NCBI GenBank assembly: GCA_964199315.1
Contig: OZ116699.1
Span: forward strand, 15,004,001-15,068,000
Source: Orbicella franksi
Taxonomy: Eukaryota
Direction: 5' to 3'
Length of the DNA stretch: 64,000 nucleotides
In this document: positions 1 to 64,000 of the stretch, piece by piece
Position numbering within the stretch: position 1 is the first letter of the stretch
Layout: every line of letters starts with the position of its first letter
Made by a program: the position numbers and the translations under genes
Notes under the pieces: generated by a model
Told to the model about the DNA's origin: nothing
The model's database searches: none
Seen by the model: only the letters and a program-made list of their open reading frames with translations

Positions 1-51
1 GGTTGCAGCCTGCGATCAAACAATGGACTATTGTTATTAGCATTTGGAGGT

Positions 52-200
52 AAAGCAAGAAAGTCTTTAGGTGATCGAGCATTTGCAGTGACAGCACTGA
101 GGATATGAAACAGACTGCCATTAGAAGTTACAGTAGAATTGAACTGAATATACATGCTAATCAGTTTAAGCAGTTTTTAAAGACGTATTGATATCAGGTT
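52..200 (+). mobile_element. 3' end of a CR1/L2-type LINE ORF2 (degenerate)
   Basis: Translates as KSLGDRAFAVTALRI*NRLP...FKQFLKTY, matching the GDRAFS.AAP.LWN.LP...FK..LKT motif at the end of CR1/L2 ORF2 (W mutated to stop). A (TAT)n tract follows downstream. Confidence 0.7.
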
Positions 201-333
201 AGCTTCTTTATTGAATTTTCATCTATTTTTTGTAATTTTTAGCAACCATTGTCAATTAGCAACTTTTAGGATTAATTAGTTTTAGTTTTTATGATGTAAA
301 GAGCACTTGACCATTTCATGGAAAGTTGTGCTA

Positions 334-410
334 AATAATAATAATAATTATTATTATTATTATTATTATTATTATAAATATTATTATTATTATTATCATC
401 ATTATTATTG
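334..410. repeat. (TAA/TAT)n microsatellite, possible LINE tail
   Basis: Run of aataat/attattatt directly visible. Confidence 0.85.
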
Positions 411-1088
411 TTAAATATGATTAAACATAGTTACGTGATTATGAGGAGCATTGAAGAGGTGTTTTGTTGGTGTTTGTTAGCATTCATAGGCATTTGTAAG
501 TGTTTTATAACATTTTCTTGGTGCCAGTGGTTAGCGTTTAAAGCGTCCTTCAGTGGTTGGGGCTTCCAGGTGTGTCTTGGTATGTATTCTGTGGTTAGTG
601 GCCCTTTTTGGGTCCATTCCACCACTGAATGGTCAGCAGTCTCAGTTGTTGAGTTCCCAGTCTTAGCAACAGTCAGCGTTCTTCTCTGCGGCTCACTGAC
701 AGGCTGCTTGCATCACATCATGCTCAAATTACAGTTTACCTCATATGTTGCATTGTACCAGGCAGGTGTTTTTAAACTTTCTTTGCGTTTTTTCCCCTCC
801 CAACCCTCCTTTTTGTTAGTAGTTACAGGTTATTATTTTACTTTTCTGCTGAAATTCTTGTTTCAGTGTGACTGGTGCTTGGGTTCTCTGCAGTTGTGGG
901 GGGCTCGTGGCTGGGTTGCAGGCAGTGTCTGCCCTGTAGGTGGTCTTACATCACAGGGCTGGGGTTACAGGGCATGTGTTGGGTGTGTTTTCCCGGGGCA
1001 CCTAACCTCCAGTTGCGACAAATGTTGTTAATTATTATTATATTTTCAATAGAGTCTCACCAGTATAAAATTTAATATCTTATTTCAG

Positions 1089-1571
1089 AGCATCTCATGG
1101 CACAAAACAGATGTCAAAGGAGGAAATTACAGCTTGTTATGGAGAAAAACACATATGGACAGATTTTAACAGCCTGGAAAAAAATCCCATTCAGCACTGT
1201 ATGTCAGATTTAATTTCCCGTGGATGATAGTGAAGCACTTTGACACATGCATGATTTCGGCAATGATTTAAGTAGCGATGTCAGTGCAAGACTACATGTT
1301 CTTGAAAAAAATTAGTAAATCTCATCATTCATTTCTCTGATGGTACTTATTTGGAATACTTGTACATGACTGTATAAAATGGTAAATATTTTTTTTAGCC
1401 ACACATTTTCTTTTTTGTTACAATTATTAATTTGGGAATGGATAGGGTACCATGCTGGTACAAGTATGGTAATATTAAAACTCAAATGGAGTACTAATTA
1501 ACAATTAGACCTGCAGCCTGCAAGGGCTACGGGTCAATAGCCCATGAGGCGAAGCCGAATGGGCTATAGAC

Positions 1572-1605
<34 letters not shown>

Positions 1606-4600
1606 TAGTATCACCCAACCAGTCGGACAGAAAAGGCAGTAATAAAGTTTGCAAATGGAAGTTGAAGAAAGAAAGCGTCACGCTCGATTGCGCCAATTTC
1701 GCTACTCGAGGACTATTACTAATAGTCCCCTAGTAGCGTAGCCAATCAAAATGCAGGATTTGCATTCATCCACTAGTTGGGTGATACTTATGCTGAAGAG
1801 AATATTAACCTCTTACTAACTGAGTGGGAAGGCCGTACTGGGGAATATTGACCTGAGGTCGTGACAGTAGGGACCAAGTGCAACAACCCCCCTCCAAAAT
1901 GACAAAGGGCCAATGTTCCCCAGCACAGCCTAAGCAAGCTAGGTTCTAAAGTTTGAATTTGCTGGCTTTCAAAAACAAAACAAAAATAGACTTAGTAGGG
2001 ATGCACTCTAGAAGTGCCAGGTGCCACAGGTGACTAACTTTTACCTTTGAGCAACTAGAAAATCCTACTTTTTCAGACATATAAGCCTAAGTGCTGGGCA
2101 CCCAGGATTTCATGGTTAGGAACTTTTGTAGCCATTAGCAGACAACGTCAAACTTGGTGGCATGTTCGTCTTGATCCCTTTGTCTTTATTTATTTGTCTT
2201 GTAATTTATATAAGATCATATCAAGAGTTTTTGTGTCAACAACAACATTTATCTGTTATCTTTTTCCTTAGCTTCCGTTTTCAGAGTTTTTGAGAATTAC
2301 TTTGACCTTCCATTGGTGGTTATCTGTGCACGTATTGTGGACCTAATAGATAAAAAGGTAAAAAAATAGAGGTTATTTTAAAACTATTAGGTAAAACTTG
2401 TCAGCTTAATTGTTTTCAATCAGGGCTCGACACTAACTTTTCAACTTACTAGCCAAGTGGCTAGTGACTACTTAGATGTTACAAGGCAGCCAAAAACATT
2501 TTTTTTACTAGCCAAGCGTTGAGGTTGGCTACCTTATTACATGAAATTTTCATGACATGTTTAATTCGTGATTTGGTGGTGCGCCTATTTCGCGACACTT
2601 AAATTTGGCGATTTTGCAAAAATTTTGTATTTTGAATGACTTTAAACTTCACATTTTTGAGTGACACAAAATTTATTTCCTTGGCAATGTTACTTAAACA
2701 TGTCTTTGAATTTAGTAAACTGACTTTATCAAAGGTACAATAACGTCAAAAGTAACAAAAACGCAATGGCGGTACTATATGTCAACAGTAACATAATGCG
2801 TTATGTTCCCGACACTTACTTATTTGCGTCACTTTAATTTCGCGATTTTTTTAAATCACGAAATTCGCAAAATTAACGTGGTGCGAAAATTTCAGGTAGG
2901 TCCAATAACAGCAGAATTACTAGCTTGACTTGAAAGGACAACTCAAGCAACTCTCTTTAATATATAATGTTGGTAATTATACTGTACTTAAACTAGTTTC
3001 AAGAAAGTTCCAGGTCCCGAAAAGACTTTCAGGACTCTGTTTTTCTTTGAGACTTCCTTGGAAAAACATCGAGATCCCCAAGACGTCACTGTAAAAACTG
3101 TTGAGACTTCACAGACAGGCACCATAGAAATGTTTCAAATTAAAGCAAAACAACTATCTGAACAGTACTGTAAACTGTCGTTGGCAAAATACAACTACTA
3201 AAAATGGCTGATTTAAATTTCGAAGGAAATAGATCTTTCTCATCTAATTATTTCTGTAGTGGTAAGTTTGTAAGTATGCATACAAGAACAAATCAGCCAT
3301 GTATTGTTACGCTAAATGAAATGTTAACCCTTTACAGGTCCGCACTATTTTGGGCATGAAAAACATTTCGTACCAAAAAAGAGCATTTTTGTGTGCTTTC
3401 AGAAAATGCTGTCTTTTCAATAAAATTAACACATTCAGTTCCCTGTTTACATACCACTCAGTGAAAAGTAGACAAACTTAAATATGCATATGTGCTGAAC
3501 AGCACACGTCTGGTACCGTGATACATGTATGTCCACAATGAAATTCTGACTTTGTTTCCAAGAAAAGTGTAAATTTTGTGTTTGTCTCTCTTGAAGGAGA
3601 CAGAAACTAGTTCAGCCAATTTCATTTTGATGACTAGCCAAAGTGGCTAGTGGAAATCGAAAACCTGCTAGGGAAAACTAAATTTCTACTAGTCTGTGGC
3701 TAGTTAGCTACTGTAAGTGTCGAGCCCTGTCAATTAAACTTTTCAAATAAATATTGAATAAATTAATCTTTCTATCAGACTGTTATCTGTACAAAAATAA
3801 CTCATTGAGTCAGTTATCTACCTGGAAACTTGGTTGATAGAAAATGTAATATATTTTAATGTAAAAAGTATTTAAAAATACTTGTGAAGAAGTTAAATTA
3901 TATGATTTTGTTGTAATCTTCAATTCCTTTGCCAGAGTGGAAAACCAGAGGAATATAACTTTTGGCCTGATATAATTTTAACACTAAGACAAATCTTTAA
4001 TCCATCTTCCTTTGGTGGTAAGTTATTTTGTTGTATTAGTACGGTGACTTGTTTACAATATTGATTTCTGCATTTGTTTCCAGAATTTAATAATAATAAC
4101 ACTTGTACTACTTTGATAACAGTTATTATTAAGTTACCTGGCTCTTTCAATCCATCAGTGAATTGTAATCCTCCGTAGGAAAAAAGATGGCGAATGGTAC
4201 ATTTACCCATAGTCCTTAGCGCATGAAAACCGTAACAACGTTCATAAAAATGTACAGAAACATTATAAAATCTTCAAACCTAGGCTACTCAATGTCTTTA
4301 GTACAGGGACAAATATTGTAAAAATTTGGCTTTCTTTGTGCCTTCTAGTCTGTGTTAGGTTCGCAAGGCATTGTGGTAAAATGTACAGCTGCCATCTTTT
4401 TTCCCATGGTGGATTATCGTAATAGCAATTTCCTGAGTACATGTAGGTCAATATTGAACTTTGAAAAAAAATATTAACCAGAGTGCGTGTTTAATATAGT
4501 TAAATGAAATTTAACATAGTTAATGACTAGGAGCTAGTCTGGTCAGTAGCGTTTTGGCTGTCTGTGAGCATTTGGTTAGCGTTTGGTGCGTTCTGTAGCA

Positions 4601-7600
4601 TTTGATATAGTTCAATGAAATTTTACATAGTTTATGACCAGGAGCGAGTCTGGTCAGTAGTGTTTTTGTAGGCATTTGTTAGTGCCTTGGCCATCCATTA
4701 GCGTTTGTTTTAGCGTTTGGTGCGTTCTGTAGCGTTTGCAACAGTCATATGGTCGTGAGAGCCCTGGGGCTGACATTGTCCAGCGGTATTTTTGGTTAGT
4801 ACATGTGTTGTTGTCCCATGTGCTCGCAGTGTGTTCATCGCTCTGTTAGTGTGGCGTTGTGGATTGAATTATAGTTTAGTGGTTCTCAGCGTTCCCTCCC
4901 TATCCCCCCCTCTTTTTAGCTTTTTTTTCCACCAATGCCATCTGGCTTGAGTGTGACAGGTGCCTGTAGGGGGCTTGGCATGGGGGGCTCGTGGCTTGGT
5001 TGCAGGTTGGGCAGGCCAGTCGGGTGTTCTAGCACCTTGGGGATGTGACTGCGGTTGCAGCCCCTGGGCTTCATAGGCACCTTCCCTCCACTAGTGACTT
5101 GGGCATTAACTCACAAAAGAAAACACTCTCTTTGTGTGCTCATGTTCAGAATTTCCCTTTGCACCAGCAATGGTTACTGGCTAGAATATCATTTGCCAAG
5201 AAGGCAATGCACATTATGCAATGAAAGACCTAAGTATTGGATTCAAAAGGAATTAAAAGACTCGTGCATAAACTAGTGTGTGAAAACACAGGTTATAGTA
5301 CACTGTATGTGTCGTGTTTTGGGTATTAGAATTTGTGATTTGATTGATGACAATTTCTATTTGATGTTTATTTTTATAAATCTTTCTCTCCTTCTAGCCC
5401 AACAGGGATATTACTTTTCCAATGTGGTAAAAAATACATCCAAGTTTGTAAAACCATGTAGCAAGAAAATCATTGAGTGGATAAAATCTTTAAAAGGAGG
5501 AAAACAGAAAGTGTTTCTTCTCACCAATTCATTTATTGACTACACAAATCTTCTCATGAATTATGCAGTCGGGTGAGATTGTCCTTGTGATTCTTATATA
5601 ATTTATATAACTTAATTGAAACTGGTATTGACTATATTTTATGAGCTAATTTTGAATTGTTTTAGTAATACATGTAATAATGAAATATTGGTTTTTGATC
5701 CAGATTGAGCTGTGCTCTAGAGGCACTTGGTTGCCACAGACAATTGCTAACTTTTGCCTTTGGATGACTTGAAAACTTACTTTTTTCATAAAGCATAAGT
5801 GCTGGGCACCCAGGATTTCATGGTTAGGAACCTTGGGGCTACTTGTAATGTTTTTTTAGACAGCAGACAATATGTGAGGTTATGACAGCCAGATATTAGC
5901 CCAGTTCCTTTTTGAATGTTTATGCATTGAGATTCCTTCAAGGTCCAATTTAAATATGTAAAAAAGAGTGAGGCCCATTTCCAGCCATTAGTTGATCAAA
6001 CAAACTTGGTCAAGAAAGATTTTTTAATTTGGCATAAAGAGCACCATTTTTGTGCAGGAAATAGTGGGTAATCCCGAGTGGGCAAGATTTGGTTTATCTT
6101 GCCTCCTCGTAGAGCTTGCCATATATATAGTAGTGTGTATTTTGAATATTGTGGCAAGGTGTGACTGGCCAATTTTTCATTAATGGGTACAGTATCTATG
6201 TTTGTGAGAAGCCAGTTTAAATTATCTTTGGCATTGAGTGGTATCATGGGTTATTGAGGTTCACTTTTATGAATACAGGTATGCTCAAAATCAAAACTTA
6301 CAGCCTTAAATTACCCTGTGTCACATTGTCAACAGATAGCTCAAGTCAGCGAAATTCCTTTTGGATAACAACAAATATTCTATAATAAGTACATTACATG
6401 CTACCCTCAGCGTTTCTGTCCAATTGCCTTTTTCTGGTACCCCCTACACATACTGACTAGAGAGTTAACAATAAAAGTTGTTCTTAGAAATTCATATAAA
6501 GTATGTGTAGGCTGTAAGCTGTTGTGCTCTATTACTTACAGAAACCTTGATAAAGTTGTTAAATTTGTTTCAGAAAAGACTGGTCAAGAATGTTTGATAT
6601 TATTATGTGCATGGCTGGAAAACCAGGTTTGTAAATAAGAGCTAATAATCTCTTCTGACTGGTTAATTGAGGTTGATACATTTTCTGGATCTGCCTGTGA
6701 TGTATGAAACTGAGTTTATTTGCAGGGTATCAGGAAGATGATTTAATTACAGTCAAACCTCCTGTAAGCAACCACCCAAAATGTCAAGCCTCGGTGGTCG
6801 TCCAAGGGGGGTGGTCGCTTACGAGTCAATTTCGAGAAAAATTCTGTCCTTCCCATTGAGAAATTTCCGTCTCTTGTACTACAAAGGAATGCCATAATGT
6901 TACAACACCTTATTATTTAATTTACGCTCTATTATCTGTCAAGTGGTCGCTTACTGGAGGTTAAAAACAAAAGTTTTAGCTCTAAAAGTGGTCACGGTCA
7001 CTTACGAGAGGTGGCCGCTTACAAGAGGTTCCAAATACAGTGATTCGATTTGTCGCTGAGGAGATTCAACTGGTCGCTGAGGAGAGGTGGTCGCTTACGA
7101 GAGGTGGTCACAACCAGAGGTTTGACTGTAATTAAATAACTGGTGCACACAGTTGTATCAAAATCTTAACTCAGGGTTGCCACAGTCAGGAAAAAGTCAG
7201 GTATAAAAAAAACAAATTTCAAGGTCAGGGAAAAGTCAGGGAAAATCTTAGTTCAGATTGTCAAAGTCAGTGAAAAGTTAGGGAATTTAAAGTAGATGCA
7301 CTTGCAACATTGGCTGAGACATAAAACAAAATGGATTTGTTGGTTGAGTCAAATGCCATGCATTCAAAATCCTGTGAAAAACATAAAGAGATCAAAAATG
7401 AAGAGAAGACGATCACTATCGGTGGTCTGCAAAAGAAGCTGAAGCTACATGCAAAAGTGGATTTGGCTTATTTGGTAATTCACCTAATGCAAGGTCAGTG
7501 AAAAGTCAGGTGAGAGGGAATTTTTGGGTTCTAATGAGTGGTAACCCTGTTAACTTCCGTTTGTAGCCTACAGCTGTCAGTAGCCCCCTTTTCACCCTGA

Positions 7601-10600
7601 CTGAACATTGTATAAGTTATAAGCTTTGACTGTAAACTGATAAGGGATCAAACAGGATAATTATGATAATAATTATAATTTATTTAGTATCTGTTTTACA
7701 TGTTGTGTAATATTGTAACCTTTTAATTTACAGGCTTTTTCAAGTCAGACGAGCCTGATCTCCCAAAGTTTCACCTACTTGGTAGGATATACCTTCATGT
7801 GCCTAGACTTCAAGTAGTCCCTCTTTTACTTAGTCCATTGTGCATGACCATATATAACCTTGAGGAAAAAATGGCTGCGCAAAATCCTAGAGTTGAGAAG
7901 TGCGCCCCAGGATTTTGCACAGTCTATCATATGGCTTTTTTACCTTTCCAAGATCTCTGTATGTTGTGCTCAGCTTTGTTGTTTAAAAGCATCCCACCTG
8001 TCTTTTGGTTAAAGTTATCTCTTTAAATTTCTCTTCTACAGATGGTGAAAAGGAGGTCTGCACTGTTCAGGAGCTTAAAGAAAATACAACTTATAGCAGA
8101 GGAAATCACAGGGATTTCACCTCATTTCTCCAAAAGCAGACAAATCAGGATAATCCAAAGGTATTGAATATGGCAGTCCTTTTACTGGTTGCAGGCTTGT
8201 CAGAAGTAGCCAGTTGCTGGCTCCTCCACAATCTTATTAGGCCACTATGCTGGGCTATTTCACTGATTCTTTTGAACGAGATCATTAAATTAGCCACCCA
8301 CTTTGAGTGTTGGCATCAGTGTGTAGAAGCAAATTAAAGTCGCCTTCCCTTCCCTGCCCAAAAGAATTAACCTACATGTGTGCATTTGTTTTTCAGTCAG
8401 TTGATATTCCTTGCAAATTCTTAGGTTTTGTTCTTTGGAGATAGCATCAGGTCAGACCTGTATCCATCGGCAGTGTTTGGTGACTGGCATGTTATTACAG
8501 TGCTAGAGGAGATGGAGTCTGAAGGAATGGTCACTTGTGAAAATGAGGTATTGTGTTGTTATCGGTACCTTAATTGCCACAGATACTGCATTGCTTAGTT
8601 TCTAGTCAAGAGTAACAGAAAATAGATAATTTTCCTATTTTCGTAGGCCTGCAAAGGGATTCAGCCACACGGCCAGCTGCATGCACTGTACCCTTTGCAA
8701 ATATTGCTTGCCTAGTCGTAGAATGCATATATATATATTTTTTGGATAGTTACACAGGCCTGCAATGCGTGCAAAGAGCTGTAGTTACAAAGTTCCTGGC
8801 ACATATTGTTTCCTCTGCATTCATTATGTGTTGAATGCCCTAGACTATTTGCTCAGGAGCAAGTTCTTAAAGGATGACATGATTGAAGGCATGCGCTGTC
8901 ACTTCTGTCATTGTATCTTAAGTATACATTTAAGATATAGAAAATATGTACTTTGTTTCTATTACATTTTCATATAAATCTACTAGCGTTCAGTCACGAA
9001 TACCACTCGCTGATTGGCTATGCTACCGACTCTTTCATTCTGTTGAGATAGTGAGTAGCCTAGCAGTGTGCGCTTGTTATCAAAATGATGGTCAATTCTT
9101 TGTGTTTTTGAAGTATGTGTGAAGAGGATTTAAATAAGTTTTGAACAACTAGTGGATTTCTACTAAAACGATTAGACTCGCTTTCAATTTCTAGCATGGT
9201 AGTTGACTTGGGCTGTGCCCTTGTCAACTATCGCAAGATAGAAATCTCAAGCTCATAATCTAATTCTCTTATATTAATAGAAACAAGTGGGGAAGTTTGG
9301 GAGAACGAGATCTGCTGTGGGAACATGAGCCAACAGGTGAGTGTTTCCACAGCTTTTTCAAGTTCTCCCAAACTTCCACAAGTGCTTCCAGAACTTGATA
9401 GAAACACGGAGAACATGTTTTCTTATTTCTTTTACAAAATTCTGCGATGAAAAAAATTAACAACTTGGTTACTTTGATCATAAAAATGTAAATTGTCTTT
9501 GTTTGCAGTATCATTACGTCAAAAGATCGTGCTAGTTCTGTGTTTCTATCGAGTTTTAATATAAATCTACTAGCATTCTATCACAAATACTGTTCTCTGA
9601 TTGGCTATGCTACTCACTATCTATTCTGTGATAGATAGTGAGTAGTAGCAGTGTGCTCTTGTTAACAAAATGATGGCCGTTTCTTGGCATTTTCAAAGTG
9701 GCCATGATGAGGATTTAGATAAAGTCTTGAACAACTAGTAGATTTATTAACTGAAACAATTGGATTATTCACTCTCAATTTCTATGCAAGATAGTTGACT
9801 CGGGCTAGCTGCACCCTCATCAACTATCATGCAATAGAAGTCTCAAGCTTATAATCTAACTGTTTGACAGAAACACGATTTTAAACCAGTCGGCGCACAT
9901 ATTTTCTTTGGGCTATTTTCTAAAAACATATAGATCTCAGATTGGCGAAAAAGTGCCTGTCCTGTACTTATTGCGAAATGTGAATTTTTCCTTTGTTTAA
10001 AGGTAAGGTATGTTCTGTTTTTTAAGCAGTGCTCAGTTGAAGATGGTCCCAGATCAAAGAAAGCAAGACTTGTGATGCATGTAAGTTGAGTAGATCCTGC
10101 CTTGTAAATTATGTCATTCGTGGATGTAATCTAAATTTACTAATGATCACTCTGTACCAATTGTATTCCTATGCAATTTTAAGAACACTAACAGCATTGC
10201 TGTGCTTCTAAACAAGCCTGTAAATTAAATACTGTTTCTGAAATTCATCAGTTCTTCGCACTGGAAAGAGTTTTTGTGGTTGCCTTCTAACATAGGAGTT
10301 TGTGTATTATGAAACAGGGTCTGTAGAGTCAGTTTAAAAGCAATGTCATTGACCTGGCTTAAAAATCTGTTCAAAATGGAAAGTCCAAAACAAGCGAAAT
10401 TTGTTGTATTTTATGCTGGTATACATGTACAGCTGCTGGCAGAAATTACTGACTTCTTCATGATCTCAGCCAATTTGCTCTGCTGGCCAATAGAAAGAAA
10501 TGGAAAAATCAGCCACCTGCTCTGACAATAAAGCTGCTAACTTCAAGACTGTGACAACATGGAGTATCAGATAATTGAGCCATAGAGTGTGAGCATATAT

Positions 10601-13497
10601 ATTACGCACCATCAGTAGTCCATAACTGATGATGGAAATGGAAACTTTTGAAAACAGTTTCAGAAAACGCATTCAGAAAGTATGTATTTTTTAACGAAAA
10701 CGCATCAGTGTGGACAGGTGAAAACAAAATGACAAGTTGGTGAAAACATTTTGCTTTGTTTTGGTTGAGATGAAAACGGATACTTTTAAAAATGCATTTG
10801 TGTGCCAGGCTGGTACCATAGTGCATTCACATATATTGTTTAAGACAGATTTTGTGCTGGTGCAAAAAACCTGACTGTTTCTTTTAACATTTTCAGTGTA
10901 AGCATGGCCTAGGTATGTTAAGTCTGCATAAGAGCCAGGCAGGAGCTCATCCGGTTTCTGTAGCATGAAGTGACTAGGAGTACCGGTATTTCTACTCCCC
11001 ACAGGATTGAAAACTATTCCATCGCAGGGTTACCCCCACCATTAAGTTTGCCGGTACCCATTTATACGCCTGGGTGGAGAGAGGCACTGTGAGAGTAAAG
11101 TGTCTTGCCCAAGAACACAAAGCAATGCCCCTGGCCAGAGCTTGAACCTAGACTGCTCGATCCCGGAGACAAGCGTAATAACCATGAGGCCACCTGACCT
11201 CCCAAGCGTGACCTAAGTGGAGTTTTAATGACTTCTGCTGTCGGCCATTGAGACCATTGGACCTAAGTTTTATTAGAATAAAGATGTCAAATAACTGTAA
11301 TCTGTTCTTCCTCTTTGCGTAAGCAAATTAGCACTGGGGCATAATTACACCAGTTGTTTAAATATTTTTCACTTTTTGCTGCTGTGTTACAGAATGAAGT
11401 GTCCCTCAATCTGGTGTTACTTCTTTCCATTTCTAGGACATAGAGATTGAAACAAGCAAGGAAGAAGTTCTGTTATCAAATCAATGGGGCTCATTTTTTG
11501 TTCATGATCATAAAGCTAATCAAAATGGGGTCATTAATAACACATACACAGTGGAAGGAAATCATACCTGTGAAAAGAAAACTGTGAGAAGAGAAATGAA
11601 CACATACTGGGGAGACCTGATACAGAAATATAGCACTTTGGCAATTCCACGGATAGATTTTATCACCGGTAAGCTGATTCCTGTGCATTAAAACAACAGG
11701 GGTTTAATTAAGGGTTGGGCACCAGGCAAATTGACCAACTATGAGCATGATCTTGCCCCCTGGTTTGACCATCGAGAGGAAAGTCTTTTTATATATATAA
11801 CAAAAAAGTTCAGTTCAAAAAGGTTTGCCTGCTTGTGAAAACCAGTTGCCCACCTGCTAAAAACATTAATGAAACCCCTGGAACAATCCACTAGTGAAAA
11901 TGGTCTTTTAAAAAACTACTATCACATTTTAAGACAAATAAAATCTAAGAGGAAATCAACTATTTTTAAAGTAAATAATTCTGACTTGTTTGAGTGCTGC
12001 AACACATGTTCTTACTTATTTTTCTACATTACATGTACTAGCTTGTGTTGAGTTACATATGGGAAGGAGGTGACATGCATGCATACAGCCGCAATAGGTC
12101 TTTCTTCCTGTACCCTAATTGACTTCCACACCTACTATGGTTGATGACAATTTGGAATTATAACCTGCTAATCTGTAATTGCAATGAAATAGTTATGTGT
12201 AGTCCAGATAAAGAAAGATCAGGACACCTGGCCATGAATATAGCATTTGGCATGTCAGTGCACATAAGACTGAAATTATTCAAGGTCTACTCAAAATTAG
12301 GTAGACATTCCACTTGTTCAGCCGATTGAAATCACTTCAGGGAGCATACCACAAATAAGGCATCCTTTAAACTCTATTATTATATAAACACCAGTGAAAT
12401 ACCAGGATTTTTCCTTTTACTAAAAGTCATATCTTCATCGCACACAGTGAAGATACTATTTTTATCTTTCACACTGTGAAGATATTATTCCTTTTTGATG
12501 ACATTTTTCCTTTGTCCCGTTAACTACACGTAAATTTGTTGATGTATGATCAAAACATCTTCGGATCTTCTTTGGTCGTCTTCAGCAATCTTCAGTAATT
12601 AATCTTCGGAAAATGTTTGAAAATGTTCATCAGGCCTTCGGAACAATTTTGGAAAATCTTCGGAAATCTTCAGAAAGTGGTCGGAAATCTTCAGAAAATC
12701 ATCAAAAACATCGTCATTAGTATGTTTATTTAGTAAACAGAATATTACATGCCTGCTTGTTTTTTCTCATGTTCAACACTATCTCACCCATTTGCTGCAC
12801 TCCCTTGTGAGATATCAAGTTGAGCACTTGAAGATAAAATTCGTATACACGCATGGGCATGTGATATCCTCTGCATGTATTATATGGCTTGTGTTTGTGG
12901 CCGATATAACGTACACTGTGACTGGCTAATTCTAGGGCATTGTTCTCCCGTAATGCCCACAGGCCAATTACAGGCTTGCAAAAAACAAAGCAAAAAGCAT
13001 ATAATAAACAACTTATTAACCTCGAACATTCAGTCGCTATGGGAGAATCTCAAACCTCGGGCCTTGCTGTATTGACCTTGCTGTCGCTCAGTCAATACGG
13101 CAAGGTCTCGGTCTTAGATTTTCCTGTAAAGTCCTCGCTCCCAGTTAATAAGTAGTTAGAAATAATTGCCACAAAATGAATTACAGCGAAACCCCACTCT
13201 ACGGACACCCACTTAGTACGGACACCTGCTTCTAACAGACAGTTTTCTTTGTCCCGACAACTAAAAAGGTAATATATTTTCTCTTAAATTAGCCTGCTTA
13301 ATATGGACACCCAGATAATCCGGACACTTTATCATGTCCCTTTGGTGTCTGCATTAACGGGTTCCACTGTATTTGTTAATTAAATACACATTGTTTTTGT
13401 CTTTGTCCCAGAACTGCCACTGGATTACACATTTGAACCCTTCAGTGTTTCAAAAGGAGGATTTTTCCCAGGAAGTCCAAAATCTCTTCATTGGTGA
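1089..13497 (+). CDS. NT5DC1: 5'-nucleotidase domain-containing protein 1 (HAD family), 5'-partial, 11 exons in window
   Basis: Exons: 1089-1198 (ASHGTKQMSKEEITACYGEK), 2272-2357 (FENYFDLPLVVICARIVD), 3936-4017 (YNFWPDII), 5398-5572 (GYYFSNV...FLLTNSFIDY), 6574-6626 (DWSRMFDIIMCMAGKP), 7734-7781, 8042-8160 (YSRGN), 8425-8547 (VLFFGDSIRSDLYP...WHVITVLEEM), 10027/10030-10080, 11437-11668 (QWGSFF...YSTLAIP), 13412-13497 (ELPLDYTF...GFFPGSPKSLHW*). All have GT-AG ends with consistent phases. Peptides are colinear with vertebrate NT5DC1 as recalled (ASHGTK, YFDLP, GDS..SD, WGSFF, ELPLDY). Confidence 0.93.
1505..1790. mobile_element. Palindromic non-autonomous repeat (long hairpin plus inverted repeats)
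   Basis: ttagacc...ggtctaa encloses caagggctacgggtc-aatagcccat / atgggctata-gacccgtggcccttg. tagtatcacccaac (about 1606) is inverted to gttgggtgatact (about 1775). Confidence 0.65.
2421..3729. mobile_element. Non-autonomous hAT-like element with 5-bp TSD (hAT5-type)
   Basis: 14-bp perfect TIR cagggctcgacact/agtgtcgagccctg, flanked on both sides by TCAAT (2416-2420, 3730-3734). Subterminal actagcca/tggctagt repeats. No transposase ORF. Confidence 0.75.
6750..7128. mobile_element. Tc1/mariner-pogo-type MITE
   Basis: TA|cagtcaaacctc ... gaggtttgactg|TA, with internal gtggtcgcttac repeats. Confidence 0.8.
7172..7549. mobile_element. Non-autonomous hAT-like element with 6-bp TSD (hAT6-type)
   Basis: TIR cagggttgccac/gtggtaaccctg, flanked by TTAACT on both sides (7166-7171, 7550-7555). 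Internal aaagtcagg repeats. Confidence 0.75.
8975..9950. mobile_element. Two adjacent copies of a dispersed non-autonomous repeat in an NT5DC1 intron
   Basis: aaatctactagc...ctgattggctatgctac...gatagtgagtag...ttgaacaactagt recurs at about 8975 and about 9563. Confidence 0.6.
10915..11203 (-). mobile_element. tRNA-derived SINE
   Basis: Minus strand reads ggtggcctcatgg (A-box-like) ... ggttcaagctc (B-box-like) ... gtgttcttgggcaagacactttactctcacagtgcctctctccacccagg, the conserved central domain of a widespread metazoan SINE group. A more decayed copy lies near 24090-24120. Confidence 0.8.
11697..11880. mobile_element. Short CAGGG-ended MITE
   Basis: caggggtttaatta / taatgaaacccctg termini. Flanks aaacaa / gaacaa (6-bp duplication with 1 mismatch). 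Confidence 0.55.
13184..13369. mobile_element. Tc1/mariner-type MITE
   Basis: TA|cagcgaaaccc ... gggttccactg|TA, with internal ggacac repeats. Confidence 0.7.
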
Positions 13498-14699
13498 TGT
13501 AAAGAAATCATTCCCCAAGTAATTACTTAAATATAATAATTAATTCCTAAAGTAAATTCAAAACTAAACTATATTTTCAAATTCTTACATGAACTGGCAC
13601 TTCAAGTGGACCAACTTGATTATTTGCATTGTTACATCAAAATGTGACTCAGACAGTGCAAACCTCCCAGACTCCTGCAGTAAATATTTCCATTGTTTCT
13701 ATCCATAAAGTTGATTATGTACATGTAATCAGTGAGACAAAATAAACATTGGACTAAATACAGTCACCTAATGTTTGTTGCCAAATAATGGCAAAGTGGA
13801 ATTAAATTGAATGCGGCTGTCAGCAGGATCTCAATCAGTTTATGGAAGACATAAATGAAAACATGTCAAAGCACTACTGAGCTGTATGTATGAGCTTGAT
13901 ACACAGTGTTACCTGTAAATTATTTCTCCTGTATGCTGTTTCTGGGGTAATAATATCAGTCATCAAAATTTAATAGAAACTTTTACAAACTATTTGACAT
14001 GCCATTTTTTTTCTTATATTTGGGGAGATGGGGGGGGGGTGCAGGATTCTTAATATTGTCGGGAGTTTTGTATCTATGATGAATTGGATTCATAAGTGTG
14101 AGAATGTTTAGTATTTGTGACATGTTTACAGTTTTTATTCACAACTAATATTTAAAAATATGTAAATTCAATCTATTAGAGTTTAGCAAGTTCAGAGTGT
14201 TTTAAACAAGAGCACCTTTGTGAATAAAAAAGATGAACTTTAATAACAAAACTAGACAATGTATTTATGTTTTACATGTTAAGTATAATGCAAGGAAACC
14301 TGTACATGTAACTTACAGTTGACTTATTTGTAATATGTACAGCTGAATGTGTTTTTGAATGCTATTACTAAAGTCTAATGAATAATGTACATGTTACATA
14401 AAAATGATTATGTTATAATTGTAAAATAGCGTTTTCTTGGTTTGCTGTATTGACTTGACCTAATACAATCTGAATTTACGAAAGAACAAAAAACTGTAAG
14501 GAAAAAAAAGCAAGCATCACACTGCACACTGTACACGTGAATAAACATTAAGAGAAAAAATCCCTAACACTGCCTATCTGATTAAACGCTTTGATGTCTG
14601 CTTTACATGTAGACTCATTTACTTGCTATTTGTGTTTGAAGCAATGTTCTTTGAGGGCACTAGTAACTAAAGGGAATGTGTGTCTATAACAAAGGGGTT

Positions 14700-16440
14700 T
14701 ATGACCTATTTATTGAGCCACAGTTTACAAGATCTTTGTCTGCCTCCATGCTCTTCATTAATGTAAGTAAAGCACCACATGCGCCAAGATAACCCTGCAA
14801 GAAATAAAAAGGGCAACAAATTTACTTACAATGCAGCAATAAGTTTTCAGCTGTTCTAAAATGTGTCAGTTGTTGCATTTGGGTAGATCCTTGCCCAGCC
14901 AGTTTTCAACATACAACAGCTAAAATTTTTCTTAGTTTTGTTCTATTGAAGAACAGTTCTCTTCAATTTACGAAACACTTGACTTCAGTAGAGATTAAAG
15001 GCTGTTTTCCAGGGTCAAATTTACCATATATCTTAAGAGACTCCTTCATTCCAAGCTAGTAACTCAGTGTAAATGGTATCATCAACCACAGTTGTCAAAA
15101 GAAGCTGACAGGTGACAAAGATAACTGTTTACTTCATGATCTTGGCCAGTTCTCTGCTGGACTATTCCTGTAGTTCTTCCAAAAAGATGACAAACAGCCA
15201 CCTGCTCCAACACTGAAGCCGCCTACTTTAAAAAAAATTTTTATGAACAACCCTGATCAACTGAAGATACAGAGAATACGTTCATGTTTCATGCTCCTGT
15301 ATCACAATTTGCATTCAGTTCCACTAACCCTCTCTTTTGCGTGCTAAAGGTAAGGACAATCTTTTTACACATACCTCGTGTTTAAGATACAGCACTTTCT
15401 GGGTACCTCTTAACACAAAATCCATAGTAGAAGCAAGCAGCTTTGTAGCTAAAGTATTCCCACGAAGGAAGCTCCGAGCAAATAGCATGCAACTTGTTTT
15501 CTGCAATAGATGGTAATGCAGAAAATAATTTATGACAATCATTGTTGATCTTTCAACAATACCTCTGTTCTTGTTTCAGACTCTGCTGCAATCATCCATA
15601 ATAAGCATTTTACATGATATCATCAAGAGAGCTATGTCAGCAATTTTAACTACTTATTAACCAAGAGTGAGGTCTTTACAGGGAAATCTCAAACCGATCG
15701 ATCAGTCAATATGGCAAGGCCGAGGTTTGAGATTTTCCTGTTCAGATCAAACATTTGAGGTTAATTAGTTGTTTATTATATGGCTTTTCGTTTTGCTTTT
15801 GCAGGCCCGTAATTGGCCCGTGGTTATTATGGGAGAATAATGCCCCAGAATTAGCCAACCACAGCACGCAATTCCATCAAAGAGCCATTACTGAAAACTC
15901 TCATGCTCTGCGTTCAAGTTCCATAGGCCCACAATGTGTGCAAAAGACTTCAGTCCTTTGCACACTTTACATACCTACAACACGATTTCCTAGTACGATG
16001 GGACTGCGTTGCGTGCGAAGGAATACAGCTTCATAGCCCTCTGTACACACTGCTTACCTATAACACTATTGCCTTGCACCATAGACCTGCATTGCATGCA
16101 AAAGACTACAGCTACAAAGCCCTCTGCATGCAGTGCATACCTGCTCTCTGTTCATGCTGTGTACCTATAACAATACCACCTTGTACCATAGGCCTGCAAT
16201 GCGTGCAAAGATCTACAGCTTTATAGGCTGCTGCATGCATAACACAGAATGTGTACACAGCTGGGAAGCGTAATTTCCAAGTAGAAGCACTTACATGACT
16301 GGCAGCACATGTTTTTGCAATTATAGCAATGTTGTTGATTATGGTGAACATCAGGGCTCTTGCTAAGTCTTTGTTACTGACCAAGGATTGGCTCTGCTCA
16401 CAATACATCTTCCCAAAACTAGCGTGGAAAGTAAGATTGA
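14700..16440 (-). pseudogene. Decayed multi-exon gene of unknown family
   Basis: Exon-like segments with GTAAGT/GTATGT donors at 16294, 15374 and 14829, and CAG acceptors at 16441 and 14795. Translations look protein-like (WEYFSYKAACFYYGFCVKRYPES; LEQVAVCHLFGRTTGIVQQRTGQDHEV; GWARIYPNATT; HWLSWRMWCFTYINEEHG) but contain stops and frameshifts. Family not recognised. Confidence 0.35.
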
Positions 16441-16443
16441 CTG

Positions 16444-16656
16444 TTAGAAACTTAATGAATAATGGTGCTCTGCCCTAGCGTTGAGGGAAAGTACGTTCCC
16501 TAAAAGAGGGAGAGCTGTCAGGTGCGGACCCGGCGGCATATTTCTGAACTCGTCGACCACCATCAGGTAATGGAACATTAGCAGCAGAAGAAACAGAAAA
16601 AAGGCATTTTGGAGGCTAACACAGTTGTCAATCGTGGCAAACACTGGCCATGCCAT
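16444..16656 (-). pseudogene. Truncated cytochrome P450: N-terminal membrane anchor plus PPGP hinge only (70 aa)
   Basis: MAWPVF...NAFFLFLLLLMFHYLMVVDEFRNMPPGPHLTALPLLGNVLSL has the hydrophobic anchor, PPGP and LP(L/I)(L/I)GN signature of microsomal CYP2/CYP17-like P450s. Stop after 70 codons. No heme-binding FxxGxRxCxG found downstream before the NT5DC1 3' end. Confidence 0.75.
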
Positions 16657-17084
16657 GTTGTGGGATGAAGATTGCAAATACATCCAAAATCTGATAACTG
16701 CTTAACTCGCGTACTAGGCGACTACACGCTTGGAAGACACTAAGTATGGCTTAAAAACACACTGTGTACATTGTGTGCCAAATTTGGTATTAAAGAATTT
16801 GACCTAATTAGCCAATCATTGAACGTCAGTATTTGACCTCACTTGCGACGCAAGCATAAGCATAAGCATAAGAATGAGCTGCGACATAAGCATAAGTCTC
16901 TTTATGCTTACGCTATTAAGTGGAGACATGGTTGGCCTAAGCATAAAGTGCTCGCTGATTGTCTGAAAGTCTTTCACTTATAGTTAGGCGTGTGCCAGCC
17001 ATGTCCCCCCTGGACACAACAGCGACATAAGCCTAGCCTAAGCATAGGCATATTTTCATTCTTATGCTTATGTCTGGCCGTGTC

Positions 17085-18030
17085 TGGGGGCGCCATTTAT
17101 GACAAGATGATAATTAAATTCGCAAATATTCGTACCAGACAAAAATTATACGGATCAAAATAACAATATAGGCATTATAAAACCGATCTCAGTGTGTACG
17201 GTGTACGGCAATATATATTTTTACAATAACTGTCTGATTTCTCGCGCGCTGATTGGCTCATTTTTATCATCAATAAGAGTACAGACGGATTAAAATTTTA
17301 ATTTATGCAAGCTTTCAAGTTCAAATTTCAGCTGTCATACTGTCAACTTTTTAACCAATGAGATTTTATGGACTTTTTTAAGTAGCCAATCGAAAAGCGA
17401 GAAAAGCTATTGACAACGTTCGCGTCATTTTGAATAAAATTCACATATCTTTGTTGACAGTAAGTTTACGTGTCTTTTCCCCTGATTTATTCCCGGCATT
17501 TGACCAGTTTGGGGTCTTGTTATTGTAAAAAACAAATTGACGTCAGTTTTTTATGCGTCTGTCCTATTATTGATGAGAAATTTCGTCATAACATTGTCAA
17601 AGTTTACTGCGGAACCACTCGCCTGCGGCTCGTGGTTCCACAGCCACTTTGACAATGTTATGCCGCAATTTATCATCAATAAGAGGACAGACGCATAGAA
17701 AACTGACGTCAATTTGTTAATTGTACGGTTCATAACATAAATAGAGGATATTACATGTTGAACACGAGAAGATAAAATTCGTATCCACAAGCGGACATGT
17801 AATATTCTGTTTATTATATAAACATGCTAATGACGAATTTTTTTTACGATTTACTGAAGATTTCCGAACACCTTCCGAAGATTTCCGAAGATGCTCCAAA
17901 AGTTGCCCAGAGCACGGCCTGTATTTCAGACGCTGTGGAAGAATATTGATCGCTTTTTAGGGCGGGAACATCATCACAGCAGGGTCAGAATACTTCTTTA
18001 CCTAGACTGTCATAAATGGCGCCCCACAGC
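17085..18030. mobile_element. TIR element ggggcgccatttatgaca / tgtcataaatggcgcccc carrying two further repeats inside
   Basis: 18-bp perfect inverted repeats at about 17087 and about 18008. The internal 17720-17900 segment is an inverted relative of the repeat at 12360-12860. Confidence 0.65.
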
Positions 18031-18055
18031 CGTCCCTACCAGCGCGAAAGCTTTA

Positions 18056-19287
18056 CACCTTTTGCTGTTCATTTACAGAAAATATCCATTCATTTGAGTC
18101 CAAATTTGTTTCATTATAGTCAACATACTCTCATTAACACCAATATGACCTTCATTTGCGCGTAAGGAACGTTCAAGAATAGCACTTGCATATGTATTAA
18201 CATTCAAAATCAACAAAAGATAAACAATACCTTCCTTTGACATTCATTGGCTGTAAATGTATTTTCATTTTAGTCGAAATAAAATTCGTTGTCACGAAAC
18301 GAAAATCATTTACACTTTTGGACATTCCTTTTTCAACAAAAGACTTTCAATAACAGAATTTGCATGAGCACTCACAATCAATTGCATTATTATACAACCG
18401 TATCCGTGAAAGTGACAATCTTTAGTACGTTGAGACAGACACTACCGTGTTTCCACCTAACGTTAAGAGAAAACAATAGCTCATTAGTGTAATTCAGAGA
18501 TAAACGGAGAGAGATCGTGAACAGAGATATCGCGCCCAATTTTCCTCGAAAATTTGATTATAGAACTAGGGACCGTATGTACCTTTTTTTAATCGTATTT
18601 TCACAATCCTCCCCTTGCAGATATAAATTCAGCCTCTTACGAATCTTTTGCGCACAACTCAGAGGACGCACTACTGTATACATGTGATAAAGTGACAGTT
18701 AGATTTCCCCACAAATGCCACGAAGAAATAGAATCCCATTTGAACACAGCGAAAGGATAATCAGGGCCTAAATGTGGACAATGGTATCGTTTCATGCAAA
18801 CATATCTGCCACGATGCCTCAATAGTGAGGCAATTGAGGGATAGATCGTTCAGCAAATTTGATATTCTCTCTTCCAAAAATAAATGTTATTATGGCTGTA
18901 ATGTTTGTCTCACCGCACTTAAGATTGTCATCTTCATGGATATGGTTGTATAATAATGCAATTGATTGTGAGTGCTCATGCAAATTCTGTTACTGAAAGT
19001 CTTTCGTTGGAAAAGGAATGTTCAAAAGTGTAAATGATTGTCGTTTCGTGACAACGAATTTTATTTCGACTAAAATGAAAATACATTTACAGCCAATGAA
19101 TGTCAAAGGAAGGTATTGTTTATCTTTTGATGATTTTGAATGCTAATACATATGCAAGTGTTATTCTTGAACGTTCCTTACGTGCAAATGAAGGTCATAA
19201 TGGTGTTAATGAGAGTATGTTGACCATAATGAAACAAATTTGGACTCAAATGAATGGATATTTTCTGTAAATGAACAGCAAAATGTG
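18056..19287. mobile_element. Foldback-like element with about 390-bp terminal inverted repeats and TA flanks
   Basis: 18056-about 18445 is the near-identical reverse complement of about 18905-19287 (e.g. gctgttcatttacagaaaatatccattc vs gaatggatattttctgtaaatgaacagc). TA|CAC...GTG|TA. About 450-bp non-coding core. Confidence 0.85.
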
Positions 19288-20091
19288 TAGTTGATACTTA
19301 TACTTATGCTTCCCTCGCAAATGAAACCGGGCTTTTCAAAATGCTCCAACTGAGCTGTAGTGGTCCCCCCACGGTCGGCCCCCGAAGCGAATTTAAGACA
19401 TTTTGAGAGCTCCTGAAAGACGACAATCCGAAGCTTTTTGAAGTGACCAGAAAACTTTTATTGAGGTAAGCGAAACCAACTCGTATGGCTCGCTGGCTCG
19501 CTTAAAATAAGAATATTCAGCCTCGGCCGGACAAACAAACAAACAAGTGGCAAGCCTATTTAACACGTGATTAGTTTCTGGACGTGCGGAAAAGCTATTT
19601 AGGCTGTATTTTGGCTAAACCAGAGGAGAACTGTTAGGGACGCTAAAAGCGCTGTTGCGACGATTTTCTTTATATTAAAAACGCACCGAAATTGATTTTT
19701 ATGTTACCATTTATTATGTAGTTAAAGGATCTTTATAAGTATGTTTGCTTTCCTGTGTGTGAAGGCCGAATTCTAAGGAAATCTGCGAAGAAATATCTTT
19801 TCCTTCTTTTACCGAAAAATGCTGATGTCAGCATTTTTATTCGAGGTTAATTATCTCGGAAAAATGCCTGGCTACCCCTAGTTTTCTTTGTGGATTCCAA
19901 TAGTCCCTGCTAATATCTACTTTTTTCATTTGACGAAAACCGGTAGTAGGCATGGCACTGTCCTTCAGGCCGGAGGGCCTTCGACGCTGTTGGTATCCTA
20001 CGTCGTGTAGGTGACTATGAAAGATCAGACTTGTCGCCCAAAATTTACCCACAATTCTTGCATTCGCAGAGCCGATCACATGCGAAACAAG

Positions 20092-23000
20092 ATGTCGTCC
20101 TTTTCGCATTACAACGAAAGAGGAGTTATTCGAGATATCCATTCTCTTGCCGAGGTTATTCTCCTCGATCACTCTTACGCCAAACCGTGGTCTGCACATC
20201 CAGATGCTTCTAAAGTGCGTCCAGTGAAAACGTTGTTTCTGCCCAGAGAAGACGTAGAAAACTTGCCCTCGATATCCGATGATGAGGAAATCGATGTTTG
20301 TGAACCGGTCGCCTCCTCGTGCTCTACGAATATTATGTACGATACGGCCAAAGCTAAAGCAGTGATGGCTGAATGCGAGAAGTATGTGAGTACTGTGTCT
20401 AGTAAAAAGACTCCAGACACATGGGAAGAACAAATTTCGAGGTATGTTGTGTGGTTAATATTTCATAAAATATGCACGTGTTAAATGGTTGACAGCTTTT
20501 GACAAGACTAATTCGATCAACAAAATAGAAGATGCTTTTGAAAATTGTCATTTCCATTCTCAACCCCACAGTCGCTAGGAATAACTAAAGGAATTAGCAG
20601 GGTTTTCTTATTAGAGTGAATTCTTGAAGCAGATCGCTGAATTGAGGATGAAAAAAATTATGAGAAATACTAGTGGATTGTTTCGTGACAGATACCTACA
20701 TGTGCATTCGCTTGCCAGTGACTTACTTGTAGACGTATAGAATATCTTAAATCCGTGGTACTAACTGACAACAATAACAACAACATCTCTATTTTCTCAT
20801 TTATAAATATAAATATTAAAACATTTTTAGTTTTTGTGCTAAAATATACTCAAAACCTAATTAATGTGGATAGAACAGTTATCAGGAAGTCCAATTCATG
20901 TATGTATTTGTATCAAGTTCTAAAGTAACCAGTAGTCACTAGGGAGAAGTCATTATTTGTAGACAGCTCCGATGCTAACTCATCGGCAACTGCATTACAC
21001 TTAGAACTATTACATTTAAATGTTCAGTAGTCATTTAAATGAATTGCCATTAAATCAGCAATAATTTTCAAGATGTCATTTGATCTCGTAACAGGAATGG
21101 CTGGGGAACCAAGCAGAGTGTCTTGTTTGACAAAGTTACAAAAGTTCTCTCCAATTTGCGGCTAGCAAGGTTGACTTATGAAGGGGTAAGATTTTTCACT
21201 GACTGTCATTAGTAAAATTCTGCTAGGTACACTAATGCTGCTATCTGGTTGGCTGAGCTATGACCTATCAGAACACTAGTGAGTGTTTCTTTCAAGGGTC
21301 TATGGAATGATGGTTACTCGCGTAAATTTTATGTTCGGCATAAGGCTGAGAAGGAAGGCTGCTGTCAGTTTCAAGGGTCCAAAACATAACCATTTTATTG
21401 TGTTGTACCAGAACATATCCATACCTTCCCCACAGACAAGGCTGTGGTCCAAGAAAATTAAAAGGAGCCTGAAGGCTCCTAACCATGAGATCCTGGGTGC
21501 CCAGCACTTATGCTGATGTGAAAAGAATAAGTTTTTCCAGTAGTCTAAAGGCAAAAGTTAGTTGCCTTTGGCACCTGGGTGCTTAAACTAGAGCACAGAT
21601 TTTTGCTGTGACCTTCTCCCTCCTGAAAATGCCAGTCTACACTGTAGCTTCATACTTTTCTTCCACAGCTTCCAAATGAGCCAGTGATGAGACGAATAAC
21701 TACAGACAAGGCAACCAAAAGAACAAGACAAATTCTGAGTGAGACAGAATGGGTGAGTTTAGATTTGTATTGAATATCATGCACTGAAATGTTTAATGCA
21801 CCTGCTACACATGGTACATTTTGTTTTGAAGCCAACCATCAAAATAAAAAATGTGTTGCTTTTTAAAAACCTTTTGTACTGATGAGCGAAACATTTATTT
21901 TGTAATTAATTTTGATAACAAACTGCTTATTAACTGTGAGTGAGGTCTTTATGGGGAAATCTCGAACTGAGACCTTACCTTATTGACTGAGCGATAGTAA
22001 GGTCAATACAGCAAGGCTGAGGTTTGAGACTGAATGTCCATGGTTAATAAATTGTTTATTATTGGCTTTTTGCTTTGCTTTTACAGGCCTGTGATCGGCT
22101 GGCCTATGGGCATTATGGGAGAATAATGTCCTAGAATTGGCCAATCAGAGCATGTTTTATATCGGCCACAAACACAAGCGATATAATAAAATGCATGAAT
22201 GCCTTAGTTATTTCTACATACAAATTAATATGTTTGCACAATACTTTTAATACACTGTAAAGTTCACCACTGACATGAATAGTTACCTTTGAAATTATAC
22301 CCTGCTCAGCAGAAACCTCTATTAGATTAATGCAGACAGTAATTAAAATTTTATTTTCAATTGGTAATTTTTATTGTTAAAAATCTCTGCTAAGTAGACT
22401 GAATTTATAATGAGTTGATTGAAATGTAATGTCCATACAGAAAGGATGGTTTAAAAACAATATTAATATGTAAACTTGAGTTCAGGTTAGCGTGGTTACT
22501 TAATAGTTTAGGGAAATTTATAAATGAATTTATAAGTAAGTAAATCTAGTTTCACACATACTATGGTCTTCTCAGCGCGATTGAAAATAAATGGAAAATT
22601 TTGCCCACTGATAGACAGGTAAACACAGAAACAGAACTGGTACGAAAATGAAGAAAATCTTTCCAATGCTGCGCTGCACAAAATTATTGTCGAGAACAAA
22701 TTCCAACCACCCACCAATGAAAACCAAATCATTAGCAAGGGAGTGGAGCCTTCTGAAATCCAAAAATTATATAACTGGCCTTTCTCTATTACCAAAGATA
22801 CAGAGTTAAAAATGTTTTGAACAATTCAAGATAAACCACTATGTCATCTACACTTAAGACAAACCTAAAAGAGCCAACATAACATCTGATGATTTATGCT
22901 ATCTATGTAAAAGTGAACAGCATAAAATCCCGCATATGTTTTTTGAGTGCTCCCATGTAGCTTTATTTTGGAATGAATTTTTTGACTCGTGGTCGCAAGT

Positions 23001-26000
23001 CGCAAACAACATCAACCCCTAAGCTTGGCTTTGCTGGTGGCAAAATACTTTATTTACAAAGGTAACTTGAATGAATGATCTTTACTCTTCTCACTGTTTA
23101 AGATACAGCTTTGAGAAAACATAATGGCTGTAAGATACATTGCAATAAAAAACAAAACTACCATGCTCTTTAATGACCAATGGAAATGCCTTATATTAAA
23201 AGATTTTGTTCCAGAAATTTTGTCACCACCAACATCTCAATAGGATAAATTAATTTACCTACTTTGCGTCAATGTTCTCATGTTTTTTAAAATTTATAAT
23301 CAGTAGCACCTAATTTACATGTATACTGTACAGTGTTTGAAACTTGTAATCTTTTCCCTAGGATCCAAACTTAATGAAGTGGCTTCACAGTACTCTATTA
23401 GATGGCTTGAGTATTCCTCTTTTGGCTTGTTATCTTGATGTACTGCAGACCTTGAGAGCCAAGGTGAGAGTCTGTCCTTAATACTTGAGCAAATATTTTA
23501 CTGCATTGCAAACGCATACATGTACCATGTACACTCTATGTGTGTTTTTTAGTATTTGCTGAATGTTGTGAACTTGACATTGAGTGTGAGTGAAGTTGTC
23601 AATGGAGGGTTACCTGTATTGTCATCCTGGCTAGCCCTGCAACCTGGCAAAATGAACTAAATCTGGTATTGTAATTGGCTACCCTTGCGGGAAGGTGGTA
23701 CTTTCTTGCCCGCAACCGGTTACCCTCTGTTTCCTTCTTTTGTGCATTTTTGTGGGCCTCTACTGCTTCTTGGTTTTTGTTAACAGGCAAAAAAGAACTT
23801 AAGCTGATATCCAGCCATCTTGACCTCAGGCTCGGTCAATAATCTATACATCTGCCAGTGGCCCGTAAATGTCAGAGTTTATCCTGGTTTCCAGACAATG
23901 AAGTGTGAAGCAACTATTCCTTTTGAATGAAATTCTTGTTCCATCACAAGTTGAACCCCAGCATTTTGGCATGGTATTACATTATACTGTACCCATTATT
24001 TTACAATCCTGGGCCCAGGTGTTATCCAGTGGATAGCATTTTCTGCCCTTTGAACAACTGGAGCCTAGTTGGAGAGAGGTACTTTGAAAAGATAGTGTTT
24101 TGCCCAAGAACACAAAGCAGTTACACAGTTAGTGCTGGAATCAGCTTGACTGCTAAACCTACAGTTCAAGGTGGCAACCATAAGGGCACTGTTTCTTCCA
24201 CTTCACTGTGCAAAGAAGTAGTAATGCTGTACTCCTAGCTGCTTCATGTTGCTGATAATCCATCAGGCAGCTGTGATATCACTGATTGAAAGTAATTCAC
24301 TCTTAAATACTTGATAAAGAAAGCTCCCTTTTGCGGTACATGTGCTGAAAGCAATTTAGGCTGAGATTAGTTGCATCAGTCTGAACATATAACATAGTTG
24401 AAACAGCTTAATTTTGATTATTTTTCTTGTAGGTTCCAACTCTTGTTGATCGAATGCTTACACAGCCTTCTAGTCAGCGCCGTGGACTGGCAGCGAGCTC
24501 AGAAGCCCTTAGCTTGCTTCTCAAAAGACCTTGGGACCCGGCCCATGGACTGGTCACACAACATAAACAGGTACTGCCTGAGTTAACACCCTTTTATTGC
24601 TGCTACTGAGGTTAACATGCCACAGAGGTTTTAAAAGCTCTCATAACATACGTTGTGCATGTATTTTTTCAGGAAGAAATGTAGGGTGCTGGAAATGATC
24701 ATGAAATGTCTGTTTTATGGTTTATTAATTTATTACTGTTTTTGTTGCTGTTTCTTTTTGTATTCACTGTTTAGTGATGACTGTATCAGACCCTTTTTGT
24801 GCAGGGTTACCATGTTACTTGTATTTGTTTTTACAGAATGATGTGCACCTTTAGAAAACCTACTTATATTTTGTACTGAAATGCAGCCATTTCGAAATGG
24901 AATGGAATGAATATGAACCTATAGCTGACAATATTGCTGTCTTTACTTGATTACATGTATTTCCACTTCTAATAATGGAGGCTTTTGACAAACAATTACA
25001 GTAAGAACAAAAATAAATGAGCAATGATAATTTGAATGACATTTCGATGACTTATTGAAAATTCATTCAAAATTTTTATCGCTAACTCTTGTTCCAATTA
25101 TTTGCCACTTCATGCTAAAATTTAAAATCAGGTGACCTAACAGGCAAGGGAAGCTGGTTCTTTCTACCATCTAGACATGATTTGTTGCCTTTTATAACCA
25201 AACATTTTGGAAGGGCTGGGTAAGTTAAATCACAGTTTCAGTTATCACTTTTTTGTCTTAAAGCGAAAACTTCCCGGAACGCCTTTGCTGTTGGTCGTGC
25301 CAAGTGGTCCTACAACAAGTATCAGTTCTGGGACGTCATCCAAACGTGCTCGCTTCTGGCACAACCATCTGTCTGTCCTTGGCAAGGTTGTTCCTGTCAC
25401 TATGCACACAAGCAATGGAGGTAGTGGAGTGTCTATCAGTCAGTGTCTGGATCACATTATTGGTGCGGTTAGGATCAAAGTATTGGAGGTAAAAAAAATT
25501 TGTATTACTAATTGGTTACATTCAGAAATCTTTTTACAGGCAATATTCCTAGCAATATTCCTAGCAATATTCCTAGCCATGACAAATGCTTGTGTGGCTG
25601 GAGTGGTGGCCACTGGACTCTCCTTATAGTATCAGGGCTGCACATGTACATTGTAGTGTACATGTAGAAAGAAAAGAAAGTGCATATGAACTCGTCTGTG
25701 TTTGATGTTTCATATCAACCTAATTGTTTTCAACTTTGTTTTATTCTTCAGCTGAGGAGTCATTTTCCCAATCGTCCCATTATTCTGCTGGGTTGGTCAG
25801 TTGGTGCTTTAGTGTCCTGTCAGGTATGCAATTACAAAGAGGTTCAAAATTCAAGCAGGTCAACTGTAAGTTGTACACTGTACCATAGTTAAACTTGGCA
25901 TTTCTGTAAACTATGCCCTGTTTTTTTTACTGTTAGGTGGCATTGATGGAATCAGTGTGTGCCGTCGTGTGTCTTGGTTTCCCAATCACTGGTCTAAGTG

Positions 26001-29000
26001 GTGTAAGAGTGGTGAGTACATGAACTTTGTAGTACTGTGCAAGAGTAAGTCACTACATCTCATCACATTTCTAAACAGACCTACAATGTATCACTATTTT
26101 TTAGACTATTTGTCTTTATTTATGTTCCTCGTCACTAACGGTTGCTGCTACATTCCTTTCCTTTTGTTTTGATCAAATAATCACTGATATCTTCAGGCCA
26201 AAATGGTGACAGTGTGCTGTTTGCCTAAACACTGCCAGATCATTTCAATTCCTGAGCTTGGATCCTCCTTTTATGTACAGTGATATTTTACTTAAGTTTC
26301 CAGAACAAGCTTGTCTTATTTGGGTAAAACTTTGTTTAATTTTGATGTTTGGTGAGCATCAAATTCAAAAGGTGATGTTGTTAAGATCTATTTGACATTT
26401 CTTATTCTGGGGACATGAGAAGACACATCTTCTGATTGGTGTACAATAATATTGTTGCAGCAAATTTTGGCACAACTGGCTCAATTTTGAAGCTGGCACT
26501 GGCTAAATCATGCAAAGAAATGTGGTTTGGGTTTAAGCAGCTGTTAGTGGGGTAAGCATTGCATGTTAACCCAAGTAGCAGCTGCAAAGGAGACTACCCT
26601 AGCTGAGTATTTCTCTATTCTCCTCACCTTATCCATTGATATTGTAGTGTTGTTGTAAGGAGAAATATTATCTTGGTCACATGTTGGTATTTGTTTCCTT
26701 GCAGGGTGTAGAAGATCCTCTTCTGGAGCTGAAGACACCCACTTTGTTTATTATTGGTTCACATTCAACTCTCACATCCCAAGAAGATGTTGAGGTACAA
26801 GTGTTTCTCATTGTTGTCTTTGCAACACCTGAAACAAACAGCTCATGTGGTTGGATTTTCTGACAGAACAACTTCTAAATTGCTTGAGACTTCTTGCTAT
26901 TCTTTTCTGTAGAAAAAGTAGCGTAATGTGCATTGTGCAGTTCCAGAAAATAGCCATACTCCCCCCACAGAAGGGATTGGAATTTCCCTGGGGGTGGGGG
27001 GTCTTTGAGACCACAAAATTTAAAGACATGTATGAAGCTCAATTGGAATTTTCAGAGGGTTGAGGGGTCATAGAAGAAATCTCTTCCATGGGAGAGGTAT
27101 GGGTATTTTCTGGAACTACACATTGTATTGTTAAGGTGTAAAATGTGTGTAGATGAGCATCAAAGATACAGTCTCATCAAATTGAAAACACTTATAATTA
27201 ATTATTACAATCAAAGGAAATGAGATTCACTCTCTTGGTTTTGAGACAATTGACAAATTATCCACAGTTCCTCATCAAATTATAATAATTCATCATTGAT
27301 TCCGTACACATTTACCTATCTCAACACTTATGATTTTACAATAGTAAAGATGTCTGCATTCTAACAGAAAATTACAAATTGTCTTCGTAGAGGAGTTTAT
27401 CCAGCTGATACAATTTACCTGTCAACAACATGATTTAAAGAAGTTTCTCCACGTTTTGGGCCTAATAATTTATTATACATTCTTTCTGTCCTTACCTTTG
27501 TGTGTGTGTGTGTTTGTTTGTTACAGGAAATGCGTGAAAAGATGAAAACAGACACTAGTCTGCTGGTGGTAGGAGGGGCAGATGAACAGGTCAGTCAAGT
27601 CAGCATAAGAGATATCTTTTGGTTGTTGTTCAGTGGTTTTCAGCAAAACTGCGTTCCCTGGGAACGAGGTTGTTTTGAGCAGTTATGTGGTTGTCACGCA
27701 CTCTTAGATAACAGCAATACGTGATAATCCAGATAATAACTACAAATAAGATATGAATCTGGCACGCTTTTCAGATTTCAGTAGGTCCCTTTCTTCGAGT
27801 GGATGCTTTTTCTAATTCTCCTCCCCTGTTTGTTTGAGAGCGTTTGGATAACTTTAGGAGAAATAAGATGTCAGATGCAGCTATGACTGAGTTTTATATC
27901 ATCTACTTTACGTTGTAGTTACGTTTGACTCGAGCTAAAAAGAAACAGGAGGGTCTCACACAAAGTATGGTGGATCGCTTGATCATGGTATGTGTTTCTT
28001 TTGAAGCAAATGCGAATATGGCTGTGTTATAATACAGTGGAATCTCGATTCCTCGAACCCTCATTTTTTCGAACCTCCCGATAACTCGAACCAAAAGTTG
28101 TTCCCCCTCCACAGTCGAACACTGTAATTTTACCCCCGATTTCTCGAACTCCGATTTTTCGAACCAATTTTTCTTTCCCTTGGAGGTTCGAAAAATCGGG
28201 GTTCCGCTGTATGGTCAAATAATTACACTATGCTACTAAATATAGCAAGCGAAACCTTACAAAAATTTACGAGAACTACGTGATGAAGTTCTTCGAAATT
28301 TGAAACAGTGACTGGACGGTACATGCAAGACTTTGTAAATCGTTTTACCATATTTCCTTTGCATCTATGTAATGCTCGACCTCGTATCGTCATCCTGTGC
28401 TTTTCGTCGCACAATACATTTATTCGTAGAATCGTTGCGTGACACTTTTAATTAGTAAGTTATGTTAGCAAGAAACGTTAGTATTTGTTCGTAGCCCTAG
28501 TATTATAGGAAGTGTTTTTAATTGTGTTGTAAGTAGCTGTGTGTGCCCATATTGTATTATAAGTAGCTGTAGCATTGAAAGTGGTGTAATTTTATTGTAA
28601 AATTTAAAAAAAAAAAAAAAAATAGAATCGTTGCGTTACAGTCTAAAAGAGAGACGAGAGTCACGCAAATATGCGTTGTAATTGTGACGTTTGATGTTTG
28701 TTTTTAGGACGAGATTGGTGACTTCTTAGGCCTTGTTTTGACGAGTATGAACAACAACAGCGCACACAACAGAAATGATTCCTCGGATATAGATGAGGTG
28801 GACGTTCGCAAAAAGAAAAGGAAACGGTCAGTGTCGCGTGACCTGAGCTCTGAAATGGAACGCTCTGTAGGAAAGCAAGCTTTGACGTCACACGCATCAG
28901 CCAAGAAGTCCACACCTCAAAAGGCTCCCGTTCAAGATCAGGGAAAAACACTTCTTAAGCTACCCCTTGGCAACACCATGGGGGCTATAAGCAGCGTTCG

Positions 29001-30654
29001 TTCGCTGAGCCAGCCTAGTCCTGCTAAGCGGCCAAGGACTTCCAAGTCTAAATCAAAAACAGCCAACCCGCCTCCAAGTATCATTCACGTTACTGGAGCT
29101 ACGCCTACAACTGTAGTCAGCAGTGTCCCTCAAGCCATTCCCGTGCACCCTCTGCCAGGGTTTCCTCTACCTCCTGGTGCCACCGTGACTCGCCAGGTGC
29201 CTCTGGCAAGTGCTTCAGCGGCGGCGCTGGCTTCCAGTGGCAGGGGACAAACCTTCATCTCCCTTACTCCGAAGAGCTCAGACCCTGGAGCAAGGGTCAC
29301 GCAGACGTTCATCACCATTCCTCGCGGGAGTTCTCCATCCGTCATGTCGTCAAGTTCAGCAACAGGACAGACAGTGCAATATATCATTAAACCTCAAAGC
29401 CAGCGTCACACTCCTGTGAACCTCAGTGCTGTTGGTGCTACCCTGACGGCTCAAGGCGCTGTTGCACCGCCCGGAGCTCAGCTGCCTGTAAGGACCATTG
29501 TATCAGCGCCAGTCAGACAAACACCTCTCTCCCAATCACCCAGCTCGTCCTTTACATCTGTAGTGAGTCTCAAGGGTGCTACTGTAACAACGCAAGCTCC
29601 CTCGTTTCCATCGGGTGCTGTACCAGTATCTAGCGCTTCCTTAGCTGCGGCATCCTCCCTTGGCAAGTTTTCCCCATCGTCAGCTGTACTGACCTCCGGG
29701 AGACCTACTTTCACCCGTGTGGGTGAGATGTCACAACCATCAACTATCAACGTTCTGACTAAGGACGGTAACAAGCTGGTAGTGTCGCAGGCGATATCAT
29801 CTGCTGGCCTCAAAGGCTCGTACAAGTTGGTCAGTGGCGCAACTGTAGCAAGTGGAGCTGGACAATCCCAAGTTGTCCTTGGCCATCCTGTCAGGTCAGC
29901 TTCAGGGAGTGGTCAGACATTAGTCACTCATAAAGTGTCTGGTCCGCCAGGAACTGTCGCTACCTCGTTACCTGTGAGTCTTGCTGCGTTAGCAGGCAAA
30001 CTACCGAGCAGCACCACAATATCACAACCCGGTGGTCGAGTCACTCTCGTTCAGAGCACTCGGCCAACTACCGTCGCCACACAGCCAGTAAGGACCATTC
30101 CCGGACAAGTGGTCTCTGTGCAGAGACCGGCAGCAAGCAGGACTACCAACCCGCAGACTGGCGCGGTGTCAAGTTTTCCAGGAGCAGTAACAGTTGCAAG
30201 AGCGGGAGCTACTCAGATGACGGGGGTCATCTCTTCTGGCTCGCCCGTTACTAACCTTCAGACCGGAACAGCCTTTGTGGTTGGTAAAACGCTTGGCAAT
30301 CCTGTGGCTAGTACACAGGTAATCCCCAAGGCGGCACCCACCCTAGTCGTTTCGTCTACGGCGGTTTCTGGGACCAAAGTGGTACCCTCAGCGCAAATGG
30401 CATCAGTTCTCAACAAGACTAAGACAGTGTTGACTGCATCTGCTCCAAAACCTACGGAGTCACAGACTATTTCTGCCCCTGTCACTTCAAATTTTGGTAC
30501 AACTCCTGTTCAACAGATTAGGAAATCGGTAGCCACGGCTCAGGTGGCGGCTGCTGGGCAAAGTCCTGCAGTCGCACAGTCGGCTGTGAAGGAACAGACA
30601 CCAGTGGCACCCAAACCTGGTGATGGCGTCGCGAAGGAGGCGGCCTCATCTTGA
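20092..30654 (+). CDS. KANSL3: KAT8 regulatory NSL complex subunit 3 (alpha/beta-hydrolase-fold domain plus long low-complexity tail), 12 exons, about 1101 aa
   Basis: Exons: 20092 (or in-frame ATG 20017)-20441 ([16 protein letters not shown]), 21095-21185 (LRLARL), 21669-21752 (NEPVMRR), 23362-23463 (WLHSTL...YLDVLQTL), 24433-24570 (LLLKRPWDP), 25264-25488, 25752-25823 ([12 protein letters not shown]), 25937-26011 (VVCLGFP), 26705-26794 (DPLLELKTP), 27527-27589 (VVGGAD), 27919-27987 ([14 protein letters not shown]), 28708-30654. All have GT-AG ends in phase, and the motifs are characteristic of KANSL3. Confidence 0.95.
22600..23000 (+). mobile_element. L1/Tx1-type LINE ORF2 3' fragment (zf-RVT) in KANSL3 intron 3
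   Basis: Degenerate translation ...[13 protein letters not shown]...[27 protein letters not shown], the CxxC...HxFxxC...W zinc knuckle that follows RT. Contains stops and frameshifts. Confidence 0.7.
28035..28209. mobile_element. Tc1/mariner-type MITE
   Basis: TA|cagtggaa ... ttccgctg|TA, with internal ctcgaac repeats. Confidence 0.75.
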
Positions 30655-31050
30655 CTTAACTTTATTGAGAGTGAGAACCTAAGCCTTCAGCTGTTCTGGT
30701 GTCAGATGTAACCTCTGATTGCACTGGCAACAAAAGTAAGTTTTTCCCTTGCTAGTGATCCAGCATGAAATTATTTGAACACGAACGGTTGTAACCTTTA
30801 AAGAGACAATTTTAGGAGGCAATGATATCGACTTTGTTATTGGTGGTGAATAATTTCTCATGCTTGAACTGTAAATATGTAATTTACGTGATTATTAAAA
30901 AGAAAAGTATCCGAAATTGTGCCTAATGTGGAGTCTAGGGTGTGGATTAGATTTGATTCTGATCCGACGATTTATTTCCTGCAGCCACTTTTGGAAGTAA
31001 AGTTGGTTATCACTGTGAAGTAAGAAAAATAGTTCGTGTCCGAATAACCT

Positions 31051-31196
31051 AGCCTGCGTAGTTGGCGGAATTCGCGAGCGAGTGATTTTTGGTGGCGGAG
31101 CCATGAGTCATCACCAATCCTCTCGCGGCTTTGCCACTCACGTTCATGGCCTCGCCGCCAAAACAAAAGCGCGAAATCCCGAAAGCTACGCAGGCT
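31051..31196. mobile_element. Short MITE
   Basis: TIR agcctgcgtag / ctacgcaggct. Confidence 0.7.
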
Positions 31197-32104
31197 TGCA
31201 AAACCTGTTTTCGGTTCGTCTTGCGTAAACTTGAAAGGGCGCAACGGCGTCCCCTCAGTCTGCAATACGTTTAACAATGTGCGGGTGATCAGGAAGCAAG
31301 GGGTCCCCCACCGCCTTTTATGGACCGTTTGTCCCCTAGTAAGAGAAATATTCAAGTTATTAACCGATTCCCTTCCATACGCACACTTTTCTTTATATAT
31401 TTTCTGTTATCAGGCAGCTCATCATCCTATTGGACCTTCACAAAACAATCGACTACTTTGAAACTCCGTTGAAGGTGTTAAAGTTGAGGTTACATCAATT
31501 ATTTGAGGCCCTTTAAACGGCGTTCCCGCTGAAATTTGTTTCGCTGTCATTTTAAACGCGACTTGAAGGCTCGAACTGTTTCATGACTGTAGCCGCCTCC
31601 TCCACCTTCAGCGCGCTAAGCCGCCAGTCCGTAACACCATACAAAGTTGTATTTGCCCGAAGATTTTTTAGTTTTCTGCCAAATATGCGTCAAATTGAGG
31701 ACGAAAATTCTAGGTATGGCGGGGGTGTTTTGCCATTGCTCTTGGGGGTAAAACTAAAAGTGCTTGAGAAGGATGCGGAACATCCGTACTTAATCCTAGA
31801 TGATTGGCTAGTTAACATTCCAGGCTGTTGCCAGTCCGCAAAGAGCTTAGTGGTTTGCATGGTCATCATAATTGAATTTTGTGTCCTTACGTAATTTCCA
31901 CCCCTCTTCTGTCTGGTTTCCGTTTTCTTTTCTTCATTTCCTCCGAAACGGCTGGAGACCTGCACCCACAATTCTTTTTTAATCAAATGGAAACGCCATT
32001 TGTTTTTAAAACAAAAGCGCGCAAACTTGCCCAAGCTTATTTACAGCAAGTTTTCATTGCCCGTCGCGCGCGCGGAATGCTATCTGAGAGACGAAGAAGA
32101 TATT

Positions 32105-32403
32105 AGGGAGCTTAATTAAAGCAAACCACCACCACGACGGAAACGAGAACGTCACTAAACAAAAGGTTATAATGAGCAAAACAATAGCTGTGCACGTGCG
32201 TTATAAAGCGTTGTACATTTCTTTGCCGTCCTCTGCAAAACAACATGGTGAAATGACCAAGTTCTACGTCGTATTCCCATTTGGAATTGAACGCTCTCGA
32301 TTGCATATTCTGCCTTAGCACGCTTTAAGAACCATTGGCGCATAAATTCATTTTTGACTAGGCGTCGTCCTCGGCGTCGCCGTCGTCGTTGCTTAAGCTC
32401 CTT
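32105..32403. mobile_element. MITE with agggagcttaa termini
   Basis: tagggagcttaa ... gtcgtcgttgcttaagctccctta inverted termini. Confidence 0.65.
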
Positions 32404-35400
32404 ATTACAGTTAGGTCACTCGAACTGTGTATAACTGGACATCTTTTTGTACATTTTTGTAGTGGCTAAAGAATGAGGGCTCCATATAAACAAGAGTAAT
32501 AAGCATCATTTGCTTTTAAAACAACAATAAACTTGCCCTTGCGTATTTACAACAATTTTCCACTCCCCGTCGCGCGGAAACGGAGAAGATAACACTGAGG
32601 GCGCTGGAATTGTGAACACCTGGACCTTTTTCTACATTTTTTCAGTGACTTAATATTGGAGGCTCTTCATGTTAACAAGATTATTAAGCATTTTTACAGT
32701 GTAAAACACTAATCTTGTACATTATACAAAGGGTCTTCATTTTATAGTCACTCAAAAAGCATATCAAAATTGTCGAGTGTTCTTACTGCAATCCTCACGC
32801 AGATCATTTAAAACGAAATTTTAGTTACAGTGGGGCCCAAGAATTGACAAGTGCTGCCTCTGCTGAACAGCTTAAACGAAAAATGAGACGAAATAAATTT
32901 CGTATATATCAGAATTTCCGCGAGGCCATCATGTACCTTTTAATTTTTTTAGCTTTGATAGTGATGATTTTGCTGTGATTGAATAAAGGTTATTTGTAAC
33001 AAAAATAAGTCCATCACACACGGGTTTTGAATTTGAAAACTTTGACTTGTTGCCCCTTAACAGATTGAAAATAGGAGATCAAAAGCCCCTATCCCTGAAA
33101 CATATTTGTTTTAGGTTCCCCACCCCTCCCTTGAAGAGAGAGTTTTAACTTAAAAAGTTAGAATGTTAGAGGATTATTTGACGTCATCTCAAATTTCGCA
33201 CCATTTTTGACGCGGCGCGCCAGCCTTGCTTTTCAGCTTGCCTGTTTTGTACTGTCGCTTCATTTTCTCATATATCAAAACGTGGCGGATTACTTTTCTC
33301 GTGGAAATAGTTTACTTGTTTTTGCATTCTTGCCGCCAAAAGGGAGACAAAACGTCCTTCAAGGCCCTTCAAGTTCACAGCGGAGATTGCATTGCAAACA
33401 ATTTAGGAGTTGGGTATTAGAAACTGGGCAAAAACGAGTGGTAAAAAAAACGTGTCACCGGTAGGTTTTCAATTTTCTGCTGCTATAAGACTTTTCGTCG
33501 TTCAAGAGCATGTTATTTACGCTCAGCAGTAAGCAGACATAGTTCACAGGTGTCTGGTACCATTCACTTCTCGTTCACCAGACGGCATTAACAAGTCGTG
33601 TTTTCAAACAGTGTTTTGGTGGTGTACAACTCGAAGAGACATATAGGCTTATCTTAATCTGTAGTTTGTAAAACCACGGGCTCGATGGACATTGATACAA
33701 AAAAATAGTCAAAAATATTAAATTTCCCAGTAAATTTGAGTCAATGGAGGCAAACTATGTTGCTATGTCTGTTGCGTTCATAATTCAAATGTTACCATCC
33801 TTTTCACAAAACTTTAATGCTTTACAAAGAGGCATTTGAAAGGTCATTGCCAAAAGGAAGAGCTCAAATGAACGGAATTCGATGGTGTGAAAGGCAAATA
33901 TTTAAAACTTCTAATTAAGATAAAGTTATATACATTTTTCTCATTTTTTTTCTCAAAACGTAGGAAAATGATAGAGAAAAAAAAACCAGAAGGGTCACCG
34001 AACGCCCAAGATCGCTAAATAGCAGTGGCTACCAACATTAAAGTTGTTTTACAGTTATTCTTCAGAGATTTTAAAGTGTTTTATTTCTTATTTCAGTTGC
34101 CATTCAGTTTCCAGAATCAGTCCAAACGTTTCATAAACATTCTATAACAAAGACAACGAAACTGCATGAAATATCTGTTGAAAAAACGTAAGAAGTATTT
34201 GTTACTAACAGGAAAAGGTGCAAAGTTCTGTAACTCTTTACGTAAAAAAATGTGCAGATTTAGTACGGACATTTCATTAACAGCGAGTCTGTGGTCTGAA
34301 ATGTTTCACATTTTCCCCGATAAGGTTAAAACTCGGAACTTTTCCATGATAACTGTTTCGAGAATTATTTTCGTTCAAGCAGCGTTTTTCACCTTCATGT
34401 GGATTTTAATGGGAGTTGTAGTTGACACAAATTTTACCAACGTACCGAACTTTTACAAATTTTTTACAATCGTTTTCCCAAAGTGGTTTGCGTGAGATTT
34501 CGGCATCAAATACTTTCCCGTAAAATTTCATTTCCGAGATATTGTCAATTTGTAAACTTTCAAAAATCCAGGCTTAAAATTTTACACATCACAATCGCAC
34601 AGTACACATAACTAGGCATTTTGGAAATCCGGTAGTCGTGTCTTCGATTCGATTGGTGGAACGATTATAGAAAATGTATCAGAAAAACTAAAACATGCAG
34701 GCGGCACACTCAGTTTGCGGTGTGTGACGAAGGTATAGGATTAAATTATTGTTGTAGAAGTACTAAAAAGCTTTAAAAGCGTGAATGGAATGTAAGTCAA
34801 TATAGTAATCACTAGCGAACGAGCAAATGTTCAAATATTGTACAGAACATCTTGTTTATTACTAACAAAATTAACAAAAGTAGAATTTGTAGAGAATCAT
34901 CACCATTTTAACGGTATTTTGTGCCGACTTTGTGAAACCAAGACAGTTGTTAATAATACTACGAGACTACAGTTAAAATCAGTTCAATATACCATATCCT
35001 TTTAAATGACCCCTGATTGGGTGAGTGTAACAAATTTCGCAAATATTAACACTGCATCGAGACCACCAATATATTTTTCGAATTTAATTTGCATTTTTAA
35101 TGATTATTGTACACGTTTTACCACTCAGATCCAGTTCAATTTATCCTTTACAACAAGTGAGTAAACAAAGCCAAGGTTGTCATATTGATCACAATCCTTG
35201 TTCGTGTCGTCTTGCTGAGGATTTCAGTTTGTACTCTCCATTTGCAGGTAAATGAAAATCAGTTATTCGAATGCTAATCGCTAATTTTCAAACAATTTTT
35301 AATCCCTGATAAAAGGTTTCCGTAAAGTTGAGTCAGAAAATGTAACAGACTAGAGCTATTACTTCCTCAGTGCATATCTACTGTGCTGAAAGGGTAGTTC

Positions 35401-38400
35401 TTTTGCCGAAATCAAAATAGCCTTGACTGTTTCGAGATTGGTTGATTTTCGTGCTAATCAAGACTCATAGCTCTTGGTTTAAAGTCTAAACTGAGTTGAG
35501 GCCGACCTGATTTATCCTAAATGGCTGCTCATTTCACGGACACGTGGACAATTGAAGGCGTCATTGATTATGAACAGCGACGTCATGACCGTGTTTCAAA
35601 AGCTCACCGACAACCGGGTAAGGTGACTTTTGGCGGCGAGGAAATAAGATAGATTAAAGTCTTATTTGTTTGCGCGTGTTCAAGAAAATATTCAGCTAGT
35701 TCAAGCTGACCTTTCTTTTGAGCAGGAATGTTGAGGTCATGACGTAAACAGGTACCGGCTGAATACTTATAAATCTGATCTATAAATAAGGTTAAGAGCC
35801 CGCTGAATAGGTTCCACCTAGCGTCTCTCACTCTTACCCCACCGCCTATTTGCCACTGCTCGTAGTTCACCAAACTCCCGCCGCTGATGGTTTTAAGTGA
35901 GAACAAAATCAGTGTTTCAGTTCTGGTTTGGGATTAACAGTCTTTTCCTACTGCAAATTTTAAATCAAAACCAGCTCTGGCCCTATGAGCTGGTCTTACG
36001 TCTATCTATATAAATGGTTATGCACACACTGCCATTCTCTTTCGCCCCTTCCAAAGTTCAAGGGAAAAGCCTTGAGAGGCCTTGCGAGGAAACTCTCGGG
36101 CAAAGCTGCTTAGTTTCTGAAACGCGCTTAGATCTCTGACAGCATTCAGTCTTCTTCACCTTCCTCAGGTCCCGGTAACCTTTTAGTGTTTTACGCAAAT
36201 TTATTTCAATAGGCGCCCGGCTTACTTAGGTAGCCACGCCCCACAGAGCGGAAACCACTTATTGTCAACTATTCAGGGTTCAGTTAACCTTATTAGCAGT
36301 GATTTTCATTAATCATGTTTTACTCTTTGCCTATCGTGGCTTTCACCCTGACCGCTTGTTTGCCTGTTTTTGTCTGTCACTCACTGGCAGCTCTTGATGT
36401 TGTTCCTTCCGACTTCGCTGTTCTCGTTATACTTCACTGTGTAACAGCACTCGCGCAGGAAATCCTATCACTAACCAGTTACGCAACCTTGAGCAGGCTG
36501 TGGTGGTTGTCATGCAGTAGCTTTTCACTTTATGAGATAGTCTCTTCTACCGGAAGTCCTGTTTCTGCTCAGTTCCAGTCCAGAATCCACATGCTGCGTC
36601 AGATTTTTTTGAGGTCATTGCATTGTAGTTACAATGTACCTTTCACCCTTCAAGTCTAATTTTTCTTTTTAGTGCGTCTTCTTTTCTTTGTGATATATTC
36701 TTATTTTCCTTTGCGTTATATAAAGAATCCTTCCCAATGCACTTTCTACTTTAATGCTTTCTTTGGCCACAGTTCTGCCCCGTAGAGTGTGAGACTATAA
36801 CCCTTCCTCTGCTGACCAATCTCCCGTTCTGTCTTACATTGCATTACTTACGAATTAATTACTATAAATTTTACACCTGCAGCAAGCAATATACTGGGAA
36901 CGACACTCATCCCAACTCAGTCTGTATGTTAGTAAATCGAACTTACACACATATCAAGTCATTCAGGTCTCATTAAATGAGTAAAATGCCAACAAAATAA
37001 GGGATAGTTCTACGTGTTTAGGCTTAGGAGTCGAAAGTACAAGGCTTAGTCTAGAATTGTCCATACCAATGAAAACATCTTGCCTTAAGCATAGAACTTG
37101 CTCGTAAAATAGTGGAAATGACACTGAAGTGATAAGAGAGGTCAAGCAACACGAGCAATCACTTAGTGGGCCACGAAAACCACCTGCATCCTTAACAAGT
37201 GTTTTTACTAAAAATACCAGTGCAGGCGACACAGACCTTGTCGGTACGTGGCGCTTGTCGTTATTTATGCAAAATATATTAGCTTTGCGGAAAGTCAGTA
37301 AGCACAACGACCACTTACGAACTGTGTGGCATTGCACAAATGCAGTGAAATATAAAACGCTCTCGTAACGGTCTGTTTCAGTAACTATGTGATTTAGCTG
37401 GTCGTGTCGGCACTTACTCCCGTATCACTTACTTATCACGCGACTTTGTTGCTCACACGATCCCATGGAATGATCACCTCATTTAAAAAGTTATTTTTGG
37501 TCTAGCTGTGTGGTAAAGGTGCTTAGAATAGTTACGACTTTTGAGACCTTTCCCAGTCGTAACTCTTGAAATGAAAAAAAAAAAACAAAAAAAAAAACAC
37601 AGTACCATTCTGTATCGATCGCGTGACCTGATATATGGGCTCTGGAAAAAGCACCAAGGAGAGCTCTTAACTGAATAAGAACACGTGTTTCCGAAATACG
37701 CACTATCTTGTGTTTGTAAACATAGTATGGTAGATCAGTTCAGAAGCGGACAACACGTGCTTTTCGAAATACGCACAACTTTGTTTGTAAACAAACTTGC
37801 GTAGACCGTCGCGTAGTTAGTTGGCTGCTCGGAAGTCTTTATAATAGTATTTCCTTGTGGCTAATACAACAAGCGGTATTTTGGTAAGTTGCACTGCAGT
37901 GGCCCGCAAAGTCAAATGACAACAAACCGTGTGTGGCCTTCTACGCGGCCCCATCGACAAAGCTTTACAGATACCCCTTTAGAGGAAATAGCTTGCGTAC
38001 CTTCCGCCCGATAATCGATGACCGGAAATACGGTAAAAGCACGTATTGATTTAGCGTGCGCAAAGCGCTATGACGAATGTGCCTCTCTTCCCCGTCAAAA
38101 TATTGCGCAACACTGCTATTACTCAGCATTGCGCAGCTTTTTGGCGGGAACGAGAACACGTCCATAAACAAAGCTGAAAATGACTTGATCAGGTCCAGCG
38201 CAAGCCAGTTTTACTTAGAAACTTGACGAATGCACTCCATTAACTCCATTAATCTGTGATACCTGTACCGTTATATAATTGGTTGAGCTCAGATTAGGAC
38301 GTTGTTGCCATGTGTAGAGTCACTTTCACTTTTATCCATTTAGAAACTGAAGACACCTTAGTAAGGAAACGCGATAGTGAATTATGATAATGATTAGAAA

Positions 38401-41400
38401 GTTGAGGAAACACACACATCTGAATGATGTGTGTAGCGGAACAATTCCTTGCAAGATATCATAGATGTCTCCGGCAACAATCTCAGTCTCAAGCATATAA
38501 ACTGTTTCCATGATGAAATCGAAATCGCTGTTGAAAAGCGTTACTTTGAACATACCTCTAACATTCGATGCTAAGCCATTTAGTACAAAAATTAACGGCA
38601 GCTAAAAAATGTTTTTTATTGACGGGAACGGTGTGTCTTGACGCCACTGCCTTGAAGAACGTCACGCACAAGCAAGAGAGCACACAGCCATACTCATTCA
38701 CGGTGTTATAATTCCCGATATTGACCTTACTACTTTCCTAATTTGATAATTTTTTAAGTTCCAAGCCTCCGCACAAAATAACGTGATCATATATTTGCGA
38801 GCTCTCTCAGGTTATTCCTCGACCCCACCCCTACAGCAGCATTTGGCGCCGTAAGGATTTGTCATTTTGTTTAGCAGCTCCGTCACGATAATTGTGAGTA
38901 AAATAGTATTCTGGCAAACTGGCATCTGGTTAACCCAGAGCTGGGTTGAACAGAGAATTGAGATATTTACAGCATACGAGGATCCTCCAAGTTGCTCTTT
39001 AGCTCTAGTTACTTCCCATATATCTACAACGCCATACTGTGGACATTGTGTAGACGGACTAAACATATTTATTTAGCATTAACCGAGTTGTTACCGGAAG
39101 CTACAACCACAACACAGTGCTGCGTGTGGGAGGCGATTTACGAATGTTTTTAAATAGGTGAAGAGTGTTTTTTTTTTTATCATCAATAATTGAGTCTTGC
39201 TAAGTTGTAGGTAAATTTTGACTACAGTAAATATAATAGTAGTTTCTGAAACCTTTTATCACATTTTGTACTATTTTTCATCACATTTTGAAGTGACTCT
39301 CGTCCCATAAATATTTAAAGTTGCACTCCTGTGTATTAGCAGTTCCATGGAAGAAACGTTACGCAACCAGTAGCATATTTTATCAATAGCAAACGTGAAT
39401 AGCATGGTCGCTTAAGAAAATATCCTACAGTAGATCTCCGTGCCACCTGTCATCCATCAAGGGGTGTTTCCGCCTTACCGATCAACCCTTGGGGGATCCT
39501 CTTTATTCAGAACGGGCCATTCAGCGCGTCAGCTTACTATGAAAAGAATACCGATTGAACTTTGAAAGAGGGATTCACTATTGACAGAGTTGCAACTGCT
39601 AAATTGATTTTCCCCACCATATCTAGTCTATTTTACGTTATCTGGGGCGCCATACCACAACGTATGGTATCGATTTTCGGCATACTTTGCGAGCCGCCAA
39701 CTATGTAATGCCACAAACAAGTACACCTATAATTCAAAGGATCTCTTATTTTAACTCAAGCATCTCTAATTTTTATCCTCCTTTTCCTTTTGACTGGGAA
39801 CAGTACTACTTTTTAAAAATTGGTATAACAAGAAAACAAACGTGTGGATTTTGCCGCTAAAATATTAAAGTACTTCAAATAATCTTCTGGTGATTGATGT
39901 TATCTTCCTATATGCCGTCATTATCATTTTTTCCGCACCTTCTGTATTCTAAATTTTGAATGTAAATATTTTAGGTGTTATCAGGTGTCATAAACAGCTC
40001 CGATGAAGGCCACCATTTATGCTCAGTTCAAATACCTGCTAAATTTCCCATCACTAACTCATTGATTGAATTCTAACCCAAACTAATTATGGCACAGGAA
40101 TCTACTAGGAACTTTGGTGTTTTAAAAAGGTTGGGTAGGTAATTTGGGATGCATTCACGCACACAAACCTTGGCCAAGAACAAGTATTTGGTTGTTTTTG
40201 ACGGTCATATTGATAACACTACGAGCTAGTAACACAAATAAAAGTTCAAATAAGTTTCTTGAACCCTCGTTAGGGTCCCGTTAGAGTAACAAGATCTGTT
40301 ATCGCTGTATGGCTAGCATACCACACAATTAACGTTTAATTGATCAGATCAAAAGCAGGCTTGATCGGTCATTATGATTTAGTTTATGAATACGCTCGGG
40401 CTCGAACAGAGCAAGAGAGCGGGTGCCCGGATAGAAAACACTGCCCCACGGCTGCAGCCTCACAGTAGGGACCTTCACGGCGGTTGAAACCCAGAAGCCC
40501 CGAAAAGGTACGGTGTTTATGACGTGCAGTAAAAAACCATGGACACTGCAATTAGAGTTATGATCCTCTTGGTATAGAGGCTTGCAGCATGAGCAGTTTG
40601 AAATGTTCAGATGCAACAGTCAAAAAGCAATTTGTCGTGAATATGTTACACTACGATAAACGTTTCAGCGTTAACTTTACCGTTTCGTGCCAGCTGTTAG
40701 CAATTATTGGTGTTTCGACGTTTTGCCGCGCTTAGGCAGGCTTAGGGTATGCAAATTAGTGCATAATTATTAACAGACTTTTAAGGTTTCTCTCCCAGAA
40801 ATAAAAGACTCTTCATTGTCCACACTCCTCATTTGCCACTCTTCTTGTTTTCCATACTCCGCATTTTGCACTTGCCGTACTCCTCTTTCCTTTCTTTCGT
40901 ATAAGGCTGGTAAGAACAAACACATCATTTTAATTGGTTAGGACACTTGTGTACAATGTCACCGATAGATCTTGAATTGTTATTACAGACCAGAGTATGA
41001 TGATACTGGTTTCATAGCCTGCATAGCAGGCTTTCATTTCCAAAAGTACACAGAGGATACGAAACTGCAAGCGAGTGCGAAACTTTTAAGGAGCAGGGGA
41101 AGGGGATCGGGGCAAAAAAGTAATTTTCCTATTGGCCTCAAACTGCGATCTTGATTAAAGTTAAAGGCCTTATCCCAAAGAGCTGATTTTAGGTTAAAAA
41201 TGCGCTATTAAATACTCTCAATACTATCTGCAATATTTATTATTGACATGTGCAAGCAAATCAGTAAGGGACATTAATTAAGATGAAGGGAGAGAGAATA
41301 TACGGACAAAAATATACATGTAAACAAAGAAGACTTTTATTGACAACAGGAGTCCAGATTGACAATAATTTCTAGTGGGTGGCTGAAATTGTAGACAAAT

Positions 41401-41704
41401 TTCTATTACCTTGCTGAAAAGTTTCATTGAAAGCCTAGAGAGAGGTAAAATGCGAATAAAGTGAGCCTGTTTTGATCCACCTATCAGATAAAGCCACACA
41501 GACTCCTGGGAAATAAGCCGCGGGAGAATTATGCTAACAGCCAATAAAACCCTGTGTTGTAACATTATCCCCACAGCGAAAGCCGCGTCGCCAATACTTA
41601 ATTGATGTCACTCGTTGATTTTATAGACTTCAAGTGAGACGGGTATGCACAACAACGACACTGGAAGACTTTAAGTGGAATAAATCAAACGACAACACTG
41701 AAAC

Positions 41705-44700
41705 ATGGAGTTAGAAATATATCAAGTGGCAATTTTATTGACGACGCTGTTTAGCGGATCTGACACGAGGCCTGCCGCCTCAAGACAAACTTCAGTGATT
41801 CGACTGCAATCTACAGTAAGTATAGTGCTAGTTGTAAATATTGAAGTTTAACAGGGTCATGATTGCTGCCGCAGTACTATAACTGAATGACATGGGTCAT
41901 GATCGCCTGACATCACGTCAAAATAACGTTCATAAATTGCTCTGATTTAATCCGATTTAGGAAAATCAACGTAGCTTACAACTTCAAAACCTACAAGAAA
42001 ACACATCCAGACATGCACGCCCGCCAGTGGTGGAGAACACCATCCATAAATCATCGATCTTGAGACGAGCAGTTACACAAAAGCTAAAAAGATCTGGAAA
42101 TTTACGTTCAGAATTTTTCTTCTCCTCCAAAACTGGGCGCATTTTACCGAAAAGAAAGATAGCCACACAGAAGAAATTGCATTATCTGGCTAAATTCAAT
42201 CGGCGAAAAGCCACCGAAAATGTGGTTCGCAATGGAAAATTAAGACGCCGTCGTTATGTGCTGCAAGGTTCAGAGTGGCCTGTGGGGTCTTCAGGCAGAA
42301 TTACCTGGAATATCGTTCAGTGGAGCGCCAGCCTATCTAATAATGACGTTGAGAGCACTCTAACGAAAGCATTCAGGAAATGGGCAGAAGTTTCTCCACT
42401 TGTATTCCGAAAGCTTGATTCATCAGCCACTGCCGACATAACAGTAAAGTTTGTCACAGGTAAGGAAGGATCTTTTTGTTTGATAAGAATTTCCTTAGCC
42501 GAATAATTATGCAACCAAGTGCAGCGTTACTGACCTACGGTGTATTTGTGCCAAACGCGAACCTCATACCGCCCATCTTCTCCTAACCTTAAAACATCAG
42601 TTATTGGTATTTTTGCACACTCACTGAATCAGTCCTTATCATAGTGCACGTAGCACAAAGAAAGGCCAAACATGCAAAGCAGTCAAATGAATTGTCCTGG
42701 CATCTCAAACCTTATGCCTTTCTAACGTCTTTCAATAGCTTCAGTTGTTGGCTCAACAAGCTTCTTAATTATCGAAACACCTTTAAAACGACAAAAAACG
42801 GACGAATCCAATAACTTCAACTGAGTTTTTTTTCACTGAAACGTTGAGTTTTTTTAGTTAAAAGATAAAGTTTCTTTATACAAATCTATGACATCTATGT
42901 TTGTTGTGGTTTGCAGTTGCGACACGGTGTAAATGTCTCCGTTTCCGTTCCCGCCATGAAGGTATATCCCGGTTAGTGTTTTGAGACCCGATATTTCCGT
43001 TGTTATAATACGGTCGTTCCGGCAGAAAATCAAAACCATTTCTATATCTTCATTTCAATCATAACGTTTTCTCGAAGTTTGCAATATTTTTCTCGCTGTC
43101 TTTCCCACACCCGTTTTACGATATCACACTAAGAAGAAACTATCTTTGCCAACAGTTTTATTTCAGTTTTCTTTCACAGCCTGTAAACGCCCACTTTCTT
43201 AACTTTGTGCGATGAATGATGCAATAATCCGGGAATGAGGTTTTCCTGAATGCAAGGATTTCTCTTGCTGACCTGAAATATTTTGGAACGCAGGATACTT
43301 AACTAACAACTAAATCACTAATACCACAAAAATATTGTCTAACGCGTTGTAGGTCTTGCCAATCATTTCGGAGTGTTCTTAATATCCCCGCCCTCTGTCC
43401 AGTTACGCAACAATATTGCCCTGTGATGTCTCTGTATAACATTTTTATTTCTCGACGGGAAGTCTCAAAATACGGAAACCAGCACGAGAAGCCCTTTTCA
43501 AATACACATCAAGCCAAGTTGATGGTTGAGAAAGATTTCTAATTCTAGCTTTTATATCCGGTAGCTAATTCTTCAGTCTGTACCCGGAAATTTTCTTAAA
43601 CAGTTTGTCTAAATGCCTTGTTATTTTATCCAAATCCCTTCATCGATGTCATCAGCACAGCCATGAACTACTGCTTGGCACCAACGTGAGGGCAAAACAG
43701 GGCAAAACACCTTTTTTCGTGTCATCGAAACTATATCCCAGTATTTATTAGGTTTTCCGATATATTGTAAAGAAAAAAAAGCGCCAGCCTATGACGTGAA
43801 AACATTCATCCTCTTTCCTCGCCCAGTATAATCTATAACCTGGTAAAAACTTCTGGATTGTACGTTGATACTACCTAATCGCTTGCATTCTTTCACGATT
43901 TGCGGATTTCGTGAAAACCATGGGTAGCCTGCGTCAGCTAACGGGGTAGTGGGGGGATGGAGGGCAAGAAAACGCCACGAAACTGAGCGCTTGTTGCGAA
44001 AGCTACGCATTCCAGGCGTATTACTCTTGACTATGTTCAACTAAGGTGTAAGCTCTACATATTGCATAGGAGATAAATATTCTCAATTTTTGCTGGATAA
44101 GTAAAGCAACTAGATTTCTATATGATTGCTATCTGTGCTAATTTTCTTCATAATTGAACACAGTGTATTGATCGTTTCAGTCTTTTATTACAAAGGTATG
44201 TCAGAAAAGGTAACCATGCAAAGAACCCAGCAGTTCTCAAAAACCGAAGTTACGTTCTAATTTGCTTTGCTCACGCGAACGTATAAATTATTTTACCCTT
44301 AGATTCCCTTAATACAATTAAATCAGACAAGGACTATGGTAGGATGCAGCGCACGCGTAGTAAGTCAAAAAATTGCGATTGAATGCGGAATAGCTTTCTC
44401 GGAAATACGCCTATTTCTCGAGAACCCCACATTAGAATTTCACGAAATTTGGCACGAAAACACTTTAGGAAATAAGTAACTGGAGTATTGAAAAAAAAAA
44501 AGAGAACTTTAACAAAGTAAATTCTCGATATTCCGGTGAACCTTCAACAAGGGATAATTAAAGATCTCTCTGCTAAATTATTATTAAAATAGTGTTAACT
44601 TGTGAGCATCATTACAAGCTTGTTGCATGCACATTAATTATAACGAAAATCTAATGACCAGATTTTCTGCAAATTAACAAAACTGATTTGAAAAGCCTGT

Positions 44701-47700
44701 TTATATTTATGCATGTGCCATGGCAATGGCACATACGTCAGCTTAACTATAAAAAAACCGATGTTGTGTTGTTAACTTACTTGCTGTCATTTTTGGCGAC
44801 CAAAGGATCAGGAGTTTTAGAGAAAAAGGTGAATGAAACACTGGTATCAAAAACTATGTTCAGCCACTATAACATTTTCTGGAGCGATCGTAGAGAACAT
44901 ATGGGAATCAACCTCTAGCTAGCTTCTTCACGTCAAAACGCGTATCCAACTCAGTGCAACACTAATTAGCTTTCAATCTATTAATCAAGTTTATTTTCAT
45001 GTCGGTCAATACATGTTACATTAAATTGAGACAAATATGAATAAATGAGGACTAAAGAAACCTTTACAGGCCTTTACATCATCACATCGTCACATTTTCA
45101 AATATGTAGAGCAGGTGTCAAACTGCCTTCCCGCTTTATTTACTATATTTGGCTCGAACTCTTCCGCACCTTTTATCGTATAGTTATAGTCATAATAATA
45201 TAATTATGGTTTCGAAAACGCAAGGAAATTACTCACAGACACAGTTCCCATATCTTCCGGTTTTGGGTAGGTTTTATCAAAACTGGCAAATTGTTACGTA
45301 AAGTATTTTTTCTTCTCAAAGCTGGATGAGATTCAGGATAACCGGTTCCGATCTCACTTATGCACATGTGTTGTCAAAATCAACCTGGCCCAGCTCCACC
45401 GACTTTGTTGCTTAACAAGTCTGGTCGCTTCAGACGGAAGCAAGCCTCGCTCAGGAAGCAAGTATTTATATCAAACAATAGCTAGATATAATCATTTGCA
45501 CAAGTGTCGGAAGCAGTCTTAGTATGACGTTACTAACCGCTCTGTCTATAATAATCCCTGAGATTCTGTAATAAGGATATGAAAAGTGTTGAATAATGGC
45601 ATCTTGCCATTGACATCTTCATTCTTTCTCTCCAAATACCTTTCTGTTTAGCTCGCGTATATGTAATATGTAATATTCCGATTGATTCGAGTATGAAATC
45701 AAAACAAATCTAGCCTTATTTTTATCCAGGTCAGACTGCTTCTTACCTTATTTCGAACTACGATTTTAGAACCACGGGAAATGAGTGATACGTTATTGAT
45801 CTGAACTACACCGTTGCCATTTTTGAAGCTTGAAGAACACACTCAAACCTCAAAGAATGTTTTTAAGACCGTCATTAAGCGAACCCACATACACTCTTTT
45901 TCTTTGTATAAGAACATTTAATTTTGGAACTGAGTCTGAACGTTCTTATATTTTTTTTTGGGATTTGAGGCTGAAAACATTCTTAAGATGTCCTTAAATT
46001 TACGTGGTATAAAAATAATGAGGACAGGTCAGCACGGACTCCCCACATGATAGATGTGATGTGATTACATGTCTCTCATAATTTGGCTGTTACGAGCTTG
46101 TCTTGGAGAGATCTACCTCTTTTGTAGGCTATGATAGGTGGATTTCTGAGGATGGGCTGATTTTGTATTAATGCCCCTAAGTATTTGGGTTAATTTACAT
46201 TTTTTTTTTTTTTTGCTACCTTTGTCTTATGCTTGTCATTTAATATACAGATTAGCAAAATAAAAACGTTCTTAATCGACTCTCAACCTGAGGAATGTTC
46301 TTAATACGTTCTTAAAATTTTGGTTAATCTCAGCCTCAACGTTCTTATAAAATAGGTTCTTGTAAAAAGAAAGAGTGTATATTTACTGTCATCAGTGACT
46401 CAAATCTTTTTCTTTTTGTTAAACCACCCAGTTTGATATATGAAAAAAAGCTAGAGACCTTGAGATTGGACTGAGGACGAGTATGAAATCGAGCCGATTA
46501 GTACAACTTTCAGTCTTGTTTTGTTCTCACCCAGAGTGCTACTCCTCTCTGCCAATCAGGATCTACTGAAATTTCGGTCTAGCTGGTCGCCAATTCGACT
46601 GAAAATTGACTGTTGGCGACCAGAATTTCAATCACTGATGCTAGTCGCCAGCAGACGACTATCTTTTAGCATCTTTGCCAATGTTTTGGACCGGCGCTCA
46701 AGGAATTTATTTCGTCTTAAATCAACAAAATTCGTGCGGAGTAACCAGCAAGAAACTTATCTCTTGCCTGGTTGAAGTTTTGAACCTCCAAATATTCCCG
46801 CTTAATGACCTTCGCAATCTCGTACCTCGAGTCCTTAATGCGCAAGCTTGACGAAACGAGTGACTACCGAGAGATCTGTTACAGGCTCGATTTTGATTGG
46901 TTTTAAAAACAATGGAAATGAGCGGAAGTTAAACACCAGCGTCTCGATTGAGCCACAGCTTGGGCCTGCGTAATTTAACCGAACGACCGACATTTTCGGA
47001 CTTCCAATCGCATCTTGTCGCTCGTTTTCCAACTGCTGGTAAACATTGGAACGAGCTTGTGAGCTCCACAGTTCAACAGTTGTAATCAACGCATGTAGGC
47101 ATAAAAAAATTAATTTCGGACACCGGTGTTAAGGACACCCTAGACTCTACACTAAGCTTAAGGAGTCAATCAATCCTGTCGAAGAAGAACGAATGTTTTC
47201 TTCTGATTCAGTGTGTATTTAGACACTCCCAATTTGCAAATTGCGGATACTTGTGTCTATCAGCGTGATTTCGAGTAGGGTTTATTGTCTTCCTGCTAGC
47301 TGTCACAAAGTAATAAATGTCAATAAAGCATTAAATTTTGATAAAGAAATGAAAACATTTTTTATTGAGCCAAAAAAAGTTTCCTGGTTCCTTCAACAGG
47401 TGATTAAACATCTATTCAACCTTAGATTAAAATTGGCTCGTTCGTGTTTTCAATGGTGGTGAAGCCAATGGCCGTACCAACGACACTTGTTTGTCATATG
47501 AGCGGATTCGTTATATTCCAGTTTATTATTCCCGTGCTGCACTATGTTAATTTCCGCATAAGTGGGTCAACAACCAAACTTTTGGAAGACTCGGGAATTA
47601 CATCATTTTTAGTTGAGACAAACAAAGTCCGGCATAGATATGACCTTCCAAGAAGCGAAACGAGTTGCTTTAGTTTAAAAATATATCTCAAATCTTTCCT

Positions 47701-49025
47701 TAATTTATGCTGTTAGGATACCACGGAGACATGAAGGCTTTTGACGGCCCGGGCGGTGTTCTAGCTCACGCTTTCTACCCCGGTAGTGGAGGAGATATTC
47801 ACTTTGATGATGACGAGACGTGGACTGTCGACTCTTTACTTCCGATTGCAGTACATGAGATAGGCCACAGCCTAGGACTGAATCATTCCGATGTGCCTGG
47901 TTCCATCATGACTTCATCTACAAGTAACTTAAACAGCAATGCCGTACTTTCTAGGGACGACGTCGACGGTATACGTGCGATATATGGTATGTAACACTCC
48001 AGTTCTCGAACTTCTTTATGTATGTATGCATGTTCTTGAACTCGCGTCACTTCCGATTGGAGAAATGTTGGTCTTTTTTTTTTTTTGGCGAGGTGCTGAA
48101 GCAAATTTGTAAGCCACGAGAAAAAGAGAGATTAATATATAATGTACCTTTGGTTGATCGTAAACAATTGTCTGAATCATGCTGAAATCCACATTGATAG
48201 AGTGAGACGCTCATGGGCCATAATTGGACACGCCTAACACGAAATATCAATTCCGGTTCGGGCTCGTTTCACCATCAAAAACCTTGCTTGAAACGATGTT
48301 TTATGGCAAAGCGTTATTTGATTCAAAAGTGCTGCGCTGCATATGGCATATTTTGCATACATACATATTTTGTCAGGTCTAAGAAGGTGTTCCATTCTTT
48401 CTTTGAAGGTTATTGCAACCCTAGTGTGACTGCCATTGAATCCTGGATGGGTGATGGTAAAAGTTACATTTTTAAAGGGGATCGTTTCTGGCGCCTCAAC
48501 GACGCCGACGCAGAGACCGATCGTGGTTACCCCAAAACGATATCTTCGAAGTGGATAAACGTGCCAGATGACATCGATGAAGTTTTTCTTTGGAGTCACA
48601 ACTGGAATACCTATTTTTTCAAAGGGCATGTGTACTATAAATTTAACGATCTACTAGGTCGGGTGGACAATCGGAATTATCCCAAAAGGATCTCCGAGGG
48701 ATGGCCTGGACTGCCGACAGATGGAATTGATGCCGGGTTCAGTTATAGCAATACACAAAGCTACTTTTTTAAAGGCGATAAAGTGTACTTATACGATAAC
48801 GTCTTGGACCGAGTCGATCCTAATTACCCCAGCGACGGCAAACTAATTAGTGACGTATGGCGCGGTCTCCCTAACAACATCGATAGTGCTTTCCGGTGGT
48901 ATTGGGATGGTATCAGCTACTTCTTCAAAGATGATAGTTATTATTGGTGGGATGTTTCTAACCAGAGTGCACGTGGTCCTTTTCTAATCGGGGATACGGC
49001 ATGGAAGAACATATGTGACGTTTAG
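41705..49025 (+). CDS. Secreted matrix metalloproteinase (M10A catalytic domain plus hemopexin domain), atypical prodomain, 498 aa
   Basis: Exons: 41705-41815 (signal peptide [21 protein letters not shown]), 41961-42459 (propeptide, RRRR|[21 protein letters not shown]), 47717-47986 ([43 protein letters not shown] Met-turn), 48409-49025 (hemopexin repeats [20 protein letters not shown], with Cys at both ends). Phases 0/1/1 are consistent. Confidence 0.93.
45891..46378. mobile_element. MITE in MMP intron 2
   Basis: atacactctttttctttgtataagaac is inverted to gttcttgtaaaaagaaagagtgtat. Internal gttcttaa repeats. Confidence 0.65.
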
Positions 49026-51002
49026 GTGAGGTTCTACCTCGTTTTAATCATATTACGTGCGGTTACTACTTCATTTAATCTTATATATTCTGTGGTAAAC
49101 TGTCTGAATAATGCTGAGCTGCACGGTCTGCTGATGAAGTGCAGGAGTACCAAAGCAGCCTTCTAACTGTTGGATGCTAGCACTGAATACTTTGAAAAAG
49201 CCTCTCTCATCAAGCCAGGAGTGTAAATGAGACCGGTGAGTTTTTGGGAAAACCCAAAGCTAGGGGAACGTCAACGACCCAACTTTTTTACTTTTCAATC
49301 ATAATTTTCCAGATCAATTACTGGTCTTTCTTTTATTACAGCTAAGCGTATGCTACTTCTTTCCTTTGAATAATAACACACAAGATGCGTTCGACATTGC
49401 ATGAACATCTGATGCTAACGAATTCAGGAATTCTGACATTTTCGTTCAGGAAAACGGCTTTATGAGGTTTATAAGAAGTCATACCGTCTTGTAAGTTGTT
49501 CGTCTATTGCTGAAGGGAGGGGCTTATACAGAGGAGTTATGGGATAGTATCTCGAGGCATACCCACACGTGACTTGAGGGTTTTCTTTGTACTGAAAAAA
49601 TCATGTCACACAACCTGCCACAAGAAAACATTGCATAGCCATTAATTAGGAGTAAATTAGTTAAGTGAAGCGAGGGATGCAAAGGCAATTTTTTCCCAGT
49701 CATCTTCGTTTTCTAGAGGTTTTGGCAAGAACTCTCCGGACTAATGAAATTCGATTTTCCTTCACATGAATACGCTCTACATTTCTGTCTTATATGTAAA
49801 TAGTGACACTTGTTGCGAGGCAACGTAAGAAGACTTTCATCGAGATTTATTTTATATAACATCCTTAACAAAATATCTTAATATGAAAACAATTGTGCCA
49901 TGGAACTCCCGAGAGGTTCATCAGATTACTAAGACGACGCAACAGTTTCGTTGTAAGTTGACGCTGTTTCTAATAAGTGGCAGACCACTTCTAGAAACAA
50001 TAGGTTATTTCAGCCATAAGCAGCTAAATATTCGGAGAAACTCTCCGTCATTCAATTGAATATGCCTAATACCTTATTTATCTAAACAACCGACGAACGC
50101 AGATTCTGCGAAAAAAAAAAATATAAGAATCTCAGGCTGTGGGTATCATGCAATACTCAGGGTAACGAATTATAACTGAACAAAATATGTTTATTTAATT
50201 AGCGAAGAGTGATTCGTTTTGCTGACAGTACTGAATGAAGTATGATGCAGAGTAGTGATGCATTTCAAATAACGAGTACAATTACGCAGCAGTTGTACGA
50301 TGCAAATTTCCAAAGCATTGACAGTTCAGTTAACATCGTCACAAGAACAAAGTTTAAACAAAAATTCAAGGTAACGTCTTTTGAGGTTAATTCTTAGTGT
50401 TCTTCGACAAGAGTAAACCATTAACATAACGCTTCATTTAAGTCACATAAACAATGTCATTCATATGACTGATCTAAGTATTAATTCGGATATGCACATT
50501 TTATGGCAATGTGTTTTTTGAACCAAGAATAAAATCGATCTGCGGACAGTTCAAGTAGAGATAGCTTTAAATGCCCATGAAATGTTCACAATGCCTTTGT
50601 GAGTTCATATGTTTCTTTACTTTGTAGTAAAAACAACTCAAACTGTTCGTAGATTACAGACGACAATTGGAGTACAAACCTTTTCTAAGGTCGTTTCCTC
50701 CAGCTATTTCATACATATATTTAACTGCTATTTAAACACGTTAACGCTAAACCTGGGCATTGGAAAAACAATTTCCATTGTTTGCAAAAGCCGACTGGAC
50801 TTCTTTCGTTTACAGTTGCCATTCATATAATAAAGCGATTATCTTATGAACTATCGATACAACTTCTATATTCAGTTTTTTTCTATAGTCTGTTTACACT
50901 GTAAATAGCTTATTTATGTTCCAGTAATCACTTATTGTATACGCACATGTATTCTAATAATTGTACAAATAATTACAACTTAAATATATTGTATACAATT
51001 AA

Positions 51003-51246
51003 AGGAGCTCAGTCAAGGTGCTTTGAGTTATTTTGGCCAAGTACAAAGTTACATTTTTAAAAATTGAAGGAAACCTGGAGATAGTAGTTTACTAAGATAG
51101 AAAAACACCAACGGAAAGAGATAACAATTAACTAGACAGGAACAAGGCTGGTCAAGGATTGTGAAAGATTGACACGGATTACAAACGACGAACTTGAAAA
51201 ATTTAGCCTAAACTTTTCAAGGTGCGCAAACTGTGACGTAGCTCCT
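51003..51246. mobile_element. TTAA-target MITE (Kolobok/piggyBac-like)
   Basis: TTAA|aggagct ... agctcct|TTAA. Confidence 0.7.
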
Positions 51247-52359
51247 TTAAGGGGTGGTTTCATTTATGTTTACACATTTTATGGGCAATGAATTGATGCA
51301 TTAGTAAGTGGAGAGGGACGTTTTCCGAACGATATCAAAATGACTTTGGTTTTGTTATAACCTACACGTCAATATAAACCTTCAATACTGTATCAGTAAA
51401 ATCATGGTAACTTTTAATCAAGTCTAATGTTGTGTGATTAGTACGTTTATGATATTATAAATAATCATGTAATTGCGAATTTATCTTTAGGCTTTAGGCT
51501 TTAATTCACAACGTTCATATGGCGATGCTAAAATGAGGGTGGTAAAGGGTATTTTCGTGATTCGTGAATGGCCTAATGTTTTTCTCGTGAAATGTGAAAT
51601 GGCTTCTTTTCCCGTAAATTGTGAAAGGACCAATTTATTTTCCGTGAAACATGATCTTCACCCCCCCTTTACCACCCTCTAAAATATTTAAAGCGATATT
51701 TACCCATCTTAGTTCTGTACAAAACAATGTATCTAGTTACTATTCTTATCCCAAATTAAATATTATGGAAAAGAAAAAGACCAATACGTTGTCTTGTCTG
51801 AGTTATGTACCAATCAGTTCTTCAACACCACTTGGCAACCCTTGACCATTTGTTTTTTGAAGTTTCGTTGTTCAAATTTCCATCTACCAAAAATTCGTGG
51901 AAAAAACGCTCATGGAATAGACGGGAACCCTCCCTCGCGTCGAATGCCCGATATGAACCTCTAAAATTTTCGAACAAAAAGAGTAAAAGGAACCAGAATT
52001 TCACAAGTAAAACTGTACATTTGCCTTCAAACATAGCACCACCATTAAAGGCCCTTCTTTTCAAGCCATACTATTACAAAAGAACGGAGTTGTTTCTTGA
52101 CGTCTTCAAGCTTCTTTCGCCACATGATTTCAAGGCAAGTTGTCCAAATACTCACAACCACGCCCCCCTCCCTTCAATTTGGTGTCCAAATACAACCCCT
52201 GATGTCAAATTCTTACCTTTCTGGGCACACTGCAATGGTTACACGCCCGAGTAAACCCGGGGGATATTACTGAGCTGTCTTGCTTTAAGGGGGAAGGAAA
52301 GTGCCTGCGCTGACCATTTGTAACTTATTAAATATTTAAAAAAGGCTGCAAGATCTTGC

Positions 52360-52813
52360 TTCTCGGCGTTGTATACCAACGCGGTTGGCCTTTGGGTTGT
52401 CACCTTACTTGTTCTTTTGCGTTGTATACCAAATAGTCTGCTTCTGTTTTCTCTTTGCAATTGGTCTTTGGGTCGTCACGCTTCTTGCTTCTTGGCGTCG
52501 TATAGCAAATAGCCTTCTGCTGTTGCCTCTTTGCAGTTGGTCTTTTAGTTGTCACGATACTTGTACCTTGGCGTTGTATGTATGGGTTATTGACCAAGCT
52601 TGTTCGGTCAAGATGGCTGGATACTGGCCAAGTTGTTTTTTTGCAAGTTTATGGACCAAGACGGAGTCGAGGTCCATAAACTCGCAGAAAAAGAACGACG
52701 CCAATATCAAGCCATCTTAACCGAACAAGCTTGGTTAATAAAGGATTTATTATATAGCTTTCACGGAAAATTTTCTTGCGGGTCACGGCGGGTAGTCCCG
52801 TGCGGGCAAGATA

Positions 52814-52844
<31 letters not shown>

Positions 52845-54396
52845 CAGCGCAGGATTTGATTCATCTTGCCCGCTCACGGAGCTAGCCATATAATAAACCA
52901 AATTATCTACTGCTGCTGTTTCTTTGAAGTTGGTCTTCGGTTTGCCACGCTACTTGTTCCTTGTCGTTGTATACCAAATTACCTACTGCTGTTGTTTCTT
53001 CGAAGTTGGTCTTTAAGTTGTCACGCTACTTGTTCCTTGTCGATGTATACCAAATTATCTACTGCTGTTGTTTCTTTGAAGTTGGTCTTTGGTTTATCTT
53101 TGTTGATCTTGGTTTGTTTCCAATAATCTCGGTAAAAAGTTTTAGCCCACTTGTTACTCGAACTTTTGGTGGATTCCTTAATGCCTAAGCTAGCATATAA
53201 CTATAACTAAACTGAACGACTTTAATCTGCATTTGATAATGGCGACAAGATAACGCCGAAACGTCAAGTTATAGCATTTATTTTTCTTTTAAAATAATTT
53301 TTCTGTAACCGAGTATCTTTTGGGATTTGAGAGACAAAAGAAACTTGAAATTTTTGTCCTGAAATCTTCGGAGACAGTGCTAGAATATTGATATAAGGTA
53401 TATCGAACGTGGCCTATTACCTGCCCGTTTTGTTGAACACGTCCATTTACACGAACAGGAAGCACTTTTTGACCAAAAGATGAAGTATACAGAGCACGTT
53501 CTTGGTAAATGGTTCTTCGTAATATGTCCTTGAATCTCCAAAACCCTAATAAATTTGAGACTTGTCATATTGTCAGATGGCGATCAACATGAACAATGGC
53601 TTACCTCTCCAGAAACAGTTGCTGTTCATACATGCTCACATACCAGTTCAGAATCTTAACAACGAACTAAAGTACTAATAGGTACTTTCACACCGTATCA
53701 AATTGGGGAAAAAGCAGAACGTTTGCGAAAAATCGACACCTTCTTGAAGAATCCAATATGGCGGACGGAGTTCCAGAGAGCGTGGTAAATGTATGCCGGC
53801 ATAAATTTACATGCACAAATGTGACACCAAAACGGAGAAACGGAGCCCAATCCTTAATTCATGGGCCATACTGCGCATGAGTAATCATCTACTACCGTTG
53901 TTTCTTTGAAGTTGGTCCTCGGTTTGTCACGCTACTTGTTCCTTGTCGTTGTATACCAAATTATCTACTGCTGTTGTTTCTTTGAAGTTGGTCTTTGGGT
54001 TGTCATGCTACTTGTTCCTTGTCGTTGTATACCAAATTATCTACTGCTGCTGTTTCTTTACAGTTGGTCTTCGGGTTGTCGAGCTACTTGTACCTTGGCA
54101 TTGTATAACGAATTATCTACTGCTGTTGTTTCTTTACAGTTGATCTTTAGGTTGTCACGCTACTTGTTCCTTGTCGTTGTATACCAAATTATCTACTGCT
54201 TTTTGTTTCTTTGAAGTTGGTGTTTGGGTTGTCACGCTACTTGTTCCTTGTCGTTGTATACCAAATTATCTACTGCTTGTTGTTTCTTTATTTGAAGTTG
54301 GTCTTTGGGTTGTCACGCTACTTGTTCCGGATCGTTGTTTTCCAAATTATCTACTGCTGTTGTTTCTTTGCGGTTGGTCTTGGCGCTGTCACGCTT
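52360..54396. repeat. 76-bp minisatellite in three blocks (about 12-13 units), interrupted by insertions
   Basis: Unit tgtataccaaattatctactgctgttgtttctttgaagttggtctttgggttgtcacgctacttgttccttgtcgt. The ataccaaatt anchor (one variant copy) falls at 52971/53047 and 53953/54029/54105/54181, a 76-bp spacing. Blocks at about 52360-52579, 52897-53120 and 53884-54396. Confidence 0.9.
52580..52896. mobile_element. Non-autonomous dispersed repeat inserted into the minisatellite; second copy starts at about 63855
   Basis: atgtatgggttattgaccaagcttgttcgg...ggaccaagacggagtcgaggtccataaactcgca is nearly identical at 52579 and 63855. A related inverted segment lies near 23810-23840. Confidence 0.8.
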
Positions 54397-55533
54397 GAAT
54401 ATAATAGGCTGCTGCTCTTCCCCCTTTGCAGTTTAGTGACTCTCCGAGTCTCTCGTACGCACGATCTCAGTTTAGATAACTCCAAGACTACCCAAGCAAA
54501 TAAATTCACGCAAGTTCATTTATGTTACATAAGAAGCTATAAGACGGGTGCAGGTTTTATTTTTCTCGCTCCGAGACAGGTTAAATCGAACGAGGTTGAC
54601 GTTTTGATAGCTATAAGCCTAAACTTTTGCTGATCGAAATTTTCAATTTAGTTGAAATTATCGAGCGGATGAAAGCACTTCTGCTGCCACTAAGTATTTG
54701 ACATTTCTCAATGTCCTGATATGTTGGTAACTACCACCATACGTTCGATTATATAAATTGGTTTTGGCAACGTCTAGCACTACCTATAAGGAACAGAATA
54801 AAGCGAACGCGAAGAATGCGTAAAGTGCAGAGGAAATTCGTCCGCCGTAGCGTCATTAAGTTCGCATTCCCCTTCCTCTTTGCCAAGCGCTGATTTGTAA
54901 TTGATCGTTTTACACTTTAGAGTATTCATACAAACCATCGCACAATAAGTCAGGGACGGCGTGGATGTTTTGTAGATCACGTGGTAGAGAAGGGCTCTCT
55001 GCTCGTAATTGATGAAAGTCTGTTCTTTGCTCATCACATCCCTATCTAAAGACAAAAAAAGAGAAGCTTTTTATCAGGCTACTCATGGAGTACAGTGGAA
55101 GCCCGCCTTACGATCACCCCGTTGATACGGCCACTTTATTCTGGCCCGAACCAAAGCTCAGTCAGTCATTTTTTATTTATTTAAATGACCCCTTCAGTTT
55201 AATACGGCCACCCCGTTAAATACGGCCAGCTAAGCCCATAATTATATGTTAATAAATGTTTCTCATAAATAAGGAAGGACCACACTCATTTGAACACGCC
55301 GTAAGCACCTTTTCCACTCAAGATAAAGTGCGCCTCAGTAACCTAAATTCCTATTTTACCACGTGTATAAAAATCATCTTAGACCAACCTGAAAGGAATC
55401 TCGGTGATTTTATCTGGATGTTTACTATATTAATTTCAGATTTTTTTCCGTTGGGTCGGGGGAGGGCGTGAAATTCGATATGAGATGAAGGTAGATGGGA
55501 TCGGATGGGATGTATACATATAGTAATGCTCCC

Positions 55534-58500
55534 TCAAGGAGAAATAGAAATAATGTTACCTTTCCCTCCTAAAGGTTGCGCGTCTGTGAATTTACACATG
55601 AACTCATACCACATGATACACGGCGTGTCATTCCATTTGCCACTCGTTCCTATAACAATCACGCAGTCACCCATGCCATAGTCATCATCTGGTTCACTAG
55701 CTTCCCAGTTCGTATACGTAACAGTGCTTCCATCGACCCACACAAACGTTGCCTCGACATCACTGTCGCTAAAGCCAACGAAAACATCTCTATTCCCTAA
55801 CAGACTTCGAACAAATTCGTTTTCTTGGGCGCTGTGTATTGACACAAGGTTCGCACTGTCGTTTTTACAAGTAGCGGAGGCTTCCGAGAAAGGTTTTTGA
55901 TCAGTGAATAGTTTATAGCAAGCGTCATTCCATTCCTGCCATCCTGTTTTACACTGGATTGAGTTGCAGCCCCAAGAGAATCCAAGAACTGTGAGAGAAA
56001 AACAAAAAGGTGGGAGGGAAGGAAGAGGGAGAAATCATTTAATGGTGAAATATCCTCGGAGGGGGTACTCCGAAAGACGTTGGGTGAGGGTGTGCGGCCT
56101 GCAGTCCAAACCCTTTCCCTATTTATGACCACAATCACTTTCCCTACCCTATTGTGACCGGACCATAGTTTACACCGATGTTAAAGGCATTGTGAAGTTC
56201 CTTTTATTGATCGATCTTATCGATGATGATGAAAAAGTAGCTTTTCTAAGAAACATACCGAATTCAAGACTAGAGTGCAAAAACCATACCTTGCTTTTGA
56301 CCAAAATGACTAAAATGAATACCCTCTTTATGACCAAAGCGGCTGAAAACATACCCTTTGGGTCCGCACATACCTTTTTAGTCCATACAAGGGATACCCC
56401 AACCTCGTTCCCAGGGTCTTTTCCCTGGCCCCAAGCCAAGGAAAAGACCCTGGGAACGAGGTTGGGTATGCCCCCGGGGGAAATATCTGACTTGATAATA
56501 TTATGACCAACTAAAGTTTTGCCATACGGAACGCTAAGACTGGCCGAATGGATTTCACCTAGTTCAATGTTTTATCAGCTTGTCGTATAGAAGAAAGTAG
56601 TTTGTTGGTCAATTGAAATCTTTCTTGAGCATGTCTGGCGGATAATTTCGGCTGGACGTTTACAAAAGCGTCCTGTTGTATTATGGCACACAGGTACGCC
56701 AGAGTTAGTAGGTGTAATAGCGGAAATGAACTGGTATAATAGAATCTTTAACGAGCTGACTTGTTTGTGTTGCTGTTTTAAAGAATACTGCCGGGTCGTG
56801 TTTTTTTTCCTGTTGAGTCCATGGATTTGGATAAAAATAACCACCAATACTGACTCCACGCTAGGTGGTTTTTACATCCATGTTACGACTGGTGTGAACA
56901 GCTTGAAAAGATGTTAAAGGCTTGTGGTAAAATGTGGAAAGCAGAGTGACTAGATTCAGAGAAGTTTAATGGTCTGGAGTTGATATGTGCCCAAACCCTA
57001 AAATCTAAATAAAGCCATGTCAATTTAAAGGTGCCGACCTGTCGAAATATATATTACAAATCCAAACGGATCGTTTTAAATGTTTTTCGGCGATTCAATC
57101 AAGTTATTGAACTTGCTGAGATCTTATTAGGGCGAGGAAAAATGATAACAATGACAATAACTTGAGCTCGGGTAAATCATTATTAATATTTAAGGTTTTC
57201 TAGGTTTACCTAGGGCTAATATTTTATTTCGCCACATCATCCGAGAAAACGAAACTCTGTAGCTAAATTGTAGTTTAATCTCTCACATCAAAGGAAACCT
57301 TTACTCAATTTAGATTTAGATCATCCGTTTAACGAAATACTGTAAAAAATTAAAGCTAAATGTGGTGAGAGTGTTTGATGAAAATCTGAATTTGTTTTTT
57401 CTGTAACAGGTGATAGCTGAGCTATTTTCAGAACCCATTTAAATGTCTCCGGCCAAATCAAGAAAATCATTTCAAGGCAAAGAAACTGTCACGTTGAGGG
57501 ATCATTTAACACTTATAACGATCAAACGTGTTTTAAATGTTGTGCAATTTTATTGCATCGATGCTAGAACACTAAAATGCAAGAGTTTTGCACATAAGTA
57601 TGTGTTTAAATAAATCGAAAGTCTGTATAACCCAGTAGTCCCATTTTCTTTCAACAACAAAGTCTGTTCTGAATAACTGGAATTGCGCTGAGTGTTTAAA
57701 GTAGCACTCAAAATCGTTTTTCGAGGAAACACTTTGCTCTCTTTGTTTCAATCCATTCATGACAAGCCTCACGCACTTCAAAAAAGAAAGCACAATACAA
57801 AAATACTGGACTCAGTCACAATATCTAGCGATTATGCATTTCTTCTTGTTTTGAAAGTTCTCTCCCTTTTATAACTAGAGAATCGCTATCCCCTGAGAAC
57901 AAATGTAAAGTTAAAATGCGTCAATCACAAAAATGTCTCATTATTTTTACAGCAGGATATCATTTTCCGGAAGAAGTGAGACAAACGTTTACCAAAATTA
58001 AAAGGAACCCTCGAGAAGTTTTGCTACACTGAAGAAACGAATCGATCCTATCAATATATACCTCGAACTTAGAATCTGTGTTCTTTTTGATTTTATACCG
58101 AAAATATAGAAATTACCTATTAACGTCTGTAATTGCCTGTAACTAAGTAAAAAAACTATTGTACAAATTCGTTTGGGCAAAACACGGCAGATGTTTGTTC
58201 AAGAAAAAATTTGGTTTGCCCAATTTTTTCGCCCTTGTCATCGACGGAAATAAACTGTTGTTAACTGATTTCTCCGTCGGGCACACTGTTCGGTTTTCCC
58301 AGGTTAATCTCGTGCATAGGTTCAAATACTTTTGAATTACTACGCTTACTTCGTTTGTACAAGCTTGCCAACGATCTTTTTGTTTCTAAAGAAATAGCTT
58401 CAAACGCAAGTCATTTTTTCTCGGATTTTTACAACTTTCCGAAGCTCTCTAACATTTTTAACAGAAACGCAATTAGATATTTTTACGGCGCATAGTTGAA

Positions 58501-58651
58501 TGAAACTTATTCTTAAGTAGGGAAAACATTTAATTTCAAGCAATAGTAAATGAAGGAAGTTTAAAAGCTGAATGCAATGTAAAAAGCAATAATAAAAATT
58601 CTTACTTGTAATCACAAGGCGAGCCACTGAAATCCATGTTCGCCGAGCCAT
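55534..58651 (-). CDS. Secreted single-domain C-type lectin, 166 aa
   Basis: Exon 58651-58606 (MARRTWISVARLVIT, A|GTAAG) spliced in phase 1 to 55988-55534. This gives a signal peptide plus C-x-x-GW...CYK...FSEASATC...NLVSIHSAQENEFV...FVGFSD...FVWVDG...YTNW...EPDD...DC...GKWNDTPC...FMC, a complete long-form CTLD. Confidence 0.88.
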
Positions 58652-59563
58652 CCTACCTTAAGGAATGACCTTCGCTCTAAATTGAACAACTCGCCAGATC
58701 ATTTCAAAGTGAAACAAAATCGTCCTGCTTAATCTACATGCTGAATTAAATTTACAAAGGAACCGCTTGGGTTTGTAACTAAGACTGAAATGTCAAATAT
58801 ATTTCTGAAGTACCCGCTGTCGGAACATATTACAACGTTACCATTAACAATACTTGAGGTAGCTGACGTCATTGGCTAGTAATCTTTTTCATTTTTAAAT
58901 TCTTCGTTCCTGTCTCTCTAAACTTTTAACTGCTTTTGGTCAATGTACTTGAATTTGAACAAATCGTAAAATGTATGTATTTATGAGACGCGTCGTCAAT
59001 GCACATTCTCCACGGATGCAAGCAAAAAAAAAAAAAGACGAACTAGGCAATTAAGTTGAGAATTTTAATATCAGGTAATAAGAATATAACGCTAAGAGGA
59101 GATTAGATAAATCTTTTGTTCCTTCCGAACAGATCATATTAAAAAAAGAATGGGAATAGCATAGTAAGATAGTAGTTAGGTAGTAGTTTGTTGGGGAGCA
59201 CTAATAGAAACTACTCCCTCCCCCACCGCCGTTCTCCCTCTTTTAAAGGCGCCAAAATGAATTTTTGATATCTTAAAGTTTTGGCAGCACGCCAAACTCG
59301 CACCCAAAGCCCCTGATTACGAGACTCGTAGCGTGCAAGCAATCTCAGACATCTTAGAGCACACAAACCCAACCACCACCGTTAAAACATGTCGGCGCCA
59401 AATTTCATCCTCGACTTATACCCACATTGTTAGAGGTTAGAAGTTAATCTCAATCGGAAGGGCTTCTGTAACCACCGTCGTAAAAAAAGCCTTTGTAAAC
59501 ACATTTCAACGCTCAAACACGTTTCACGTCATTTTAGTGAAATCTTTTGTGACTCCAGTCGTG

Positions 59564-59573
59564 GCGCATGCGC
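59564..59573. promoter_or_regulatory. GCGCATGCGC palindrome (NRF1-type motif) about 0.9 kb upstream of the lectin ATG
   Basis: Exact motif seen. Related words also occur at 53872 and 61623, possibly within repeats, so function is uncertain. Confidence 0.25.
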
Positions 59574-61031
59574 AGTTTTCTAAAAATATAGCCGCCAATT
59601 GATGTGTTTTTTTCTATTAAGACGGAAGATTTTCTCCACCATTTTCTTTGCGTCAATAGCTAGTTTCCGTGAGAACTTTGAACCACTCATTAATTGGTTA
59701 TGCTGGTAGTTCGCTAGATTTTCTTTGTAAAATTGTCTTCAACAGGTCCAACTCAGATTCAGATTCGGATTTTTATTGTTTTGCACTATCTATTTCCATT
59801 ACTTTTTACAATCAATCTACATCTTTACAATCAAGTTATATCTCAACGTGTGTAAATCAGAAAAAAAATCCAACATTTTAGCGGTTGCGCATCGAAAACC
59901 TTTGCTGGTTTGAGGTACTCATTAGACCCTTCATAGCATGTAGTGCTGTCGCGTCTAGGGCGAACACTCACATGGAATAATATTGTTTTCCGTTGGTGGG
60001 TCGTTGGCAGCGTCTCACATTTCTCTTTCATTAGCTGTTGACTTCGTAAGCTTAGGTCAGCGGTTTGACTGAGGTGTTCACAGCACAGGAAAGTACATGA
60101 AATGACTTTTTTGTAATAGTTACAAACGAATTTGTATTTGCTCTTCAGTCATACGTGTATATAAACTACAGTAAAATGAGATAAAGGAGCAGCATATGAA
60201 TTCCCTGCATGCTGCCACTCCGGTATATACGGCGCGTTCCTTGGAAACGGGGAGGGCGGGGGCGGATAGGGGAACTCTCTGCTCATTCTAAAAGTAATGT
60301 CTGGGGATTGTCGAAGGGTCATTTGTGGCATCTGCCCGATAACTAATCACGGGCACAATGGGCGCAGGCAAGACAACCTACCCTCTGATCAGGGAACATA
60401 GGTGTGATGAGCGGAGAAGCTGGGGTCCCGTTAGCTGCAGTATGTACAACCCACTGGTGTGTGGATATGCTCTGCTGCTCATCAACCCCAGTCAAGAAAT
60501 CGTCTTCGCTTGAAAGAATCTTATATTTAAAACACAATTATAGGAGAGCGATGAAAAACTCTGTGCGATAATTCCCGTTCGCTCTTACAACTTCTTGTCT
60601 CATCAGACATAAAGCCCATAAATCATCGATCTTAAACAAACAGTCGCTCAAACGTCTCCAGTAGGCGATCGAGCGCCATAAACGCTCCTTATCCGAGTTG
60701 CAGATGATGTGTATTCCTGTAGGTTTAAACGCGGTAACACCGTCGATCTTTCCAAACTGGAATAATTCTCTTAGCCTGCCATTTCACAGAGCGTGTGATT
60801 CACTTTGAACTCAGCGGTGCTCAACAACCACCCACTAGAAACTTTTCTCGATAAAACATTTCTTGTTTTTATTTTTGGCACCAGTGGGATAACTAATACC
60901 CTACCCTCTGATCAGGGAACATAATTATGATGACTGGAGAAGCTGGAGTCCCGTTAGCTGCAGTATGTACAACCCACAGTGAGCATATGCCCTGCTGCCC
61001 ATCAATCCCGGCAGTCACAAATATACGTTAA

Positions 61032-61667
61032 GGACGTTCGTGCGAAAATGTTCTACTCGATAGATTTTCTTCAAACTTCTACTGCAGACAGATAAGGAAT
61101 TGCTTGTTTCAGGAATGAAAAAAGGAAAATGGAAATCGCCGAATTCGTTTCAGAGTTAAAGCGTGTGGAAAACTAGTCTGATTTTGAAAAATTGGCGCGT
61201 GTAAATCAGCATGGTCTCCAGGATTTTAGCTTAAAATATCAAAGATAAATCAACGGAGACAAACCATCCTAGTAATATTTTATATGAGTGAATTCGTTGC
61301 GTTAATAATTCCAAATGTTGCCACCGTTTTCACAAAACTTAACCCTTCGAGAGGCACTTGAAACCGCCGCACAGATAAACGAAGAGCTAAAAGGAACGAA
61401 ATTCGATGGTGCATTTAGCAAAAAACTCAAACTTCTTGGGCTCCTGCTTTTAGTCGATGGATTTTCTTATGGATAGAGAAAATGATCCATCAAAATAAAA
61501 ACAGGGGTCATCGAACGTCCAAGATCGTCAATTCCAGGCAAAGTTATAGCAATGGCCATCTGCCCTATCATTGTTCATTTATTACTCAACGCGCGCTCGA
61601 TCCATGACGTGGTGTGTGAATTTGCGTGCGCAGTAAGGATGCGTAGAAACAATTAGCACGAACGTCC
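61032..61667. mobile_element. TTAA-target non-autonomous element (Kolobok-like)
   Basis: TTAA|ggacgttcgtgc ... gcacgaacgtcc|TTAA. The internal gaagagctaaaaggaacgaaattcgatggtg segment is related to 33858-34020. Confidence 0.75.
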
Positions 61668-64000
61668 TTAAATAGTCGGAAAGACCAGCTTTGTTAGCTG
61701 AATAAAGGCAGCTGATCTACTAAAGGGTCACTCAGAACAAAAACCTGACTATGACGTGCTGAGGAGACATTCCCACACAGTTCGGACGGCAGAGGGTTGA
61801 CGGCCTACTCCGGTGCGACTTTATCCTTGCAGAAACGAGTAGCACTAACCAACCTCAACGTGATGAGGCAACTACCTGCGGTGACTCCTCGCATGACGCT
61901 GAAGGGAAGACGCCGTCTTGATGGAAAACTGCAGAAGGGAAGGTGCCGCGCCCGTTGGAGAGATACTGTACATTCTGTCTACAAAACTGCAAATATTATT
62001 CAATAAAAACATTAACTACCTTAGTTTGAGATCTTGCCATAATTATCCAGTCTTTTAGCCAGAAAATTTTACTTGAGGGCCAAAGTGGCCCCTGAAGATC
62101 TTTTTAGGAGCCAATTTTTTAGGAAAGGGGCCACTAAATTGAAAGCTACAGAAGGAAAAAATGTATCAGGGTACCAAGGGAAATAAAACAGTTTATTAGG
62201 ATCTATGATAAAATTTAATAGCACGAGCTTTTTGAAGGGTTTCTACTCAATAAAGTTTCTTTTGAACCAGATACTAGTATGAAGGATCCGTGCGTTACAA
62301 GAGAACAATCCTTAGGCCTACATGACGTAGTCAATGATCAAGGGTTTGCAATGCATTATAGGGCGATTTCAAACACGGTCAGCCATTTGGAAGTTTTCCG
62401 ATATGAGAGAACCAATACAGCAGAGCAAAAGGACGGATTGACTTCTTTTCTTATGATGAATGTTTTAGAAGCAAAGATCTTTCAATATGATTTTTCTAGA
62501 AGGACATAATGTGTGACAAAATAACCGTTATTGATCGTCAACACAGAGAAATGTAGTCGTCATTATGCCGTATTATGGCGACTAAACCAGAATTTTTGGT
62601 CGCCAAGGATGAAATGCTTGTTGCCTTGACGACCGTATCTATCACAGTTTCGAGCCCTGGGATGGCTTTTAAAATATTATGCCTGCGTTAGGCCTGCAGT
62701 CTTGTTAAAGGAAAAGGGCCAAATTGGCCCTTTTTTCGTTTTTCTGGGGACCATCTCTGATTGTAACGCGGGATTTCCGCAATGGCGCGCTCTGGCGAAA
62801 ACACTGATTATCTATCAGACTTGAATCAGCACGGTCACTAAATCGGCATAAAAAATCAAGAAAATTCCTTGGGCTTCTGAAGACCTATCATCCCACATAG
62901 CCTGACTCGCCCAACATGTGCATTCCCCCAGACTCATTGAAGTTAAAATTCCTTTTTTTAAATGAGAATCCATCTTTTCTACATGCCATATATTAAGACA
63001 CATTTTCCTGTTTCAACTTTCTATTTCTATATAAAGCTTAAAATCAACAACTGAAAATAATTTAGGCTTATCTATTAAATCTGAGCACTCATCTCCAGTC
63101 AATCCTCTAATCTGAAACAAGCAAGAAATCGCCTTTGCTTGAAATAATAAATTAATCTTACATTTAAAAACGCAATTTTAAGAGAGCGATGAAAAGCTCT
63201 GTGTGTAATTATAAGTTTCCTGTTCTCTTTCACAGCTCCTCGTCTCTAGATTGATGACTTAGAACATGAAGTCCATAAATCATCGATCTTGAAACAAGCA
63301 GTTGCTGAAATTTCTCCTGGCAGGCAAAAACTTGGGAATAGCGTCGAACTTCCAAACTGGATTGTATGCACAAGTCATACAATAATAAATTGTGTTGATA
63401 CATGTAGTCTTAAAAGTTTTTAATAGCAACCGCTTTCGCCAGAATTTTCTGAACGGAAATCTCAGGTTTTAAAACATTAAGAGGAAATACGCCTTCTTCA
63501 TTAGAAGCGTAAATCGCATGATAAACGCCAAATATTATCGCTACTTCAAACAACAGCAAACTATGATTTGTAAGAATAAAAACCTATTTTCGCTTTTACC
63601 TGACTTAAATCATTAACTGACCGTGACATGCTAAGTTGACACGACAACTCAGGCCTACAATGCGTAAGGTGTTGTGTATTTGTGATTTAGTTGTTAGTTA
63701 GTATCCTGCGTTCCAAAATATTACTGGTCAGCAAGAGACATCCTTGCATTCAGGAAAACCTCATTCCGGGATTGTTGCATCATTCATCGCGCAAAGTAAA
63801 GAAAGTCATCGTTTATAGGCTGTGAAAAACACTGAAATAAAACTGTTGGCAAAGATGTATGGGTTATTGACCAAGCTTGTTCGGTTAAGATGGCTGGATA
63901 TTGGCCAAGTTCTATTTTTGCGTGTTCATGGACCAAGACGGAGTCGAGGTCCATAAACTCGCAAAATAATAACGAGGCCAATATCAAGCCATCTTGACCG

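Follow-up and report, generated by a model that had tools for sequence, protein, structure and literature searches.

The Orbicella MMP gene and its transcripts

The window, by which we mean the whole 64-kb stretch of DNA analysed, holds a matrix metalloproteinase (MMP) gene with four coding exons and a predicted product of 498 aa (Table 1). The protein is 97% identical to O. faveolata XP_020623825.1, described as "MMP-16-like", and both this RefSeq entry (P0184) and an ORF from a Logan transcript (P0069, 498 aa) agree with the gene model, with identity at 135 of 135 prodomain residues and 14 differences elsewhere. A literature search on the RefSeq accession found no paper. The gene is expressed: 14 RNA runs, within 12 studies in which the stretch occurs, contain its sequence. 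The splice between the first two coding exons, which a sequence-only reading of this DNA had assumed and wished to see in RNA, is borne out by 16 raw polyA reads and 2 contigs spanning the joint 41815>41961, and in 9 reads the match stops at 42460 and the sequence goes over into the beginning of exon 3. An Rfam search of the high-depth part of intron 2 returned nothing meaningful.

Table 1. Features of the Orbicella MMP gene, in window coordinates
Feature	Position	Strand	Details
Complete coding sequence	41705-41815, 41961-42459, 47717-47986, 48409-49025	+	498 aa, 4 coding exons
Alternative non-coding first exon A	35169-35247	+	5' end approximate; donor CAG/GTAAAT at 35247/35248
Alternative non-coding first exon B	40390-40507	+	5' end approximate; donor AAG/GTACGG
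Start-codon exon	41627-41815	+	5'UTR 41627-41704; CDS 41705-41815 = 37 aa, predicted signal peptide and start of propeptide
Intron 1	41816-41960	+	145 nt, GT..AG, phase 0
Propeptide part of exon 2	41961-42254	+	98 aa, no Cys, net charge about +22; furin-type RRRR at 42243-42254
N-terminal part of catalytic domain	42255-42459	+	Pfam PF00413, 39 bits; exon end in phase 1
Catalytic-domain exon	47717-47986	+	Structural-zinc ligands, 11-residue catalytic zinc motif (47854-47886), Met-turn; PF00413, 109.9 bits
Hemopexin-domain exon with stop codon	48409-49025	+	Cys296...Cys496; Pfam PF00045, 109.9 bits; splice choice tested

The exon that carries the ATG had been taken as exon 1, which needs correction: it begins at 41627 and is preceded by one of two alternative exons, ending at 40507 or 35247. 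For the more distant of these (exon A), a contig from run X3 that covers 41625-41816 has 79 additional 5' bases, the last 30 of which match 35216-35245 exactly, with no matches from shuffled sequence. Six raw polyA reads of X23 define the nearer one (exon B) through the joint 40505>41625, which is GT..AG once the cut is moved by 2, and its read depth is restricted to 40200-40599. The 5'UTR at 41627-41704 includes a 9-codon upstream ORF (ATG at 41645) and in-frame stops. Three of the latter lie between 41627 and the ATG, and exons A and B are therefore non-coding, with no coding addition to the protein possible.

The existence of two upstream exons might favour the view that the protein described here is an artefact of the gene model and that the real one begins in an exon, upstream or alternative, that has escaped notice and bears PRCG. 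Both exons, however, join at 41627, before the three stops. The earlier argument that no PRCG exon could be hidden also holds for the entire 64 kb, where neither PRCG nor CGxPD is found in any of the six frames. The same initiating Met is found in ORFs of 498-502 aa on independent transcripts of several runs, and other corals have the identical exon structure. We regard such an artefact as highly improbable.

Mature enzyme and propeptide

The catalytic machinery had been described as intact, and every element of it could be located in the sequence. The catalytic zinc motif HExxHxxGxxH is provided by residues 250-260, the Met-turn SIM lies at 264-266, and the structural-zinc positions are present, as judged from the aligned positions, at HGD206, AHA220, and HFD232. 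The Peptidase_M10 and Hemopexin matches are both well over their cut-offs (24 bits for PF00413), the PF00045 match comprising three stretches. In the AlphaFold2 (AF2) model the catalytic fold has a pLDDT of around 90 and superposes with an rmsd of about 2 Å on MMP-1/-8/-12/-13, and in Foldseek the domain is 41-46% identical to human MMP-1/-3/-7/-8/-12/-13. The hemopexin domain, through which paired β-strands recur, is modeled with a pLDDT of mostly 85-98 (10-residue block means; 75 for the last block) and gives TM scores of 0.79-0.83 against the hemopexin domains of MMP-14 and MMP-2. The only cysteines of the protein, C296 and C496, stand one at each end of this domain, the two ends at which MMP hemopexin domains carry a disulfide, and the catalytic and hemopexin domains adjoin practically without a hinge (IYG-Y-C).

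That MMPs are kept latent by a cysteine switch is textbook knowledge, as is the furin-type activation that RxxR sites permit; exceptions to the switch are, to our knowledge, few and poorly understood. The main claim of the sequence-only reading, that the Orbicella enzyme is such an exception, stands: residues 1-135 (37 aa from exon 1 and 98 aa from exon 2) contain no Cys in the translation, with transcripts and coral orthologues in agreement. Translation likewise confirms the basic propeptide and the unbroken frame that it had described, with 27 K/R, 5 D/E, and 3 His among the 98 exon-2 residues and a reading frame continuous into RRRR/YVLQGSEW. The RRRR segment (residues 132-135) forms an RX[K/R]R furin motif immediately before Y136, the putative mature N-terminus. 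At the start of the protein, a hydrophobic stretch of no more than about 12 residues (AF2 helix 5-14) looks like a cleavable signal peptide.

We found no match to the three-helix prodomain family (PG_binding_1, PF01471) in the corals at E values up to 10, compared with weak matches (E of 0.002-0.013) in the scyphozoan orthologues, and Pfam searches with the propeptides up to the same E value gave chance-level matches only, for example PerC and Rpb4. An hhalign comparison of the coral propeptide profile with the canonical prodomain profile was not significant (probability 0.2), its sole aligned piece being 11 colinear residues, and MAFFT aligned coral LPTFEITQKT under PRCGVKDKT, a placement that favours decay of the prodomain where it stood. 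The AF2 pLDDT of the coral propeptide is below 50, a low confidence that may partly come from a shallow alignment, compared with 91-94 for the prodomain helices of a canonical relative (P0071) in the identical pipeline. A complex prediction of propeptide 38-135 with catalytic domain 136-294 and zinc scored 0.00, with a partner pLDDT of 37, and carries no weight either way.

Coral orthologues and switch-bearing relatives

The orthologue set comprised seven corals, among them Oculina and three coral contigs from metagenomes that share the exon structure; a 99-aa fragment (P0003) lacking the RRRR segment, with a C-terminal end divergent from the orthologues, was left out. A polybasic propeptide without a conserved Cys, followed by a furin site, is common to all seven, with R-x-R-R invariant (7/7); among the six further orthologues the sole exception to the absence of Cys is a single, non-conserved one in the propeptide of L002. 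In at least 7 taxa the ORF is intact and has an identical division into four exons, and 21 of the 37 residues of the start-codon exon are invariant. The corals are monophyletic (95-98% support) inside a cnidarian-specific clade with 100/100 support, the rest of which consists of Nematostella, where exon 2 contains PRCGVTE and then RRVRR, and scyphozoans with PRCGVED. No further gene of this clade is present in the source genome, and the coral genes are therefore orthologues and not paralogues.

The switch-bearing members, a Rhopilema esculentum cluster (XP_065071686.1, P0067), a Sanderia protein (P0072), and a partial protein of Nematostella vectensis (P0028 / L005), are 49-51% identical to P0069 over an aligned 69-74% of its length. 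They share with the coral MMP the 100/100 clade, the hingeless architecture, and a single exon encoding both the prodomain end and the start of the catalytic domain, but they differ in retaining PRCGVED or PRCGVTE. In scyphozoans, moreover, the prodomain helices are predicted with confidence and the propeptide, unlike that of the coral, has no polybasic character. The comparison with orthologues, which the sequence-only reading had asked for, thus gave a divided picture, the corals being without the switch and the anemone and jellyfish relatives having it. Because the switch is missing from the coral orthologues and present in these relatives, sequence comparison identifies its loss as a lineage-level one in corals and not as the mark of a degenerate allele. 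None of the three findings that had been named as grounds for abandoning the claim was made in the form stated: the upstream exons add no coding sequence, transcripts of the gene exist, and the switch is absent from the coral orthologues too.

The propeptide dN/dS of 0.36-0.65, whose 95% intervals extend no further than 1.1 and for which values of 1 or more occur in 0-4.5% of bootstrap replicates, indicates weak purifying selection and not neutrality. The catalytic and hemopexin domains give 0.15-0.4 in deeper comparisons, and the whole gene 0.5-0.9 among close species. Only 8 of 94 propeptide positions are invariant, none of them C, H, D, or E among the seven orthologues, and the internal dibasic sites are not conserved. 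The best-conserved block is R-x-(E/D)-F-F-x-F-x-x-K, with an acidic residue followed by FF (EFF/DFF) in 6/7 orthologues and Q at the acidic position in one. The His of KKLHYL, which had been put forward as a possible zinc ligand, was rejected on the same alignment, as its position is occupied by H, H, Q, D, D, D, and G in the seven orthologues. What is maintained in all coral orthologues is the length of the propeptide and its net charge of +21 to +27. In the window protein a propeptide of about +25 faces a mature enzyme of about -16; the mature enzyme is at -14 to -20 in the six coral sequences computed and at -8 to 0 in scyphozoans, whose orthologues, with a canonical prodomain, have propeptides of 0 to +5. 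Because dN/dS is below 1 and length and charge are kept in all orthologues, the propeptide seems to have retained some role beyond pure degeneration.

Among characterized enzymes, human MMP-11 and MMP-28 (MEROPS M10A) resemble the coral protein in having a signal peptide, RX[K/R]R immediately followed by a mature N-terminus with Tyr/Phe, the full set of zinc ligands in an M10A catalytic domain, and, at the C-terminus, a hemopexin domain of four blades with two bracketing cysteines. They keep PRCGxPD and the three-helix prodomain, whereas the coral MMP is without both and is also practically hingeless. MMP-23 (CA-MMP) has an RRRR/Y-type convertase site ahead of the catalytic domain. Its propeptide, like that of the coral MMP, contains no cysteine-switch motif (PMC7290392). 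However, MMP-23 begins with a signal anchor, and its C-terminus consists of Cys-array/ShKT and Ig-like domains with no hemopexin (PMC7290392), in contrast to the short signal-peptide-like stretch and hemopexin domain of the coral protein. We rejected the idea that the gene is an MMP-23 orthologue because of its hemopexin C-terminal domain and its position in the cnidarian-specific clade; given these differences in architecture and clade, the loss of the switch is an independent one. Some echinoderm MMPs are without the switch, and most MMPs of echinoderms carry a furin motif (PMC8467561). The echinoderm proteins annotated as lacking the switch or the whole propeptide are, like the coral MMP, from invertebrates, but they are sequence annotations only and belong to another phylum, whereas the coral loss is backed by an orthologous series, transcripts, and several genomes.

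Control of the coral enzyme

The explanation that we favour, and consider probable, is that the propeptide is a prodomain degenerated in place and that control is by furin cleavage alone. On this view a hingeless MMP confined to cnidarians and activated by furin is represented in stony corals by an orthologue whose prodomain has decayed where it stood. The scyphozoans still have a foldable three-helix prodomain and PRCGVED, and in the sea anemone PRCGVTE alone is left, followed by a basic linker and the furin site; in the corals the Cys too has gone, and what is left is a disordered polybasic propeptide of roughly 115 aa that ends in RRRR. The signal peptide would direct the protein into the ER, and a furin-type convertase would cleave after RRRR in the late secretory pathway, freeing the N-terminus at Tyr136, such that the enzyme would already be active on leaving the cell. 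Its activity would be governed by transcription from two alternative promoters/first exons, by access of furin, and by TIMP-type inhibitors, with no Cys-zinc latch, and we infer that no other latency mechanism operates. Among the mechanisms that the sequence-only reading had offered in place of the switch, control by furin only is thus the one that fits best; the case for electrostatic masking is circumstantial, consisting in charge complementarity, and the His ligand falls away.

The masking idea holds that latency or chaperoning is independent of Cys, the polybasic propeptide lying around the acidic catalytic and hemopexin domains until furin removes it, so that the zymogen would stay inactive or soluble; the conserved acidic-FF motif might sit close to the active site. 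The opposed charges of propeptide and mature enzyme in 6/6 coral sequences computed, and the more acidic mature enzyme of corals than of scyphozoans, fit this idea, and the propeptide dN/dS and its best-conserved block count in its favour. Yet acidic catalytic domains are common among MMPs generally, the propeptide offers no invariant metal-ligand residue and few invariant positions of any kind, even the acidic position of the motif has changed in one orthologue, and AF2 gives neither a confident structure nor confident docking. We therefore consider charge masking unlikely. The same basic composition, length, and weakly purifying selection, together with two low-confidence AF2 helices (residues 67-82 and 102-121), could be read as signs that the propeptide itself serves as a second product, a secreted cationic chain of about 110 aa set free by furin, with antimicrobial or matrix/skeleton/glycosaminoglycan-binding activity. 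Low sequence conservation and unconserved dibasic sites speak against this, as does the failure to match any known peptide family, with none in Pfam and a best score of 0.84 in an ESM Atlas feature search with the propeptide, within the range of shuffled sequences; we think it improbable. The broader proposition, that the propeptide is a new functional module and no remnant, seems to us unlikely; in it a disordered polycationic chain would either have taken the place of the Cys-zinc latch, masking or chaperoning an acidified MMP by its charge, or be released by furin as a cationic peptide with an extracellular role.

A gene that is losing its function, with an inactive or irrelevant product and the missing switch as one symptom of a decaying MMP copy, might explain the whole-gene dN/dS among close species, the post-Met-turn loop of Orbicella, which is without the usual P-x-Y, and a deletion in the loop before the active-site helix. 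This is, if anything, slightly less probable than an independent peptide product, as the ORF and its four exons are preserved across taxa, every zinc ligand is present, the catalytic and hemopexin domains are constrained at deeper comparisons, and the sequence recurs in RNA.

As MMP-23 and some echinoderm MMPs are already without the switch, the coral gene is a further instance of a known phenomenon. What it adds is a stepwise natural series within one orthologous group, from the canonical jellyfish form through a degenerate anemone form with Cys to the coral form without Cys, which offers a way to find out whether the switch becomes dispensable once a furin site is present and what need of the prodomain remains. 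If the polybasic propeptide does inhibit or chaperone the enzyme, this would be a new latency principle for the matrixin family, and a propeptide acting as masking module or released peptide would represent a latency or by-product mechanism previously undescribed in matrixins. For the coral itself, an MMP probably active from the moment of secretion, as predicted here, would be relevant to tissue remodelling, to wound and disease responses, and possibly to the calcifying matrix.

Gene structure and transcripts

The gene that includes region 41705-42254 encodes a product of 498 aa. Pfam assigns Peptidase_M10 to exons 2 and 3 and Hemopexin to exon 4, in each case with a score well clear of the curated cut-off. 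The 11-residue catalytic motif and the Met-turn are intact, the structural-zinc positions HGD, AHA and HFD are all there, and the sole cysteines, C296 and C496, lie on either side of the hemopexin domain. Residues 1-37 carry a short hydrophobic stretch resembling a signal peptide. The exon-2 propeptide (residues 38-135) has no cysteine and 27 K/R against 5 D/E, with RRRR abutting YVLQGSEW, and the sequence-only reading, which had described a basic, cysteine-free propeptide without the PRCGxPD switch, was correct in its counts and coordinates.

Features of the MMP gene in the window
Feature	Position	Strand	Details
Alternative non-coding first exon	35169-35247	+	~6.4 kb upstream, spliced to 41627
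Alternative non-coding first exon	40390-40507	+	~1.1 kb upstream, spliced to 41627
uORF in the 5'UTR	41645-41674		9 codons, ATG 41645, TAA 41672
Coding exon 1	41705-41815	+	signal-peptide exon
Coding exon 2	41961-42459	+	
RNA mismatch	42272-42273		C, A in RNA; A, G in the window
High-depth intron 2 segments	44344-44385, 44461-44497, 44814-44867		
Coding exon 3	47717-47986	+	
Sequence after the Met-turn	47890-47935		TSSTSNL
Catalytic/hemopexin junction	47984-47986 / 48409-48416		IYG-Y-C
Coding exon 4	48409-49025	+	

RNA containing the stretch was present in 14 runs, the runs spanning 12 studies in all, and reads were mapped to 39000-44999 of the window. Splicing of exon 1 to exon 2, on which the earlier reading depended, was seen at the joint 41815>41961 in 16 raw polyA reads and 2 contigs, and 9 reads continue beyond 42460 with the opening bases of exon 3. 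Upstream, 6 reads support a joint at 40505>41625 (GT..AG), and a second leader, in a contig from another run, maps to 35216-35245, with a GT donor at its end; this pair of alternative first exons, which came from different runs or species labels, suggests two promoters. Given three in-frame stops between 41627 and the ATG at 41705, both first exons are non-coding and provide no hidden switch, and neither PRCG nor CGxPD occurs in six frames of the whole 64-kb window, which is free of N runs. A PRCG exon concealed upstream of the furin site is thereby very unlikely, in line with the earlier reading.

Independent transcript ORFs (P0069, 498 aa) and XP_020623825.1 (P0184, Orbicella faveolata, "matrix metalloproteinase-16-like") agree with the gene model, with 135/135 pre-pro residues identical and 14 differences elsewhere, which places the window in Orbicella. 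The bases found in every mapped RNA read and contig at 42272-42273 give Lys142 (GSKW, as in other MMPs) against Glu142 in the window, and this mismatch is an allele or sibling-species difference. The uORF shares the reading frame of the main ATG, from which stops separate it. Three intron 2 segments with very high summed RNA contig depth (thousands in run X1) and loose ends on both sides had no match in Rfam and are probably repeat pieces or abundant transcripts from elsewhere.

By Foldseek, the model matches full-length MMP-1 and MMP-13, as well as the hemopexin domains of MMP-14 and MMP-2, and its catalytic domain shares 41-46% identity with those of human MMPs; of the matrixin features tested, the protein lacks only two, a prodomain of three helices and the cysteine switch. 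The passage from the catalytic domain to the first hemopexin Cys is almost hingeless, a build common to the cnidarian clade, scyphozoan and anemone members included. TSSTSNL stands where MMPs usually show P-x-Y (S1' wall), and the loop preceding the active-site helix is ~5 residues shorter in Orbicella than in the coral orthologue L001 and outgroups; these differences may alter substrate specificity. MMP-23 is the vertebrate MMP known to lack the switch (PMC7290392), but its membrane anchor and C-terminal domains differ from the coral protein, and the resemblance is thus convergent. A review of echinoderm MMPs describes some without the switch and most with a furin motif (PMC8467561). The literature searched contained no mention of this coral gene or of a cnidarian MMP lacking the switch.

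Orthologues and loss of the switch

Relatives were sought with exon 2 in an exhaustive search that used no profile, and by word-indexed searches and contig look-ups. Six further orthologues were found, making seven coral sequences: the Logan mRNAs P0068 and P0070 (about 78-79% identical), Oculina patagonica P0066 (67%), and L001, L002 and L003 on coral contigs from ENA metagenome assemblies (45-52% in exon 2). The last three are organised as in the window: a conserved signal-peptide exon is followed by one that encodes the propeptide and the beginning of the catalytic domain, and then by a further catalytic exon; L001 and L002 also have the hemopexin exon, which was not seen in the part of L003 that was retrieved. 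All seven have a basic propeptide (24-29 K/R, 3-10 D/E) ending R-x-R-R before Tyr, and the switch motif occurs in 0/7, which disposes of the earlier concern that the window might hold a degenerate allele of an ordinary gene. The single Cys of L002 is His or Arg at the same position in L001 and L003, the orthologues closest to it.

Conservation in the pre-pro region peaks in the signal-peptide exon and is unusually high for a signal peptide: the hydrophobic core is identical in Oculina, and even the long-branch sequences P0243 and P0240 share the exon. Intron 1 spans 145 nt in Orbicella versus about 9.6 kb in Oculina patagonica (contig L008, 10112-19698), where the gene is preceded, at a distance of about 7 kb, by a reverse-transcriptase ORF.

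In maximum-likelihood trees of the catalytic and hemopexin region, the seven coral sequences form one clade (95-98% support), nested within a larger clade (100/100 support, long stem) with Nematostella, Actinostola, the scyphozoans Rhopilema and Sanderia, and P0071, a relative with a canonical prodomain. In the scyphozoan proteins the prodomain is canonical and ends in PRCGVED, followed by RRRR. The Nematostella exon that precedes the partial RefSeq protein encodes PRCGVTE, about 30 mostly basic residues and RRVRR, an intermediate state also seen in fragments P0008 and P0009. As no second member of this clade was found in the window's genome, the coral gene is orthologous to the switch-bearing genes rather than a side copy. 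MAFFT puts the coral LPTFEITQKT (L001) under PRCGVKDKT, a local match only suggestive of decay of the prodomain in place, since profile-profile comparison of coral and canonical prodomains was not significant. P0243 and P0240 have the coral-type signal-peptide exon and likewise lack PRCG, and the ENA fragment P0020 reads PRYGVKD in an otherwise canonical prodomain; the cysteine was thus lost more than once in the group.

The switch cysteine is also missing from two other cnidarian MMP sequences, the UniParc entries P0065 and P0024, in which a furin-type site is present and PRCG is not; P0065 has a motif in common with Hydra P0037. Other MMP-like exons form large tandem clusters in the window's genome, at C4:3.53-3.67 Mb, C3:29.05-29.31 Mb, C13:1.61-1.98 Mb and C14:13.40-13.41 Mb; the C14 cluster has three identical-scoring copies 5,966 bases apart, with one TAG inside each match.

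The propeptide and latency

Pfam PG_binding_1 matches scyphozoan prodomains at E 0.002-0.013 and has no match in the coral propeptide at E up to 10. AlphaFold2 gives the coral propeptide pLDDT <50 over nearly all of residues 14-132, with two tentative helices, versus 91-94 for the prodomain helices of P0071, a contrast that is only indicative because alignment depth differs; in the same coral model the catalytic and hemopexin domains are mostly at 80-98 (10-residue block means). Among the seven orthologues, invariant positions number 21/37 in exon 1, 8/94 in the propeptide and 25/69 at the start of the catalytic domain. For the propeptide, dN/dS lies between 0.36 and 0.65; the bootstrap intervals go no higher than 1.1, and 0-4.5% of replicates are >=1. 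Four deeper comparisons put the catalytic domain at 0.24-0.33 and the hemopexin domain at 0.16-0.41. The coral propeptide is still non-neutral and weakly constrained.

The earlier reading of latency stands in part. Its suggestion that the His of KKLHYL serves as zinc ligand is rejected, the position being H, H, Q, D, D, D, G across the seven sequences and none of the invariant propeptide positions being C, H, D or E; control by furin only is favored. We consider it the most economical explanation, and a reasonably probable one, that the Cys-zinc latch became dispensable through the furin site, that the prodomain decayed and that the enzyme is secreted active. Given a furin site, the enzyme would have to be latent only while in transit, and the prodomain could decay to a disordered basic tail removed by the convertase, leaving control of the active secreted enzyme to transcription and inhibitors.

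A propeptide that masks the enzyme by charge or acts as its chaperone would fit its kept length, charge and weak constraint, and a mature enzyme acidified to match it (net charge -14 to -20 in corals versus -8 to 0 in scyphozoans; propeptides +21 to +27 versus 0 to +5); we nevertheless regard such a role as rather doubtful. That the released propeptide acts on its own is conceivable but improbable. Gene decay and a gene-model artefact are both unlikely because the orthologues are intact, the gene is expressed and stops lie upstream of the ATG. This MMP group offers a clean evolutionary series, which can be used for testing what the MMP prodomain is for.
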